NCBI GenBank assembly: GCA_964247055.1
Contig: OZ176051.1
Location: forward strand, 5,580,001-5,644,000
DNA from: Paragordius varius
Taxonomy: Eukaryota; Animalia; Nematomorpha
Length of the DNA stretch: 64,000 nucleotides
Direction: 5' to 3'
Part shown: positions 1 to 64,000 of the stretch, in pieces
How the letters are laid out: each line of letters starts with the position of its first letter
Numbering within the stretch: position 1 is the first letter of the stretch
Translations under genes and position numbers: made by a program
The notes under the pieces: generated by a model
The model's input: the letters and a program-made list of their open reading frames with translations, nothing else
Told to the model about the DNA's origin: nothing
Databases searched by the model: none

Positions 1-963
1 ACAAACTATGGTAAGATGATATAGGAATTTCTTGAATTAATAATTTGCATTTACGGCAATTGACTAATAAATATTCCAGACAATGGATGACAAAATTTAT
101 GATTCCATCAATATCTTTGAGGTGTTTTCTACAAAAAAAATTAATAAATATTAATAAATAAAAATTAAATTGATAAAAATTAAATTGATAAAAATCTCTT
201 GTTGACAGCATTGTTAAACCTTTTGGTTGTTTGTAACATTTTTCCAAACAATTTAATTTCGTCCACGCACACATCCAATTTGGCTTCTATGGTGTCACGC
301 AATTTTTCATTGTCCAGATAAGTACCAATCCAACTTATACTCTCATGAAAACTGGCAATATCCAAAGAGAATTCGGAAATTTTCTATATTTTATGAATAA
401 TATCATTATAAAGTGTAATTCACACGGAAAATTTAAATGGTTTTAAAGTTGATGATGAGGCGTTTAAAATATATAATCGAAATAAGCCTTAATAATTAAA
501 ATGTGCGACGTTTATTGTTATAAGTGTCTTGACTCGTTTTAAACAATCTAGTATATTAGATAAATGTAGTATAATAATAAAACACTATATTTTTCTTTAA
601 TATAATGGGGGTTTTCAATTTAGATTCGATTAAAGTAAGCCACCTAAGAAATGTCAAAAATTTTCGATTGATTAAACTCACCTAACTATCACATCATACA
701 AAATAAAATTGGGTCAACTAAAAAATTGGGAGGTAATCGCTACAAACAATTATAAATATACTTAAATTTGGCAAAACTCACAAACGAATATAATATCAGG
801 TGTTTTACTTTATTTTGATTATATGGCGTTTGATTCATGAAATCACCGACTCTGGGGTATTTTTGTTTTAAAATATACATATATGTGCTTGTAACAGACG
901 TGCATTTAACATTCAAGTTTTATGGTGAGGCAAACGCATGTAATCAGAAATTATAAATTATGT

Positions 964-994
<31 letters not shown>

Positions 995-3066
995 AAAATG
1001 TTAATATACGCGGGGACAGCTTTAAGACAATTAACAAAAACATTCAATCAAAAAACATCAAAGACACCAGAAATTTAATTGTCGGTCGAGAATGCACTAC
1101 GTTAAATTATATAAATTTTTGGCTACAAATACCTATTGGTCAATTATTTTTTGAAAATTATTATGTGTTTTAAGGGCTGAACACCATAAAACTCGACATA
1201 TTATTAGGATCAAATTTATAATAAAACCTCATAATGATTAAAAAGCTGTATAACAAAATATTTAAAAGTTTTATATTGACAAGAAAAATTTAATCTATAT
1301 ATATATATATTTATTAATGGCTTTGTGATCTGTTTCTGGAAAACCAGTAGACCCATTCAAATCCAAATATCGAAAAAATATAATTATTAATAAATGCCCC
1401 GACAATAGCGTCGCCCTTTTTTGAATAAGGCCCCCAGTTCGGGTCCACCCCGTGTAAAAAACGGGTTTTTTGAAAGCAGAAGTCCAAAAAATGGTGTCTT
1501 TGAGACAATTTTCGGACAACGTGTGGACCATTTAATTTCAAATATGATATTTGTTTTATTTTCGATTGCGCCGTCGGCTCGTTTTTTTAATTTAGACCCT
1601 CTTTTTACCCGCTCCCCCCGTAAAATGCCATTTTTTTCAAAAAACAAAGTCCACAAAAATAATTTTTTGAATCTATTTTTTGCCCAAGGTATAAGACCGG
1701 AAAAATTCAATAAGGCCACGTATTACCTTTTAAAAGGCAAAAATAAATTTTCGAGCTTTTCTTTGATGATAGCTGCTGAATAAGAAGCTACCCGCGAAAA
1801 ACTGGCTCGTAATACCGAAATAGCGTGCTTTTGGGGCTATTCAGAAAACAGGCCATATGAGTTCAATAGCTGCTTAAAGTATTAGCCGTTAAAAGGCAAA
1901 AATTTAAGTCGAGCGGTTTTTAAAATTAGCCGTTAATAAGGCCTTTAGGCCCTAAAAAATGAGCTATGATTAAACTATTATTTAGTTTCGAAGCCATTCT
2001 TCCTTTGAAGCCATATTTCAAAAAACTTATGAGACTATGGAAGTCAATAAGGGTCTAAAATATTTTACCCTTTAAAAACAAGTATTTTAGTATTGGGGTT
2101 ATTTCATAAGAAAAGTTCCCTGAAAAATTCGCCGCCATAGAACAATTTTTTTGGTTTTGAAGCAATATTTCCTAGAACTTATAGGAACATATGGACATTA
2201 CAATTCCAGATATTTTCCATATAAAGACAAAAATTTGCCCGACGCTTTTTATACCTGCCTCTGGATAAGAAGCTACCCGTTAAAAACTGTGCCATAGAAT
2301 TTAAAACTTATGCTATACGAGCTCATTTAAAGTTCGAAATATTATTCCCAACTAGGTGAAAAGTCAGGCGTTTTATTAGCCGTTAATTTGGGGCCATTAT
2401 GCCCTTAAAATACGGCATCATATAATGATTATTTAGTGTTGGGATGTTTCGAATAACCCATGAGACGATGGTCTCCAAGATATTCCAAATATTTTCCCTA
2501 TATAGGCAAAAAATTTAAAGCGCTTTTTCCATATAGGCCTATGGGTAGGTGTCCGGTTTAAAACAGAGACGCCATACAAAAATGGTATGGCTTTGGAGCT
2601 TGCACAAACATTAAGAAGCCATACGAGCTCATTAAAGACTTTAAAGATTACCCATAAAAAGATAAAAATTAAAGTATAGCGCTTTTTTCCGTTAGCCGTC
2701 AATTTGGGGCCTTTACACCAGGAAACAATAGTATGAATGCACCGTTTTGAAAAACTAATGAGATCATAGCTATTAATCGGGCTGCGTAGCAGCATGAGAT
2801 TTACGTTAGTTAATTACAAATAAATAACAATTCTTTAAATTTTATCGAGATAATATATAACTTTTTTATTTATATGAAATGGAATGGATAATGTTTTAGT
2901 ATAAAAATATAAAATTTTGAGGTATCGAATTTATATTAAAATGAAAATTGAACTAAATCATATATGTATAATAATTACCTTCAAATGATTTTCATGAATA
3001 GCACTCCCATTGGTTATGGAAAATTCATTTTGTAACATAGACACCTCACCTTTCATGTGGAGATTG
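1..3066 (-). CDS. Unidentified multi-exon protein-coding gene, running off the left edge (exons near 1-125, ~200-380, 2979-3066); weak resemblance to exocyst Sec6/EXOC3-type helical proteins
   Basis: Open frames bounded by AG/GT: NLHMKGEVSMLQNEFSITNGSAIHENHLK (2979-3066), ISEFSLDIASFHESISWIGTYLDNEKLRDTIEAKLDVCVDEIKLFGKMLQTTKRFNNA, and KHLKDIDGIINFVHCLEYLLVNCRKC. The family guess is by eye only; joining these exons into one gene and the 5' extent are uncertain. Confidence 0.4.
1294..2809 (+). mobile_element. Non-autonomous Helitron-like element (copy A)
   Basis: 5' A|TCTATATATAT; 3' hairpin GCTGC-GTA-GCAGC followed by TTAG|T; GC-richer interior with degenerate internal repeats; shares both ends and much of the interior with 6183-7099. 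Confidence 0.75.
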
Positions 3067-6000
3067 CTGTAAGAAAAGTGAAAAAGTTAAATTTGTTTGA
3101 AATGTATATGTATTATAGCAATTAAGCTAATTCATATTTGAGGACAGTTTTTCAATGATGAATTAAGGAACATTTTAATTAAATGTGCTTAGAATTAGGT
3201 ATATTTTTCTGTAAAAATGTGACATTTCAGTTAATATTAGGTGTAATCCCCACTGGCAAACATACACATCACTATAAAGAAATTAAGTTCAAAGCAAATT
3301 CATTTGAAAAATCTTTATTTCTAAATGAAAAATTTAATTTTTTACTTTATCTCTGTTAATTGAATTTCATAAAGTTTGAAATGCATTAAAAAATGTCATA
3401 TATAGTTATTAAGGATAATTAAATTATAATTATTTGTGCCGCTAAAATTAGACGTTTAGACTCTTTGTAATGCTTTGTGATAGAGAAATTTGTGCAACAC
3501 ATATATCCTTTCTGTTTTCATCAAATTGTGTGTTACAAAAAAAAATTGTTAATATCATGAAACCTTACAAAAATATAATTACATAATTGCATTAATATAC
3601 GCGTATGATAACAACGAAAACCGTTGTGAAAGTTATAAAGATTGGTATGTTTAAAATAATCTGAAAAAGTTAAAAAAATAGAAAAAGTATAAATTTTACG
3701 TTTAAATATCTCAAGATATCAATACTTTATTACTGTTTTGCGGTAATTGTACCCACAAATACTCATTATAAGTTTTTGGCCGTCAAATTTTTTTTAAATT
3801 TTTTGTTAGATCGTCAAAAAATAACATAAAGATCCGGTTAAAAAATTGTTAACATGAGATTTTAGGATTTGTTTGTTTAAAAGGGATTTGGGTACAACTT
3901 GAAAATTAATTATTAAATTATTTATACGAAAGGATATGATAAAAATTCGAGCTTGATTTATTTTAGAAAAAGTGTTTTTCATGTATATTTCAGTCTTTTA
4001 TCCGTTTATACTTTAAAACTATATTCCACCTCTTAAAAATATTCATTAAATTAAAACAAAGTATGCTTTTTTTAAAATTTTATGCCATAATAAAGCACAT
4101 ATTAAGGTTCGGATTGCGTATCGGGCATTTGTTCATTAAAGAATTTAAAAATTTGATACTATCTGAGTCTACATCTAATATTTAAAATTTATTAAAATTT
4201 TGTTTACCTTTTTTATAGTTCATGATTATTTGCATAATGTGTGCTAATTTTGCGATTATATAGTTATTACCACACATCTGAAAAACGTAAATGACTCATA
4301 GGCAGCAAATTAATATTATCTGATATATTTAATTGAAATATCCTCAGAATATTTTTTAATTGCACTATAATTTAGTATATTGAACATATATGTACACTCT
4401 ATAGATAGATAAATAAAAAATCCCTAAAATTTCAAGAAGTTTATCATATAAGAATATATAAATATTATGCAAATATAGTTAAAATTATACTACTTTATGG
4501 AATCAAAGAATTATGTTTTAGTGATATCAAAAAACTTAAATTTAGTCGTGTGTCTGTATCCTACACCTTCATATGTTTAGCTTTAACTTCGGCTAAAACG
4601 TAGGACTAAGTTAAAACAAATTCATAAATAATTTAGTATGCAGTAAAAAAACATTTTTATTTAATACAAAATGTTGGACCTTGTATATTAAAGTTTTACA
4701 ATGCATAATAAACTTGAATTTTGTGGATGTAATACATACTTTACCTAGGAATTCAAGATAGGCGATATTGTTTCATGCATAGTCCCTGTTTTAATTTTAA
4801 AAGCTTCTTCGTACGATCAAAGAATAATAATTCAGTAAAACAAAATAGATAATAAATAAGAAATGTAGATATTTTTACTAAAAATTTGTCATTTTGGGGT
4901 AGTATGTTTTATCTCAAATCATATAAATTTGAAAATAAACGTTTTTACTAATTAAAATGCGAGATAAAATAACGGTAAAATGTATGCATATAAATGTATT
5001 GATTTACAGCAAATAATTTCTACACCTGTATGATAATGAAATAAAAGATGAAGTAGGAGATCTAACTCCGAAATCATTTTTTATTTACCATTTACTATAT
5101 CACTTTACACTTTTTATTGCTATTTTTATCGATTATTTATTATATTGAGAATTTTATTTATTAATGTATTCTGCTATATATTAGCGTAGGATATAATTAA
5201 GTATGCACTGAAAACCAGGGCCTAGTTAAGCCAAACTATTGTCTATTATTGTATTTAAAGTAAAACCTTTTATACATTTAATAATGAAAATAATTAAATA
5301 TTTGTCATGCAATATATTTTAATTTTTAAACCTATATACATATCAATAATTAAAAAGTCCTATTTTCGCTTTCTACGGTAAGAGATTCTAAAAAAATTGT
5401 ATAAAAACACCAGCCATTTCAATTATAAACTGTGGTTATATAATCTGATATAAAGGGTAAGTATCTATATAATGCCAGGAATTACAACAATTTTACGACG
5501 ATTTTTTTCGTATTTTTGCTAGGGTAATCATATCTAGTGTTGTAAATCTGTAACGGCACAGGAGCTACGGTTGGATTAAGCATGGTTAAGTTTAGATTAT
5601 TCGATTGGGTCAAGGTTTGCAAATATAATTTTAACCAATGACCAGCACGATTTGAACCGTGGACATGGCGATTAAATCGTAGAATCGAAAATGATAAATA
5701 TTATCGAGATAATCATATAATAGAGAATTATATTTATTAGTGTGAAGGTCATGCGGTTTTACTAGTCATATTGGTAAATATATAAAAATCGTTGATGTTA
5801 GGCACATTACTCGGTTCCCAAAAATAAATGTTAAAAAATCATCTATAATTCGTTAGTTAAGAGCTTCAGGAAATGAATATTGAAATCATAAATTTGAGTA
5901 AAATTTTAGAATAAGGTTATATTAATACTTAAGTTATTAGCCAAAATTAAAAAAACGTAATTAGGTCATAACAAATTAAGTATAGTGGAGGGAAAACTCG

Positions 6001-6182
6001 AGTTAATTTATTTTTTAATAATTATCATAAATCCTAAAACGCAAAATATTATCAATAAAACATTTTTTCAGAGTCTTTGAAGGACATACAGGAATCAAAA
6101 ATAAAAAATCGTCTTTTGGCGTCAATTTGAATTATTTAACTTGATTTTGTGCGTAAAAGATTTAAATTACATTAATATATAA

Positions 6183-7099
6183 TCTATATATTTATAAAAT
6201 GGAAAATGCTGGCTTTGTGATCTGGTACAGGAAAACCGGTAGACCCAATCAAATCCAAATATCGAAAAAATATAATCATTAATAAATGTCCCGACAATAG
6301 CTTCGCCCTTTTTTTGAAATAGGCCCCCAGTTCGGGCCCACCCCGTATGAAAAACGGGTTTTTTTAAAAAACAGAAGTCCACAAAAATAATTTTTTAAAT
6401 CGATTTTTCGCCCTAGGTATGAGACCGTAAAAATTCTATATGGATTCCACGTATTCCCTGTTAAAAGGCAAAAATTTTAGTCTACCGTTTATTTGATGAT
6501 AGCTGCTGGGTAAGGAGCTACCCGCTAAAAACTGATTTTTCATATAACTTTGTGATCTGTTTCCGGAAAACCGGTGAACCCAATCAAATCCAAACATCGA
6601 AAAAATTTAATCATTAATGAATGTCCCGACAATAGCTTCGCCCTTTTTTGGAATTAGGTCCCCAGTTTGGGCCCACCCCGTGTGAAAAATGGGTTAAGTC
6701 AATTTTTTGGAGAACGTGTTGGACCATTCAATTTCAAATATGATTTTTGTTTACTTATTTTTGATCGCGCTGAACACAGTCGACTCACTTTTTTGATTTA
6801 GGCCCTCTTTTTACCTGCTACCCCCGTAAAATGCCATTTTTTTCAAAAAAAAACAAAGTCCACAAAAATATTTTTTTGATTGTATTTTTTTGCCCATGGT
6901 ATGAGACTGTAAAAATTCGAGAAAGATTTTTCGTATTGCCTGTTAAAAGGCAAAAATTTTAGTCAAGCGTTTCCTTCATGATAGATGCTGAGTAAGGAGT
7001 ATCTATCATATGTATAGCATTCGAACTCCCCCCCCCCCCCCCCCCCCAGAAGTCCGAAGGACTTCCTCGGGCTGCGTAGCAGCACGAGATTCACGCTAG
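6183..7099 (+). mobile_element. Non-autonomous Helitron-like element (copy B)
   Basis: 5' A|TCTATATATTTATAAAATG; 3' CTCGGGCTGCGTAGCAGCACGAG hairpin then CTAG|T; extra perfect hairpin GAAGTCC-GAA-GGACTTC (7049-7065) after a C20 run; internal duplication (~6210-6400 vs ~6545-6700). Confidence 0.8.
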
Positions 7100-7348
7100 T
7101 TTACTATATATATGGAGCTTACTCAATATATTACGTTCAAAAAATGATTTAAGCCTTATATAAAAAAATAATTTTTTTTAATTTGCACCAAAGCGGAAGT
7201 AACGTAAAATCTTTACGAATCATCCATCAACTAACAATACAATTCGAGGAAAAACGTTCTATCCACTCAGTTTTTTGATTAAGGGGGTTTTTATGTACCA
7301 AGGCCGAGATCAATAGCAAAGAAATATTCAATCACTTTATCGTATATA

Positions 7349-10300
7349 TTATTTATTTTGAGTAAATTTATCAGTTCTTACAAGCAATTTATATATGACA
7401 AATGCTAAAAATTTATCTAAATGATCCATAGCTCCGCGCTGTATCCATTTAGGAATGGTTAAACGTGCATGATTAAAACCCAATTTTTGAAGTATAAAAT
7501 CTACGCCATACGCTTCTAATTGCTGCCCTTTCCATGAAATTATTCTAATAATAAACATAAATAATAATTTAGAAAACAAAAAAAAATATTTATGTAAGAG
7601 AACCAATATATTATAATTAATGTGGTGAATTGCGAAAAAACGGTATATAACTCATTAATAAAATTATATTAATGGTAATCCATGACAAAACTAAACGATT
7701 ATAGAGCGATTTTTTGGGTAATCTAAAATTTCACTTCTTTAATATGACGCAAAAAACACGTGTTAAGGGGCCAAAACAAATGGCCTGGCCTCGATATTTT
7801 CATTTTTTGTAAGTTTTAATTCCAATTTAGAAAATTCTTTATGTAAATTATCATAAAAATTTCCTCATTGTTTTTATTTTTCAAAAAAAACTGTTGCAAA
7901 CCTTATTAAAAATTATTGCAGCCCAAATGCGGGCTGTGGGTTAGGTTAAAAATATAAAAACCCAAATTTAGTTAACTAAATATTTTTTACAATGGTGTCC
8001 ATTAAACTATTTACCGTGTTATTTATTTCAGTAAAGAATATCACACATACTTTATCGCAATAAATGTGAATTATAATCCGGAATCTGATTGTGTCAAAAT
8101 AATTTCATGTAACATAAACTTTACGTATAAATTATTAATAAAATATACTGAGATTTTTTAACCCATCAATGGGCGTTTTATTTTAAACTTATACATTTAG
8201 TTAGGTTTCCTTAAAAGATCAAATTTTATACATTAAGAACGATCAAGTTATTCCCTAAATTATTGAAACAAAATTGGATTTTATAAAATCAATTGTAGGT
8301 TTTAAAAATTGGTTTAAATATAGGTCAATAATATGTATCCTTTTATTAAATTTAAAACAAAAATTTTATGATGTCTCTTATTTCAAAGAAATTAATTCCA
8401 CCTTAAAGTTGGTTCAAGTTTCCACGTACGACATGTAAACGATCTAAAATCATCGTGAACTTGCTTTATATTTTCTGTGGCGTAGGAAACCGGACTTGAT
8501 GTTAGTTTTTGTCCTATGTATAAAATTAAATTGATTAAGTAAGCGATATAATTTTATTCAATTTGTATATAAACGATTTAGAAAAGAGAAAAAAAACCAA
8601 AATTTTTTGAGCTATAAGATATGATTAAATCATGTAGAAAAGCCAGCAATTCTGCATCTACAGACACAAGGATATGACTATCGAAATCGGATAAAAAGTC
8701 ATAATGGACTTGAAAATTGGTGATTGATTTATTTTCATCTATTTATCATTCAATAATAAATAAAGGAATTAGATTTTCTATCAAACAGTATCCATTTTAA
8801 TGGTTGGTTATTTCACACAATTGGGTAATTCGCAATCCAGTAGTGTATGGAATAAACAACAAAATATTTAATAAATAATTTTTTCCTTTCTTTTTTCCAT
8901 AGAATACTGTGTTGCAGCCCTACTATAGTGTGAAATCAATCATAAAATTATTATATAATATATTTTTTATGCGTTATTGAAATATAATATCAAATTTAAA
9001 GAGAAAGCATTTAAAGTAAAAGGCTAACATTTTTTAGAACATATTTTATAAATAATGATTATCCATAAAATTATCGTTTTGGATTGCGAAACAAGCAAAA
9101 AAGGAATGTTGTTGTAATTATTTATTTCACAATTGATGATAATAATAATATAGGATATGTGGGAAAATATGGGAGGAAAAACATGATACTAAAATTTATC
9201 CTTTACTTTCTATGTTTTGTAATTATAGTTTTTAAATTATTACCAGTTAAAGAAGTAATATCGATCAAATGCTCAGTTCGTAAGCTTAATTGCAATTTTG
9301 GTAAAGAAAATATGGTGTCTGATGACATATTCCGGAATTCTTTGGCACCTATTGTTTTGATTCCCGTGGTAGGAAGAAAATTATCCACATCTAAAAACAT
9401 AATAAAAAACAGTTAAAGGTGCTCCTAAGAAATAAACTTACAATATTATAGGTTAATGATAAAAAAGAGACATGTTACTGAAAGAAATTTATATAACTGC
9501 TAGTTGAATATAAATAGGTTTTCGACAGATTAAAATTAATAAATGAAATGTTTAACCATCTATGGAGCTTTTAAAGAATGCATAATTGCACCATTCCTGG
9601 ATCGAGGATGACTTGGGTGGAACGTAATTACCGCGTGTAATTTTCATAATTACGGCCATTTCACTACATACCTAAGTCATTAAACAAAAATTAACGTACT
9701 TTCTTATTTTGTTAAATTTATTACAAAGTTTTGTGATAGTTTCCTTATCAAGATATCATTTATATTAAAACCAATGATCGGATAAGACTTACATATTTAT
9801 TGGGTTCAGAATCTTCTCGCCCAAGTTGAAACACAAAATTTTGATCTATATCAAGCTCGGGTAGCATAGCTAACAAATATAATTATAAATTAACCAATAT
9901 TTTACAATTAACAACAAATATGATGTATATATATTCTAATAAAATATACCCATAATTTCTGTATTTATGATTAAACTATTAGCATTATTTTCCGAAGCGG
10001 AACTATTATTCACCGCACTTTTGTTTGCTACTACACATGTCGTTTGAAAATTTGGTCCAGAGTTAACGGAGGTAAACACTGCATTTATTTGTCTCATACT
10101 GAAGATTGCCCACGTTTTGGAACGGAAATTTATACCATAGAAACAAGCAAGAGATAGGTGATTCCCTTGAAACGAATAAGAACCACCAAGCATCAATGGA
10201 ACTTTTTTGTCTGAACTCGAAAATCTAACCTATATATATACATATATATATAGTTTCTCATCATAAAAATTTTTTAAACGGTAATGAAGTACATAATCAT

Positions 10301-13300
10301 GGTATACTAAAAAAACAAAATAGTTTCAAGTCAAATAACGAGCAATAAGTGTTAATAAGCTCAAAATTTGTAACAATTATCATATTAACGAAAGATGTAC
10401 ACGCATTAAGTGCAAATATTGTTATTTAGGCTTAATCTGGGTAATTTTAAGTAAAATTTTCAAAGAAAAAATGTCTACTGAATATCTAAAATCATTATAC
10501 CCTTTTTTGAAACAGTTTTCTAATTTTAAGCCAATAACCATATTGTGAAGCGAATAACGGTGATATAGTAATATCGGATATATCATTGCCTAATCATAAT
10601 AAAAATATTATATAGAAAATCATGCTATATTTTAAATAACTTATGGAAAAAAACAAATATCCAGACCCACCTAATAGGTTTCCAATAGCATTTCGACGAT
10701 TTATATTGATAGGAAGCGAATTTATACTAGTGTCGTTTGTTAAAGGAACAGTATTCTAAAATAAAATAAATACCATATAATCTATTTTATAAAGATTATT
10801 ATTTTATATAAAAAAACTACCGTTTTGAAAACTGAAGCCTTTGATACATAGATGTGAGGCAACATAGATAACCCACTTTGGAACTGCTGTTGAAAAAATT
10901 CCCGTATTTTTGACACCATTTTAATTAAATCATTTTGCGTAGATTGACAAATAAGGAGTTGGAAATGATCCCATTTAAGTGTAGTGTGAAACCGAATAGT
11001 TGAAAATCTAAAAAAAATCGCAGTGTGACAAAGATAGGTTAAAAATTGGTTGGGTATCTAAAATCTTGATGTAAAATGGTAGTATTTTAGGAATAAGGCT
11101 CAAAAACCTGATTATAGACCACGGAGATGAGTTTAATAATAAAAAATTTTACAGGCTTCCGTCACAAAAATTTATAATATTTTTTTATTTTCAATACTTA
11201 CATGCAAGACTGATTAGGTAGAGCCTGGCTTTCGATATCATCGGTAACGTGTGATTTTAGTTGTGAGACACGAGCTATAATTACAGTGTTTCCCATATAA
11301 TCCATACGAAGTTGGAGTGCATGTAGTAAAGCGTTCATAACCCGATTAGTTAAATGAGTTTGTGGTTCATAACAATAAATATGGCCTAAGTAACAAAATT
11401 ATTTATTGCTATTAAGGGTGTAATTTGTGCATAGAGCAAGAAATCGAATGTATTTAAGTATGTACGAAATTTTGTACATTTAATTTTAGCAAAAAGTGAG
11501 CGAATTGTTAATACAAATACAGTATGCACTTTTATGCCAGTTTTTTCTCATCATAACTGGTCAATAGGCATCACAGTAGTGTATGGGAAAAAGGACAAAA
11601 TGTTGACGCTAAAAACATTTTTTGCCTATCTTAAATTACTTTGATTAATTCATAACATCTATTGTATATTACAAATTGACCAACAATATGTGAACAGCCC
11701 GCCGAAAAATAGATAAAAAGAATACAAATAAATACAATCGATTAAAATTCAAAAATTATCTTAATATGAGTAAACCAAAAGGTGCATGCTGTATTTTTTT
11801 TTGATAGCCCTGTTGTTCTTGTTACTGTTTTATACAGTAAAACAAAAGATGAATAGTTGAATATAAATCTATGATTAAAATATAAAAAAATAATTTATTA
11901 TATAGAGGTAAGTTAAGAAAGCAGACGAGAAAGCTTTGGTATATATGGGTGGTAGTGTATTGTGGTCATAGAATAAAATAATTAATGGTTTTTTTTTCGT
12001 AAATCTTGCATGCTTTATTCATTATTTATTAGTAATTAATGACCTATTATTTTAGGTATTTGTTATTATTGATGTAGTTTTCCGGGGATATCCATATAAA
12101 TAATTTAGTTTAATTTTAAATTACAAACTAATCACTAGTTTTTTCGACCGAAAGTATTTTTTTGACAAAAATATAAATTAATGTATACCATCTTGGTAAA
12201 AATTGACGACCTCAAGATCACCACCAACGATTCCACTTTTGGCGTCAAAAGTTGAATTTCCTAATCGGAACAAGAATTTGATGTCTCGAGCCTGATTTGA
12301 GTTAAGGTAACATCGCGATGAGAATCCCCAATTTTTTGAGTCCCATCTAAAGATATATTTAATCCCGTAAAATTTGTGAAGAAATCGTAAGGAAAGTTTT
12401 TAATAAGGTTAAAAATACAAAAAAATTGATTTAAATTAAATAATTACTGTATATTCCCCATCACATTCCCCATATTCATATGTATACCAACTTTTTCGAT
12501 CTGCACCCCAAATATTAAAAGTGATTCCCAAATGATAGGACCTTTATTTGAATTTAAGTTAGGCCCCTGATCTAAAATAATTATTGATGTGAAGTTCAAA
12601 TCAAAATAAAATTATAAAAATTGATTTTATGTGAAATACCATTTGTTATAGGTTCATTTTGTTGTTTAGATTTTTTGATGGGCTCTGTAGGCAAAGAGTT
12701 TGGCTCAGTATAATCCTTGTATTGTCCAGCTATACATGTTATATATAAATTAAAAATCTTTATGATTTGCAATTTTTTAAGCATAAAAATCATTATTAAT
12801 ACCATGTTCCCCCAACAATAACCGTTTGGCTATTGATTTCCTATACCAAGCTTTGGGGAATACAAGTATTTCACCCAATCGACGCATATCATACCTGAAT
12901 GACGCAAAACCAAAATTGCAAAGCCCTATCACATAATGTACATAAATATTAATATTTACAGAAATAAACACAAATTATAAAACTATATTACCCATTAATT
13001 TATTAAATTTATATATTTAGCTGAATTATAAAGTTAAACCTGAAACATAGATGATATATTTTTGATTATTCATTTTATTAAAGCGTGTTTTCCGTTTATC
13101 CTTGACGTCAAAATCTTTGGTATGGCACGGCTTTATTTCTTCAACATATCTTTTACGACATACATTTACCTACAACAAAATAATGTTAAAATGTAAGGGT
13201 AATCATACCAAAATGTAATCCAACTCAAGGCTCAAAAACTTTTTGCGCATAGGCATCTTTTCTCCACCTATTATAAAATAAATATAAGAAAATCAATTTC

Positions 13301-16300
13301 CTTATAGTTAATCATAGAATTGAAATTATACAGACAAAAAGTATCCTGTAGACTAATTTTTTTAAACCTTGATTATTCAAATTAAAACGTATATTTGAGT
13401 CGCAACAAGATTGGAGATATAAATTGGTAACTTATAACATAATTAACAAAAATCTAACAAAAAATATAGTTTTTTATTTAAAAAATTAGCGTTATCTCTA
13501 TGTATTATTCATTTTTTTGGAAATTTGCGTATACTATGTCTTTTTTCGATTGGGCCAACTCCTGTAAGGTTAGACAGTGAGGTATTGTGCTGTAAACCAC
13601 CTCCAAATGGATGATATATTTCTAAGTTAAATCTTGATAAATTGATAAACACATCGATGCCATTTCCGCTGAATTGGTATTGTTCATAGAGATTAGCGAT
13701 ATCAGTTTTACCTACAAGGTAATAAAAATTGCAAATTAAATTCAGTTAGTTTTTCATTGATAGCAACTTAGCTATATTATTAACTTTAAATTGATGCAAA
13801 AATGCCAATAATTGTTATTAGTATAAAAATGATATCTGGTAATATTTATAGTTAACATACCAATATCTTATGCATATTTAAAAAGTTAAGTCAAAAATTA
13901 CCTTGTATTCTAAGAGGTTCAAAAGGATGATTTGTTTCTGATGACGAGCTTGTTAAAATTAAATCTAGAGATGGAAGGTAAACCATACACTCTACACGGG
14001 AAAGCGGGAGACAGCTAATAAAATTTTTTTTTATAAAGTATAAATAAAATACATTAGTCAAGTCAAATGGCCTAAATAATTACCTAAAACGAAAACTTGA
14101 CGGGTTAACTCTCAAATAAACCAAAACATTAACGGGAAAATTGGTGGTGGCAACATAAACAACGTTGGAATTTGTATTCATTTCCTCGTGTGATTTCTTT
14201 TCTTCTGGTGTTTTTTGATCTAATATTGGATATTAAACGATTCTCGCAACATAAATGGATGTGAATTAAAAGTTATTTCCTAACCCAAGAATTAATGGTA
14301 TAAAAAATATCCATTATTATTTAATGACGAAATCGGTATTAAAATTTGTCTTAAAAATTAAAAATTTACGTTTTTTGTCACCCGTAGGAGGAAGGATTGG
14401 AAGCGGTTCCAATACCATTTCTATAAAATCCAGCAAATGTGGATGCAAACAATTCTCCTATATTTTATATGAAATCACAAGTTACTATACCAATTTTAGT
14501 CCTTACGAATCGTAAAAATAACCGCAAAATATCGAATTTAAAAAGTTAAGGCAGTTTTAATTTTAATTCCAAAAATAAACTTATTAATTATATTTTATCT
14601 ACTACTGTGAGCCCTAAAAAGCTCGTATTGAAGTCTTAGTTTCGGCAAAAGATTTTATAAAAAAATTCACCTTGATAAACGTTTTAATGGTTAACCAAAC
14701 ATAAAGATCTGCAGTTTTAAATGATTCGTTGCTTATTTTTACGCAATTATCAGATGTGGGATTTGGTTTTGTACGATCATTATTGAATATATGATGCGAT
14801 GAATATTGTACCTAAATAAAATATAATAAATAGTGGCCTGAAAATTAATTAAAATTTTTGTTGTGTTAGACCCTTTTTAAGAAATGCCTAATTGAATTAT
14901 AGCTAGCAAGCACTTACTTTAACATTTAATCCAGGTAGGACTATGATTGAAGAATATTTTAACATATTCGTATTGATAAACGCTTTTATTTTGTCCAATA
15001 TGGCTGATAGAAAATATTGATTTTGTTTACTCCCTTCTCCATTACCAATCCTTTTATTCCGTTTAACTTTGTGGTGATTTTTTACAGAAATAATGGTAGC
15101 CAAAGATGAATCAGAGGCTGGTTTAGTCATTATATTTTTCTCCCTTCCCATTAATCTAAATAAATGGAATACTCAATAATCGTAAGATATAAAAACGAAA
15201 AATTTAAAAAAAAAATTGTCAAAAACTAAAAGGATATATTTAAAAAATTTTTACATGTATAATTGTTCGGTATTTAAAACAAATTATATTATAAATTACA
15301 ATAAAAATTGAAAAAATTAAGAAAAAAGCGGTTATTCAATTTTTGCGTTTACATTTTTTATTTCCAAATTTTGAGCATGATGCAAAGTACAAAAAATATT
15401 TAAAAAAGTCGTTTTTCATAAAAAGGGGGAAATGGGTCAACTTATCGCCAATAGATATGTGACTATTATAGATATAGAAATATTATTATATATAATACTC
15501 TTTAAGGAGGTCCATATCTTTGTTTTGGTTGAAAAGTATAAAAGTACCCGAATCAATGTTAACATTAACATCTAGGTCAAAATTAATTTTCGATTCATTA
15601 TTTGACGTTTTTATTTTAGCATTTTTTCCCATTTCTGAAGCCAAATTTGATTCTTTCTTAACATTCTCAGGCAAATTGGAATTTTCGTCCCCAAGCGAAA
15701 ATTTGTATAAATTCAAAGGCTGTGAAAATGATCCATGTGCATTTCCTTACAAGATATTATATGATATTTAAAATTTGAACAAAATTATTTTTTGATTTTT
15801 AAAGCCATCCACCATATTTTGACAAGGAATATACTCAGTTATTAAATATAATGTTAAAAATTATTTAACATACAAGATATCTATTCAATACAAAATAACC
15901 GATTATTTAAACGTTGTAAATTGTATATATAAAGTTTTATCGTATATACATTCCTAATAATAGATAAAATTAATATTTTGATACTTGTAATTTGTGTTTT
16001 GTGCAACTGTTTGTCCTTTACTTCATTTTCAGCTCTAAAAATATATGTTATATAATAATGATTAAGGAGAAAATTATACGCGTCGCGACAAACGTAATAT
16101 TTGCCACCATAAGATCGGCTCTTGATATGTTTTTTGCGATAACGTCGTTTTCGACAACACAATTCTTCCTTTGTAATAGCCAAAGAATTTTGTCTCTGGT
16201 GTCTACACATAGTACAAATTGAAAAACTGTTTAAATTGTACAAAATAATCAACCAACTCTATTTGATATTAATAATTACTTTTACCAACCGGACAAACCG

Positions 16301-19300
16301 GTGACAAAAAAATGGTTCCTAAATATGAACCAGTATCATTATCAAAAGGACAAGTGTTTATGCGTAACCATATTTATCCATTTTGAATAACAACCGTTAA
16401 TCACGACCATCATAGATTTGTCCATAATATAATGTTAAAAAATCTTGAAATAATATTAATATACTTAACACCCACATTGAAATTCATAAAGTAAATGTTC
16501 AAATAAAAAATATTTAACCCTTTGGTTGCAAGAAAAGGTTGTAATGTTGCTGAATCATCTTGGTCAAATGACTGCTTTAGCAACGCCTAAATTTTTGTAT
16601 ATTTTTTAAAAATTCTGAAATAAATCAAATATTAATGGATTATAAAAGTTGTGTTATCTTAAAGTGTGTACAAAATGATTAACTTATTACTAAAGGATAA
16701 CCTTACCCGCAAACTCTGTTTATTTATTCGCCGAAATATATCTTGGCGATAATCCATTGCAACTTGAGATTCAATGTTAAGCAATTTTGTAGTTTCTTTT
16801 TTAATTAAATATTCGCTTGCCCCCAATTTTCTATATGTTAAAAAGTATAAAGGCGTAAATTACTATGTGAATAGTTTAGTAAATACATGTAAATTTTGGC
16901 ATCCATATAATATATATATTTTTATTTATTAATTGTTTTAGTATTATATAATATTTTTTAATTTGTTACTCTACAGGAATAGCAATATAATTTAAAATTA
17001 ATGGTTCAGATTGGTTTATAACTTTTATTCAAAGTAGATGTTAGTTATATAATAAAAAACTAAGCGTAATTATGGTTTTATTAATATAAATAAGGTAGAA
17101 GATACTTCAAAATGTGTAATGTTTTGGCTCTCTCTAAATACTCATCAATTATTTTAGAGGGAATAATTTTTAACGGATCATCTGGATTTGATTGAGGTTT
17201 TAACTGCATAACACCGCTATTTGGTAGTCGATTGTCATGCTTTTTTAAAGAATGATGTTTGAATTTTCTCAATTTTAATTGGGGGATCTTTTTACGCGCA
17301 CTTTTGATGTCTTTTGTAACCAGGGTTGGTTTTTTGAGAGATATCGAATCATCATCCCATGATATGAGGCTACCTTCAAACGATCTATCATCGTCTAAAT
17401 AAAATTTTAAATTTTATTTGCAAATATTTGATTAATATAGCTAAAAAAATACTTGTAATTTCTTCATTGGTTAAAATAGTTAGGGTGTATATTAGACTTT
17501 TAAGGCATATGCCTATGTAAGTGTTTGAAAAGAAATCAACACCATTCATATTCCAATTCACATGTAGAATCCATTTAGGAATTTCGGCTTTAACTATATA
17601 AAAGATTGTGAAAATATAAATATAAAATGAGTATAATTAAATAAATATGTGATATTTTACGCGCTGATGTATTTGAGCAAACTTCATAAGTACCGTGACG
17701 GACATAACAAAAATTTGTCAATAAATTTTGAAACATTTTATCGTAAAGCATTATGTTTGGTGTGGTATTATTGGTCAAAGATAATTTTTTATTAGATGCA
17801 CTGAGTGTATTTGTAGAGTGCAATGATGTCTTTTCCACACTAAAATCATCTGGTGTATTGGCTAAGTAGAGATTAGGGGTCCAATCATCCCACGATGGAT
17901 CAAAATCTGTAGTGAACCTAAAATATAAGTTTTCGGAAATAAGAAAGATATGACCGGACGCTTTTAAAAAATATAATATGCAAGTAAAAAAATGTAAAAA
18001 AGTTTTTTTGATGATACCGCGTAATTAGGTTTGAGAAATGTCCATGGCATATAAATACATCCTTGGTGTAAGCATATATGCGGGACATTTCGATGGTTAG
18101 TACGAGATTTATAGGTTCTTCATCTAACATACTTATAACTTGGGTACCTAAAGCCTTATCCGCACCACTATTCATATCAGTTTTATGGGATTCATTTGTG
18201 GTACATGGTTTGTCAATTATTATAGAAGAAGAAATACTATCGGGATTAGAATGCGATTTTTCGCCTCCGACTGAAAAATTTTCATCGGGGCGTTTATGAT
18301 ACATGGCTGATATGTTTCTATTATATATCTATATAGTCAAAAAAGTATTATAGTTTATTTATATATTTACCGTTTATGTGACGTTAGATTAAAACAATGC
18401 GTGCATCAAAATTTCTAAAGTTTATTATATAAATTAAATTGTTGGATGTTATTTTAGATAAATATAGAATTTATATATTAGTTAATCGGTAAAACAAAAA
18501 CCAATTTGTTAAGTTATATCAACAAAATATGTTCTATATATTTAAGCGTTTTTGTACATCAGGCGGTTTTTGTAATGGTAGGCTGATACCCAGGTTTTCG
18601 ATATTAAGCTCCAAAATTATTTGGGTTAATACTTTGGGTGGTTGTTGCGGCAAAGGAAATGTTAATTTATTCATAACCTAAAAATTATTATAAATATAAG
18701 TATATTAATAAAATCTCGTGCTTTATAGCAATTTTCCGGAAAACTTTGGCCTATTCAAATTGTATAAATGTCATTTAGGAGCCGAGAACCTATTTTTTTA
18801 AAGTTACCAAGTGTAGTCAAAAGTGACCGGTTTAACAAAGAGGAGATGCCAACGTAAAGCACGCAGACGATTAATTTGATACACCAGCCATTTTGTTTAT
18901 CTGATATTAAATTACAACCACATAAAATTTGAGCCCGCCAAAAGATAGCACTCTATTTTTATGGAGTAACTCAAATTTGTGCCGAAAAAAGAAAATATTT
19001 GCGGAAATTACCATTAGAAGAAAAAGGAAAACTATCATTTGCTGGCAGAAAAATATGGTACATGCTTCATCATTTTAGACAATGTGAAACATGGTTTGTA
19101 AATAGAAATGAATTCATGTGATTTGGGCGCTCAGATTACATAATTGCGGTACACTAAAGTTCAAAAGTTATTGGGTGATGAGCCAACACAAACTTAACAA
19201 TGATTTGCCAAAGCATTAAATGTATTACTATCAATATAGCAATGGAAAGAACAATAAACCTGGTAAATGGGTCCCACACAATTTGAATGAAGTTAAATCA

Positions 19301-22300
19301 AATTACGCATCACCAAGCGGTCTATCAAAACAAATGCCAAATCATTTGCTAAAAGACCGTGCTTTGTGTTGATAGAAGCAGAGCGATATTGCATTAAACT
19401 TTAGAAACGCGGTAAAACCGCTGATACGCAACGCTATCGCCAATAAACGAATAATTTAAACCATACATTAATCGAAAAACGGCCGCGGCCAACAATGGCA
19501 GAGTGATTTTGATACATAACAATGCTCCGTTCAATGCAGAGCCGGGGGAAATGGCTTCGATGGAAAATTCTTTCGCATCTGCTAAACTCCGCTGTGGCGC
19601 CATCTGATTAAAACAACTTCGAACGGTCACACCGAAGAGAAAAATGGCTTTACAAATGAATCTCACTCAAAAAACAATGAGTTTTTCTGGCTCGGCATTC
19701 ATATATTAACCGAGAGATGAGGGACATGATATACAATAGATTTCATTTTAAAATAAAATGTTTATTAACGATAAAATCTATATAAATTTATAATCACAAC
19801 TACCAAGTAAACGGCGAAAACAGTTTTAACCTGTTCTGTTGCTTCTTGAACATCTCTTTTAAGTGTAGCCCGTTGTTCATTCCAATATTCATAAGCGGTT
19901 TTATAATTTATATATATTAATATGGCTTTATCAATTGCCAATGCTTGAACATTCAAATGGGGTCGCTGAACATCCACAAACACAATCGTTCCATCTTGGA
20001 TGTGAGAAAATTTGGATGAATAAAATTGATTCTGGAAGTATAAAACCAAAATAATATATGTAAAAATAAATTTGTAAAAGATTTTCGGTAAAACTTTGAT
20101 TGCATGTTTATATGATATAATAAGTTAACTTTTATGCTATTCTTTATCATTATGTAACAAGTAAAATGGGCCAACATTGTATATTCAAATTCCGCTTCTT
20201 CATACAATAAATTTCGACTAATTTGTCCCAAAGATGCTGACAGCCTAAACTATAATATACAATAGCAATATATATATATATATATATTATATAAAAACGG
20301 ATTTTATTTTTGTAATTAGCCAGTTTATTGTTAATATTATTTAAATTCAAAACTATTTATAGGCTCCCTTCATATTAAATTATATAAAAGTTAAAAAAAA
20401 CTTTTAAATTGGCCAAAGTACGCTTAAGATCACATTTTGATGTAGGCATTTCCGCATCATCGAAATATATATTGGAAATATTGAATTCGATGGCGCTTGT
20501 TTCAAATCTTATTGCAATATTTGTGGGAGTTGCCGCTGTTAATTGTAGGCCCTATAATGTATGTTTTTTGAAAAAATAAAGCTTACATCCAAATGATTTA
20601 TGATGACATATCATTTAAAAACTAAAATTATCGAGTAAAAGAGCCAATCTAAAAGGTATCAGGACTTTTACTGTTTAAAATCTTGTGATTGGGTAAAATT
20701 GAAAGATTTTGAGCTAAATTTTCGAGTTTTTATATAGGGCTAAACTTAAAGCAGTATGAATAAAAATCGTAATTCCAGTAGCACACTATAATTTGGTACA
20801 CTTTTTACAGATAAGTTTTTTTTATAAAATGGTAAAAGAATTGGTTTTTATTTTGGGACAAAAACAGGTATAATTTATCATGAAATTCGTTCTTTAATTA
20901 AATGCACTAGACCAACTATTTAAAGTAAATACAGCCACTAAATGGTATTGGGAAAGGGGCGCTAACACTTGTAAATAAGTAAAAGCTTATAACGTATTGA
21001 ACCTATAAAATTATATGCATTACAAAGTTGAAATTGAATTCCTTTTGACAAATAGGAATATTCGTTTACTATCCACAAACTATTAATGAAATAATAATAT
21101 AATTTAATTATATATTTGGTATTAACCTTAAACTTCAAATTTAGGTCATAAAGATATTGAGACAATGGATTGGTAGAGGGTATTGGAACTTCGACATTTT
21201 CTAAAGTATGTTCAATCCAAAAAATAGATTGTGTATATGTAAATTGTTTCTTTCCAATTTAATAATCGTTTAACTTACAGGTTTAAATTATGAAATATAT
21301 TATGGCGGAAAATATAAAATAATGTTCGGGAAAACATGTGGTTATTTGAAAAAATAAAATTATATCTGTTAACAAAACGAAACCGATTCTATGGTCACGT
21401 CGAAATTAGAAACTGTAAAAAAAACAATATAAACAGAGAGACATGCTTTTTAAATTATTTCATTTCTCAACTAAAAATACCTTCCTCTTGAGGATTGAAT
21501 GTAGGCATTTGTGGTTGATCGATTCCTGTGAGCCGTTGAAGTAATTCGTTTACTTCCTAAATTATTAATGATAATAATTATGATTTTTTCACATAGATAT
21601 GGGGACATATAAGCAAAGAAAAATTAAGTCATACCTTCATAAACACCTTTTGTATAAACACCAAGTTATTTAGTAAATCGGTAGTGAGTGTACGTTCGAA
21701 ATAATCGATTTCCATGTTTGCCCTAATGCATGCCCTTAAATAACCCAACTTTGATTTAGTAACGTATTTTCCGAATTTAACATTGTAAATGTCCCATTCA
21801 TATAATACGGTTAGTTTGACAAGAGGCAATTTAATCCGCGTTTCAGGAGAAAATTTTAACAAAGGATCTTGAATCTAAAAATGTTAAATAAACATTACAG
21901 CCATAAAATATGCAAAAAAAATTGTTACCAATGATTTCCAAGTAAGGCAATGATCAGCAAAGTAAAGGGACGCCAAAACTTTATTCGTTTTGTTGCATGT
22001 TAAATATATGTTACGGATGGTGTAAAGAATTTTGAGTGAAGGCAAAAGAGCTGCTTCGAAATCAATTTGTTTCCATCGAATGCTATGAAAAAATATATAT
22101 TTAATATTACCTTTAAGCTTTTTAAAAAGACAAAAATATATCTTCTTAATGGACCATCAAAATCAAAATATTTTTAAATCGAAAAATAATTGGTTACTTA
22201 ATGCAATAAAAAGCATCATCCATATTCATTCCATTATTTGTGTATATCGTATGACGCATAGATTTGGGTTGATTAGAAAATTTGCTACTTGATAAATTTG

Positions 22301-25300
22301 TTGGAAAATCTCTCAATGTTTGAGTAAATTTATTACTGATTCTGGTAAATATTTCATGCAATACGATCGGATGTTCAGGCATTTCCAACTTTATGAATCC
22401 TATTTCAATCAGCACGGCATCTATTAAATAGAAAAATATGGACAGGATATTTTTGGATGTTATTTAGCAATAGTCTAAAAATATACTTTTGATTTTCTGA
22501 TTAATTAGCAGGAAAGTATTGTTTATGGTGGAAACACTCTGAGCGGTAAAATTAAGCAGGATATGGGAGGTGTGTGAAAAACATTCAATCATCGTAATAC
22601 TCATTTGTGGTAAGTTAATGACCATTGATCGTTTATTAATACGCTCTGAATAACAAATTAAAATTTGGAATTTTTAACATAGATTTGTTTTTATTATATG
22701 TTGCCAGATAGCCAATATAGCAAAAAAGCATTATTATAATTGATGAATAGCGAGATAAAGCGAAAAAAAGTTTAAGTCAGTTAAAATCCTCTATGTTATA
22801 TATGATATCTGGCAGTAAATTACAATAAATCCTTAATTGTTTTTTATAAAGATTTTTGAAAAATTCACTTACTTTCATCTTCAATTTTAGAGTATGCGAG
22901 TTTCGGTATTTGTAAACTAAAAATTGGATTCAATAACTCAATCTGGAGATTAAGTCCTTCAAGGGCAAACCATAAACGTATGTAAGCTATGTGAGTTATG
23001 ATTTGTAGGTCAAAAGATTCACATTCTAATAAAATAAATTAAATGATTATTCATGGAGTTCTTTTACATTAAATGGGAAAAAATTGTACAATTACCCCAA
23101 TGTATATTAATCGCATCATTGGTTGTATTGACATTCTTTTTATTTAAATTATGAATAATGGCCATATTGATCATTGGGACATTAAAATTAATCTTATTAA
23201 TTGCAAAATTTTGACAATTTTTCTCGATGGGATTTATCGGATGAGAAAGTAAATTATTAAGCTGATTATATATATCTTCAATCATTCTCATTTGCGTTTC
23301 GTATAAATGGCTCTAAAATATATTATATAAAAAAATTTTATAATAATCGAATTCAAAATAATTTACACGATTACATTAACTTACATCTATAGTTTTAAAC
23401 TCTCCGGGAATCGATAAAAGTGAGGAATTGCTTATAAGAGAGGTTTCTGAAATAGTTGAATGTAAGGATGGGTGGGATATATGGTCAATGGTATGTTCAT
23501 TTAATTTTAAAGGCGATGAGTTTTCGTTTACATTTTGTTCTATATTAGCACTTGAATGGGAAGTAAAATCTCTTTCTGCGGTTTGGTTAGAATCTATGGA
23601 AAGAATGTCACCAAAATCCATCTCATTACCAAAAAATCTATTCTTAATTTCTTGTTTGGTAACGTGGTAACTTTTCATTACCCAGAGGACCTTTAAATAG
23701 TTTTAATTTAGTATAGTCCTCAAAAAAATGTCATACAAAAAATCTAAATGGTACCTGATAAATCAATTTTAGCGCAGAAGTGTTAACATGATGCGAAAAC
23801 GTTTCAATTTTAACGAAAAACTGAGTACGGATAGTGTGAATATAGGATTTACTTTTAGGCGTCAAAATATATGGCAATATAATTTGTTTTATTGCCTTAT
23901 TCGTAGATGAAGACCCTATACAGGGAGTAAATAAAACAGTAGTTCCATACTTCCCTTCAAGCAATATGTTTCGAAATATGAATAAACGTGAATCGGATTC
24001 ATTCAACGTACTAATGGAGTTAAGCAAAGTATGCGAAGGTTGTTGTAAGTTGGGAACACAATCTCTTTTTTTTAAGTTAATGTTATGAGACGATGATTTT
24101 TTGTTCAATAAATTGGTATAATCAATATCTTCAATTAAATAAAGCTGTATAGTAATGATGGTCATTTTGACATTTAAATCGTATTCGCGGGTTTTATTTT
24201 CCAGTAAAGTTAATGGTGTATGTAAACATTTGAACATTTTATCAAAAAGGATAAACGCTAGGGTAAATTCATTGGCAAATTGGTTGATTGTAAATTTTGC
24301 GGTTAAAAATGATTCAAAAATACCGCTAAGTTTATCAATCTTAAGTTCGAGCAGTATTAACCAATCTTTATAGTAGCCTGGTAATAAAGGTATCAGTTCA
24401 TTGTTCAAACCATGAAATTCCCCAATATCTACGGATCCATTTTTAACTAGGTGAATTATGATAAAACGTTATAAATATATTTTATAATATTATTTACTAG
24501 AATAAATGCTAAAAGTTAAATAGAGAATTTGAAAATATCATAGCAAAAAATACCATAGTTTTTTTCCTGATAATAAGATTTGGATTCTACTTGTAGAGGC
24601 TTCAATATCTGAGTCCTATACATGTTATGATATCGAGGGCGCACCCATGGCAATGATATCCAACTATATATTTTGTTATAAATGGAATTACATTGAAAAG
24701 AAATTTTTAAGAAGATCAAATCAGGAAATAAAGTGATAAACACATTTTGACTTAACTATCAGCTAACATTAATTTTTTCCATCAAATATAAATAATATGC
24801 AATTTGTAACCTTTTCAATTACTTTTGGGAATATATCAAATTGGATCATGATATATATAAATTTCAGAATTTTCCAAATTATTAATAATCATTTATACAT
24901 TTTAGACTTTTCTGATAAATGTTTGTAATCCATCTACCTGTATAATAAAGCCCGTAAATTTTTATTAGGCACAAATTCGTAGGTAGACACTAATAATGGG
25001 TTAGGCTGTTTGATAGAAATGGCGGTTGACGATTCAAGCGCTAAGTTATTTGCTTTTAACTCCGTACAATCATTAGTTGATGATTCAATCGTAGTTGTAT
25101 GATACAATTTTGTTAAATACTCAGAAATTTGGATTAAGTAACAATCTTTTAATGCATTTATAGTGTTTTGCCACTCAAGTGATTTGGAAAAGTAGATCAT
25201 TATCATCAAAGTAATATTTTGAATGTTACATTGATTTAAATCGACTTTTGAATAGGATTCTTTGATTAACAAATAATTTTTGTAAAAAGATTGGAGTAGG

Positions 25301-27538
25301 GTAAAACTTGGATTCATAGCTATGTTAATGGCTAACTCAGAATACGTGAAAGGTAGATGTGTTTGCTATAAGAAAAATTGTATGATATACGTAAAATATT
25401 ATATTTAAACCATGCCCTTCAAAAATATTTATATATCACAATTGGATATAATAATTTTTCAAATAAAATATTACCTCAATCAAAACTAAATAATTTTTTT
25501 AACAACTTTCTTTCTCTACCTGAAAAGTTAATGAGTCGGCAATGGAAATAAAATGCAATAATGACGCATATAAGATACGTTGTTGTTTAAATGTCAGGTT
25601 ATTTTTATGCGTAGTTAATGCATCCATAAACCGATTAAAAGGATACTGCCAAGCTACGACTGTGGACAAAAGAGTGCTAAACAAGTGCCATTCATCTCTA
25701 AAAAAAGTGTAAAATAAACTATAATTCTGTTTTTTTAAAAACCAAATTTCCAAAAATTATTTTTTTTACTGATCAAAACTTTCGTCGGGGTTGTTTTGTC
25801 TATCCTTTACATCGGTATCCACATAAAATTTTGCGGGTATATTAAACCATATGTTTTGTAATGTAATATCAATTTTCATGTTAGGAGAAATGTCATTTGA
25901 TTCTAACTCACTGTGTTTTGTTTCGTTGGGCATGTTAATACGAAATATACTATGATCGTCATTAGTTAAGACTGATAAAAGCAGGAAATGTGCATTAACC
26001 TTAAATTAATATAAAAAAAAATAATTTTGAATAAAAATTTGCATATATAATTTGTTATTTCTATACCTTATTATACTTTGATACTACTGAATAAGCATGC
26101 GATAATATTTATAAAAATATTTACATTTAGGTAATAATTAAAATTTTCGAAACTTCTTAATAAATTTAAAGAAAGTAACAAAGATAATGCATATAAAAAA
26201 CAAATGATAAAGATGATATATTTAATAAATAATGAAAAAAATACCTGTTTTAACCCAAATTCCATCATATCAAAGCTCTGGGATTCATTGTTAGTATCAA
26301 GAGAATCTTTGAAAATATAGGGAACTTTTGAATTATTGTCGGATATAAATGCACATTTTGGTTGTTGATTTGGTTCAGCTAAACGTCTGAGTTGAAAATT
26401 TACGCTATCAATGTCCATGTTGATATCTATATAAATTAAATTTGATATAAGAAATTTCACGTAATTGGCATAAATATTTTCAATTAAATTTTAGTGTATA
26501 AAGATTTCTGTGATATTAAAACCATTGTAAAGAGAAAACATCTAAATTATACGTAATCATGGATTAGATTAATACAAATATATATATATATATATATCTC
26601 GCTCTAATTTATTAATTTATTTTAAAAAGCTAAAATAAAGCAAATTGTAATTAGAATCGGATAAAATTAATATTTAAAAACCAGAGTATTTTATATCTTT
26701 GACTTCGTATTGACGAGTTTTCCAACACAATTTACATAAATTAATAATGAAAATCGTAAAGGTGGTAGCGATTTGCGGAGCGATATCTAACAATGGTAGA
26801 GACACGCGTTCCAATATTAAACAGTTTTGCATCATGTGAATGTATACCTATACAACCATTATAAAGTTAAAAAAATTACATTATTATATTTAGATTTAGC
26901 TCCCCTAATATAGCAAATAAGAGAGATTAAAAATGTCATATAGGTAAATTTAGTCAAATCCTTCACAGCTAAACAAGGTAAATCTGTAAAATAAAAAACT
27001 ATTTATATAATGAAATCTGATTGATTTCATATTTGGATATAAAAATTATCGGCCCGCTTATTGTGCGAAAGTATAATATACTATTTTAGAAATATAATTT
27101 GCCCATATATTGATATTTACATTAAATATTATTATACATGATTTAAGTTTTATTAAAAAACATAGAACTATAGTTTTTTCTGAAATATTAACAAAAGAAT
27201 TAACATTACTCCCGATATACTTCCACTGCAATGTAATTTTAGTGGATCATCATTACAATTGTAAGTGGAGACAACTTCTTTATAAACGTTCCAGTGAAAT
27301 TCTCTTATAGAATTCAAAAAGTCACTTGTTCCCTTGTGGGATAGTATTTTATTTTTCGTATTATTATTATTTGAGTTTAATTGTTGATATATTAGCGTAA
27401 TTATATCAAGTGTTAAGGGTAAAATTCGTATGTGGATATCCTTTTCCATCCTTATACCCAAATGTAAACACGGATTTTGACAGCTATTGATAAAATTTTC
27501 GGATAAAAGAAGTTTATAAATATGTAGAAAGATAATAA

Positions 27539-27578
<40 letters not shown>

Positions 27579-29716
27579 CAAAATTTTAAATAATGTAGAA
27601 ATTAAATCAAATATGAAAACTTAAACGAAAAAATCAAATAAATAGAATAATTAAAATATGTAGGGAAATCATAAAATAAAGTATATTTAAGTTTATATAA
27701 TATTTTCATTAAATTATCTTACTTAACATCCAACAATTTATAAGCCAATTCTTCATCATTATGATATTTTGGATATATTGTTTTCGCCCAATATGGGCAT
27801 GAATTTAAGGTGGCAAATTGTGAAATTGGATATCTAATATTGTATGAATGTCTCAGTAAAAATTAAACAAAGACAAAACGGATAAAAAATAAAAGAATAA
27901 TGTCGTTTTAAGTTGCGAAATAAGTAGAATATAAGTTCAAATTGGTAACGCACACAATTTATAATCTACAATTTAATCATGCAGGTATAGTTAATAATTC
28001 ATAAATAAAACATCAAAAAAAATGTTAATTACATTTTGGCTTTCTTTATAGTGTTTTTCATATTACATATCCACACAAACAAACATAAAAATATATTTAA
28101 ATCATACTTATCACTGTTTATGCTATATTTTGGCCAAAATAACACATTTTCATACAGGGGTATTTGATTTTGTCCACTTAAATCAACTTTTCGCGATGAA
28201 AAACATTTCTTATTGTTTAGTAGAGGTGTAGTATCTCTTTCATTGGAAAAACAGGGGGGTTGTGATGTAATAGTAGAGTCCTTAAATCCCTGATTATTTT
28301 CTAATGAGGAAAAAGATGATTTTGCGGAAGAAAAATTGGAGTTATTCGTTGATACTGGAATATATGTTTCCTCAATACTTGTTGCTAAAGTTTTGGCATC
28401 TTTCAAAATCTTGGATAATATAAACACATAATTACATAAAATTATATGAAAGTTAATTAAAACCAAATCAAAAAGTCCTATGTACAATGAATGTTGTTTT
28501 ATTCAAAATTTAAATCTAACCAGACAAGCAAAACAACTTACAATATTTTCGCTTGCCTGCTGACTATTGGTAAAATCGATATTTAAGGGTTTAAAAATTT
28601 CATTCATATGCATAGCGGTTTCAAATTCATTGAATGCTGTTTTATTAACAATGTCCACAATTTCGTCCACATATTTCATGCGGGATGCATTTATCAACAA
28701 AGGTTTTAACCGATGTGTTAATCCATCATAAAATGATAAATATGTTTGTTGATTTTTATGCAACAATGTTTGTCTGTTATTCAAGTTGGGTAAATTGTAT
28801 CCATCAACATAAAAATAGGGGATAGGTAAGTATCCACATTCAATGTATTCATTGCTACTTTTGCAATCATTTAACTTTACATTGGAGTAAAGGGCTAAAA
28901 TTAAGGCATTCGTATTGGGTTGTTTGTTATCGCCAAATACTACCTTAAAATTTGCGTGCCCATAGTTGCAATGATAAAACGATGAGGCCATCAATTGTAT
29001 TGAAGAAAACTAAATAAAATAATTACAAATGGGGGGTATAAAGCATTTTGTTTTCTAAAAAAATTGTCTGATAAAAATTTAATAAAACATAATACATTCA
29101 AAACCTAACAAAAATTAACATATCAAAGCGAACAAAATTGATTTAGGGTTTTGGCTGGTCAAAAAATGAAAAACGGTTTTATCCACAAAGTCATTCACGG
29201 TAATTAAATAATACCAGAAATTTTTTTACTAAATTACAAAACGTCAGGATTTCACAATTTTTAAATATCGCTACAGGTTTATACCATTATTTTAATTGTA
29301 TTTTATATTATGTTAAAATTTTAACATATTTTGAAAAAAGGTTACTGTCACCATTATCAGCCCATACGTAGTATGTAACTATAAATATTACTTTTAATTC
29401 CAAGTAAATTGGATTTATGTCGGATGATAAATTATTAATTTCAATCGTGATTGTGCTTTCCCCTTCCAAAGATATTGCCCAAACATTCAATTTTAAATGG
29501 CTATTATCATTATTAATATTACTATCTTTGATTTGTTTTAGATTTTTAATTTTAGCAAACTTTTGTTTTATTATTTCAACATTAGTTGATGATGTATTAG
29601 CCTCCTCTTTCAAAAAAGACAATGCATTGTTTAATAAGTCTATATTTTGATGGCCATGTGCGGTGGTCATTTCAAAGGTAAATTGTATTTGTTTAAATGC
29701 ATCCAATATGCATTTC

Positions 29717-29751
<35 letters not shown>

Positions 29752-32306
29752 ATTTAACGTATTGAATCAGCAGGAGTATTTTTTTCAAAAAAAAATACAA
29801 AAATCTTAAAATAGTGATAATTATATCAAAATTTGTCGACATTGAAATTATTTCAAAAAAGATTTCCTGTATATGAGATTAATTATATTATCCAAATTGT
29901 AAAAAAGGGTGAAAGTATTATACTATTATACAATAATATATGAAAATCATAGTCTAGTTATTAGATACCTGGATAACATTTAATTTGGCACAAATCGGTT
30001 TGCTGTTTATATCAACTAACCATGCGTATTCCAAAGATTCTAAAATTTTTAGATGTGGGCATGAAAAATTTTATGGCAACAAGTTAAATGCATATAAGCT
30101 TATGAAATAAAAGAAACATGAACAAACCTTGTGTAATAGGGATATCTCTTCGAGAAAGATAACTTTTTGCCCTAAATGTCATGCCTTGATATGTGAAATC
30201 GGTTGTTTCAAGCGAAAAAGGTTTACAAAATCTATCTATAAACTCTAAGTGGCATTCATTAACGGACACAAGGAATAAACTTTCTTCAATTAATCTTTTC
30301 ATTTTAAAGGACAACATATCTACGGTAAAGACTGGTGTAATGTTAAAATGTACATCCTATACATAGATAAAAATCATAGTATACCTGTAATAAATATATG
30401 TTAGTATTGTGAATTGTCACCATAAATTCCATATCCATATGGTGAAAAATCAATTTTTTGCCTTGTGAGTTATTATTTACCGAAAAATTTACACAAGGTG
30501 TATGTTGTTGATAATCACCAAAATAGTTTTCCTAAAGTAATGTTATAAGTTTTGAAGAAAAAAAAATATTTTAGATCAATTATAAAAAGAGAAGTTATAA
30601 ACCTTGAAATTAAGGAGGCATTGGAGAAAAACACCATTAACATATACATTTGATGAGGATAATTGCAAACTGACCCACAGTTTATCAAAAGAATTCACAT
30701 TACTTGTTTCAAGTTTGCTATTTAGGAAGCATAATTTGTTGAATATAAGATTTGTCTAACCAATTTATTATTTACTGAAAGAACATATATTATTTAATAT
30801 GATAACTTTTTTCCAAAAATAAAATACAAATATTACGCATTATTGCCAAATATAGTTATTTTATTTGAAACAAAAGGCGCAAGTTTTAAGCTAAATTCAT
30901 TAATTAATTAATTAATTACGGGTGATCATAGCTATTGTGATATTTGTAGCGCAGACTCAAATCAATATGCGACTTTACATGCCATACGCAAAACCATAAT
31001 TTTTCTTCAGAATCACGAATTTCCATTCTAAAAATATAATAATCATAAAAGTTGAATATATATTTAATAAAAATTATTTGTGAATACAATCTCATAATGT
31101 GACCAATTTTAAGACGACGTTATGTGTTTTAAAAAAACATTTTAATCCGAAAAAGTTTAGTTTCACGTTTGTTTGTATAGCGTATAAATAAAAAATCTGT
31201 TTTAAACATTTATAATCCTTAATTGCTTTTTAATTAAGCCTATGTATTATTTTTTTATTGTTTTGTAATTTTGCAATATAATTTATTCAAATGTAATAAT
31301 TATCTAATATATAAATAACCTATATATTTATCAGTTGTTTCTCGTTACAAACGATATTCAACCCCAAATGATAATAAATGGTAAATTTACCAAAATTTCA
31401 CCACGATTTTAATTTAAAAAATTAAAAATTATCATTACTATGGTACCTGCAAGTTTGAATGTAAGGTTCGTTAATAATAATGAAGTTCGGATCATAATTT
31501 GAATATTGTTCATACAAGCATTTCAGGTATTGTTTTGATATATTGTATTCCGGTATATGCAATAACAGTCGAATATTATTCAACTAAAATACAATAATAT
31601 ATATTATTAGGCTGTTTAAATTTTGAGATTTACCTAAATATTACTTTTTTAAAGAGGATAAATTTAACTATTAACTAATAACTCTCAATTTCATTATAAA
31701 GGTCCAAAAATAATTAAAAAGGCAATGTTAAATATCTTGCAAAGGGGTTTAAAATCCAAATTTTTTAAATGCATAGATAATGTAACCATATGATTACTTA
31801 AAATGTTGATATGCCTTAATATTCTAAATTAACTTTTATAGCCAATGATGTTACATTATATTTTTCGATTATATGTAAAATAATGGTGTTTATCATCCTT
31901 ACACATAAAACTTAGTGGAATTTATATAAATTTTTTCAAAAAGCAAATTTTAGCTTTTAATTTTTTATTTCCTACAAATATTTTAGCAATTTTACTTTTA
32001 ATCAAAGTATACTCAATCAAAATTATATATGAAACTTCTTTAATTTATATAAATCAACATTCCATTTATTATTTTAAAAACCTTAAAATATTTTTTATTA
32101 TTATAAATTAAATAAATAGTTTTAAGGTTAAAAAGTTAAAATTATTAAAAATTTAAATGATTTAAAAATATTAAAATACTACCCGTGCATTGAACGGAAT
32201 AAAGGATGTTTTAGGTGCAAATGTAGACATATCCAAAGTATAAGTTGCATCGAATGATTCACATTGAATATTTAAAATGTGATTTCCGGATTCACAAAAT
32301 TTTCTG

Positions 32307-32341
<35 letters not shown>

Positions 32342-35300
32342 ATAAATCAAAATATAAAATTAATCTTAATAAGATATAATTTTGTAAAATAGATACAGTA
32401 GCGTATTGCAATAAAACAATATTAGTCCATAAAAGAATGAAAAAAAATGTTTTTTCTTAAAATCTCCTGTTTTTTCCTAAAATATTCTTTTAACATTGTT
32501 TTATGCTATACGCTATTGTATTCACAAAATATAGAACAATTTATATATTTTTTTAATAAAAAATTACCACTATTTACCCAATTTCCAAATAATTATATTG
32601 GTTTGTGAAAGTGTATATATTAAAAGATTTGCAATTCTTCAAATCAAAATTCCATATGCACGGATAAAATGTTAAAACATCCAAATGAGGAGATGTATTG
32701 TTAGGTTCCATGGTCCAATTATCAATGAAATCTATTAAATTTAATATGCAATATATAATATTTTTTGTTTTAAATTTTATTAGTATTTGTAAATAGCATA
32801 GTAATTATATTTTTTTACTTGCAAAAAATGATAAATTTTGGGAAAATACATTAAAAAACTAACCATGTAACTTAAACATATTTTTTAATATAAAAAAAAC
32901 AAAAATGCTAAATTAAATGTAGAGTTAAAAAAATTCTTTACACAAATATGTACATAATTAACCCTTAAAAGCGTTTTTTTATAAAAAGTAAAATATATTT
33001 TTCTAAAAATACCATTCAAGTGATTTTTGGAATCATACAATCCATACAATGTAGCATGTTCAAAGGTTATGGTAAAATTATAGATTTGTAAGGAATTAAA
33101 ATGCGTTTGATAATTTGTATAAATGATGATCTATAAATTATGTGAAAAAAATATTCACACGATTATATAAAGGTAAAATATATTGTTCAAATAAAAAATA
33201 ATTTAATTAAAACATATACAATTCCTTTTAAAAAATAAAAAATTATGAAAAACTATATTTATAGAAAAGTGCATGATAATCGCATTGATTAATTAGTTTA
33301 TCATATATTTGTCAGAAAAATCTTTGTTAACCCCTATTACCCGTTAAAAACTTATTTTGATTCACACATTTTGATATCTCATACTATACCATTTACAGTT
33401 CATAATCACTCTTAAACTATTCAAATGCGCCCTCGAATTCAAATTCACCCTAGAATAGATCTTTTATTACTTATATTTTTTGTATTTTTAAAAAATATTT
33501 TGTTAAAAAATTGAAACAATACTGAAAAAATAATAAACTATGCCTTAAAGATACATTTTATATTAATGGTGAGTTATATTAGCCCGAAAATTCATAATTT
33601 ATTTTTAGGGTAAATTTATATAGTTCTGGGGTGAATATGAATTGTTCGAGGGTGAATTCGAATTGTAAATGGTATATATATAAAATAGCAAAAAAAAATT
33701 CAAAAATCCAATATGGTTACTGCTAAATTTTGAGATCGAAATAATTGGTCAAACGGTTGACTAGTAGTGATAACCAAGTCATTCATAACACAGTTAACGA
33801 ATTCAAAATCAGGATCGTCTGCTCTTCCGCCCTTGATTAGCGGGGAAAATGGGATATTGAATTTAAGGTTGGAATTTTTTCCAAATTTCACACACAATTT
33901 TTGGGTAGCTTGCTAAAATAATATTGCTTTTGTAAATCTCAACCAAGAAGATATATATATATATTTAAACCTCTTTTTTTAGTCATCTAACGCATTTTTT
34001 ACCTCTTTTACAAAAATATTTTACTGTGTTATATAATTTATGCGTCTTAAAAGTCATAAACTTTGTTTATAGTTTCTTTGAATAAAATATAACCGTGTTA
34101 AAAACGCTTAACTTTTTATAGGTTTTATAAAAAAATACTATAGTTAATCAGTTCCACACAATGAAATTTTTAAAAAATAATAAGCAGCTTAATACAATAC
34201 GGGCTTAAACATAATAAAAAACGTAATCTAACCTGTTTAAGTTTATAAATTATATCAATGTAATTATCCGGATCGGAGAATGTCACTTTTCCATTAAAAC
34301 TCAAATGTTTTCTCAAAATCATATTATTAGGGCTTTGTAAACCATTAGTTTCTGTTCCATTTTTATCATTGTTGGGTGACGCTTCCTCATAAGATGGGAA
34401 AAAGAAGTTTTGCAATAATTTTCTAATTCAAACATATTTGTATAAAACATATTATTATAATTAACTAATTAGTCGAACAAAATGTAAATAGCATTTTAAA
34501 GATATTATATTTACCCCAAATAAATCGGAATAAAAATTAAATGATATAATTTCCATTTTAATAAAAAATTAGCTTTCACATGATCTAGCTAGAAGTTAAA
34601 CTACAGAAATTTGTGTAATGTGACAAGTCGATTTAATATCCTACTCGTCAAAATTTTTTAGCATTTCCATCAAAAAATTAATTCATACACTTTTAAATGA
34701 TATATTCTAAAAATAAAATCATCAGAGCTATCCACACATCTGATATGGGTTAAAAAACCCTAAGAATTTTTTAAAAAAAATCATATTACTACCTATTTTG
34801 ATCAAACCAAATGCCATAATGCATATAAAAATCTTTGGAGATGATTATATCTACTCCCCATTCCGGGTAATCTGTAATTTTATTTAGAATGTTATCATTT
34901 TCACAGCGAAGACCTGGACAATCTTGATACAATTCGTAATTCAAAATGCCGGCAGAAAAAAGTAAAATGGAATTGTCCAAAGCCATTTCTATGGGTGGTC
35001 GACTAGCATATAAATATGGGTTAAATTTAATTCATATGCTATTCATGAAGAACCAGTTATATAATTTATATTTGGGTATTAAACATAAAAAAGAGTATAG
35101 TTAATCTTCATGTGCGATAATAAAAAAAATACAGGACTCATTAAGAAAAAAAATTATTCAATTTTTGCCTTAATTTAGTTTTAATTTTGATATATAAAAT
35201 TTTTTTATAGTTTTTGATTCATTTGATGGTTAGGAATACCTTTAAGAGATTGTTAAAGAGTACTTTTATAATAAAAATTGGAGGAATACGACATTAAAAT

Positions 35301-36707
35301 TAATTATAACCAAATAATGAATATTATAAGTAATTATAGTCATAAACAAAATTTACTTAATAAAAATTATTTTTATCGGTTAAATATTTAACGTATAATT
35401 AATACTAATTCATAAGATATTTTATTATCCGTATGAAAAAAATCAGGTTAATTATTTAATATAAGATCAAACGATGATACTAAATTACTAAATGTTAAGA
35501 TATAAATTCTTATAAAATAGCAAAAATGTGTTTTATTTATTAAGTATTGTGTAATTAAATATTTTCAATGATAATGATCAAAGAATTGGCGTGCAAAAAC
35601 AAGTTTTGCCAATGACAATTATTCAACATTAAATAAAAAAATTGTTTTAAATGTCTTGAGAATCGGACCTTATAATTCAAAATTAAGCTTTAAAAACAAG
35701 GCATTAAACTCGACGGAACCCAAAACCTTGTAAATTTTGTGTGGTTGTTTTTGCGATTACAATTAAATGATATGAGTGAGAATTTTGATTTGGGAAGCTG
35801 TTGTCATTTCAAAACATACCATTAAATTTTTGAATTGGGATAAAAGTTAATATTTAATTACCCAAGGGTATTTTGAGTGTCATTTTTGATTAATTTACAA
35901 ATAATTTTTACGGCCTTTCCTTTAATTTTGTGACAAAAAGAATCATTGACTGATTTAGCAGGAGTTACTATGTAATAGAATTTGGTGTAATATATTTCAA
36001 ATAATATATTATTCGGTAATTTGGCATTACCAAACATTATACGCATCTAATATTAAGTATTTTAGCTACTTGCGATATTTGAAACTTTAAGACTGGGAAA
36101 AAAGTAAGCCAAAATTTGCGCCAAGCCATAGTATTTTTATCACAAATACTTCCAAAATCTGATATATTATGAGACAAATTATGGTAAAGTTGCGATCTAT
36201 TGTATATGTGTAAATCCAAATGATTGAAAACAATGTGAATTCGATTAGATGTAAGTGCTAAATTTAAAAATTATATTACTATTAACTAAATTTAAGTTTT
36301 CGTTTAACGGTATCCACCATCGATAAACTATATAACCGTCAAAAATCTTAATTGAGAAATCGTTTGAGGCGTATGTTATTTTTTTAAACATAACTTTACC
36401 AGATAATATTGAAACCGAAAGAGAGGCTAATAAATAAAACTATTTATGACTTATATCGATTTCATATTTGGTAAAAAGTCTGACCAACTTTGTTATCAGA
36501 TATCCCTGTAGTCTGCTAAAAAAGAAAATTGAGTAAATGATCCATATAACAAAGAGGATACATATAACTAAATTTAATAATTATTTTTTTAACTCAACTT
36601 GTATATATTCCTAAGTAGGCATAAGCATTTTTCGTATCTGATCTAACATCAGAAAATTCAAACGAATTTTCTTTCCATTTTACCGGCAAATTATTCAAGT
36701 TGCCCAT
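7349..36707 (-). CDS. BLTP1: Bridge-like lipid transfer protein family member 1 (KIAA1109/Tweek/Csf1 orthologue), many exons
   Basis: N-terminus VIWIIYSIFFFSRLQGYLITKLV...SLSVSILSGKVMFKKITY...DGYIVYRWW matches the KIAA1109 N-terminal TM region. Internal exons LKWDHFQLLICQSTQNDLIKMVSKIREFFQQQF and DFDSHILVSVDAELLAFLHDLIISY match. C-terminus GVDFILQKLGFNHARLTIPKWIQRGAMDHLDKFL matches the conserved FSA_C end. Start ATG at 36707 is inferred (MGNLNNLPVKW). Confidence 0.95.
8810..8936. mobile_element. Small degenerate MITE in a BLTP1 intron
   Basis: About 45-bp imperfect terminal inverted repeats (ATTTCACAC...CAGTAGTGTATGGAA vs reverse complement ATTTCACAC...CAGTATTCTATGGAA); no clear TSD. Confidence 0.4.
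32179..32340 (-). mobile_element. 162-bp mini-Helitron
   Basis: On the minus strand: A|TC(AT)n start, and end hairpin CCGTTCAATGCACGG followed by GTAG|T. Confidence 0.6.
33385..33676. mobile_element. MITE, TATACCATTTACA termini (subfamily 1)
   Basis: TIR TATACCATTTACA / TGTAAATGGTATA; degenerate subterminal TTCAAATTCACCC units inverted at the two ends. Confidence 0.75.
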
Positions 36708-36745
36708 GCCTAGCCATGTGAAATAAGGAATGTTTGCCAAACAGC

Positions 36746-37308
36746 ATGACTGTGGGAAAGTTTGTGTTTAAGGTGTTGAAATATGGTGCGATAACTCATG
36801 TAATTTTATCTCATGGTATTAATTGTGCATTGGTAAGATTTTAAAATATTTAATCTTAAAGTGTAGTGGACCATCAATGAAACCAACCCTTACGGATGGG
36901 GATGTCATAATGATTGAATTCATCTCAGTACTGCTACATAAAATAAAAAGGTTCCACTAATTGATCACCCTAAGGAATGATATCGTAATATCTAAATCAA
37001 TTGATGATCCAAATTATATGTTATGCAAGAGAGTGGTTGGTTTGGAGGGTGACCGCATAAATGGAAAATTTGTATATTTCTAATTTATTTCGCATCTTTT
37101 CGCTTAAATAAAAATTATTAGTTTGCAATAATCTTAGATTCCAAAAGGACATGTATGGTTAGAAGGTGATAACAAATATTCATCTCACGATTCTCGCAAT
37201 TATGGACCCATACCACTTGGTCTCGTATATGCTCGCGTCTTTGCAAAAGTTTTTTTCCCCATATAAATATAGATATACCCCAATATATCATATATAAAAA
37301 ATCCATAA
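36746..37308 (+). CDS. IMMP1L: Mitochondrial inner membrane peptidase subunit 1 (5 exons)
   Basis: MTVGKFVFKVLKYGAITH...CSGPSMKPTL (catalytic Ser)...RNDIVISKSIDDPNYMLCKRVVGLEGD (catalytic Lys)...IPKGHVWLEGDNKYSSHDSRNYGPIPLGLV; GT-AG introns at 36833-36861, 36951-36974, ~37073-37138 and 37249-37272. Confidence 0.93.
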
Positions 37309-37700
37309 TTAAATTATATTTGTAATAAATTAAACGCGTACAGTTTTAATTATAAATCATATTCCGACTAAAACAATTTTACCATTAAGTGGGTTTCATG
37401 AAAATATTTTAATTGATTTTATTTAAAATTATTTCATGCTCATAGAATCAATAGAGTCAGGGTAGACATATTTGTATTCAGATTTACCGTTTTTCTACAT
37501 ATTTCACAATATTAATCGCCAGGACTTGGCAAATACTTTTTTGTTTTTGTCTGAAATTTTGCATCTTATATATAATCATTTTAGTTTTCTTTTTCCAACT
37601 ACGGTTAATAAATCTATATATATTTTGAGTTAATTAAAGTTTCTCGACGTCCAACGTAGTATTATTATATAAATTTGAAGCAAAAAATAAAATCTTTATA

Positions 37701-38042
37701 TATACCATTTACAGTTCAAATTCACCCTTGAACAATTCAAATTCACCCTAAAAATAAATTATCTGTTTTCGAACTAATATAATTCATTATTAATATGAAA
37801 TATATGTATATGGTATAGTTTTTTTCAGTATTATTTTAATTTAAAAATTTTTATTTTTTAAAAATATATAAAATATAGGTAATTTTTAATCTTAAAAAAC
37901 ACATATTTTATTTGAGGGTGAATTTGAATTGTTCGTGGGTGAATTTGAGTTGTTCAAGGGTGAATTCGAATTGTTCAAGGGTGAATTCGAATTGTTTAAG
38001 GAATTTGAATTGTTTAAGGGTGAATGAATTGTAAATGGTATA
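37701..38042. mobile_element. MITE, TATACCATTTACA termini (subfamily 1)
   Basis: Same TIRs as 33385-33676; 21-bp subterminal units TTCAAATTCACCCTTGAACAA, about 2 on the left and 5-6 inverted on the right. Confidence 0.8.
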
Positions 38043-40983
38043 TATGGTCAATTTTATTTTTCCAAAAAAGGGACTCTGATTAAAATCTTGAAGTAAAAAA
38101 ATTTACTAAAACTAACTCCTGGGTTCTGCATTCATTAAAACTAGCATTTATGACAAGAAAATAGTCGACAAAATTACTTTTTTATAATAGTAGATGAATG
38201 AGAATATATGCAATAAATGGTCCTCTTATCTGTGATTTAGCATATTATCGAAAGCTTTTTCAAATAAACCTCGTAAACCAGCCTTTAAAAATAGGGATTC
38301 AAATAAAAAATGTGGTTGTATATAGCTATAACTTCTGTAAAATGACATTTTTTGCAAAAAACCATCTGTCTTACAAAGATATAAATGGTGTCTAAGGTAA
38401 AATGCGTAAAAAATCCAAATGTTATATATCGAGATTTTCTTATTACTAAAAGGTTTTTGAAGTCCTTTTTCGTTCAATGGTCAATTCAATATTGTATGTG
38501 AAAGATTCTATAAAGGTATTTACAAGAAAACATTTAAGGCCATTCAAATACAATAATTATTTTTTTTAATTTAAGCTGTTGCGACAGCATAGAGCGATTT
38601 TACAGCAGTATCCCAATTATTTTTTTGCGCGCACTTTCTTATATTAGCTCCGTTAAAATTTATTAATGCGCGTGTGTGAGCCAATGAGTGAATATTTTGC
38701 CCTTGTAAAATAAGGTTTTATGGTAGAAAAACAAATGTTCTGATAAAGAGTTTTGTTAAAAAACCAACAATATGAGCTAGTTAAGGCCATTTACTGACTT
38801 TTAAATGCTTTGAAAGTACTTACATCTCAGTTAAGTATGCAGTAGAATCAAACAGATATCAATAATGTGTTTAGGGATCATTTATAAAAGATTTTAATAC
38901 ATTTTAATAATGTTATGCGGTGAATTCAGAAAAAAGACATTTTGTAGAGGTAGAAGGACATTAAAATACAATGCGGACCAAAGCCAAGGAGATGAGACAT
39001 GAAAGAGACTAAAGTGACATTGAATTGGAAATCTAGCGGTAAAAGATAAAAAAAATATAAATTAATAGTTCCAACTACTTAAAAAAGGCATTATATAAGC
39101 GAATACCAGGTTATAAATTAATTGAAGTATTGAATAAATCAAGTACGGGACAGTTAGTATATTTGAGATTAATATTAGTTTAGACTTTACTTTTTATTAG
39201 TACCAGTATTTTTTCGACTTCGGAAAAAAACATTTTCTCCACCCGATACATATAAGCGACCGACAGGGTAGATCTAGTACTATATTCATTTATGAATCGA
39301 CTTAAAAACAAATCATGAGGAATATGTAACTACAATTTTTCATTTGTTAATTAATTATTGTGATTACATAGTATGGAAAGAAACATTACAATGGTTTTTA
39401 ATAGAGTGTTCATATGAGTGGAAATTATTTAAAAGTTTTTGGTGGTTGGCTAAGTTTTACTTGTATGGATAAAATCTTTATTATGATATAAATCTTTTTT
39501 GCCTTGGTCATATTATGCAGACAAAGTGATTAACCAATATTTTTATAAGTGTTTTTTAATTAAATTAAATAGAGGGCGTGTTCATTTAATCTTTGAAATA
39601 CAAAGTTATTTAAATGTTAATTACATCATATATGTTTTATTTGCATTAGAAATTTTTTATACTTGATGATGATTTTTTATGCTTTGTGAAATTAACATAT
39701 ACAGATAATAGGATTTTGTTGGTTCTGTATGATTTTAATAACACTATTGCCTATGTGAAGGTTGAAACAATGTTCATACATTGCTAGTTTTTGATTTAAA
39801 TACTGTCAGATAACATTTACAGTAAAGAACAATTTTTTCCTTTAAAATTTGAATATATCACATATGTATTAAATGAATATATATTTTTTAATATACATAA
39901 CGTAATTTTGCCCCATTAAAATTTCTTAAATTACAATAGACTCAGCCAAGCGGGGTTTAAAAATATGACACTTATGTAGCCCCAATAATCAAATGTATTA
40001 TTAAGTTGATTTACTTCATATTACATGGAATTACTCCTGAACTAAAAATAACTTTAACGTAATAGTAAGCCCCAAAATTTAAAGCACGATAAACATTCTA
40101 ATACATTGATCTATCAGAGTTATATATTTTATCGGGATTCCTCGATTTTTTTCACTGTGTATCTGTTTTATCAGTATGGTATACCACGTTTTTTTGGATT
40201 TAAGGCAATGAGATAACAGAAAATCAAAAATGGGAAGTCAGAAGAAACATGTTCATCATATACACATAAATTATGGGAAAAATTATATCGAATTTATAAC
40301 TCTCCTTTTTGCAAATAACAGAAAAAAAAATACATTTAATCATTAAGTCTGACCGTTGGAAAGGATTACATATAATTTTTATTTTCTCATATATCGCGTG
40401 TAATATACCGATGGACTTTTAAACTTTTGTTATCTTAATTTATAACACATAAAACACCATATAAACTCTCAAAATGTTCATAAAACTTAAAAGTAAGAAT
40501 CTTTATTAAGTGCTATGAAACCATTTCACATTAACTATGTCAACAAGTTTAACGAATATTTTGCCTTTCTCGTGTCAAGACGGTCATTAATCATAAAATG
40601 GTGCTGGCGAAGAGTCATTTTTATCGAAAATCCAATTTATCTAGGGCGGATGACAATTATTTTTTATTTTGTATGAAATACACCATGCTCAGTTGAATGT
40701 ATAAAAAATTAACTATGAAGGTATTTACAGGAAAACATTTAAGGTTTTTAATAAAATTAGGCTGTTGCGACGTCATAGAGCGATTTTAGTGCAATATCCC
40801 AATTATGCCCATATTTTAGCGAGCACTTTTTTAAATTACAGTCAACATTTCCTATTAATGCACGTGTGGGAGCCAAATTTTTTAAAATGAGTCAATATTA
40901 TCCCAGCCCTTGTAAAATAAGGTTTTATGGTCGAAAAACGAGTGTTCTAATAAAGAGTTATTAAACTAGTTATGGCCATTTAC

Positions 40984-43194
40984 TAATGTGACCAGATATT
41001 TTATACTTTGACGCAGTACAAAATTAAAACATACTTTGCCTGTTTTTACGCCATCGGTGTGGTATATTACACAGTTAAAAAAATCATGATGAAATATATA
41101 TGCTCTGATAGGAAAATATCAGGATTATCATGGGGCTTTTGGTTTAAATCTTCACGAGTTATTGAAGTAATTTATTTACACTTTTGTGGTAGGTACTCCG
41201 CATAAAATTGCAAAAGGTGCGCAATTTTTTTATTATATTTTTTGGTGAAAGCTAAATGCTTTATTACAAAACATATCACTAAAATATAACATAAACTCAA
41301 TATAAAAAGTATAACAATATTTTAAAAATTTTTAAATCCCTAATTTTTTGGCTCTTTTAAAATAGACTGTTCACTTAAACGCAAAAATTCCGACATTGTG
41401 CAATAATTTATATGCTAATTTGATATCGACTAAATATATTTTAATAAAAATCCATACTTTTAAAATTTAATATTTAGCAAAATTTTGTTGAACCGTACTT
41501 ACTATTTTCATGATACCACTTATATATACCATTTGCACTTCAAGAGTGTCCTTGAACACTTCAAGTTGGTCCTTGAACACTTCAAATTGGTCTTTGAACA
41601 CTTCAAGTTGGTCCTTGAACATTTTAAGTTGGTCCTTGAAATTTCAAGTTGGTCTTTGAACATTTCAAGTTGGTCCTTGAACACTTCAAGTTGGTCCTTA
41701 AAATTTATAAATTTTGATTTAACCATAATTTTTGCAATTATTTTTTTATTTTATTATTTATTAACCTAATTTTCTTTATTTATTATATATATATGCATTT
41801 AAAAATAAAAAATTTTATTTAAAAACCACTTTTTTATTTCAAACTATTTTTTTTCTATTTAACAAATTTATTGACTTTTAAATGTTTTAAATGAAAAATT
41901 TAATTAATAACCCGGAAAACTATATTTTTTCATTTCGTGTTAAAATCCTATAAATATCCAAAATTATTTTATGAAATTAATAAAGAAGATATACGGTTTC
42001 TCAAAGACTAAGAGTTGATATCGATTTAAAATTTATGTCAAATGGAAAATAGGTTAAAAACGATAAAATAGATGAATAATACACGATTTGACTGATAAAA
42101 GTTAAAAACAAAACAAAAAAGTCAAAGGACCAACTTGAAGTGTTCAAGGACCAACTTGTACTGTTCAAGGATTAACTTGAATTGTTCAAGGACCTTGAAT
42201 TGTTCAAGTACCATTTTGAAGTTTTCAAGGACACTCTTGAAGTGCAAATGGTATATATAATTCGATAATGCTAAACATTTTTTAACTCAAAATTTTGTTT
42301 AAAATATTCGTTCGTTTTTAAATTTATTCTAAATCTCCAAAACTTCCAAGCAAACAAACCTTTAAATTAAAATTCCCAACCTATGGTAATGTTCAACATC
42401 ATCGAAATATAAAAGGGTTTTATTATAACTTAAAGCGTTATACCGTTTCCATCATGCTTCAAAATAGTTTGAAGTACGCTTCAACAAAATATCTCAAATT
42501 TAATGCAAAAAATAAGAAAACTAATAAAAATTAAAGTTAAGGAAAAAAATTAAGAAATATCATACATCCTACCTAATGAGTGTAGAAAACGTAAAAAACT
42601 CTTAATTTTTTTACGAAAAAAGGTTATTTCGAAATCATATGCCATACATAATAAATTTCAAATGTTACGGGAATACAATTTTCTATATAATTTTCCGTTT
42701 GATAATTATAACAAAAAATGAACTTTCTAAACTCTACAATACATTATGAAAATATCATAAATTATTTTGTTAATTTTAATTTTGAGGCACCTCTTTTTGC
42801 GGATGCCCTGGGTGAAAGAGCCATTAGCCTAAATCTTACGGTGTGGACTCCGAGATTTATAGTTTTGCCACTGCGTGAAAGGCTGCAATCCTAAGTTTTA
42901 TGTATAATTCGAGCAAAACATAAAAAATTAACCAATAAAAATAGGCCAATCTTAGTTTTTTACCGCAAAATGAACCATTTCTTAAGAGATTATGGGGTTA
43001 TATTTAAAGAGGGTATTATATAAATACTAAAATAATATTTTTGAATGAATAAAAGGTAATTAATATATATTAAATAAAAAATTAAATTTTTTTTCATTTT
43101 TAAAAAGCAGTACAAAAGTAGGCGCAGTACAGGCCAGTTTTTTTTCTGAAAACCCAGTACTGTTCTGCGAAAAACAACCTATCTGGTCACATTA
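40984..43194. mobile_element. Non-autonomous hAT element with Blackjack-like TIRs (copy 1), containing a nested MITE
   Basis: 14-bp TIR TAATGTGACCAGAT / ATCTGGTCACATTA; flanks CCATTTAC and ACATTTCC (degenerate 8-bp TSD); the empty site CCATTTAC is present at 38787-38794. Confidence 0.85.
41525..42255. mobile_element. MITE, TATACCATTTGCA termini (subfamily 2), nested in the hAT
   Basis: TIR TATACCATTTGCACTTCAAG; about 8 left and 5-6 inverted right copies of the 21-mer TTCAAGTTGGTCCTTGAACAC. Confidence 0.85.
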
Positions 43195-43195
43195 A

Positions 43196-45089
43196 CATTT
43201 CCTGACTTTTTAAATGCGTTGAAAGTATCCAAATCTCAGTTAAATACCCCTATAAAGATGCAGTAGAATCAAACAGATATTAAATATAAATGTGTTTAGA
43301 TATCAAAAAGAATGTTAACTCATTTTAATAATGTTATGCGGTCTCTTCATAAGACATAATTTTGGAAAGGTAGAAGGGCAAGGAATACAATGCAAATCAA
43401 AGCTGAGGAGATTATACATGAAAGAGAAAACTAAAATGACATTGAATTAGAAATCTAACGGTAAAAACGATAAAAAATATAAATCAATAGTTCACACTAT
43501 ATTGAAAAAGTCGTTAAGCATCAAGTTATAAGCGAATACCATTGGAATTATTTGAAGTAATGAATAAATTAAGTACCGGAATAGTTAGGGAAAATTTGAT
43601 ATTTATATTTGTTTAGACTTATGTTTTTATTTGTACCAGTATTTTTTCGGCTTCGGAAAAAAATATTTTAGCCACCCGATTCATATAAGCGACCGACAGG
43701 GTAGATCTAGTACTATATTCATTTATGAATTGACTTCAAAACAAATGATGAGGAATATGTAGCTATACTTTTTCATTTGTTGATTAATTATTGTGGTTAA
43801 TATGTAGGGAAAGAAACATTACAATGGTTTTTAATGGCGTATTTAATATAGTGGAAATTTAATTTTTAACGTTTTTGGTGGTTGACTAAATTTCACTTTT
43901 TGTATGGATAAAATATTTAATTATGATGTATATCTTGTTTGCCTTGGTTATATCATGCAGGCTAAAGTGAAAACTTGTAACAGTATTTTTAATAATGTTA
44001 TTAAATTAAAATAAATAGAGGGCGTGTTCATTTATATAAATAATGAACAGTGTATTAATGTTAATTACTTCTTATATGTTTAATTTGCATTAGCAATTTT
44101 TTAGAGTTGATGATGATTTTTTATGCTTTGTGAAATTGACATATACAGATAATAGGATTTTGTTGGTTCTGTATGATTTCAATACACTATGATTAAAATA
44201 CATTGCTAGTTTTTGTATTAAATATTGTCAGATATCATTTACAGTAAACAACAATTTTTCCTTTAAAATTTGAATATATTACAGAAGTATTAAATGAATA
44301 TATATATTTTAATAATAACGTAATTTTGCCATTAAAATTTAGATTACAATAGACTCAGCCAAGGGTGGTTAAAAATTATGACACTCCTGTAGCCCCCAAT
44401 AATCAAATTTATTATCAAGTAGATTTACTATATAATACATGGAATTACTCCTGAACTAAAAATAACTTTAACTAATAGTAACCAATGCACCATAAACATT
44501 CTAATATATTGCTCTATCAGAGTTTATATTTTATCTGGATTTTCAACCCCAATTTTGTGCACTGTGTATTTGTTTTATCAGTAAGGTATACCACGTTTTT
44601 GTGGATTTAAGGTAATGAGATAACAGAAAATCAAAAATTGGAAGTCAGAAGAAACATGTTCATCATATACACATAAATTATGGGAAAAATTATATCGAAT
44701 TTATAACTCTCCTTTTTGCAAATAACAGAAAAAAAAATACATTTAATCATTAAGTCTGACCGTTGGAAAGGATTATATATAATTTTTATTTTCTCATATA
44801 TCGCGTGTAATATACCGATGGACTTTTAAACTTTTGTTATCTTAATTTATAACACATAAAACACCATATAAACTCTCAAAATGTTCATAAAACTTAAAAG
44901 TAAGAATCTTTATTAAGTGCTATGAAACCATTTCACATTAACTATGTCAACAAGTTTAACGAATATTTTGCCTTTCTCGTGTCAAGACGGTCATTAATCA
45001 TAAAATGGTGCTGGCGAAGAGTCATTTTTATCGAAAATCCAATTTATCTAGGGCGGATGACAATTATTTTTTATTTTGTATGAAATACA
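43196..45089 (+). pseudogene. Probable decayed spliced gene within the triplicated unit (paralogous copies at ~38788-40681 and ~47579-49454)
   Basis: Intron-like segment with conserved GTAATTTTG...AATAG ends and indel-variable interior in all three copies; residual frames DNIYSKEQFFPLKFEYITDVLNEYIYFNNN and TQPRVVKNYDTPVAPNNQIYYQVDLLYNTWNYS*; each copy has stops or frameshifts. Confidence 0.4.
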
Positions 45090-45390
45090 CCATGCTCAGT
45101 TGAATGTATAAAAAATTAACTATGAAGGTATTTACAGGAAAACATTTAAGGTTTTTAATAAAATTAGGCTGTTGCGACGGCATAGAGCGATTTTTGTGCA
45201 ATATCCCAATTATGCCCCATATTTTAACGAGCACTTTCTTAGATTAGTCATTTAACATTTCCTATTATTGCACGTGTGGGAGCCAAATTTTTTAAAATGA
45301 GTCAATATTATCCCAGCCCTAAAATAAGGTTTTATGGTAGAAAATCGAGTGTTCTAATAAAGAGTTATTAAACTAGTTATGGCCATTTAC

Positions 45391-47577
45391 TAATGTGACC
45401 AGATATTTTAAACTTTGACGCAGTACAAAATTAAAACATACTTTGCCTGTTTTTACGCCATCGGTGTGGTATATTACACAGTTAAAAAAAATCATGATGA
45501 AATATATATGCTCTGATAGGAAAATATCAGGGTTATCATGGGGCTTTTGCTTTTAATCTTCACGAGTTATTGAAGTAATTTATTTACACTTTTGTGGTAG
45601 GTGCTCCGCATAAAATTGCAAAAGGTGTGCAATTTTTTTATTATATTTTTTGGTGAAAGCTAAATGCTTTATTACAAAACATATCACTAAAATATAACAT
45701 AAACTCAATATAAAAAGTATAACAATATTTTAAAAATTTTAAATCCCTAATTTTTTGGATCTTTTAAAATAGACTGTTCACTTAAACGCAAAAATTCCGA
45801 CATTGTGCAATAATTTATATGCTACATATTGATATCGACTAAATATATTTTAATAAAAATCCATACTTTTAAAATTTAATATTTAGCAAAATTTTGTTGA
45901 ACCGTACTGACTATTTTCATGATACCACTTATATATACCATTTGCACTTCAAGAGTGTCCTTGAACACTTCAAGTTGGTCCTTGAACAATTCAAGTTGGT
46001 CCTTGAACACTTCAAGTTGGTCCTTGAACATTTTAAGTTGGTCCTTGAAATTTCAAGTTGGCTTTGAACATTTCAAGTTGGTCCTTGAACACTTCAAGTT
46101 GGTCCTTAAAATTTATAAATTTTGATTTAACCATAATTTTTGCAATTATTTTTTTATATTATTATTTATTAACCTAATTTTCTTTATTTATTATATATAT
46201 ATGCATTTAAAAATAAAAAATTTTATTTAAAAACCACTTTTTTATTTCGAACTATTTTTTTTTCTATTTAACAAATTTATTGACTTTTAAATGTTTTAAA
46301 TGAAAAATTAATAACCCGGAAAACTATATTTTTTCATTTCGTGTTAAAATCCTATAAATATCCAAAATTATTTTATGAAATTAATAAAGAAGATATACGG
46401 TTTCTCAAAGACTAAGAGTTGATATCGATTTAAAATTTATGTCAAATAATGGAAAATAGGTTAAAAACGATAAAATAGATGAATAATACACGATTTGACT
46501 GATAAAAGTTAAAAACAAAACAAAAAAGTCAAAGGACCAACTTGAAGTGTTCAAGGACCAACTTGTACTGTTCAAGGATTAACTTGAATTGTTCAAGGAC
46601 CTTGAATTGTTCAAGGACCAACTTGAAGTGCAAATGGTATATATAATTCGATAATGCTAAACATTTTTTAACTCAAAATTTTGTTTAAAATATTCGTTCG
46701 TTTATAAATTTATTTTAAATCTCCAAAACTTCCAAGCAAACAAACCTTTAAATTAAAATTCCCAACCTATGGTAATGTTCAACATTATCGAAATATAAAA
46801 GGGTTTTATTATATCTTAAAGCGTTATACCGTTTCCATCATGCTTCAAAATAGTTTGAAGTACGCTTCAACAAAATATCTAAAATTTATATATGGAAAAA
46901 ATAAAAAACTATAAAAATTTAAATTAAGGAAAAAATTAAGAAATATCATACATCCTACCTAATGAGTGTAGAAAACGTAAAAAACTCTTAATTTTTTTTA
47001 CGAAAAAAGGTTATTTCGAAATCATATGCCATACATAATAAATTTCAAATGTTACGGGAATACAATTTTATATATAATTTTTCGTTTGATAATTATAACA
47101 AAAAATGAACTTTCTAAACTCTACAATACATTATGAAAATATCATAAATTATTTTGTTAATTTTAATTTCGAGGCACCCCTTTTTGCGGATGCCCTGGGT
47201 GAAAGAGCCATTAGCCTAAATCTTACGGTGTGGACTCCGAGATTTATAGTTTTGCCACTGTGTGAAAGGCTGCAATCTTAAGTTTTATGTATAAGAGCAA
47301 AAAATAAAATATTAACCAATAAAATAGGCCAATCTTGGTTTTTACCGCAAAACGAACCATTTCTTAACAGATTATAGGGTTATATTTAAAGAGGGTATTA
47401 TATTAAATACTAAAATAATATTTTTGAATAAATAAAAGGTAATTAATATATATATTTATAAAAAATTAAATTTTTTTCATTTTTAAAAAGCAGTACAAAA
47501 GTAGGCGCAGTACAGGCCCAGTTTTTTTCTGAAAACCCAGTACTGTACTGCGATAAACAGCCTATCTGATCACATTA
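45391..47577. mobile_element. Non-autonomous hAT element (copy 2)
   Basis: TIR TAATGTGACCAGAT / ATCTGATCACATTA; flanks CCATTTAC and ACATTTAC (7/8 match). Confidence 0.85.
45934..46641. mobile_element. MITE subfamily 2 (copy in the duplicated hAT)
   Basis: Same TIRs and 21-mer arrays as 41525-42255, at the same position within the hAT. Confidence 0.85.
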
Positions 47578-49685
47578 ACATTTACTGACTTTTTAAATGC
47601 GTTGAAAGTATCCAAATCCTAGTTAAATACCCCTATAAAGATGCAGTAGAATCAAACAGATATTAAATATAAATGTGTTTAAATATCATTTATAAAAGAA
47701 TGTTAACTCATTTTAATAATGTTATGCGGTCTCTTCAAAAGACATAATTTTAAAAAGGTAAAAGGGCAAGGAACACAATGCAAACCAAAGCTAAGGAGAT
47801 TATACATGAAAGAGAAAACTAAAATGACATTGAATTAGAAATCTAACGGTAAAAACGATAAAAAAATATAAATCAATAGTTCACACTATATTGAAAAAGT
47901 CGTTAAGCATCAAGTTATAAGCGAATACCATTGGTTATAAATTAATTGAAGTATTGAATAAATCAAGTACCGGTATAGTTAGGGAATATTTGATATTAAT
48001 ATTAGTTTTGACTTTACTTTTCAATTGTACTATTTTATCCACCCGATTCATATAAGCGGCCCGCAGGGTAGATCTAGATATTAATTTATTAATTGACTTA
48101 AAAACAAATGATAAGGAATATGTAGCTATACTTTTTCATTTGTTGATTAATTATTGTGGTTAATATGTATGGAAAGAAACATTAAAATGGTTTTTAATGG
48201 CATATTTAATATAGTGGAAATTTAAATAGTAACGTTTTTGGTGGTTGACTAAATTTTACTTTTTGTATGGATAAAATATTTAATTATGATGTATATCTTG
48301 TTTGCCTTGGTTATATCATGCAGGCTAAAGCGAAAACTTATAACAGTATTTTTAATAGTGGTATTCATTTAAAATAAATAGAGGGCGTGTTCATTTCCAC
48401 ATAAAATTACTACCCTGTAAAATTGTTAATTGCTTCTTATATGTTTGATTTCCATTAGCAATTTTTTAGAGTTGATGATGATTTTTTATGCTTTATAAAA
48501 TTGACATATAGAGATAATAGGATTTTGTTGGTTCTGTATGATTTCAATACAGTATGATTAAAATACATTGCTAGTTTTGATTTAAATACTGTCAGATAAC
48601 ATTTACAGTAAAGAACAATTTTTTCCTTTAAAATTTGAATATATCACAGATGTATTAAATGAATATATATATTTTAATAATAACGTAATTTTGCCTATAT
48701 TAAAATTTAAATTGGAATAGACTCAGCCAAGCGGGGTTTAAAAATATTACACTCCTGTAGCCCCCAAAATCAAATTTATTATCAAGTAGATTTACTTCAT
48801 AATACATGGAGTTACTCCTGAACTAAAAATAACTTTAAAATAGTAAGCCCCAAAATCTAAAGCACCATAAGCATTCTAATACATTGCTCTATCAGAGTTT
48901 ATATTTTATCGGGATTTTCACCACCGATTTTGTGCACTGTGTATTTATTTCATCACTATAGTATAGTCTATGTTTTTTGGATTTAAGATAATGAGATAAC
49001 ACAAATTAAAAAGCAAAAGAATGAAAATTTATCTTTTACACATAAATTACAAAAAAATTTATATCGAATTTTTAACTCTTATTTTTCCATGTAACATAAA
49101 AAAATTACATAAAATTTTAAACATGACTGTTGGAAAGGATCAATTTTTATTTTCTCATATATCGCATGTAATATACCGACCGACTTTTAAATTGTTATCT
49201 TAATATATAACACATAAAACACCATATAAACTCTCAAAATCTTCATAAAACCTAAAAGTAAGAATCTTTATTTAGTGCTATGAAACCATTTCACATTAAC
49301 TATTTCAACAAGTTTAACGAAAATTTTGCCTTTCTCGTGTCAAGGCGGTCATTAATCATAAAATGGTGATGGCGAAGAGTCATTTTTATCGAAAATTCAA
49401 TTTATCTAGGGCGGATGACATTTATTTTTTATTTTTTTATTTCGTATGAAATACAATTATAAATAGGTCAATGTATTTATTTTATCACCGCTATCTATCT
49501 GCCTATACTCACATATAGTAATAGTCAAAAATATTTTTTTAATTTTATCATTATTATTTTCATAAGTTTTAAATAAAGATGTAATTTTGCCTTAGCTAAA
49601 AGCATATTAAAGATTAAAACAAACTTTTTTTAGCAGCATATTCTTATAACGTTTCAGAGAAAATATTTTTTAAAAGTGTATTACA

Positions 49686-51151
49686 ATGGAAAAAACTACA
49701 ATCCTCTTTATACTAATAAATTCATTTGGTGTATATGCATGGCCTAGAGGTGCTCCCCTTGAAGCCTGTGATACTCAAACGCCAAGCCAAGAAAAACATG
49801 GTCCATCTTTGGTGAATTCCGATTTACCACCACCGTATCAAATTATTCCTTCACAGGATAGCATTCAGGATGGAGATATAGTGACTGGTAAGGTGACTTT
49901 TTTTAAATATTTTTCTTACACCCGTTATTTTTTTCTGCATCTTTCTTATTTGAATTTTATGTTATTATTATAACCAAATTAGTATATGCAAAAAGTCGTA
50001 TGCGATGTATTATAAAAAATGGATTTTCCATATATATTTTCTGTATTTCATCATATGTATTAATTTCATTCCTATGTTTAGTCCAGATTGTAGGGGGAGA
50101 CTACAAAGGCTTTCTCCTACAAGCCCGATCCATGTTTACTGACCAAAGGGTAGGAGAGTTCGTGAACCCTCCTAGAGGAACCAAACTTTTAAATTGTTCA
50201 CAAGCTAATGCAATTACACATGACGGTAATCGAACCTCTCTACAGGGTCTTACATATACTTGGATATCGCCTGGGATGGATGTTGGCACCGTGAACTTTT
50301 AGTAATTATCCTTTCATTTTTATCAAGATGACTTAACAAAAAAAATATGGTAGATTAAATTAATTATGTTATAAAACACATATTTTATAACTAATGTAAA
50401 AATTTTATGTATTTTTATTAGTTCAATCGCAATTATAAATCTAATATTATAACTGGAAACTGCGCGCTTACAACTGTCAACTTGGGCAGACGAGTGTCTA
50501 AACTTGTCCTTTATACATTTCAGTTTTAATTGAATATTAAGAGTATTATTTTCCAATCTATTTATAAACTGTTGTATAAGTAGGGTTGGCAATAACCGCG
50601 TAGGAAAGAATTCCGTAGCTGTGACTACTAAAAAATAACCAATTAGATTGGTTTTACATATGTCTTTATGATATACAATTAACATAGTATAATGGACAAA
50701 AAAACTACAATAGAAAACTTTTCTTTATTTGTTATTAGATTATGTTATAAAGACAAAGCAATTTTACTGTAACATAGTGCTTATATTTCTAAAAAAGGTT
50801 TTTTTCCAAAAATATTTTTTAATTTTAGGAGCAATTTTAAACACGTTACCTCAATACTTAAATATTTGGACCTATAATTTTAACACTATCTAATAGCTCT
50901 AACCAAAAATGAGGTGTGAAATTTATTTAATCAAATAGTAGTCAAGTGGATTATAATCATTGCGTCCCTATTCTTATAATGACAAGAGAATTAAAATATA
51001 TTATCTTTTGTATTTACTTTTTATTCAACAAATTCTATTAATTTAAAATTCTTACGATCATATTAATATTTATATGAATATTAGCGCTACAGTGGTTAAA
51101 GAAAAAAAATTATATTGGGTCGGAATAAAATCTATGCCATTAGCCCCGTAA
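49686..51151 (+). CDS. Secreted stand-alone Reeler-domain protein (~160 aa; exons 49686-49887, 50082-50301, 51085-51151)
   Basis: Signal peptide MEKTTILFILINSFGVYA, then WPRGAPLEACDTQTP, YKGFLLQAR, CSQANAITH, TYTWISP, VNFYATVVK...YW, which are typical Reeler/defense-protein motifs; splice phases are consistent. Confidence 0.88.
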
Positions 51152-51320
51152 TTCGTTTCACTGTCCCAAGTCTACGCACAATTATATAAATATTTAAATT
51201 AGTTAATTTATTGCAACATGTAAGGCAAAATGTATAATTTTTTTACAAATATGCATGCAAAGTGCAGAATAAATATAGTGTCTGAAATATTGCAAAATAA
51301 ATTATTTGTTTTTCAATCAT

Positions 51321-52828
51321 TCAATCAACAGTTACGATTCGTATTGTATTTGTGTGTCCGGGACCTTCGCGCCAACCCGTAGCTAAAATAATGGTATCTC
51401 CCTTATTAACTAATTTAGTTAGTTTGCCAGAATCTATCCCAAGTTTTACCCGCTGATCTACATCAGCCAACCAATCCGGTAAAGGTTGACCTAATGCAAA
51501 TATAAATAATTTGCACGAAATATAAAAACTCAATAATTTAAGGCAAAACATATCACTCTTTATCGGTGTGTAAACTTTATTTTTGTTTATCGGAATCCTT
51601 TTTTAAAAACTAACCGCACCGGTTACAATATTCCTTATTAATTCTATTATCATGCGAAGTTGACCGTTTATATCCCCTAGATTTGTTGAAAACATCCAAA
51701 AGCCAGATTAATTTTAATATCCCTTTTTGGTATGAATTGGGTAGAAAGCGCCTTTTTGATTTACTAATGTGTTACCGCTCAAAAAAATTAACGGAAAAGC
51801 GGCTTTAAAGTGTAAAAAATATAACGCATTATAGATATTAAATATTGACCAGTTTATTTAATATGGACATGTTCTTTAAAGAAGAAAATTGTGTTAAAAT
51901 GATTTATTCATTAGCATTATGTGAAATAGTCAATAATACGAGGTTAGTTTTTTCCTTCTATACAATGTTAAAAAAAATAAAAAACTTGTTGATTCACATA
52001 AAGATCTGAAAGAGGCTGATTAAAAAATATAAAAGTGTGCTAAAGTTAATACTTACTGTCACAAAATACTGATCTCACTCCTCTGTAAACATGCAATTGA
52101 GCACAAATTTTCCAAGATCTTGACACAGCAACTATCATGCATTTGGGTCGATATTTGGATATAAGTGTAGCCGTTCTAAAAAAATATGATAAATTTTCAA
52201 ATCAATTCGTTTTACAAATTGATGATAATTAATTTGTAAACAATAAATCTAGCAATTAATGTAATATGATTTGGCATTTGACGAATAAATATATTTAAGA
52301 ATTATTCTCCTCTATAAATTAAATTAATTCGACTGTTTACCAGTCACTAAGAGTTAATATATATCTAACTATCCAACAGCGCTCCATATGGACTCAGGAT
52401 TTTATTCAATTAAAAAAGCGCACAATAAAAGTTTATACAAAATATTTGATATCTCTATTACTTTCCAGTTTGGGTTAGAGTTATAATTGCTTTGGCATTG
52501 CATTTGATAGAGGCTTCAACGGCCGATATAGCGATGGCTTCAGTGGGATCCACAGCAGAAGGCAAAATATCCAATAAATTTTGTAGGATATGCTTATGAC
52601 ACAGTGTTGATTCCGCCTCCAAACTAATCTACTTATTGTGCAACAATAGATAATGTAATTTCTCATTTTTTGTAAGAATAAATAAGATAATTTTAACTGT
52701 AAGAATAATTAATCACAAATTTTACTATAATTTAATTAATTTTTAAATTAAATTAAATCAAATGATATCGATGGTCTTAAATCCATAGTGTTGTGAACAA
52801 AAAAATATTGCATTTTAGGTATGTTTGT

Positions 52829-52874
<46 letters not shown>

Positions 52875-55800
52875 TTTTTAAGATTTGCGTGATTATTTAA
52901 TATTTTCCATTAATAGCATATATATTAAATAATAAATGGGCAAAACTATTAATGAATAATTGTTTTGAAAAATTAAATCCTAATTTTAAATATTTTAATT
53001 CTTTAACTTTTGACATAATTTGTATCGCTCCAACTGGATATTTTCCTTTAGCTGTTTCCCCGCTCAACATGGTACAATCTGCACCATCAACAACTGCATT
53101 ACCTACATCGCTAACTTCCGCTCGGGTAGGTCGCGGGTTAATGAGCATGCTTTCTAACATCTATTACGTGTAGCAAGCATTTTAAAAATATTTTATATGA
53201 GAAATTTTTATTTTTAACTATTTTAACATATGATGAGATACAATTACTTGAGTAGCGCATATACAGGCCTTACCAGCAACATTGCATCGTGCAATAATCA
53301 TTTTTTGAGCTAAAAACACCTTTTCAGGTTCAATTTCAATGCCCATATCGCCTCTGGCCACCATTACCCCATCCGATTCGTTTATGATTTCATTGATGCT
53401 TGAACAAAATAAATTTAGTTTACATTTAATTAAATTTAGTTTTTAGCGTTTAACTTTGCAAAATCAATTACTTTTTGAGGCCTTGATACGACTCCACTTT
53501 AGCAATGACTAGAGTACTTTTACCATCATCGCCTAGTGCCTTTCTAACTTCCTTTACGCCGGCTGCATCACGCATAAATGATGCAAAGATTATGTCAACC
53601 TTCGAATATAAAATAATAAAATTATAATACCGCCTGAAAATTATTTACCATAATACTTTAAAACAATATTTATCTTAAAATATCAAACCGTTTAAGGGCA
53701 CTTTATTAAGAATTATATTATTGCTACAATATAAATTATTGTTGTGTTCCTGACTTTCCAGATATTTAATAAAGATCTTACTTAAAACTAAAATGCGCTT
53801 ACATTATTTGCTACGCCAAATCTAATGTCATTGTAATCCTTTTCAGAAATGGCCGGTAAATCCACAAACACACCTGGTAAATTAATACCCTTAAAGCTAC
53901 CAATTTTACCACCATTTTCTATCTGGCAATCCAGGAAATCGTTGCCTACAAAAAGAATTATAGTGAGAGAACATGATTAAATCAATATATATTTTTTTAC
54001 ATTTTTAATAAGGCAATCAATACCTTTGCTTTTGACTATAGCAGAAATTATTCCATCGTCAATGTAAATTTTATTGCCAACCGATAAAGATTCCACGAGT
54101 TTCGGATAATCAACATAAAGGATGTTGGCATTTCCAGCTTTAGCATAATGCTTATCAATGGTAAGTCTCAAAATTTTGCCCTCGACCAGTGTTATTTCTT
54201 GAATGTTTGGCTTTAAACGTGTTGAAAATATAAACGATTAGTTAGTATAAATTAAGGATGAGTTTTCTCCTCTAAAGAAAGATTTTTTCATTTTAAATAT
54301 CTAAAATGTTTCAATTATAAAAAAAGAAATCAACACACGACTTTTAAATAAATTGAATATTAGCCAGCATTTTAAATTTTGGCTTATTATACCAATCACC
54401 GTATTATCATATGGATCTAATTTTAAATATTACATCTGTATTTTATTTGGGGTATCTGAAAAAATTATAATCAATTTTTTGTTTGTATAATGTTTAATAT
54501 ATAAAAAATTATTTGCAATAAAAGTAAAATTGAATTATTAAATTAACTCATACCTCAAGAATACCAGTTCTAATCTTTGGCCCTTTGATGTCTAACGCTA
54601 TTGCGACCGGTACTTTGGGTTTAAATGTGTCAATTGCAGCTCTAATATTGTTGATGGTACCTTTGTGATACTATTACGTATAGATATATGTTATATCTTG
54701 TAAATTATTAATCCATTATTTAATTATTGGCAAAACTAGTTGATAAAATTAAATATTAATATAAGTAATCTAATTTTAGATCACGTTTAACATCGGCCCA
54801 CTTAAAGGTAAGCGTGTCCAACACAAATAGCTTCGCGGACGGCATTTTCAACTCTAAAAAACTGGTAGACCGCATTCGAAATATATATATATGGGTATTT
54901 ATTAATTTGATTTCAAACAAAGACTAAAATGTAGAAACACAAGATAGCAATTTTTTCTAGTTCCTACCAATCGGATAGATTAATATAGAAAAATGGTTTG
55001 GGTGATATTGATTTTGTTAAAATTTTGCCAGCATATTTTTGAAAATTATCAAGTTACAAATTTTTCAAGGGCCGCCGCATGTAAAGTCTCGGAGGGCCGC
55101 GTGTCTGACACACTTTTGCTCTAAACATTTGAATTTCCGTAGACTGTCCACAAAAAAATGAAAAAAGACCCCAAAACGGATTTGTTACTACTGCTCAAGG
55201 CCCATATAATCACCATTATTTTATATTTAATTTAGCAGTGATTTATTTTAAATGCGTTTGTGGCCCTTAGCCAAATTATAAAATTTATAAAAAAACAATT
55301 TTTCCTAAAGCCCATTAATCTGTAAGTGTAACCATTACTTTTTATACCTCCCCCCCCCTTCCCCGAATCAAAAAACTATATTTTTGCATACAGGCTACCC
55401 CCATTTTTCACATTGTTTTAAATTTTATTAGGTATGTTTTGAATATCTTAGATAAAAGTAGCATATCTCTCAAATTTTACCGTTAATATGTCAATACTTT
55501 TTAGCAATTTATATAATTAAGCCAATGTAAATATGAAAGTGAAAAAACCAAATTAACAAAAAACTATGGAAAACTGGACCAAAAAAATCAAAAAAAAATC
55601 TAGAATCGAAACCTACAAAAAAAAACAGATTGAGTGTTACATATTTCTTAGCAACCCTAATTCTTGCCAAATATTATGATGGTGTTCGATAGATTTGAAT
55701 ATAATGGTAACTTTAATAAAACAAATGAGTTTCTAGTTTAAAGGTTTTAAAAAAATTATTCCGACAGATTCTCTGTGCAAATTATCATTAATATCCCTCA

Positions 55801-56319
55801 TATAAATATAGCAGATCCACGTGACATTAAATGAGCTGAATAAATTGTAAAAAAATTTGAATATCAGACAAATAGCAAAAAACAGTACAAACCATTAAAC
55901 CTATTTTTCGAACAATATTCAAATTATATACCTTACCCCTGATATTATTAAAAAATAAAATTTTGTTTAAAATTAACACATAATACACAAAAAATGATAA
56001 ATTTTCCCATAAAGATACTTCATATCAATATTTCAATTTTAAAGTTAAAGTGTTCAAGGGTAAATTTGAGGTGTAAATGGTGTATATATATATATATAAA
56101 TAAATTACCTCATGATCGCCATGTGAAAAATTTAAACGAGCAACATTCATACCAGCCTTAATCATTTCGATTAAAATTGAGACATCTCTTGAGGCCGGTC
56201 CTAAACACAACAATTTAAAGGGGAAAAATATTACCAATGGTACAAATAATTCCAGTTTTTCGTAAATGCCCAGGAATTTGATCGATATTTAAATCACAAG
56301 CGTGTTGTAAGTTAATCAT
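51321..56319 (-). CDS. PK: Pyruvate kinase (multi-exon), with a K+-independent-type signature
   Basis: [100 protein letters not shown]; canonical GT-AG introns. Confidence 0.97.
52832..52871. repeat. (TA)n microsatellite; similar tracts near 962-990, 20266-20290, 26580-26598, 27543-27574 and 29720-29748
   Basis: Direct reading of TA dinucleotide runs. Confidence 0.9.
54810..55115. mobile_element. Degenerate hAT (Charlie-like) MITE in a PK intron
   Basis: Imperfect TIR AAGCGTGTCCAACAC vs reverse complement AAGTGTGTCAGACAC; GGCCGC subterminal motifs; no intact TSD. Confidence 0.45.
56050..56085. mobile_element. Solo right end of MITE subfamily 1 in a PK intron
   Basis: GTGTTCAAGGGTAAATTTGAGGTGTAAATGGTGTATA resembles the right terminus of 37701-38042. 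Confidence 0.5.
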
Positions 56320-57049
56320 GACTTCTTTTGCGTTTATTTAGAATATTCTATAGAATTACTATATAACTAATAATACTATTTCAAAAAAGGATAAGGCATT
56401 TCAATAAACAAATTTTATTTTTACGTTGACATTGTAGAATAATAATTTAACTACCTCAATACTGTTTTATCTATTTAAAGGAATCATAAATATATTTAAC
56501 TATTCAGCTATGATAACTATTTTTTTAATTTACTAAATAATTAGGGCGTTTACTGGTTTGATTATATAATGTATAAAAATAATTATTTATTACGCACGTG
56601 GTTAAAAGAATAAGAGATAAAAGTTGCTTAAGAAACACACATCTATGAATATCAAATATCAATGTTCTAGATTTAAAAAATCAATAATATAAATATAAAT
56701 CTAATGAGGCTATGATTAAATTTTTGTGCAGGTAAAATGTTTCTACGGCTTAAATTGTTAAACATATTGCATGCATATTTGACGGTGCCCGTGTATGCTT
56801 CTAACATCCTTGTTTATTTATATTTATATCTGAGTTTTAGCAGAATTTTAAATCCTGAATGTAATCTCCCTATTTAAGCTAATACGTGTAAATGAATCAA
56901 ACAACTCAGTTTGATTTTTATCTAAGATAGATAGATATTTGGCGAGTGCCCACATGTGGGCGTTGGCCTTTGGAATAATGTCGGTTCGTATGCTACGGTT
57001 AAGCCTATTATTACTCGACATTTATCATCAAATATAATTATTAGTTAAT

Positions 57050-59040
57050 TCGGTTAAAAATTATAAGCATGGATGTTTGCCAGGAATATGCAAACCACAG
57101 GTTTTCAGATTATAATTGTGTCTAATGTTTATCTTGTGTCGATTAACAGCGTAAATAATTTTTGGTCAGCTGATTGATAAAAATTTTATCTCGGTTCTGG
57201 CATGTACGGATTCCTCAAGCGATGAATATTATTTGCTTAGTCACACATTAAGAAACAATTATTGTGTCATTTGCATAACTTTGCTAAGGAGTGCACCAAA
57301 TCGAGTTTTATTTCGGTATGCAATTTGTTTTTTGGGTGGATTTTTAATTTTTCGCCATTCTGTTCCCGATCCAAACGTTTAATATTCGAAAGCTTTCAGA
57401 GTCAATCAGAATGATTTCCGAAAGCTATTTGGAAAAGTCTTGAGAGTACGATTGATTTTGAAACCTATTATGTGTCATTCACGTATAGTTGATATTTTTA
57501 ACTTGTTGCAGCTGTTTAGTACTGAGTCCATTGTAATCAATGCATGCTGAGCAAAAGATCATCTTTACATGGAACGCCAAAAATAATCGTTTATAACGTT
57601 TTTTGAGATGTAAAGATTTGGCTATTAAGTATAATGTAACGTATTAGATTATGGGTTAAAAAAATGATGGAGCATAGATCTTTTCAAAATTTAGCGATGA
57701 TTTTTGTTGTTATCTTTCAGGTAAATTATAAAAAATTGTATCCTTGGTATCGCAAGGAATTTTATATATTTGAATGTTATTAGTCAATTTGTTTATAAAA
57801 ATGGATACTAGCGTATTGGTTCCCATGCCCGATTTCTATTGGTGACAAATCCGATTTATATTCGGTAAAGCGTTAAGGATGTGGTGTTGCCTGTCGCGTC
57901 GTGACAGCAATACAAGAAAAGTAAAAACAAAATTGATAAATGTGATCTCTTTTTTCTCAACAGGGTAACGAAACCTAGGAACCCAATAATTTTTATTTAA
58001 TCGCAGATATTGAACAAAAATAAATTAATTTTTTATGGCCATTTTGACGATTAATCGTTACACGCATGCCTGGTTGTATCTATATGCTTAAAATAGTTTT
58101 TTTGGATTTAATGGCGGAAACATGGATTTAAGGAAATGAGCGCTTTAGAATAAAAATATTTTTTCATATATTCAAATTTATAACAGGGATTAGTAGCAAA
58201 GTTTCTAAATAAAACTTTATTATTTTTCTATAGAGTGACCATTTTTACCCATTGTACTTGATTTACAACTAAACCAAATCACTACATATGGATAAAATGA
58301 ATTTAAAAAATTGCTAACGGTTTTTGTAAAATAAGTAAAATCTGTACTCCTTATAATTGGAGCTTAAAAAAATAAATTATAAAAATGTTATATTCACAAC
58401 TTGATATCTCTAGACTAAAAATTATTTAAATTATTATACTATTTTATGAAATTCAATAAATGAAAAGTAAGGAACCAAAAGAGGACCTACTCGAAATTCA
58501 AAAGTTCCCGTTAAATTAAGTAATAGTTCCAAAATTTTAGGAATCACCCTGGTTCCATTTTAAAATTCTTAGGTACCGGACCGGTTCCAGCCTTCCAGGA
58601 ACCACCCCGGTACCGGTTTTTATTTTTTCTAGCCGGTTAGAATCCCTGATATTATACGGTCTGTGTTTTCTCTTATTCTTCAGTGGGGATTGACTAGATC
58701 TTTCTTAAACCTCACAAACAGAGAAAATCTTTAATAAGTACATATTAGTTTAGACCTCCGACATTCCAGGGATACTGCCAGCCCATATTTGTTAGGCGAC
58801 TGTGGACGTTAACTGGAATGATCCATCCAGGTTAGCCTATAGTTTAGCGGAATGTGTACCGCTTCGACTAAGATATCATTCTATATGGACTCAAGGCTCC
58901 CCATTTGTATGTCTTTGCTTTTTAGCATATTAATAGGAGGCTGTCAGGCTTGCCGTAGTCGCATAGGAGGAAAGATTGGCGCAGGCACGGGAAAGTTTAT
59001 GTTTCTAGTACCAAGCTGCACAGTTCCACGTGTAACTTAG
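57050..59040 (-). mobile_element. Heavily decayed LINE fragments, interrupted by a hAT-like end (CCGGTTAGAATCCCTG at 58633-58648)
   Basis: Minus-strand remnants WNVGGLN (like an APE endonuclease start, ~58770), DFSK and YANDTIIV (like RT motifs, ~57260-57440); many stops and frameshifts. Confidence 0.3.
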
Positions 59041-59873
59041 AGATATTCATTCATATATTTATCTATATTTTACTTAATTGTTTATCTAAAATTTCTAATA
59101 TATTAATCTCGACGATCTTTATAAGACCTAGACAATTCTAACACTATTATAGTATAAGAAAGTTTGCAAACAACATTAATATAAAACTATTTTAAACATT
59201 TACTGTTTGAACATTTGCAACTCTATATTTACTAAAAGTAAAAATAGATATCAATAGTAATTTTTAATGGGCATTAATCAGAGATAAAATTTCAGTGTAA
59301 ATGAGTGCGGAATTTTGAACGTAGGAATCATATCAAAGAGGGGAAATCAATTAAGGAAAATAAAATATTTTAGATATAAATCTCAAAATCATTCAAAATA
59401 TAAAAGCGGTATAAAAATAATCTCGTTTCGATAAAAATTTGATTATTAGATATTTTAAATGGATTTTAACTAGAATTTATAAAAACCTAAACAAAATTAA
59501 AGAGCGAAAATTTCGACCGTTTCAATAAAACACACATTTATCAAACCTTAAAATTGAATCATTTGTATTAATATATATCCTATAGATAGGCTTTATATCC
59601 CTTTAAAACAGGGGTGTCCAACAGGGTACTCGCGAGCCACTAGTGGCTCATTGAAAATAAAAAAATTTTTTTTAAAAAATAATTTCTAACATTTTTAAAA
59701 AAATTTTATATGTAAATTATGCATTTTTATTTTGACATTTAAATTATTTTTAGAAACTTTTAATAAAATTCTTCATTATAAATATCTATCAACGCATACA
59801 TTTAATCATTTATAAGACACATTTTTTCCTGCATATTATTTCCAACTTCAAGATGATAATTTTCACATAGGTA

Positions 59874-60073
59874 TTTAAAATAATTTATTTAGCTTTCATA
59901 CCAATACTGGGAATTATAATTTGAGTCCATTATAACATTGAAATACATGGAAAAAATAGTTTTTTAAAATAATTTATTTAGCTTTCATACCAATACTGGG
60001 AATTAAAATTTGGGTCCAATGAAACATTGAAATACTTGCAAAAAATATTTTAAAATAATTTATTTAGCTTTCA
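59874..60073 (+). repeat. ~86-89 bp tandem repeat, ~2.3 copies, in the hAT 5' region
   Basis: TTTAAAATAATTTATTTAGCTTTCA starts at 59874, 59963 and 60049. Confidence 0.85.
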
Positions 60074-61298
60074 ATATGCATAAATCTAAAAGAGTAACTA
60101 GAAAATACAATCCCGACTGAGAATTAAAATATGGGTTTACTCAAATTTTCAACAAAGCGGAGTGCCTTATTTGCAAATTTACGACAAACGGGTTTCGCGA
60201 ATATAATTTAAAAAGACATGCCAATACCATGCATTTGGATTTTATTAATATATGACTACAGAAATGAAAATAATAAAATTAGAATCTTTAAAAAATATTA
60301 ATAATCTCCAACCAACAATTTTATTCACGCAACCTTATCCGATAGTAAAGGCAAGTTATATTGTTGCCACCCCAAAATGAAGCCTTATTCTGATGGTGAG
60401 TTTGTAATGCGTACTGGAAATTATAAAATGTGTTTTGCCTAATAAAGTTGTATTAATATCCGGTATAAGTCTTTCGCTCAATACTATGTGTCGACGAATT
60501 ACAGACATCGCGGAAGAAATTTAACTTCTAAAAGAAAAAATTCAATTTGTGGCGTTTTCCTTATCATTTGATGAAACCACAAATATAATCAACATATCAC
60601 AATTGGCAGTCTTTATTCGAGGGATAGATGAATTTTTTAATATAACAGAAGATATGTTAGGCTTAATTCCGATGAAAAATACAACTAAGGGAGATGATAT
60701 GTTTCATGCAATTTTAAAATGTATTGAGGACACTAAATTAATTATGAGGGCGCTATCTTGTTTAACAACAGATGGTGCCCCAGCTATGACGGGAAAAAAC
60801 AAGGGAACCGTGAAATTATTGTTAAATAAGATCGAATCCGATGGTATTAATATCGACCATATTATAATGCATTGCATGATTCACCGTGAAAATCACTGCG
60901 CACATGCTCTGACAATGGATAATGTTATGACCGTTGTTATTAAAGTAGTTAATTTTATAAAATCTCATGCTTTGAAGCATAGGCAGTTTAAGGAGTTATT
61001 AAAAGTTCATCAGAATATTGAGATCGTATATTTTTTTCAAATGTAAGGTGGCTTAGTCGAGGGAAATGTATAAAAAGGTTTTATTATTTATTAAAATAAA
61101 TAAAAAATTTTCTATTGCAGAATAATTATTTGGTAGAGGAATTAACCAATGAAGATTGGTTGTCAGATTTATGCTTTTCCCTAGATATTACCGAAAAACT
61201 AAATCAATTAAATGAATCTTTGAGCAAGATAATTTGATTGTTGATGCAAATAACCATATTAAAGGGTTTTGTAAAAAATTGACGCTATTTGAATGCCA

Positions 61299-61838
61299 GA
61301 AGATCAGACAATTCTGGCGGAAGGCGCCATCTCCTTAAGTTATAAATCAAGAAGGAGTATAGATAGTTAGTCTACCGAGTTGCAGGTTAGATATATTAGT
61401 ATATACTAATTAGCAACAGAGACTATGAGAAACCAAAAAAACACTGTCAACAAAATTTGGTTTCTTGATTTTCTAATTATAAAAAGCTTAATCCTGGCTT
61501 AACGATTATAAGGAGTCATAATATTTGGTTGAATTTTGGTATTATCGGTTGTCTAATATGGACTCTAGGCTCTATAATATTCATTTCTCCTACTCTATTC
61601 GGTTTCAATCAAAACTCAATATATATACAATTCCTGAATTGACAGTGTTTACCCGTGTTCATTATGTGTGGCTGATGAGTCCACAAAAAGGACGAAACGC
61701 GTCTCACACTATGACACGTGGTAAACACTGTCAACAAAAGTTGGTTTCTCATAGTCTCTGTTGCTAATTAGGATATACTAATATATCAAACCTGCAACTC
61801 GGTAGACTAACTATCTATACTCCTTCTTGATTTATTGT
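61299..61838 (+). mobile_element. Non-coding Penelope-like/retrozyme-like insertion
   Basis: 13-bp direct duplication TATTTGAATGCCA (61286-61298 and 61839-61851); 94-bp inverted repeat (61343-61436 vs 61741-61834, 2 mismatches); 27-bp direct repeat with 284-bp period; hammerhead ribozyme inside. Confidence 0.8.
61639..61734 (+). ncRNA. Type I hammerhead ribozyme (minimal palindromic helix III, extended helix I)
   Basis: Core CTGATGA 61672-61678; helix II GTCC/GGAC with loop ACAAAAA; GAAA 61694-61697; ACGCGT palindrome; GTC cleavage triplet 61701-61703; helix I GTGTGG/TCACAC extended by TTGACAGTGTTTACC/GGTAAACACTGTCAA (15-bp perfect). Confidence 0.9.
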
Positions 61839-62789
61839 TATTTGAATGCCATTTAAAAAAAATTATGCTGAACATTTTCCAGAATCGAACAGATTTAAAG
61901 CTGGTAAAACTAACGATTTTTCAAAATATGCAGATCAAATTAACATATTATCAAGAGCTTTTAATCGATACGGGGATATATCAAAATATGAAAAAATATT
62001 TGATTTATTTTGTTGTCCATTCTACGTTAAAGCTATCAACGCTCCTATTAATTTACAAATGTTACCAGATTTGCAATCCAAGAATGAATTAAAATTATTA
62101 TTTGAGCAAACAAATAAAATTGAATTTTATAAATAATATATAACGTTTGATAAATTTCCTAATTAAAGAATTTTTGCACAAAGGTTAATTTGTGCTTTTG
62201 GGTCGTGCACTTATCTTCGTGAAAGTTTTTTTTCTAAAATGAAATACACAAAATCTCTTTCACGTTCTTTATTAACTGATGAAAACTTGGAGAATGAATT
62301 GAGATGTGCTGTATAAAATAATGATATAGATCTGAATAAACAAAAAAATTAAACAAATATCCCATTAAAAATTTAATTATGCAATGAAAAATATTTATTT
62401 CTTTTATTAGATAAAAAAGGTTACATTTTGGCGATTAAATTCGCCACAGTCTACTCTAGTCATACTATCGAATTGCAATAAGTTTACCATATCCATGTAT
62501 TTTTATCTTTTTTTTATCCATTGATATAATTTAATTAGCAAAGCATTATTATATTTATACTGTTTATTTTCTTTTTGATATGAAAATTACATCTATATGT
62601 TAACATAATAAATTTATTTGTTACCAATGTCATATAAATAAAAAGTGGCTCTTTGGAATTTTGAGGTCGAAAAGGTGGCTCTTCAAGCCATTTGTGTTGG
62701 ACTCCCTGCTTTAAAACAATCTAGTTTATAACAAATATTTTTTCATTTTTTTGCATACATCTTTTATATTTGTGAAGTATCATTATATA

Positions 62790-63340
62790 CAAGTGGCTGT
62801 TACAGAAACATCATGTGTGGAAGAGCATCAAGGGACCTCCTCTGTAGACATTGGCGATGTAAGTCTGCTACACATTTTCTTGTATACCCTGATATAAAGA
62901 AAATTGTAAAGACGGAAAAATTGTTAACTATATGATTTTCGTTGTCAGAGCAATTTAACTTGATTCACCTTGAAATAATTTTTGTAAATCTATAACTTGC
63001 TTGCCATTTGTCATTTCATAGATTTTAAGTCATTGTGATGTTATCATAAATCTTGAATTAGTTGCCAATTATGTATATCGATTATTTCCCAACTTTGATT
63101 TTAACGTGCTCAGTATATACTTTTTATTGCATATATTTGTTAGAAGCCCTGAATAATGATATGACGTTGGCTGAGGCAAGTAAAAGCATGGAAGGCGATA
63201 AGGGGCAAGTCTGCCACACCCTTTTCTGGATAATCAGTATCAGGGGTGAAAGAACATCAATCTAACTTGACAGTTTCAGTCTGTACAATACTCCCCAATG
63301 CCCTTACAAAGCCTTTACGGGGGATAATTGAATTGATATT
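62790..63340 (-). mobile_element. Decayed L1/Tx1-like LINE reverse transcriptase fragment
   Basis: Minus frame LSPLILIIQKRVWQTCPLSPSMLLLA resembles the RT motif F.IQRGVRQGCPLSPLLF; many stops. Confidence 0.5.
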
Positions 63341-63375
63341 TACCTGCGTGTAAATTAACGCAGAAAAGTTTCGTT

Positions 63376-64000
63376 ATGATAATTATTTTATTTTCTCTGC
63401 TGACATGCTTAATTTATTCCCATGCAACTCTTTCCAAATTGGATAAAAAAAGTAGTCCGAAAGAAAAGGTTGGTATATATAATAAAAATTAGGCAAAAAC
63501 CATCCTATCCATTGAAAAAAGGAATTTAGTGAAAGAAGTTTTTGATGTAGAATCGTACTCACAAAACGCATATTTATATTGCAAATCCACAGAATGCATG
63601 ACGAAAAAATTTCCCAACAAAGTTTTAGCCTATCTTACACCAGTTCATAAATATTAATAACTGTAGTGGAATAAAAAAGGATATGAATATGCTAAAATAT
63701 TTTCAAACAAAATTGATTATCTATCCCCTGTTTGGTACGTGGTCAAACCCAATTGCAACATCGAAACGTTTATGGATAAAAGTAATTATATATTTAAATT
63801 TAGCATGGTTTGACGAGTTTCCCAGAGACCACACTAAAATAGGTATAAATATTTAAGAAAATTAGTTCCCAGATTTAAATTTGAAGAATGGGATGCAAAT
63901 GCCTATAAAATGTTAAAAGATGAATATGAAATACAAAAATGCGTTGATAAAATATCGCATATTTTACAACAATTTGACGGATTGGTATTAGAAATCTGGC
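63376..64000 (+). CDS. CHID1: Chitinase domain-containing protein 1 (GH18-like, SI-CLP), 5' part
   Basis: HATLSKLDKK...KFPNKVLAYLTP|WNKKGYEYAKIFSNKIDYLSPVWY...VPRFKFEEW...FDGLVLEIW matches CHID1; introns at 63469-63492, 63643-63666, 63782-63803 and 63843-63865; apparent 1-nt frameshift after the signal peptide. Confidence 0.9.

Follow-up and report, generated by a model that had tools for sequence, protein, structure and literature searches.

A pyruvate kinase gene of the horsehair worm Paragordius varius carries isoleucine and lysine at K+-site positions 113 and 117

A native, animal-type pyruvate kinase gene

The 64-kb window, that is the whole stretch of Paragordius varius DNA analysed, contains an entire pyruvate kinase (PK; EC 2.7.1.40) gene on its minus strand, for which a splice model with an uninterrupted coding sequence of 503 aa was built. 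The ten introns of the model are all of the GT-AG type and range from 34 to 1438 nt. The exon peptides align end to end with the PK genes of two other animal loci (L001 and L002), with AG and GT dinucleotides present at the extrapolated exon ends. The 5' end of the gene is provisional and an upstream exon is possible; the N-terminus is approximately 20 residues shorter than that of most animal PKs and may be incomplete. The features of the gene are as follows, with residues numbered as in rabbit PK and a slash marking the position of an intron.

51321..56319, minus strand: whole PK gene, 11 exons, 1512-nt CDS, 503 aa (splice model)
56235..56319, minus strand: exon 1, aa 1-28, ending ...ICTIG/
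56201-56234: intron 1, 34 nt, position and phase common to L001 and L002
56109..56200, minus strand: exon 2, 92 nt, with ARLNFSHG (Arg72, Asn74, Ser76 and His77); positions 12-41 of profile PF00224
54554..54670, minus strand: exon 3, 117 nt, 39 aa, K+-site loop; PF00224 positions 42-77
54569..54592, minus strand: K+-site octapeptide D112-I113-K114-G115-P116-K117-I118-R119, by codon reading
54587-54589, minus strand: Ile113 codon, ATC
54575-54577, minus strand: Lys117 codon, AAG
54566-54568, minus strand: Thr120 codon, ACT, directly 3' of the octapeptide
54024..54210, minus strand: exon 4, 187 nt, B (lid) domain, with five synonymous allelic differences
53803..53945, minus strand: exon 5, 143 nt, Lys206
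53472..53599, minus strand: exon 6, 128 nt, with AKVES (Lys269 and Glu271); Ser replaces Asn272 and Thr replaces Ile264
53248..53398, minus strand: exon 7, 151 nt, Gly294, Asp295 and Thr327 (MVARGDMG ... CATQ/)
53008..53160, minus strand: exon 8, 153 nt, starting MLESM, Ser361 and Glu363
52462..52628, minus strand: exon 9, 167 nt, opening the C domain and containing the initial part of the effector loop (LTQTGK/)
52057..52175, minus strand: exon 10, 119 nt
51321..51490, minus strand: exon 11, 170 nt including the stop codon, C-terminal effector-site loop

Exons 2-8 tile positions 12-328 of the PF00224 barrel profile, with six of the seven pieces singly exceeding the 30-bit cut-off. Against the PF02887 (PK_C) profile, exon 11 scored 31.7 bits with a cut-off of 28 bits and exon 9 covers profile positions 1-26; among solved structures, exon 11 matches animal PKs only. 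No second PK-like sequence was detected by tblastn within the 64-kb window, which likewise lacks a duplicated alternative exon; in particular, no alternative duplicate of exon 9 was present in its flanking introns. Scanning the window for Rfam families and tRNAs gave no hits, and outside the PK gene none of the ten longest open reading frames matched Pfam.

Within an alignment of 105 sequences, residues R72, N74, S76, H77, D112, R119, K206, K269, E271, G294, D295, T327, S361 and E363 are all as in the vertebrate reference, with the K+ ligands Asn74 and Ser76 both encoded by exon 2. The sole exceptions among the substrate, Mg2+ and K+ residues checked are positions 113 and 117. Near-invariant columns (n = 215) were those with conservation of 98% or more among 91 non-worm animal PKs; 33 of these columns are changed in the P. 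varius PK, against 41 in the annotated PK of Trichinella and 48 in that of the acanthocephalan Pomphorhynchus. Both of the latter keep Thr113 and Glu117, and the changes at the K+ site are therefore not a symptom of general decay. Two haplotypes of roughly equal depth are present in sequencing run X1. The six exonic allelic differences listed for this run, a small sample that comprises the best-supported differences only, are all synonymous, and the gene is shown to be under selective constraint at the allelic level.

Over its full length the protein shares 53-55% identity with insect and fish PKs; its identity to vertebrate PKM is approximately 54%, and to Trichinella PK 49%. Three maximum likelihood trees, rooted with Escherichia coli PykA and PykF, each place it inside the animal clade with support of 100/100. 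Trichinella is its nearest neighbour, accompanied by Pomphorhynchus and a compact animal-like genome (L005); the exact sister is uncertain because these neighbours are all long branches. All ten intron positions and phases are common to L001 and L002, while the intron-poor L005 reads through most of them. Exons of 92, 187, 143+128, 151, 153 and 167 nt appear to correspond to the vertebrate PKM exon lengths of 92, 187, 271, 151, 153 and 167 nt. The effector-site loop GWREGPGHT is shared specifically with Trichinella PK, which fits a horsehair worm as a member of the sister group of the nematodes. Together these observations confirm the gene as native and animal-type, as the initial annotation of the locus had supposed. 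The metazoan clade it expected from a phylogeny was recovered, and the four introns it had given as equivalent to those of vertebrate PKM (CTIG/P, HE/YH, ATQ/ML and TGK/T) are common to other animal PK genes, as are the other six.

The K+-site motif and its distribution

Read on the minus strand, 54592-54569 is GAC ATC AAA GGG CCA AAG ATT AGA and encodes DIKGPKIR, while the plus strand of 54569-54592 yields the unrelated peptide SNLWPFDV. Alignment of the exon to solved structures by HMMER places DIKGPKIR opposite the DTKGPEIR of rabbit, human and insect (mosquito) PKs. In the 105-sequence alignment, Ile and Lys likewise occupy rabbit positions 113 and 117, with Lys114 and Thr120 unchanged. 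The eight codons are thus exactly those of the initial annotation, and its assignment of Ile and Lys to the equivalents of Thr113 and Glu117 agrees with both alignments. The codons, which it suggested checking in reads, are also supported in that a 346-base Logan contig from run X1 (54323-54668, depth approximately 235) shows no difference from the window across the motif exon. Run X1 may be the source sample of the assembly, and the match therefore rules out an assembly slip rather than representing an independent individual. In a second individual (X4) the listed pieces end at 54573 and restart at 54623. The read evidence consists of DNA contigs from four runs, with introns covered and no splice joints seen; the likeness threshold of 85 drew in repeats and gave noisy tables, and those for X1 and X4 show the best-supported differences only.

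The requirement of an enzyme for a monovalent cation was first demonstrated with pyruvate kinase. As a working rule, PKs of Eukarya have Glu117 and need K+, and Lys117 enzymes form a separate and mostly prokaryotic cluster (PMC4374775, PMC8835810). Consistent with this rule, 130 of the full-length animal PKs retrieved read DTKGPEIR(T/S), the few exceptions being degenerate PK-like proteins with other changes, and loci L001, L002 and L005 also read DTKGPEIRT. Lys117 was found in none of approximately 140 full-length animal PKs retrieved, a survey made up mostly of fishes and insects, and no natural animal PK with both changes was found in the literature searched. In a profile search, the best 120 of 8000 PKs were mostly from fish and insects and none was from a horsehair worm. 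A word-index search with the motif exon gave no fragment sharing three words, and a search with the exon-8 open reading frame gave fragments at most 82-86% identical, the contigs fetched (L005 and L009) being from other organisms. Against a representative library, exon 11 had no match above 56% identity and none from a horsehair-worm relative, and none of the collections searched yielded another horsehair worm. By the literature searched, the P. varius sequence would be the first case of Lys117 in a natural PK of a eukaryote, and the Glu117 rule is broken by a natural animal PK that has Lys117 while its signature is otherwise K+-dependent.

The same signature does occur in prokaryotes. A search of prokaryotic genomes, one for each species, with a back-translated pattern of the ten-residue signature found it to be identical in 59 bacterial or archaeal species. 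Almost all of these are Alicyclobacillaceae and related Bacillota, including Alicyclobacillus, Tumebacillus, Effusibacillus, Ferroacidibacillus, Sulfoacidibacillus and Kyrpidia, with the addition of one Micrarchaeota genome. Seven JGI metagenome contigs with the pattern are of the same bacterial type. These Alicyclobacillaceae-type PKs are 48-50% identical to E. coli PykF, which has Glu117, against 40-42% to PykA, which has Lys117. The literature search found no biochemical characterisation of an Alicyclobacillaceae-type PK with Ile113, Lys114, Lys117 and Thr120. Given that this combination is fixed across a whole bacterial family, it is a viable natural state.

Two further positions, Ile264 and Asn272, lie beside Lys269 and Glu271 and are near-invariant in animal PKs and present also in PykF. 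Both are replaced in all three of the Lys117 lineages compared, by Thr and Ser respectively in P. varius, by Ala or Cys and by Thr or Ala in the Alicyclobacillaceae type, and by Ala and Arg in PykA. A comparison of three lineages is only suggestive of a coupling between these replacements and Lys117.

Expected catalysis and the origin of the two changes

The expected behaviour of such an enzyme can be drawn from work on rabbit muscle PK, in which K+ is bound by Asn74, Ser76, Asp112 and the Thr113 carbonyl (Ramirez-Silva et al. 2022, PMC8835810). The rabbit E117K mutant, for which that paper cites Laughlin and Reed 1997, is K+-independent, its lysine providing the charge internally (PMC8835810). 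In the crystal structure of E117K, the chain reading TKGPKIR (PDB 7r6y), Lys117 faces the active site. Through the series E117K, T113L/E117K and T113L/K114Q/E117K, kcat climbs from 35% of the wild-type value to roughly half of it, no activation by K+ is seen at constant ionic strength, and the Km for free Mg2+ is increased 10-50 fold (PMC8835810). Constructs that include T120L are inactive, and K+-independent PKs can still bind a monovalent cation (PMC8835810). Because T120L inactivates the rabbit enzyme, the retention of Lys114 and Thr120 in P. varius corresponds to the combination that is viable in an animal scaffold (PMC8835810), and K+-independent catalysis is expected since this combination is the viable one of the rabbit series. 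The mutant data transfer by analogy only, as Ile is not Leu at position 113 and the scaffold is approximately 45% different.

The gene is probably the animal's own functional PK, in which T113I and E117K arose within the lineage and turnover without K+ is to be expected. Thr113 would have become Ile and Glu117 would have become Lys, each by one GC-to-AT transition within the lineage, while Lys114, Thr120 and, without exception, the catalytic and metal ligands kept the state found in other animal PKs. Bound K+ would then be replaced as the source of positive charge by the ammonium group of Lys117, and Ile113 would lower the polarity of the cation pocket as Leu113 does in bacterial K+-independent PKs. 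Both PK activity and K+ independence are inferred here from the sequence and the rabbit mutants. The enzyme is predicted to turn over in the absence of K+, but probably at a slightly reduced kcat and with a strongly increased need for free Mg2+, as in rabbit T113L/E117K. A fuller version of this reading can be put forward more tentatively and at somewhat less than even chance. It holds that horsehair worms have no other glycolytic PK, that this one is expressed, and that it is the first K+-independent PK to be found in nature in an animal or in any eukaryote, a natural repeat of T113L/E117K that took the same two-residue route as the Alicyclobacillaceae, with coupled second-shell changes at 264 and 272.

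In either form, the P. varius PK allows the mutant work to be tested on a natural protein; according to that work, an animal scaffold tolerates Lys117 and a hydrophobic residue at 113 only with Thr120 kept, as is seen here. Since a bacterial family inside the 'K+-dependent' cluster has an identical signature, the path between the catalytic modes may be a repeatable one of two steps. Should the reading as a sole, natural K+-independent PK be true, the switch would be reachable by two point mutations inside that cluster, and repeatedly so. The effect of a Lys117 PK on the physiology of the animal may nevertheless be small.

What fixed the two changes is a separate matter from the mechanism, and here the adaptive reading has a serious competitor in which both are tolerated products of strong GC-to-AT mutation pressure with no ecological adaptation to K+. 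GC content is 22-33% across the window and 27% in the genome, with 39% in the PK coding sequence and 24% in its introns. Starting from the usual Thr and Glu codons, a single C-to-T transition turns ACC into ATC and a single G-to-A transition turns GAG into AAG, both being of the kind that such a genome favours. The residues F, Y, M, I, N and K, which have AT-rich codons, are enriched to 31.4% in the P. varius PK against 26.4% in canonical animal PKs, and where the protein departs from near-invariant residues (23 cases), the new residue is I, K, N or M in approximately half. The rabbit series also supplies a viable stepwise path, in which a third of the activity remains with E117K alone and would then be improved by T113I. 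Against this explanation, the more divergent PKs of Trichinella and Pomphorhynchus keep both residues, which shows that the site is under strong constraint as a rule. The pair is moreover fixed across the Alicyclobacillaceae, which are not known to be AT-rich, hinting at selective or structural coupling. On balance this account is given not far short of an even chance, and AT-biased mutation with tolerance is at least as likely a cause as adaptation. The more specific proposal of the initial annotation, an adaptation to a low-K+ host or spore environment, finds no support here: the animal is evidently not a spore former, both changes are single GC-to-AT transitions, and PK is a cytosolic enzyme in an animal cytosol that is K+-rich whatever the surroundings.

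A less likely explanation, though one that deserves weight, is that the gene is a divergent side copy, specialised for a tissue or stage or only weakly active, and that a canonical Thr113/Glu117 PK encoded elsewhere carries out glycolysis. Animals can carry extra PK-like genes, and five degenerate PK-like proteins, their K+-site motifs altered, fall within the insect PKs. The P. varius PK sits on a long terminal branch (1.17 to 1.31), and the search for a paralogue covered the 64-kb window only. Unlike the degenerate PK-like proteins, however, it keeps all catalytic residues, and near-invariant columns are changed less often in it than in the annotated Trichinella and Pomphorhynchus PKs. The listed allelic differences are synonymous only, and no second copy is present in the window.

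Acquisition of the gene, or of its motif exon, from a bacterium with a Lys117 PK of the classical cluster or of the Alicyclobacillaceae type has almost no chance of being correct. The identity of the ten-residue signature to that of 59 prokaryotic species is the point in its favour. The protein is 55% identical to animal PKs, but only 42-44% identical to the Alicyclobacillaceae-type PKs that bear the signature, and these form their own group on the tree. Forcing the P. varius PK together with the bacterial clade cost 80.8 units of log likelihood (delta lnL) and was rejected by the approximately unbiased (AU) test with p = 6e-7. The gene shares ten introns with animal PK genes in position, including those on both flanks of the motif exon, and the residues of exon 3 that flank the motif match insect and vertebrate PKs. 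Horizontal transfer was therefore rejected on the AU test, the 100/100 animal clade and the animal intron positions. Because the AU test rejects a common origin with the bacterial PKs, the signature I113/K114/K117/T120 is convergent, having arisen independently in the bacterial family and in the P. varius lineage; the trees agree with the earlier suggestion of convergent change rather than transfer. A sequencing or assembly error at the two codons is just as improbable, having nothing in its favour beyond the rarity of the Ile113/Lys117 state and requiring two separate, non-adjacent base changes that mirror a known covarying pair and are present in a contig built from X1's own reads.

Comparison with known pyruvate kinases

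The canonical animal PKs (vertebrate PKM and PKLR, insect Pyk and Trichinella) agree with the P. varius PK in gene structure and domains, and also in their catalytic residues and the loop of the effector site. All those retrieved have DTKGPEIR(T/S), with K+ needed where this has been studied, whereas the P. varius PK has DIKGPKIR.

The classical K+-independent PKs (cluster II of Oria-Hernandez et al. 2006, including E. coli PykA and Mycobacterium tuberculosis PK) also have Lys117 and a hydrophobic residue at 113 and, like the P. varius PK, keep Asn74, Ser76 and Asp112 and have lost Asn272 and Ile264. According to PMC8835810 and PMC5501398, all characterised Lys117 PKs are K+-independent. The cluster II signature is L113/Q114/K117/(L,I,V)120, and the P. 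varius signature (Ile113/Lys114/Lys117/Thr120) is a hybrid with respect to it. Lys117 is present, as is a hydrophobic residue at 113, although as Ile and not Leu. Gln114 and Leu, Ile or Val at 120 are both absent; E. coli PykA reads L/Q/K/V at these four positions, whereas P. varius has Lys114 and Thr120, which are K+-dependent states. The K+-independent signature claimed in the initial annotation consequently stands in half: the changes at 113 and 117 are real and in the K+-independent direction, but Lys114 and Thr120 remain those of K+-dependent enzymes. Cluster II is also a separate deep branch, whereas in the trees the P. varius PK groups with animals in the animal branch of cluster I, on the PykF side and far from PykA. 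Cluster II enzymes are typically regulated by AMP and sugar monophosphates, whereas the P. varius PK keeps the animal-type effector loop.

The closest natural counterpart of the signature is in the Alicyclobacillaceae-type PKs, which share the exact I113/K114/K117/T120 combination and in which position 272 is likewise no longer Asn. These enzymes are bacterial and intron-free, whereas the P. varius gene has ten introns.

The nearest engineered match is rabbit T113L/E117K, which is K+-independent with approximately 35-50% of the wild-type kcat. Like the P. varius PK, it is built on an animal scaffold and has Lys117 together with a hydrophobic, branched side chain at 113, and Lys114 and Thr120 are retained. 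The P. varius PK differs from the rabbit mutants in being a natural gene with Ile rather than Leu at 113, in being only approximately 54% identical to vertebrate PKM and 55% to the rabbit-type enzyme, and in having the further changes Thr264, Ser272 and Met296 near the active site.

Prokaryotic carriers of the signature and residues 264 and 272

The signature of the window pyruvate kinase (PK), exactly [10 protein letters not shown], was found in the PKs of 59 prokaryotic species (genome contigs L012-L070) and of 7 metagenome contigs (L071-L077). Nearly all carriers belong to the Alicyclobacillaceae and related Bacillota, together with one Micrarchaeota genome, and the signature apparently spans the whole Alicyclobacillaceae family. 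The background in which it sits is nearer to Escherichia coli PykF, of the Glu117 type, than to PykA, which bears the classical K+-independent signature with Lys117. The Alicyclobacillaceae-type PKs look like naturally occurring hybrids, in which the K+-dependent signature is mixed with the K+-independent one.

Within the alignment, Ile264 and Asn272 (rabbit muscle PK numbering) are near-invariant in Glu117 PKs and are substituted in all three Lys117 lineages compared, namely the window PK, the Alicyclobacillaceae type and E. coli PykA. Residue 117 may have its second-shell partners at positions 264 and 272, both of which are encoded by exon 6 in the window PK.

Window 53472-53599, minus strand: PK exon 6, residues 264 and 272
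Window 56201-56234, minus strand: PK intron 1, 34 nt

Introns, repeats and allelic variation at the locus

The 34-nt intron 1, at an ancestral position common to other animals, is followed by an intron 2 of 1438 nt. Summed contig depth within intron 2 rises from ~450 to ~5,500-8,900 at window 54743-54939, falls to ~1,800-2,700 at 54940-55136 and reaches ~85,000 at 55925-56121, with contig breaks by the dozen at 54814, 54848, 55942 and 55976. The depth peaks at 54743-55136 and 55925-56121 are high-copy dispersed repeats inserted into the intron. A (TA)n microsatellite of ~60 nt lies in intron 8 (window 52822-52881).

Across window 51000-56900, two haplotypes of near-equal depth (~199 and ~226) were present in X1, a DNA run that is possibly the source of the assembly. 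At many sites heterozygous in X1, a second individual under the same species label (X4) shows the alternative letters alone; it also has numerous small indels in intron 2. Heterozygosity in this interval is therefore high.

The motif CAGCTG occurs twice in the whole window (57167 and 57509), against ~3 copies expected by base composition, and is absent from the PK exons; the longer form AWCAGCTGWT has zero copies in the whole window.

Comparison with animal and animal-like PKs

Five retrieved proteins of 495-567 aa (P0099, P0017, P0114, P0130 and P0145) are degenerate and PK-like. Their motifs at the K+ site and the active site have changed (DIRGPEIMT, DLQGPEIRI, ETKGAQMRT, DLRGPTVHI), and they sit on very long branches nested within insect PKs. 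These proteins are probably re-purposed or non-catalytic paralogues.

The tree partner of the window PK (97/88; both branches long) comes from metagenome samples, in contigs L005-L008 (Logan SRR11455650/51; ENA ERZ23489137/589), which represent an animal-like, gene-dense genome with about ten genes per 20 kb, short introns and 41% GC. Unlike the window PK, this partner retains DTKGPEIRT.
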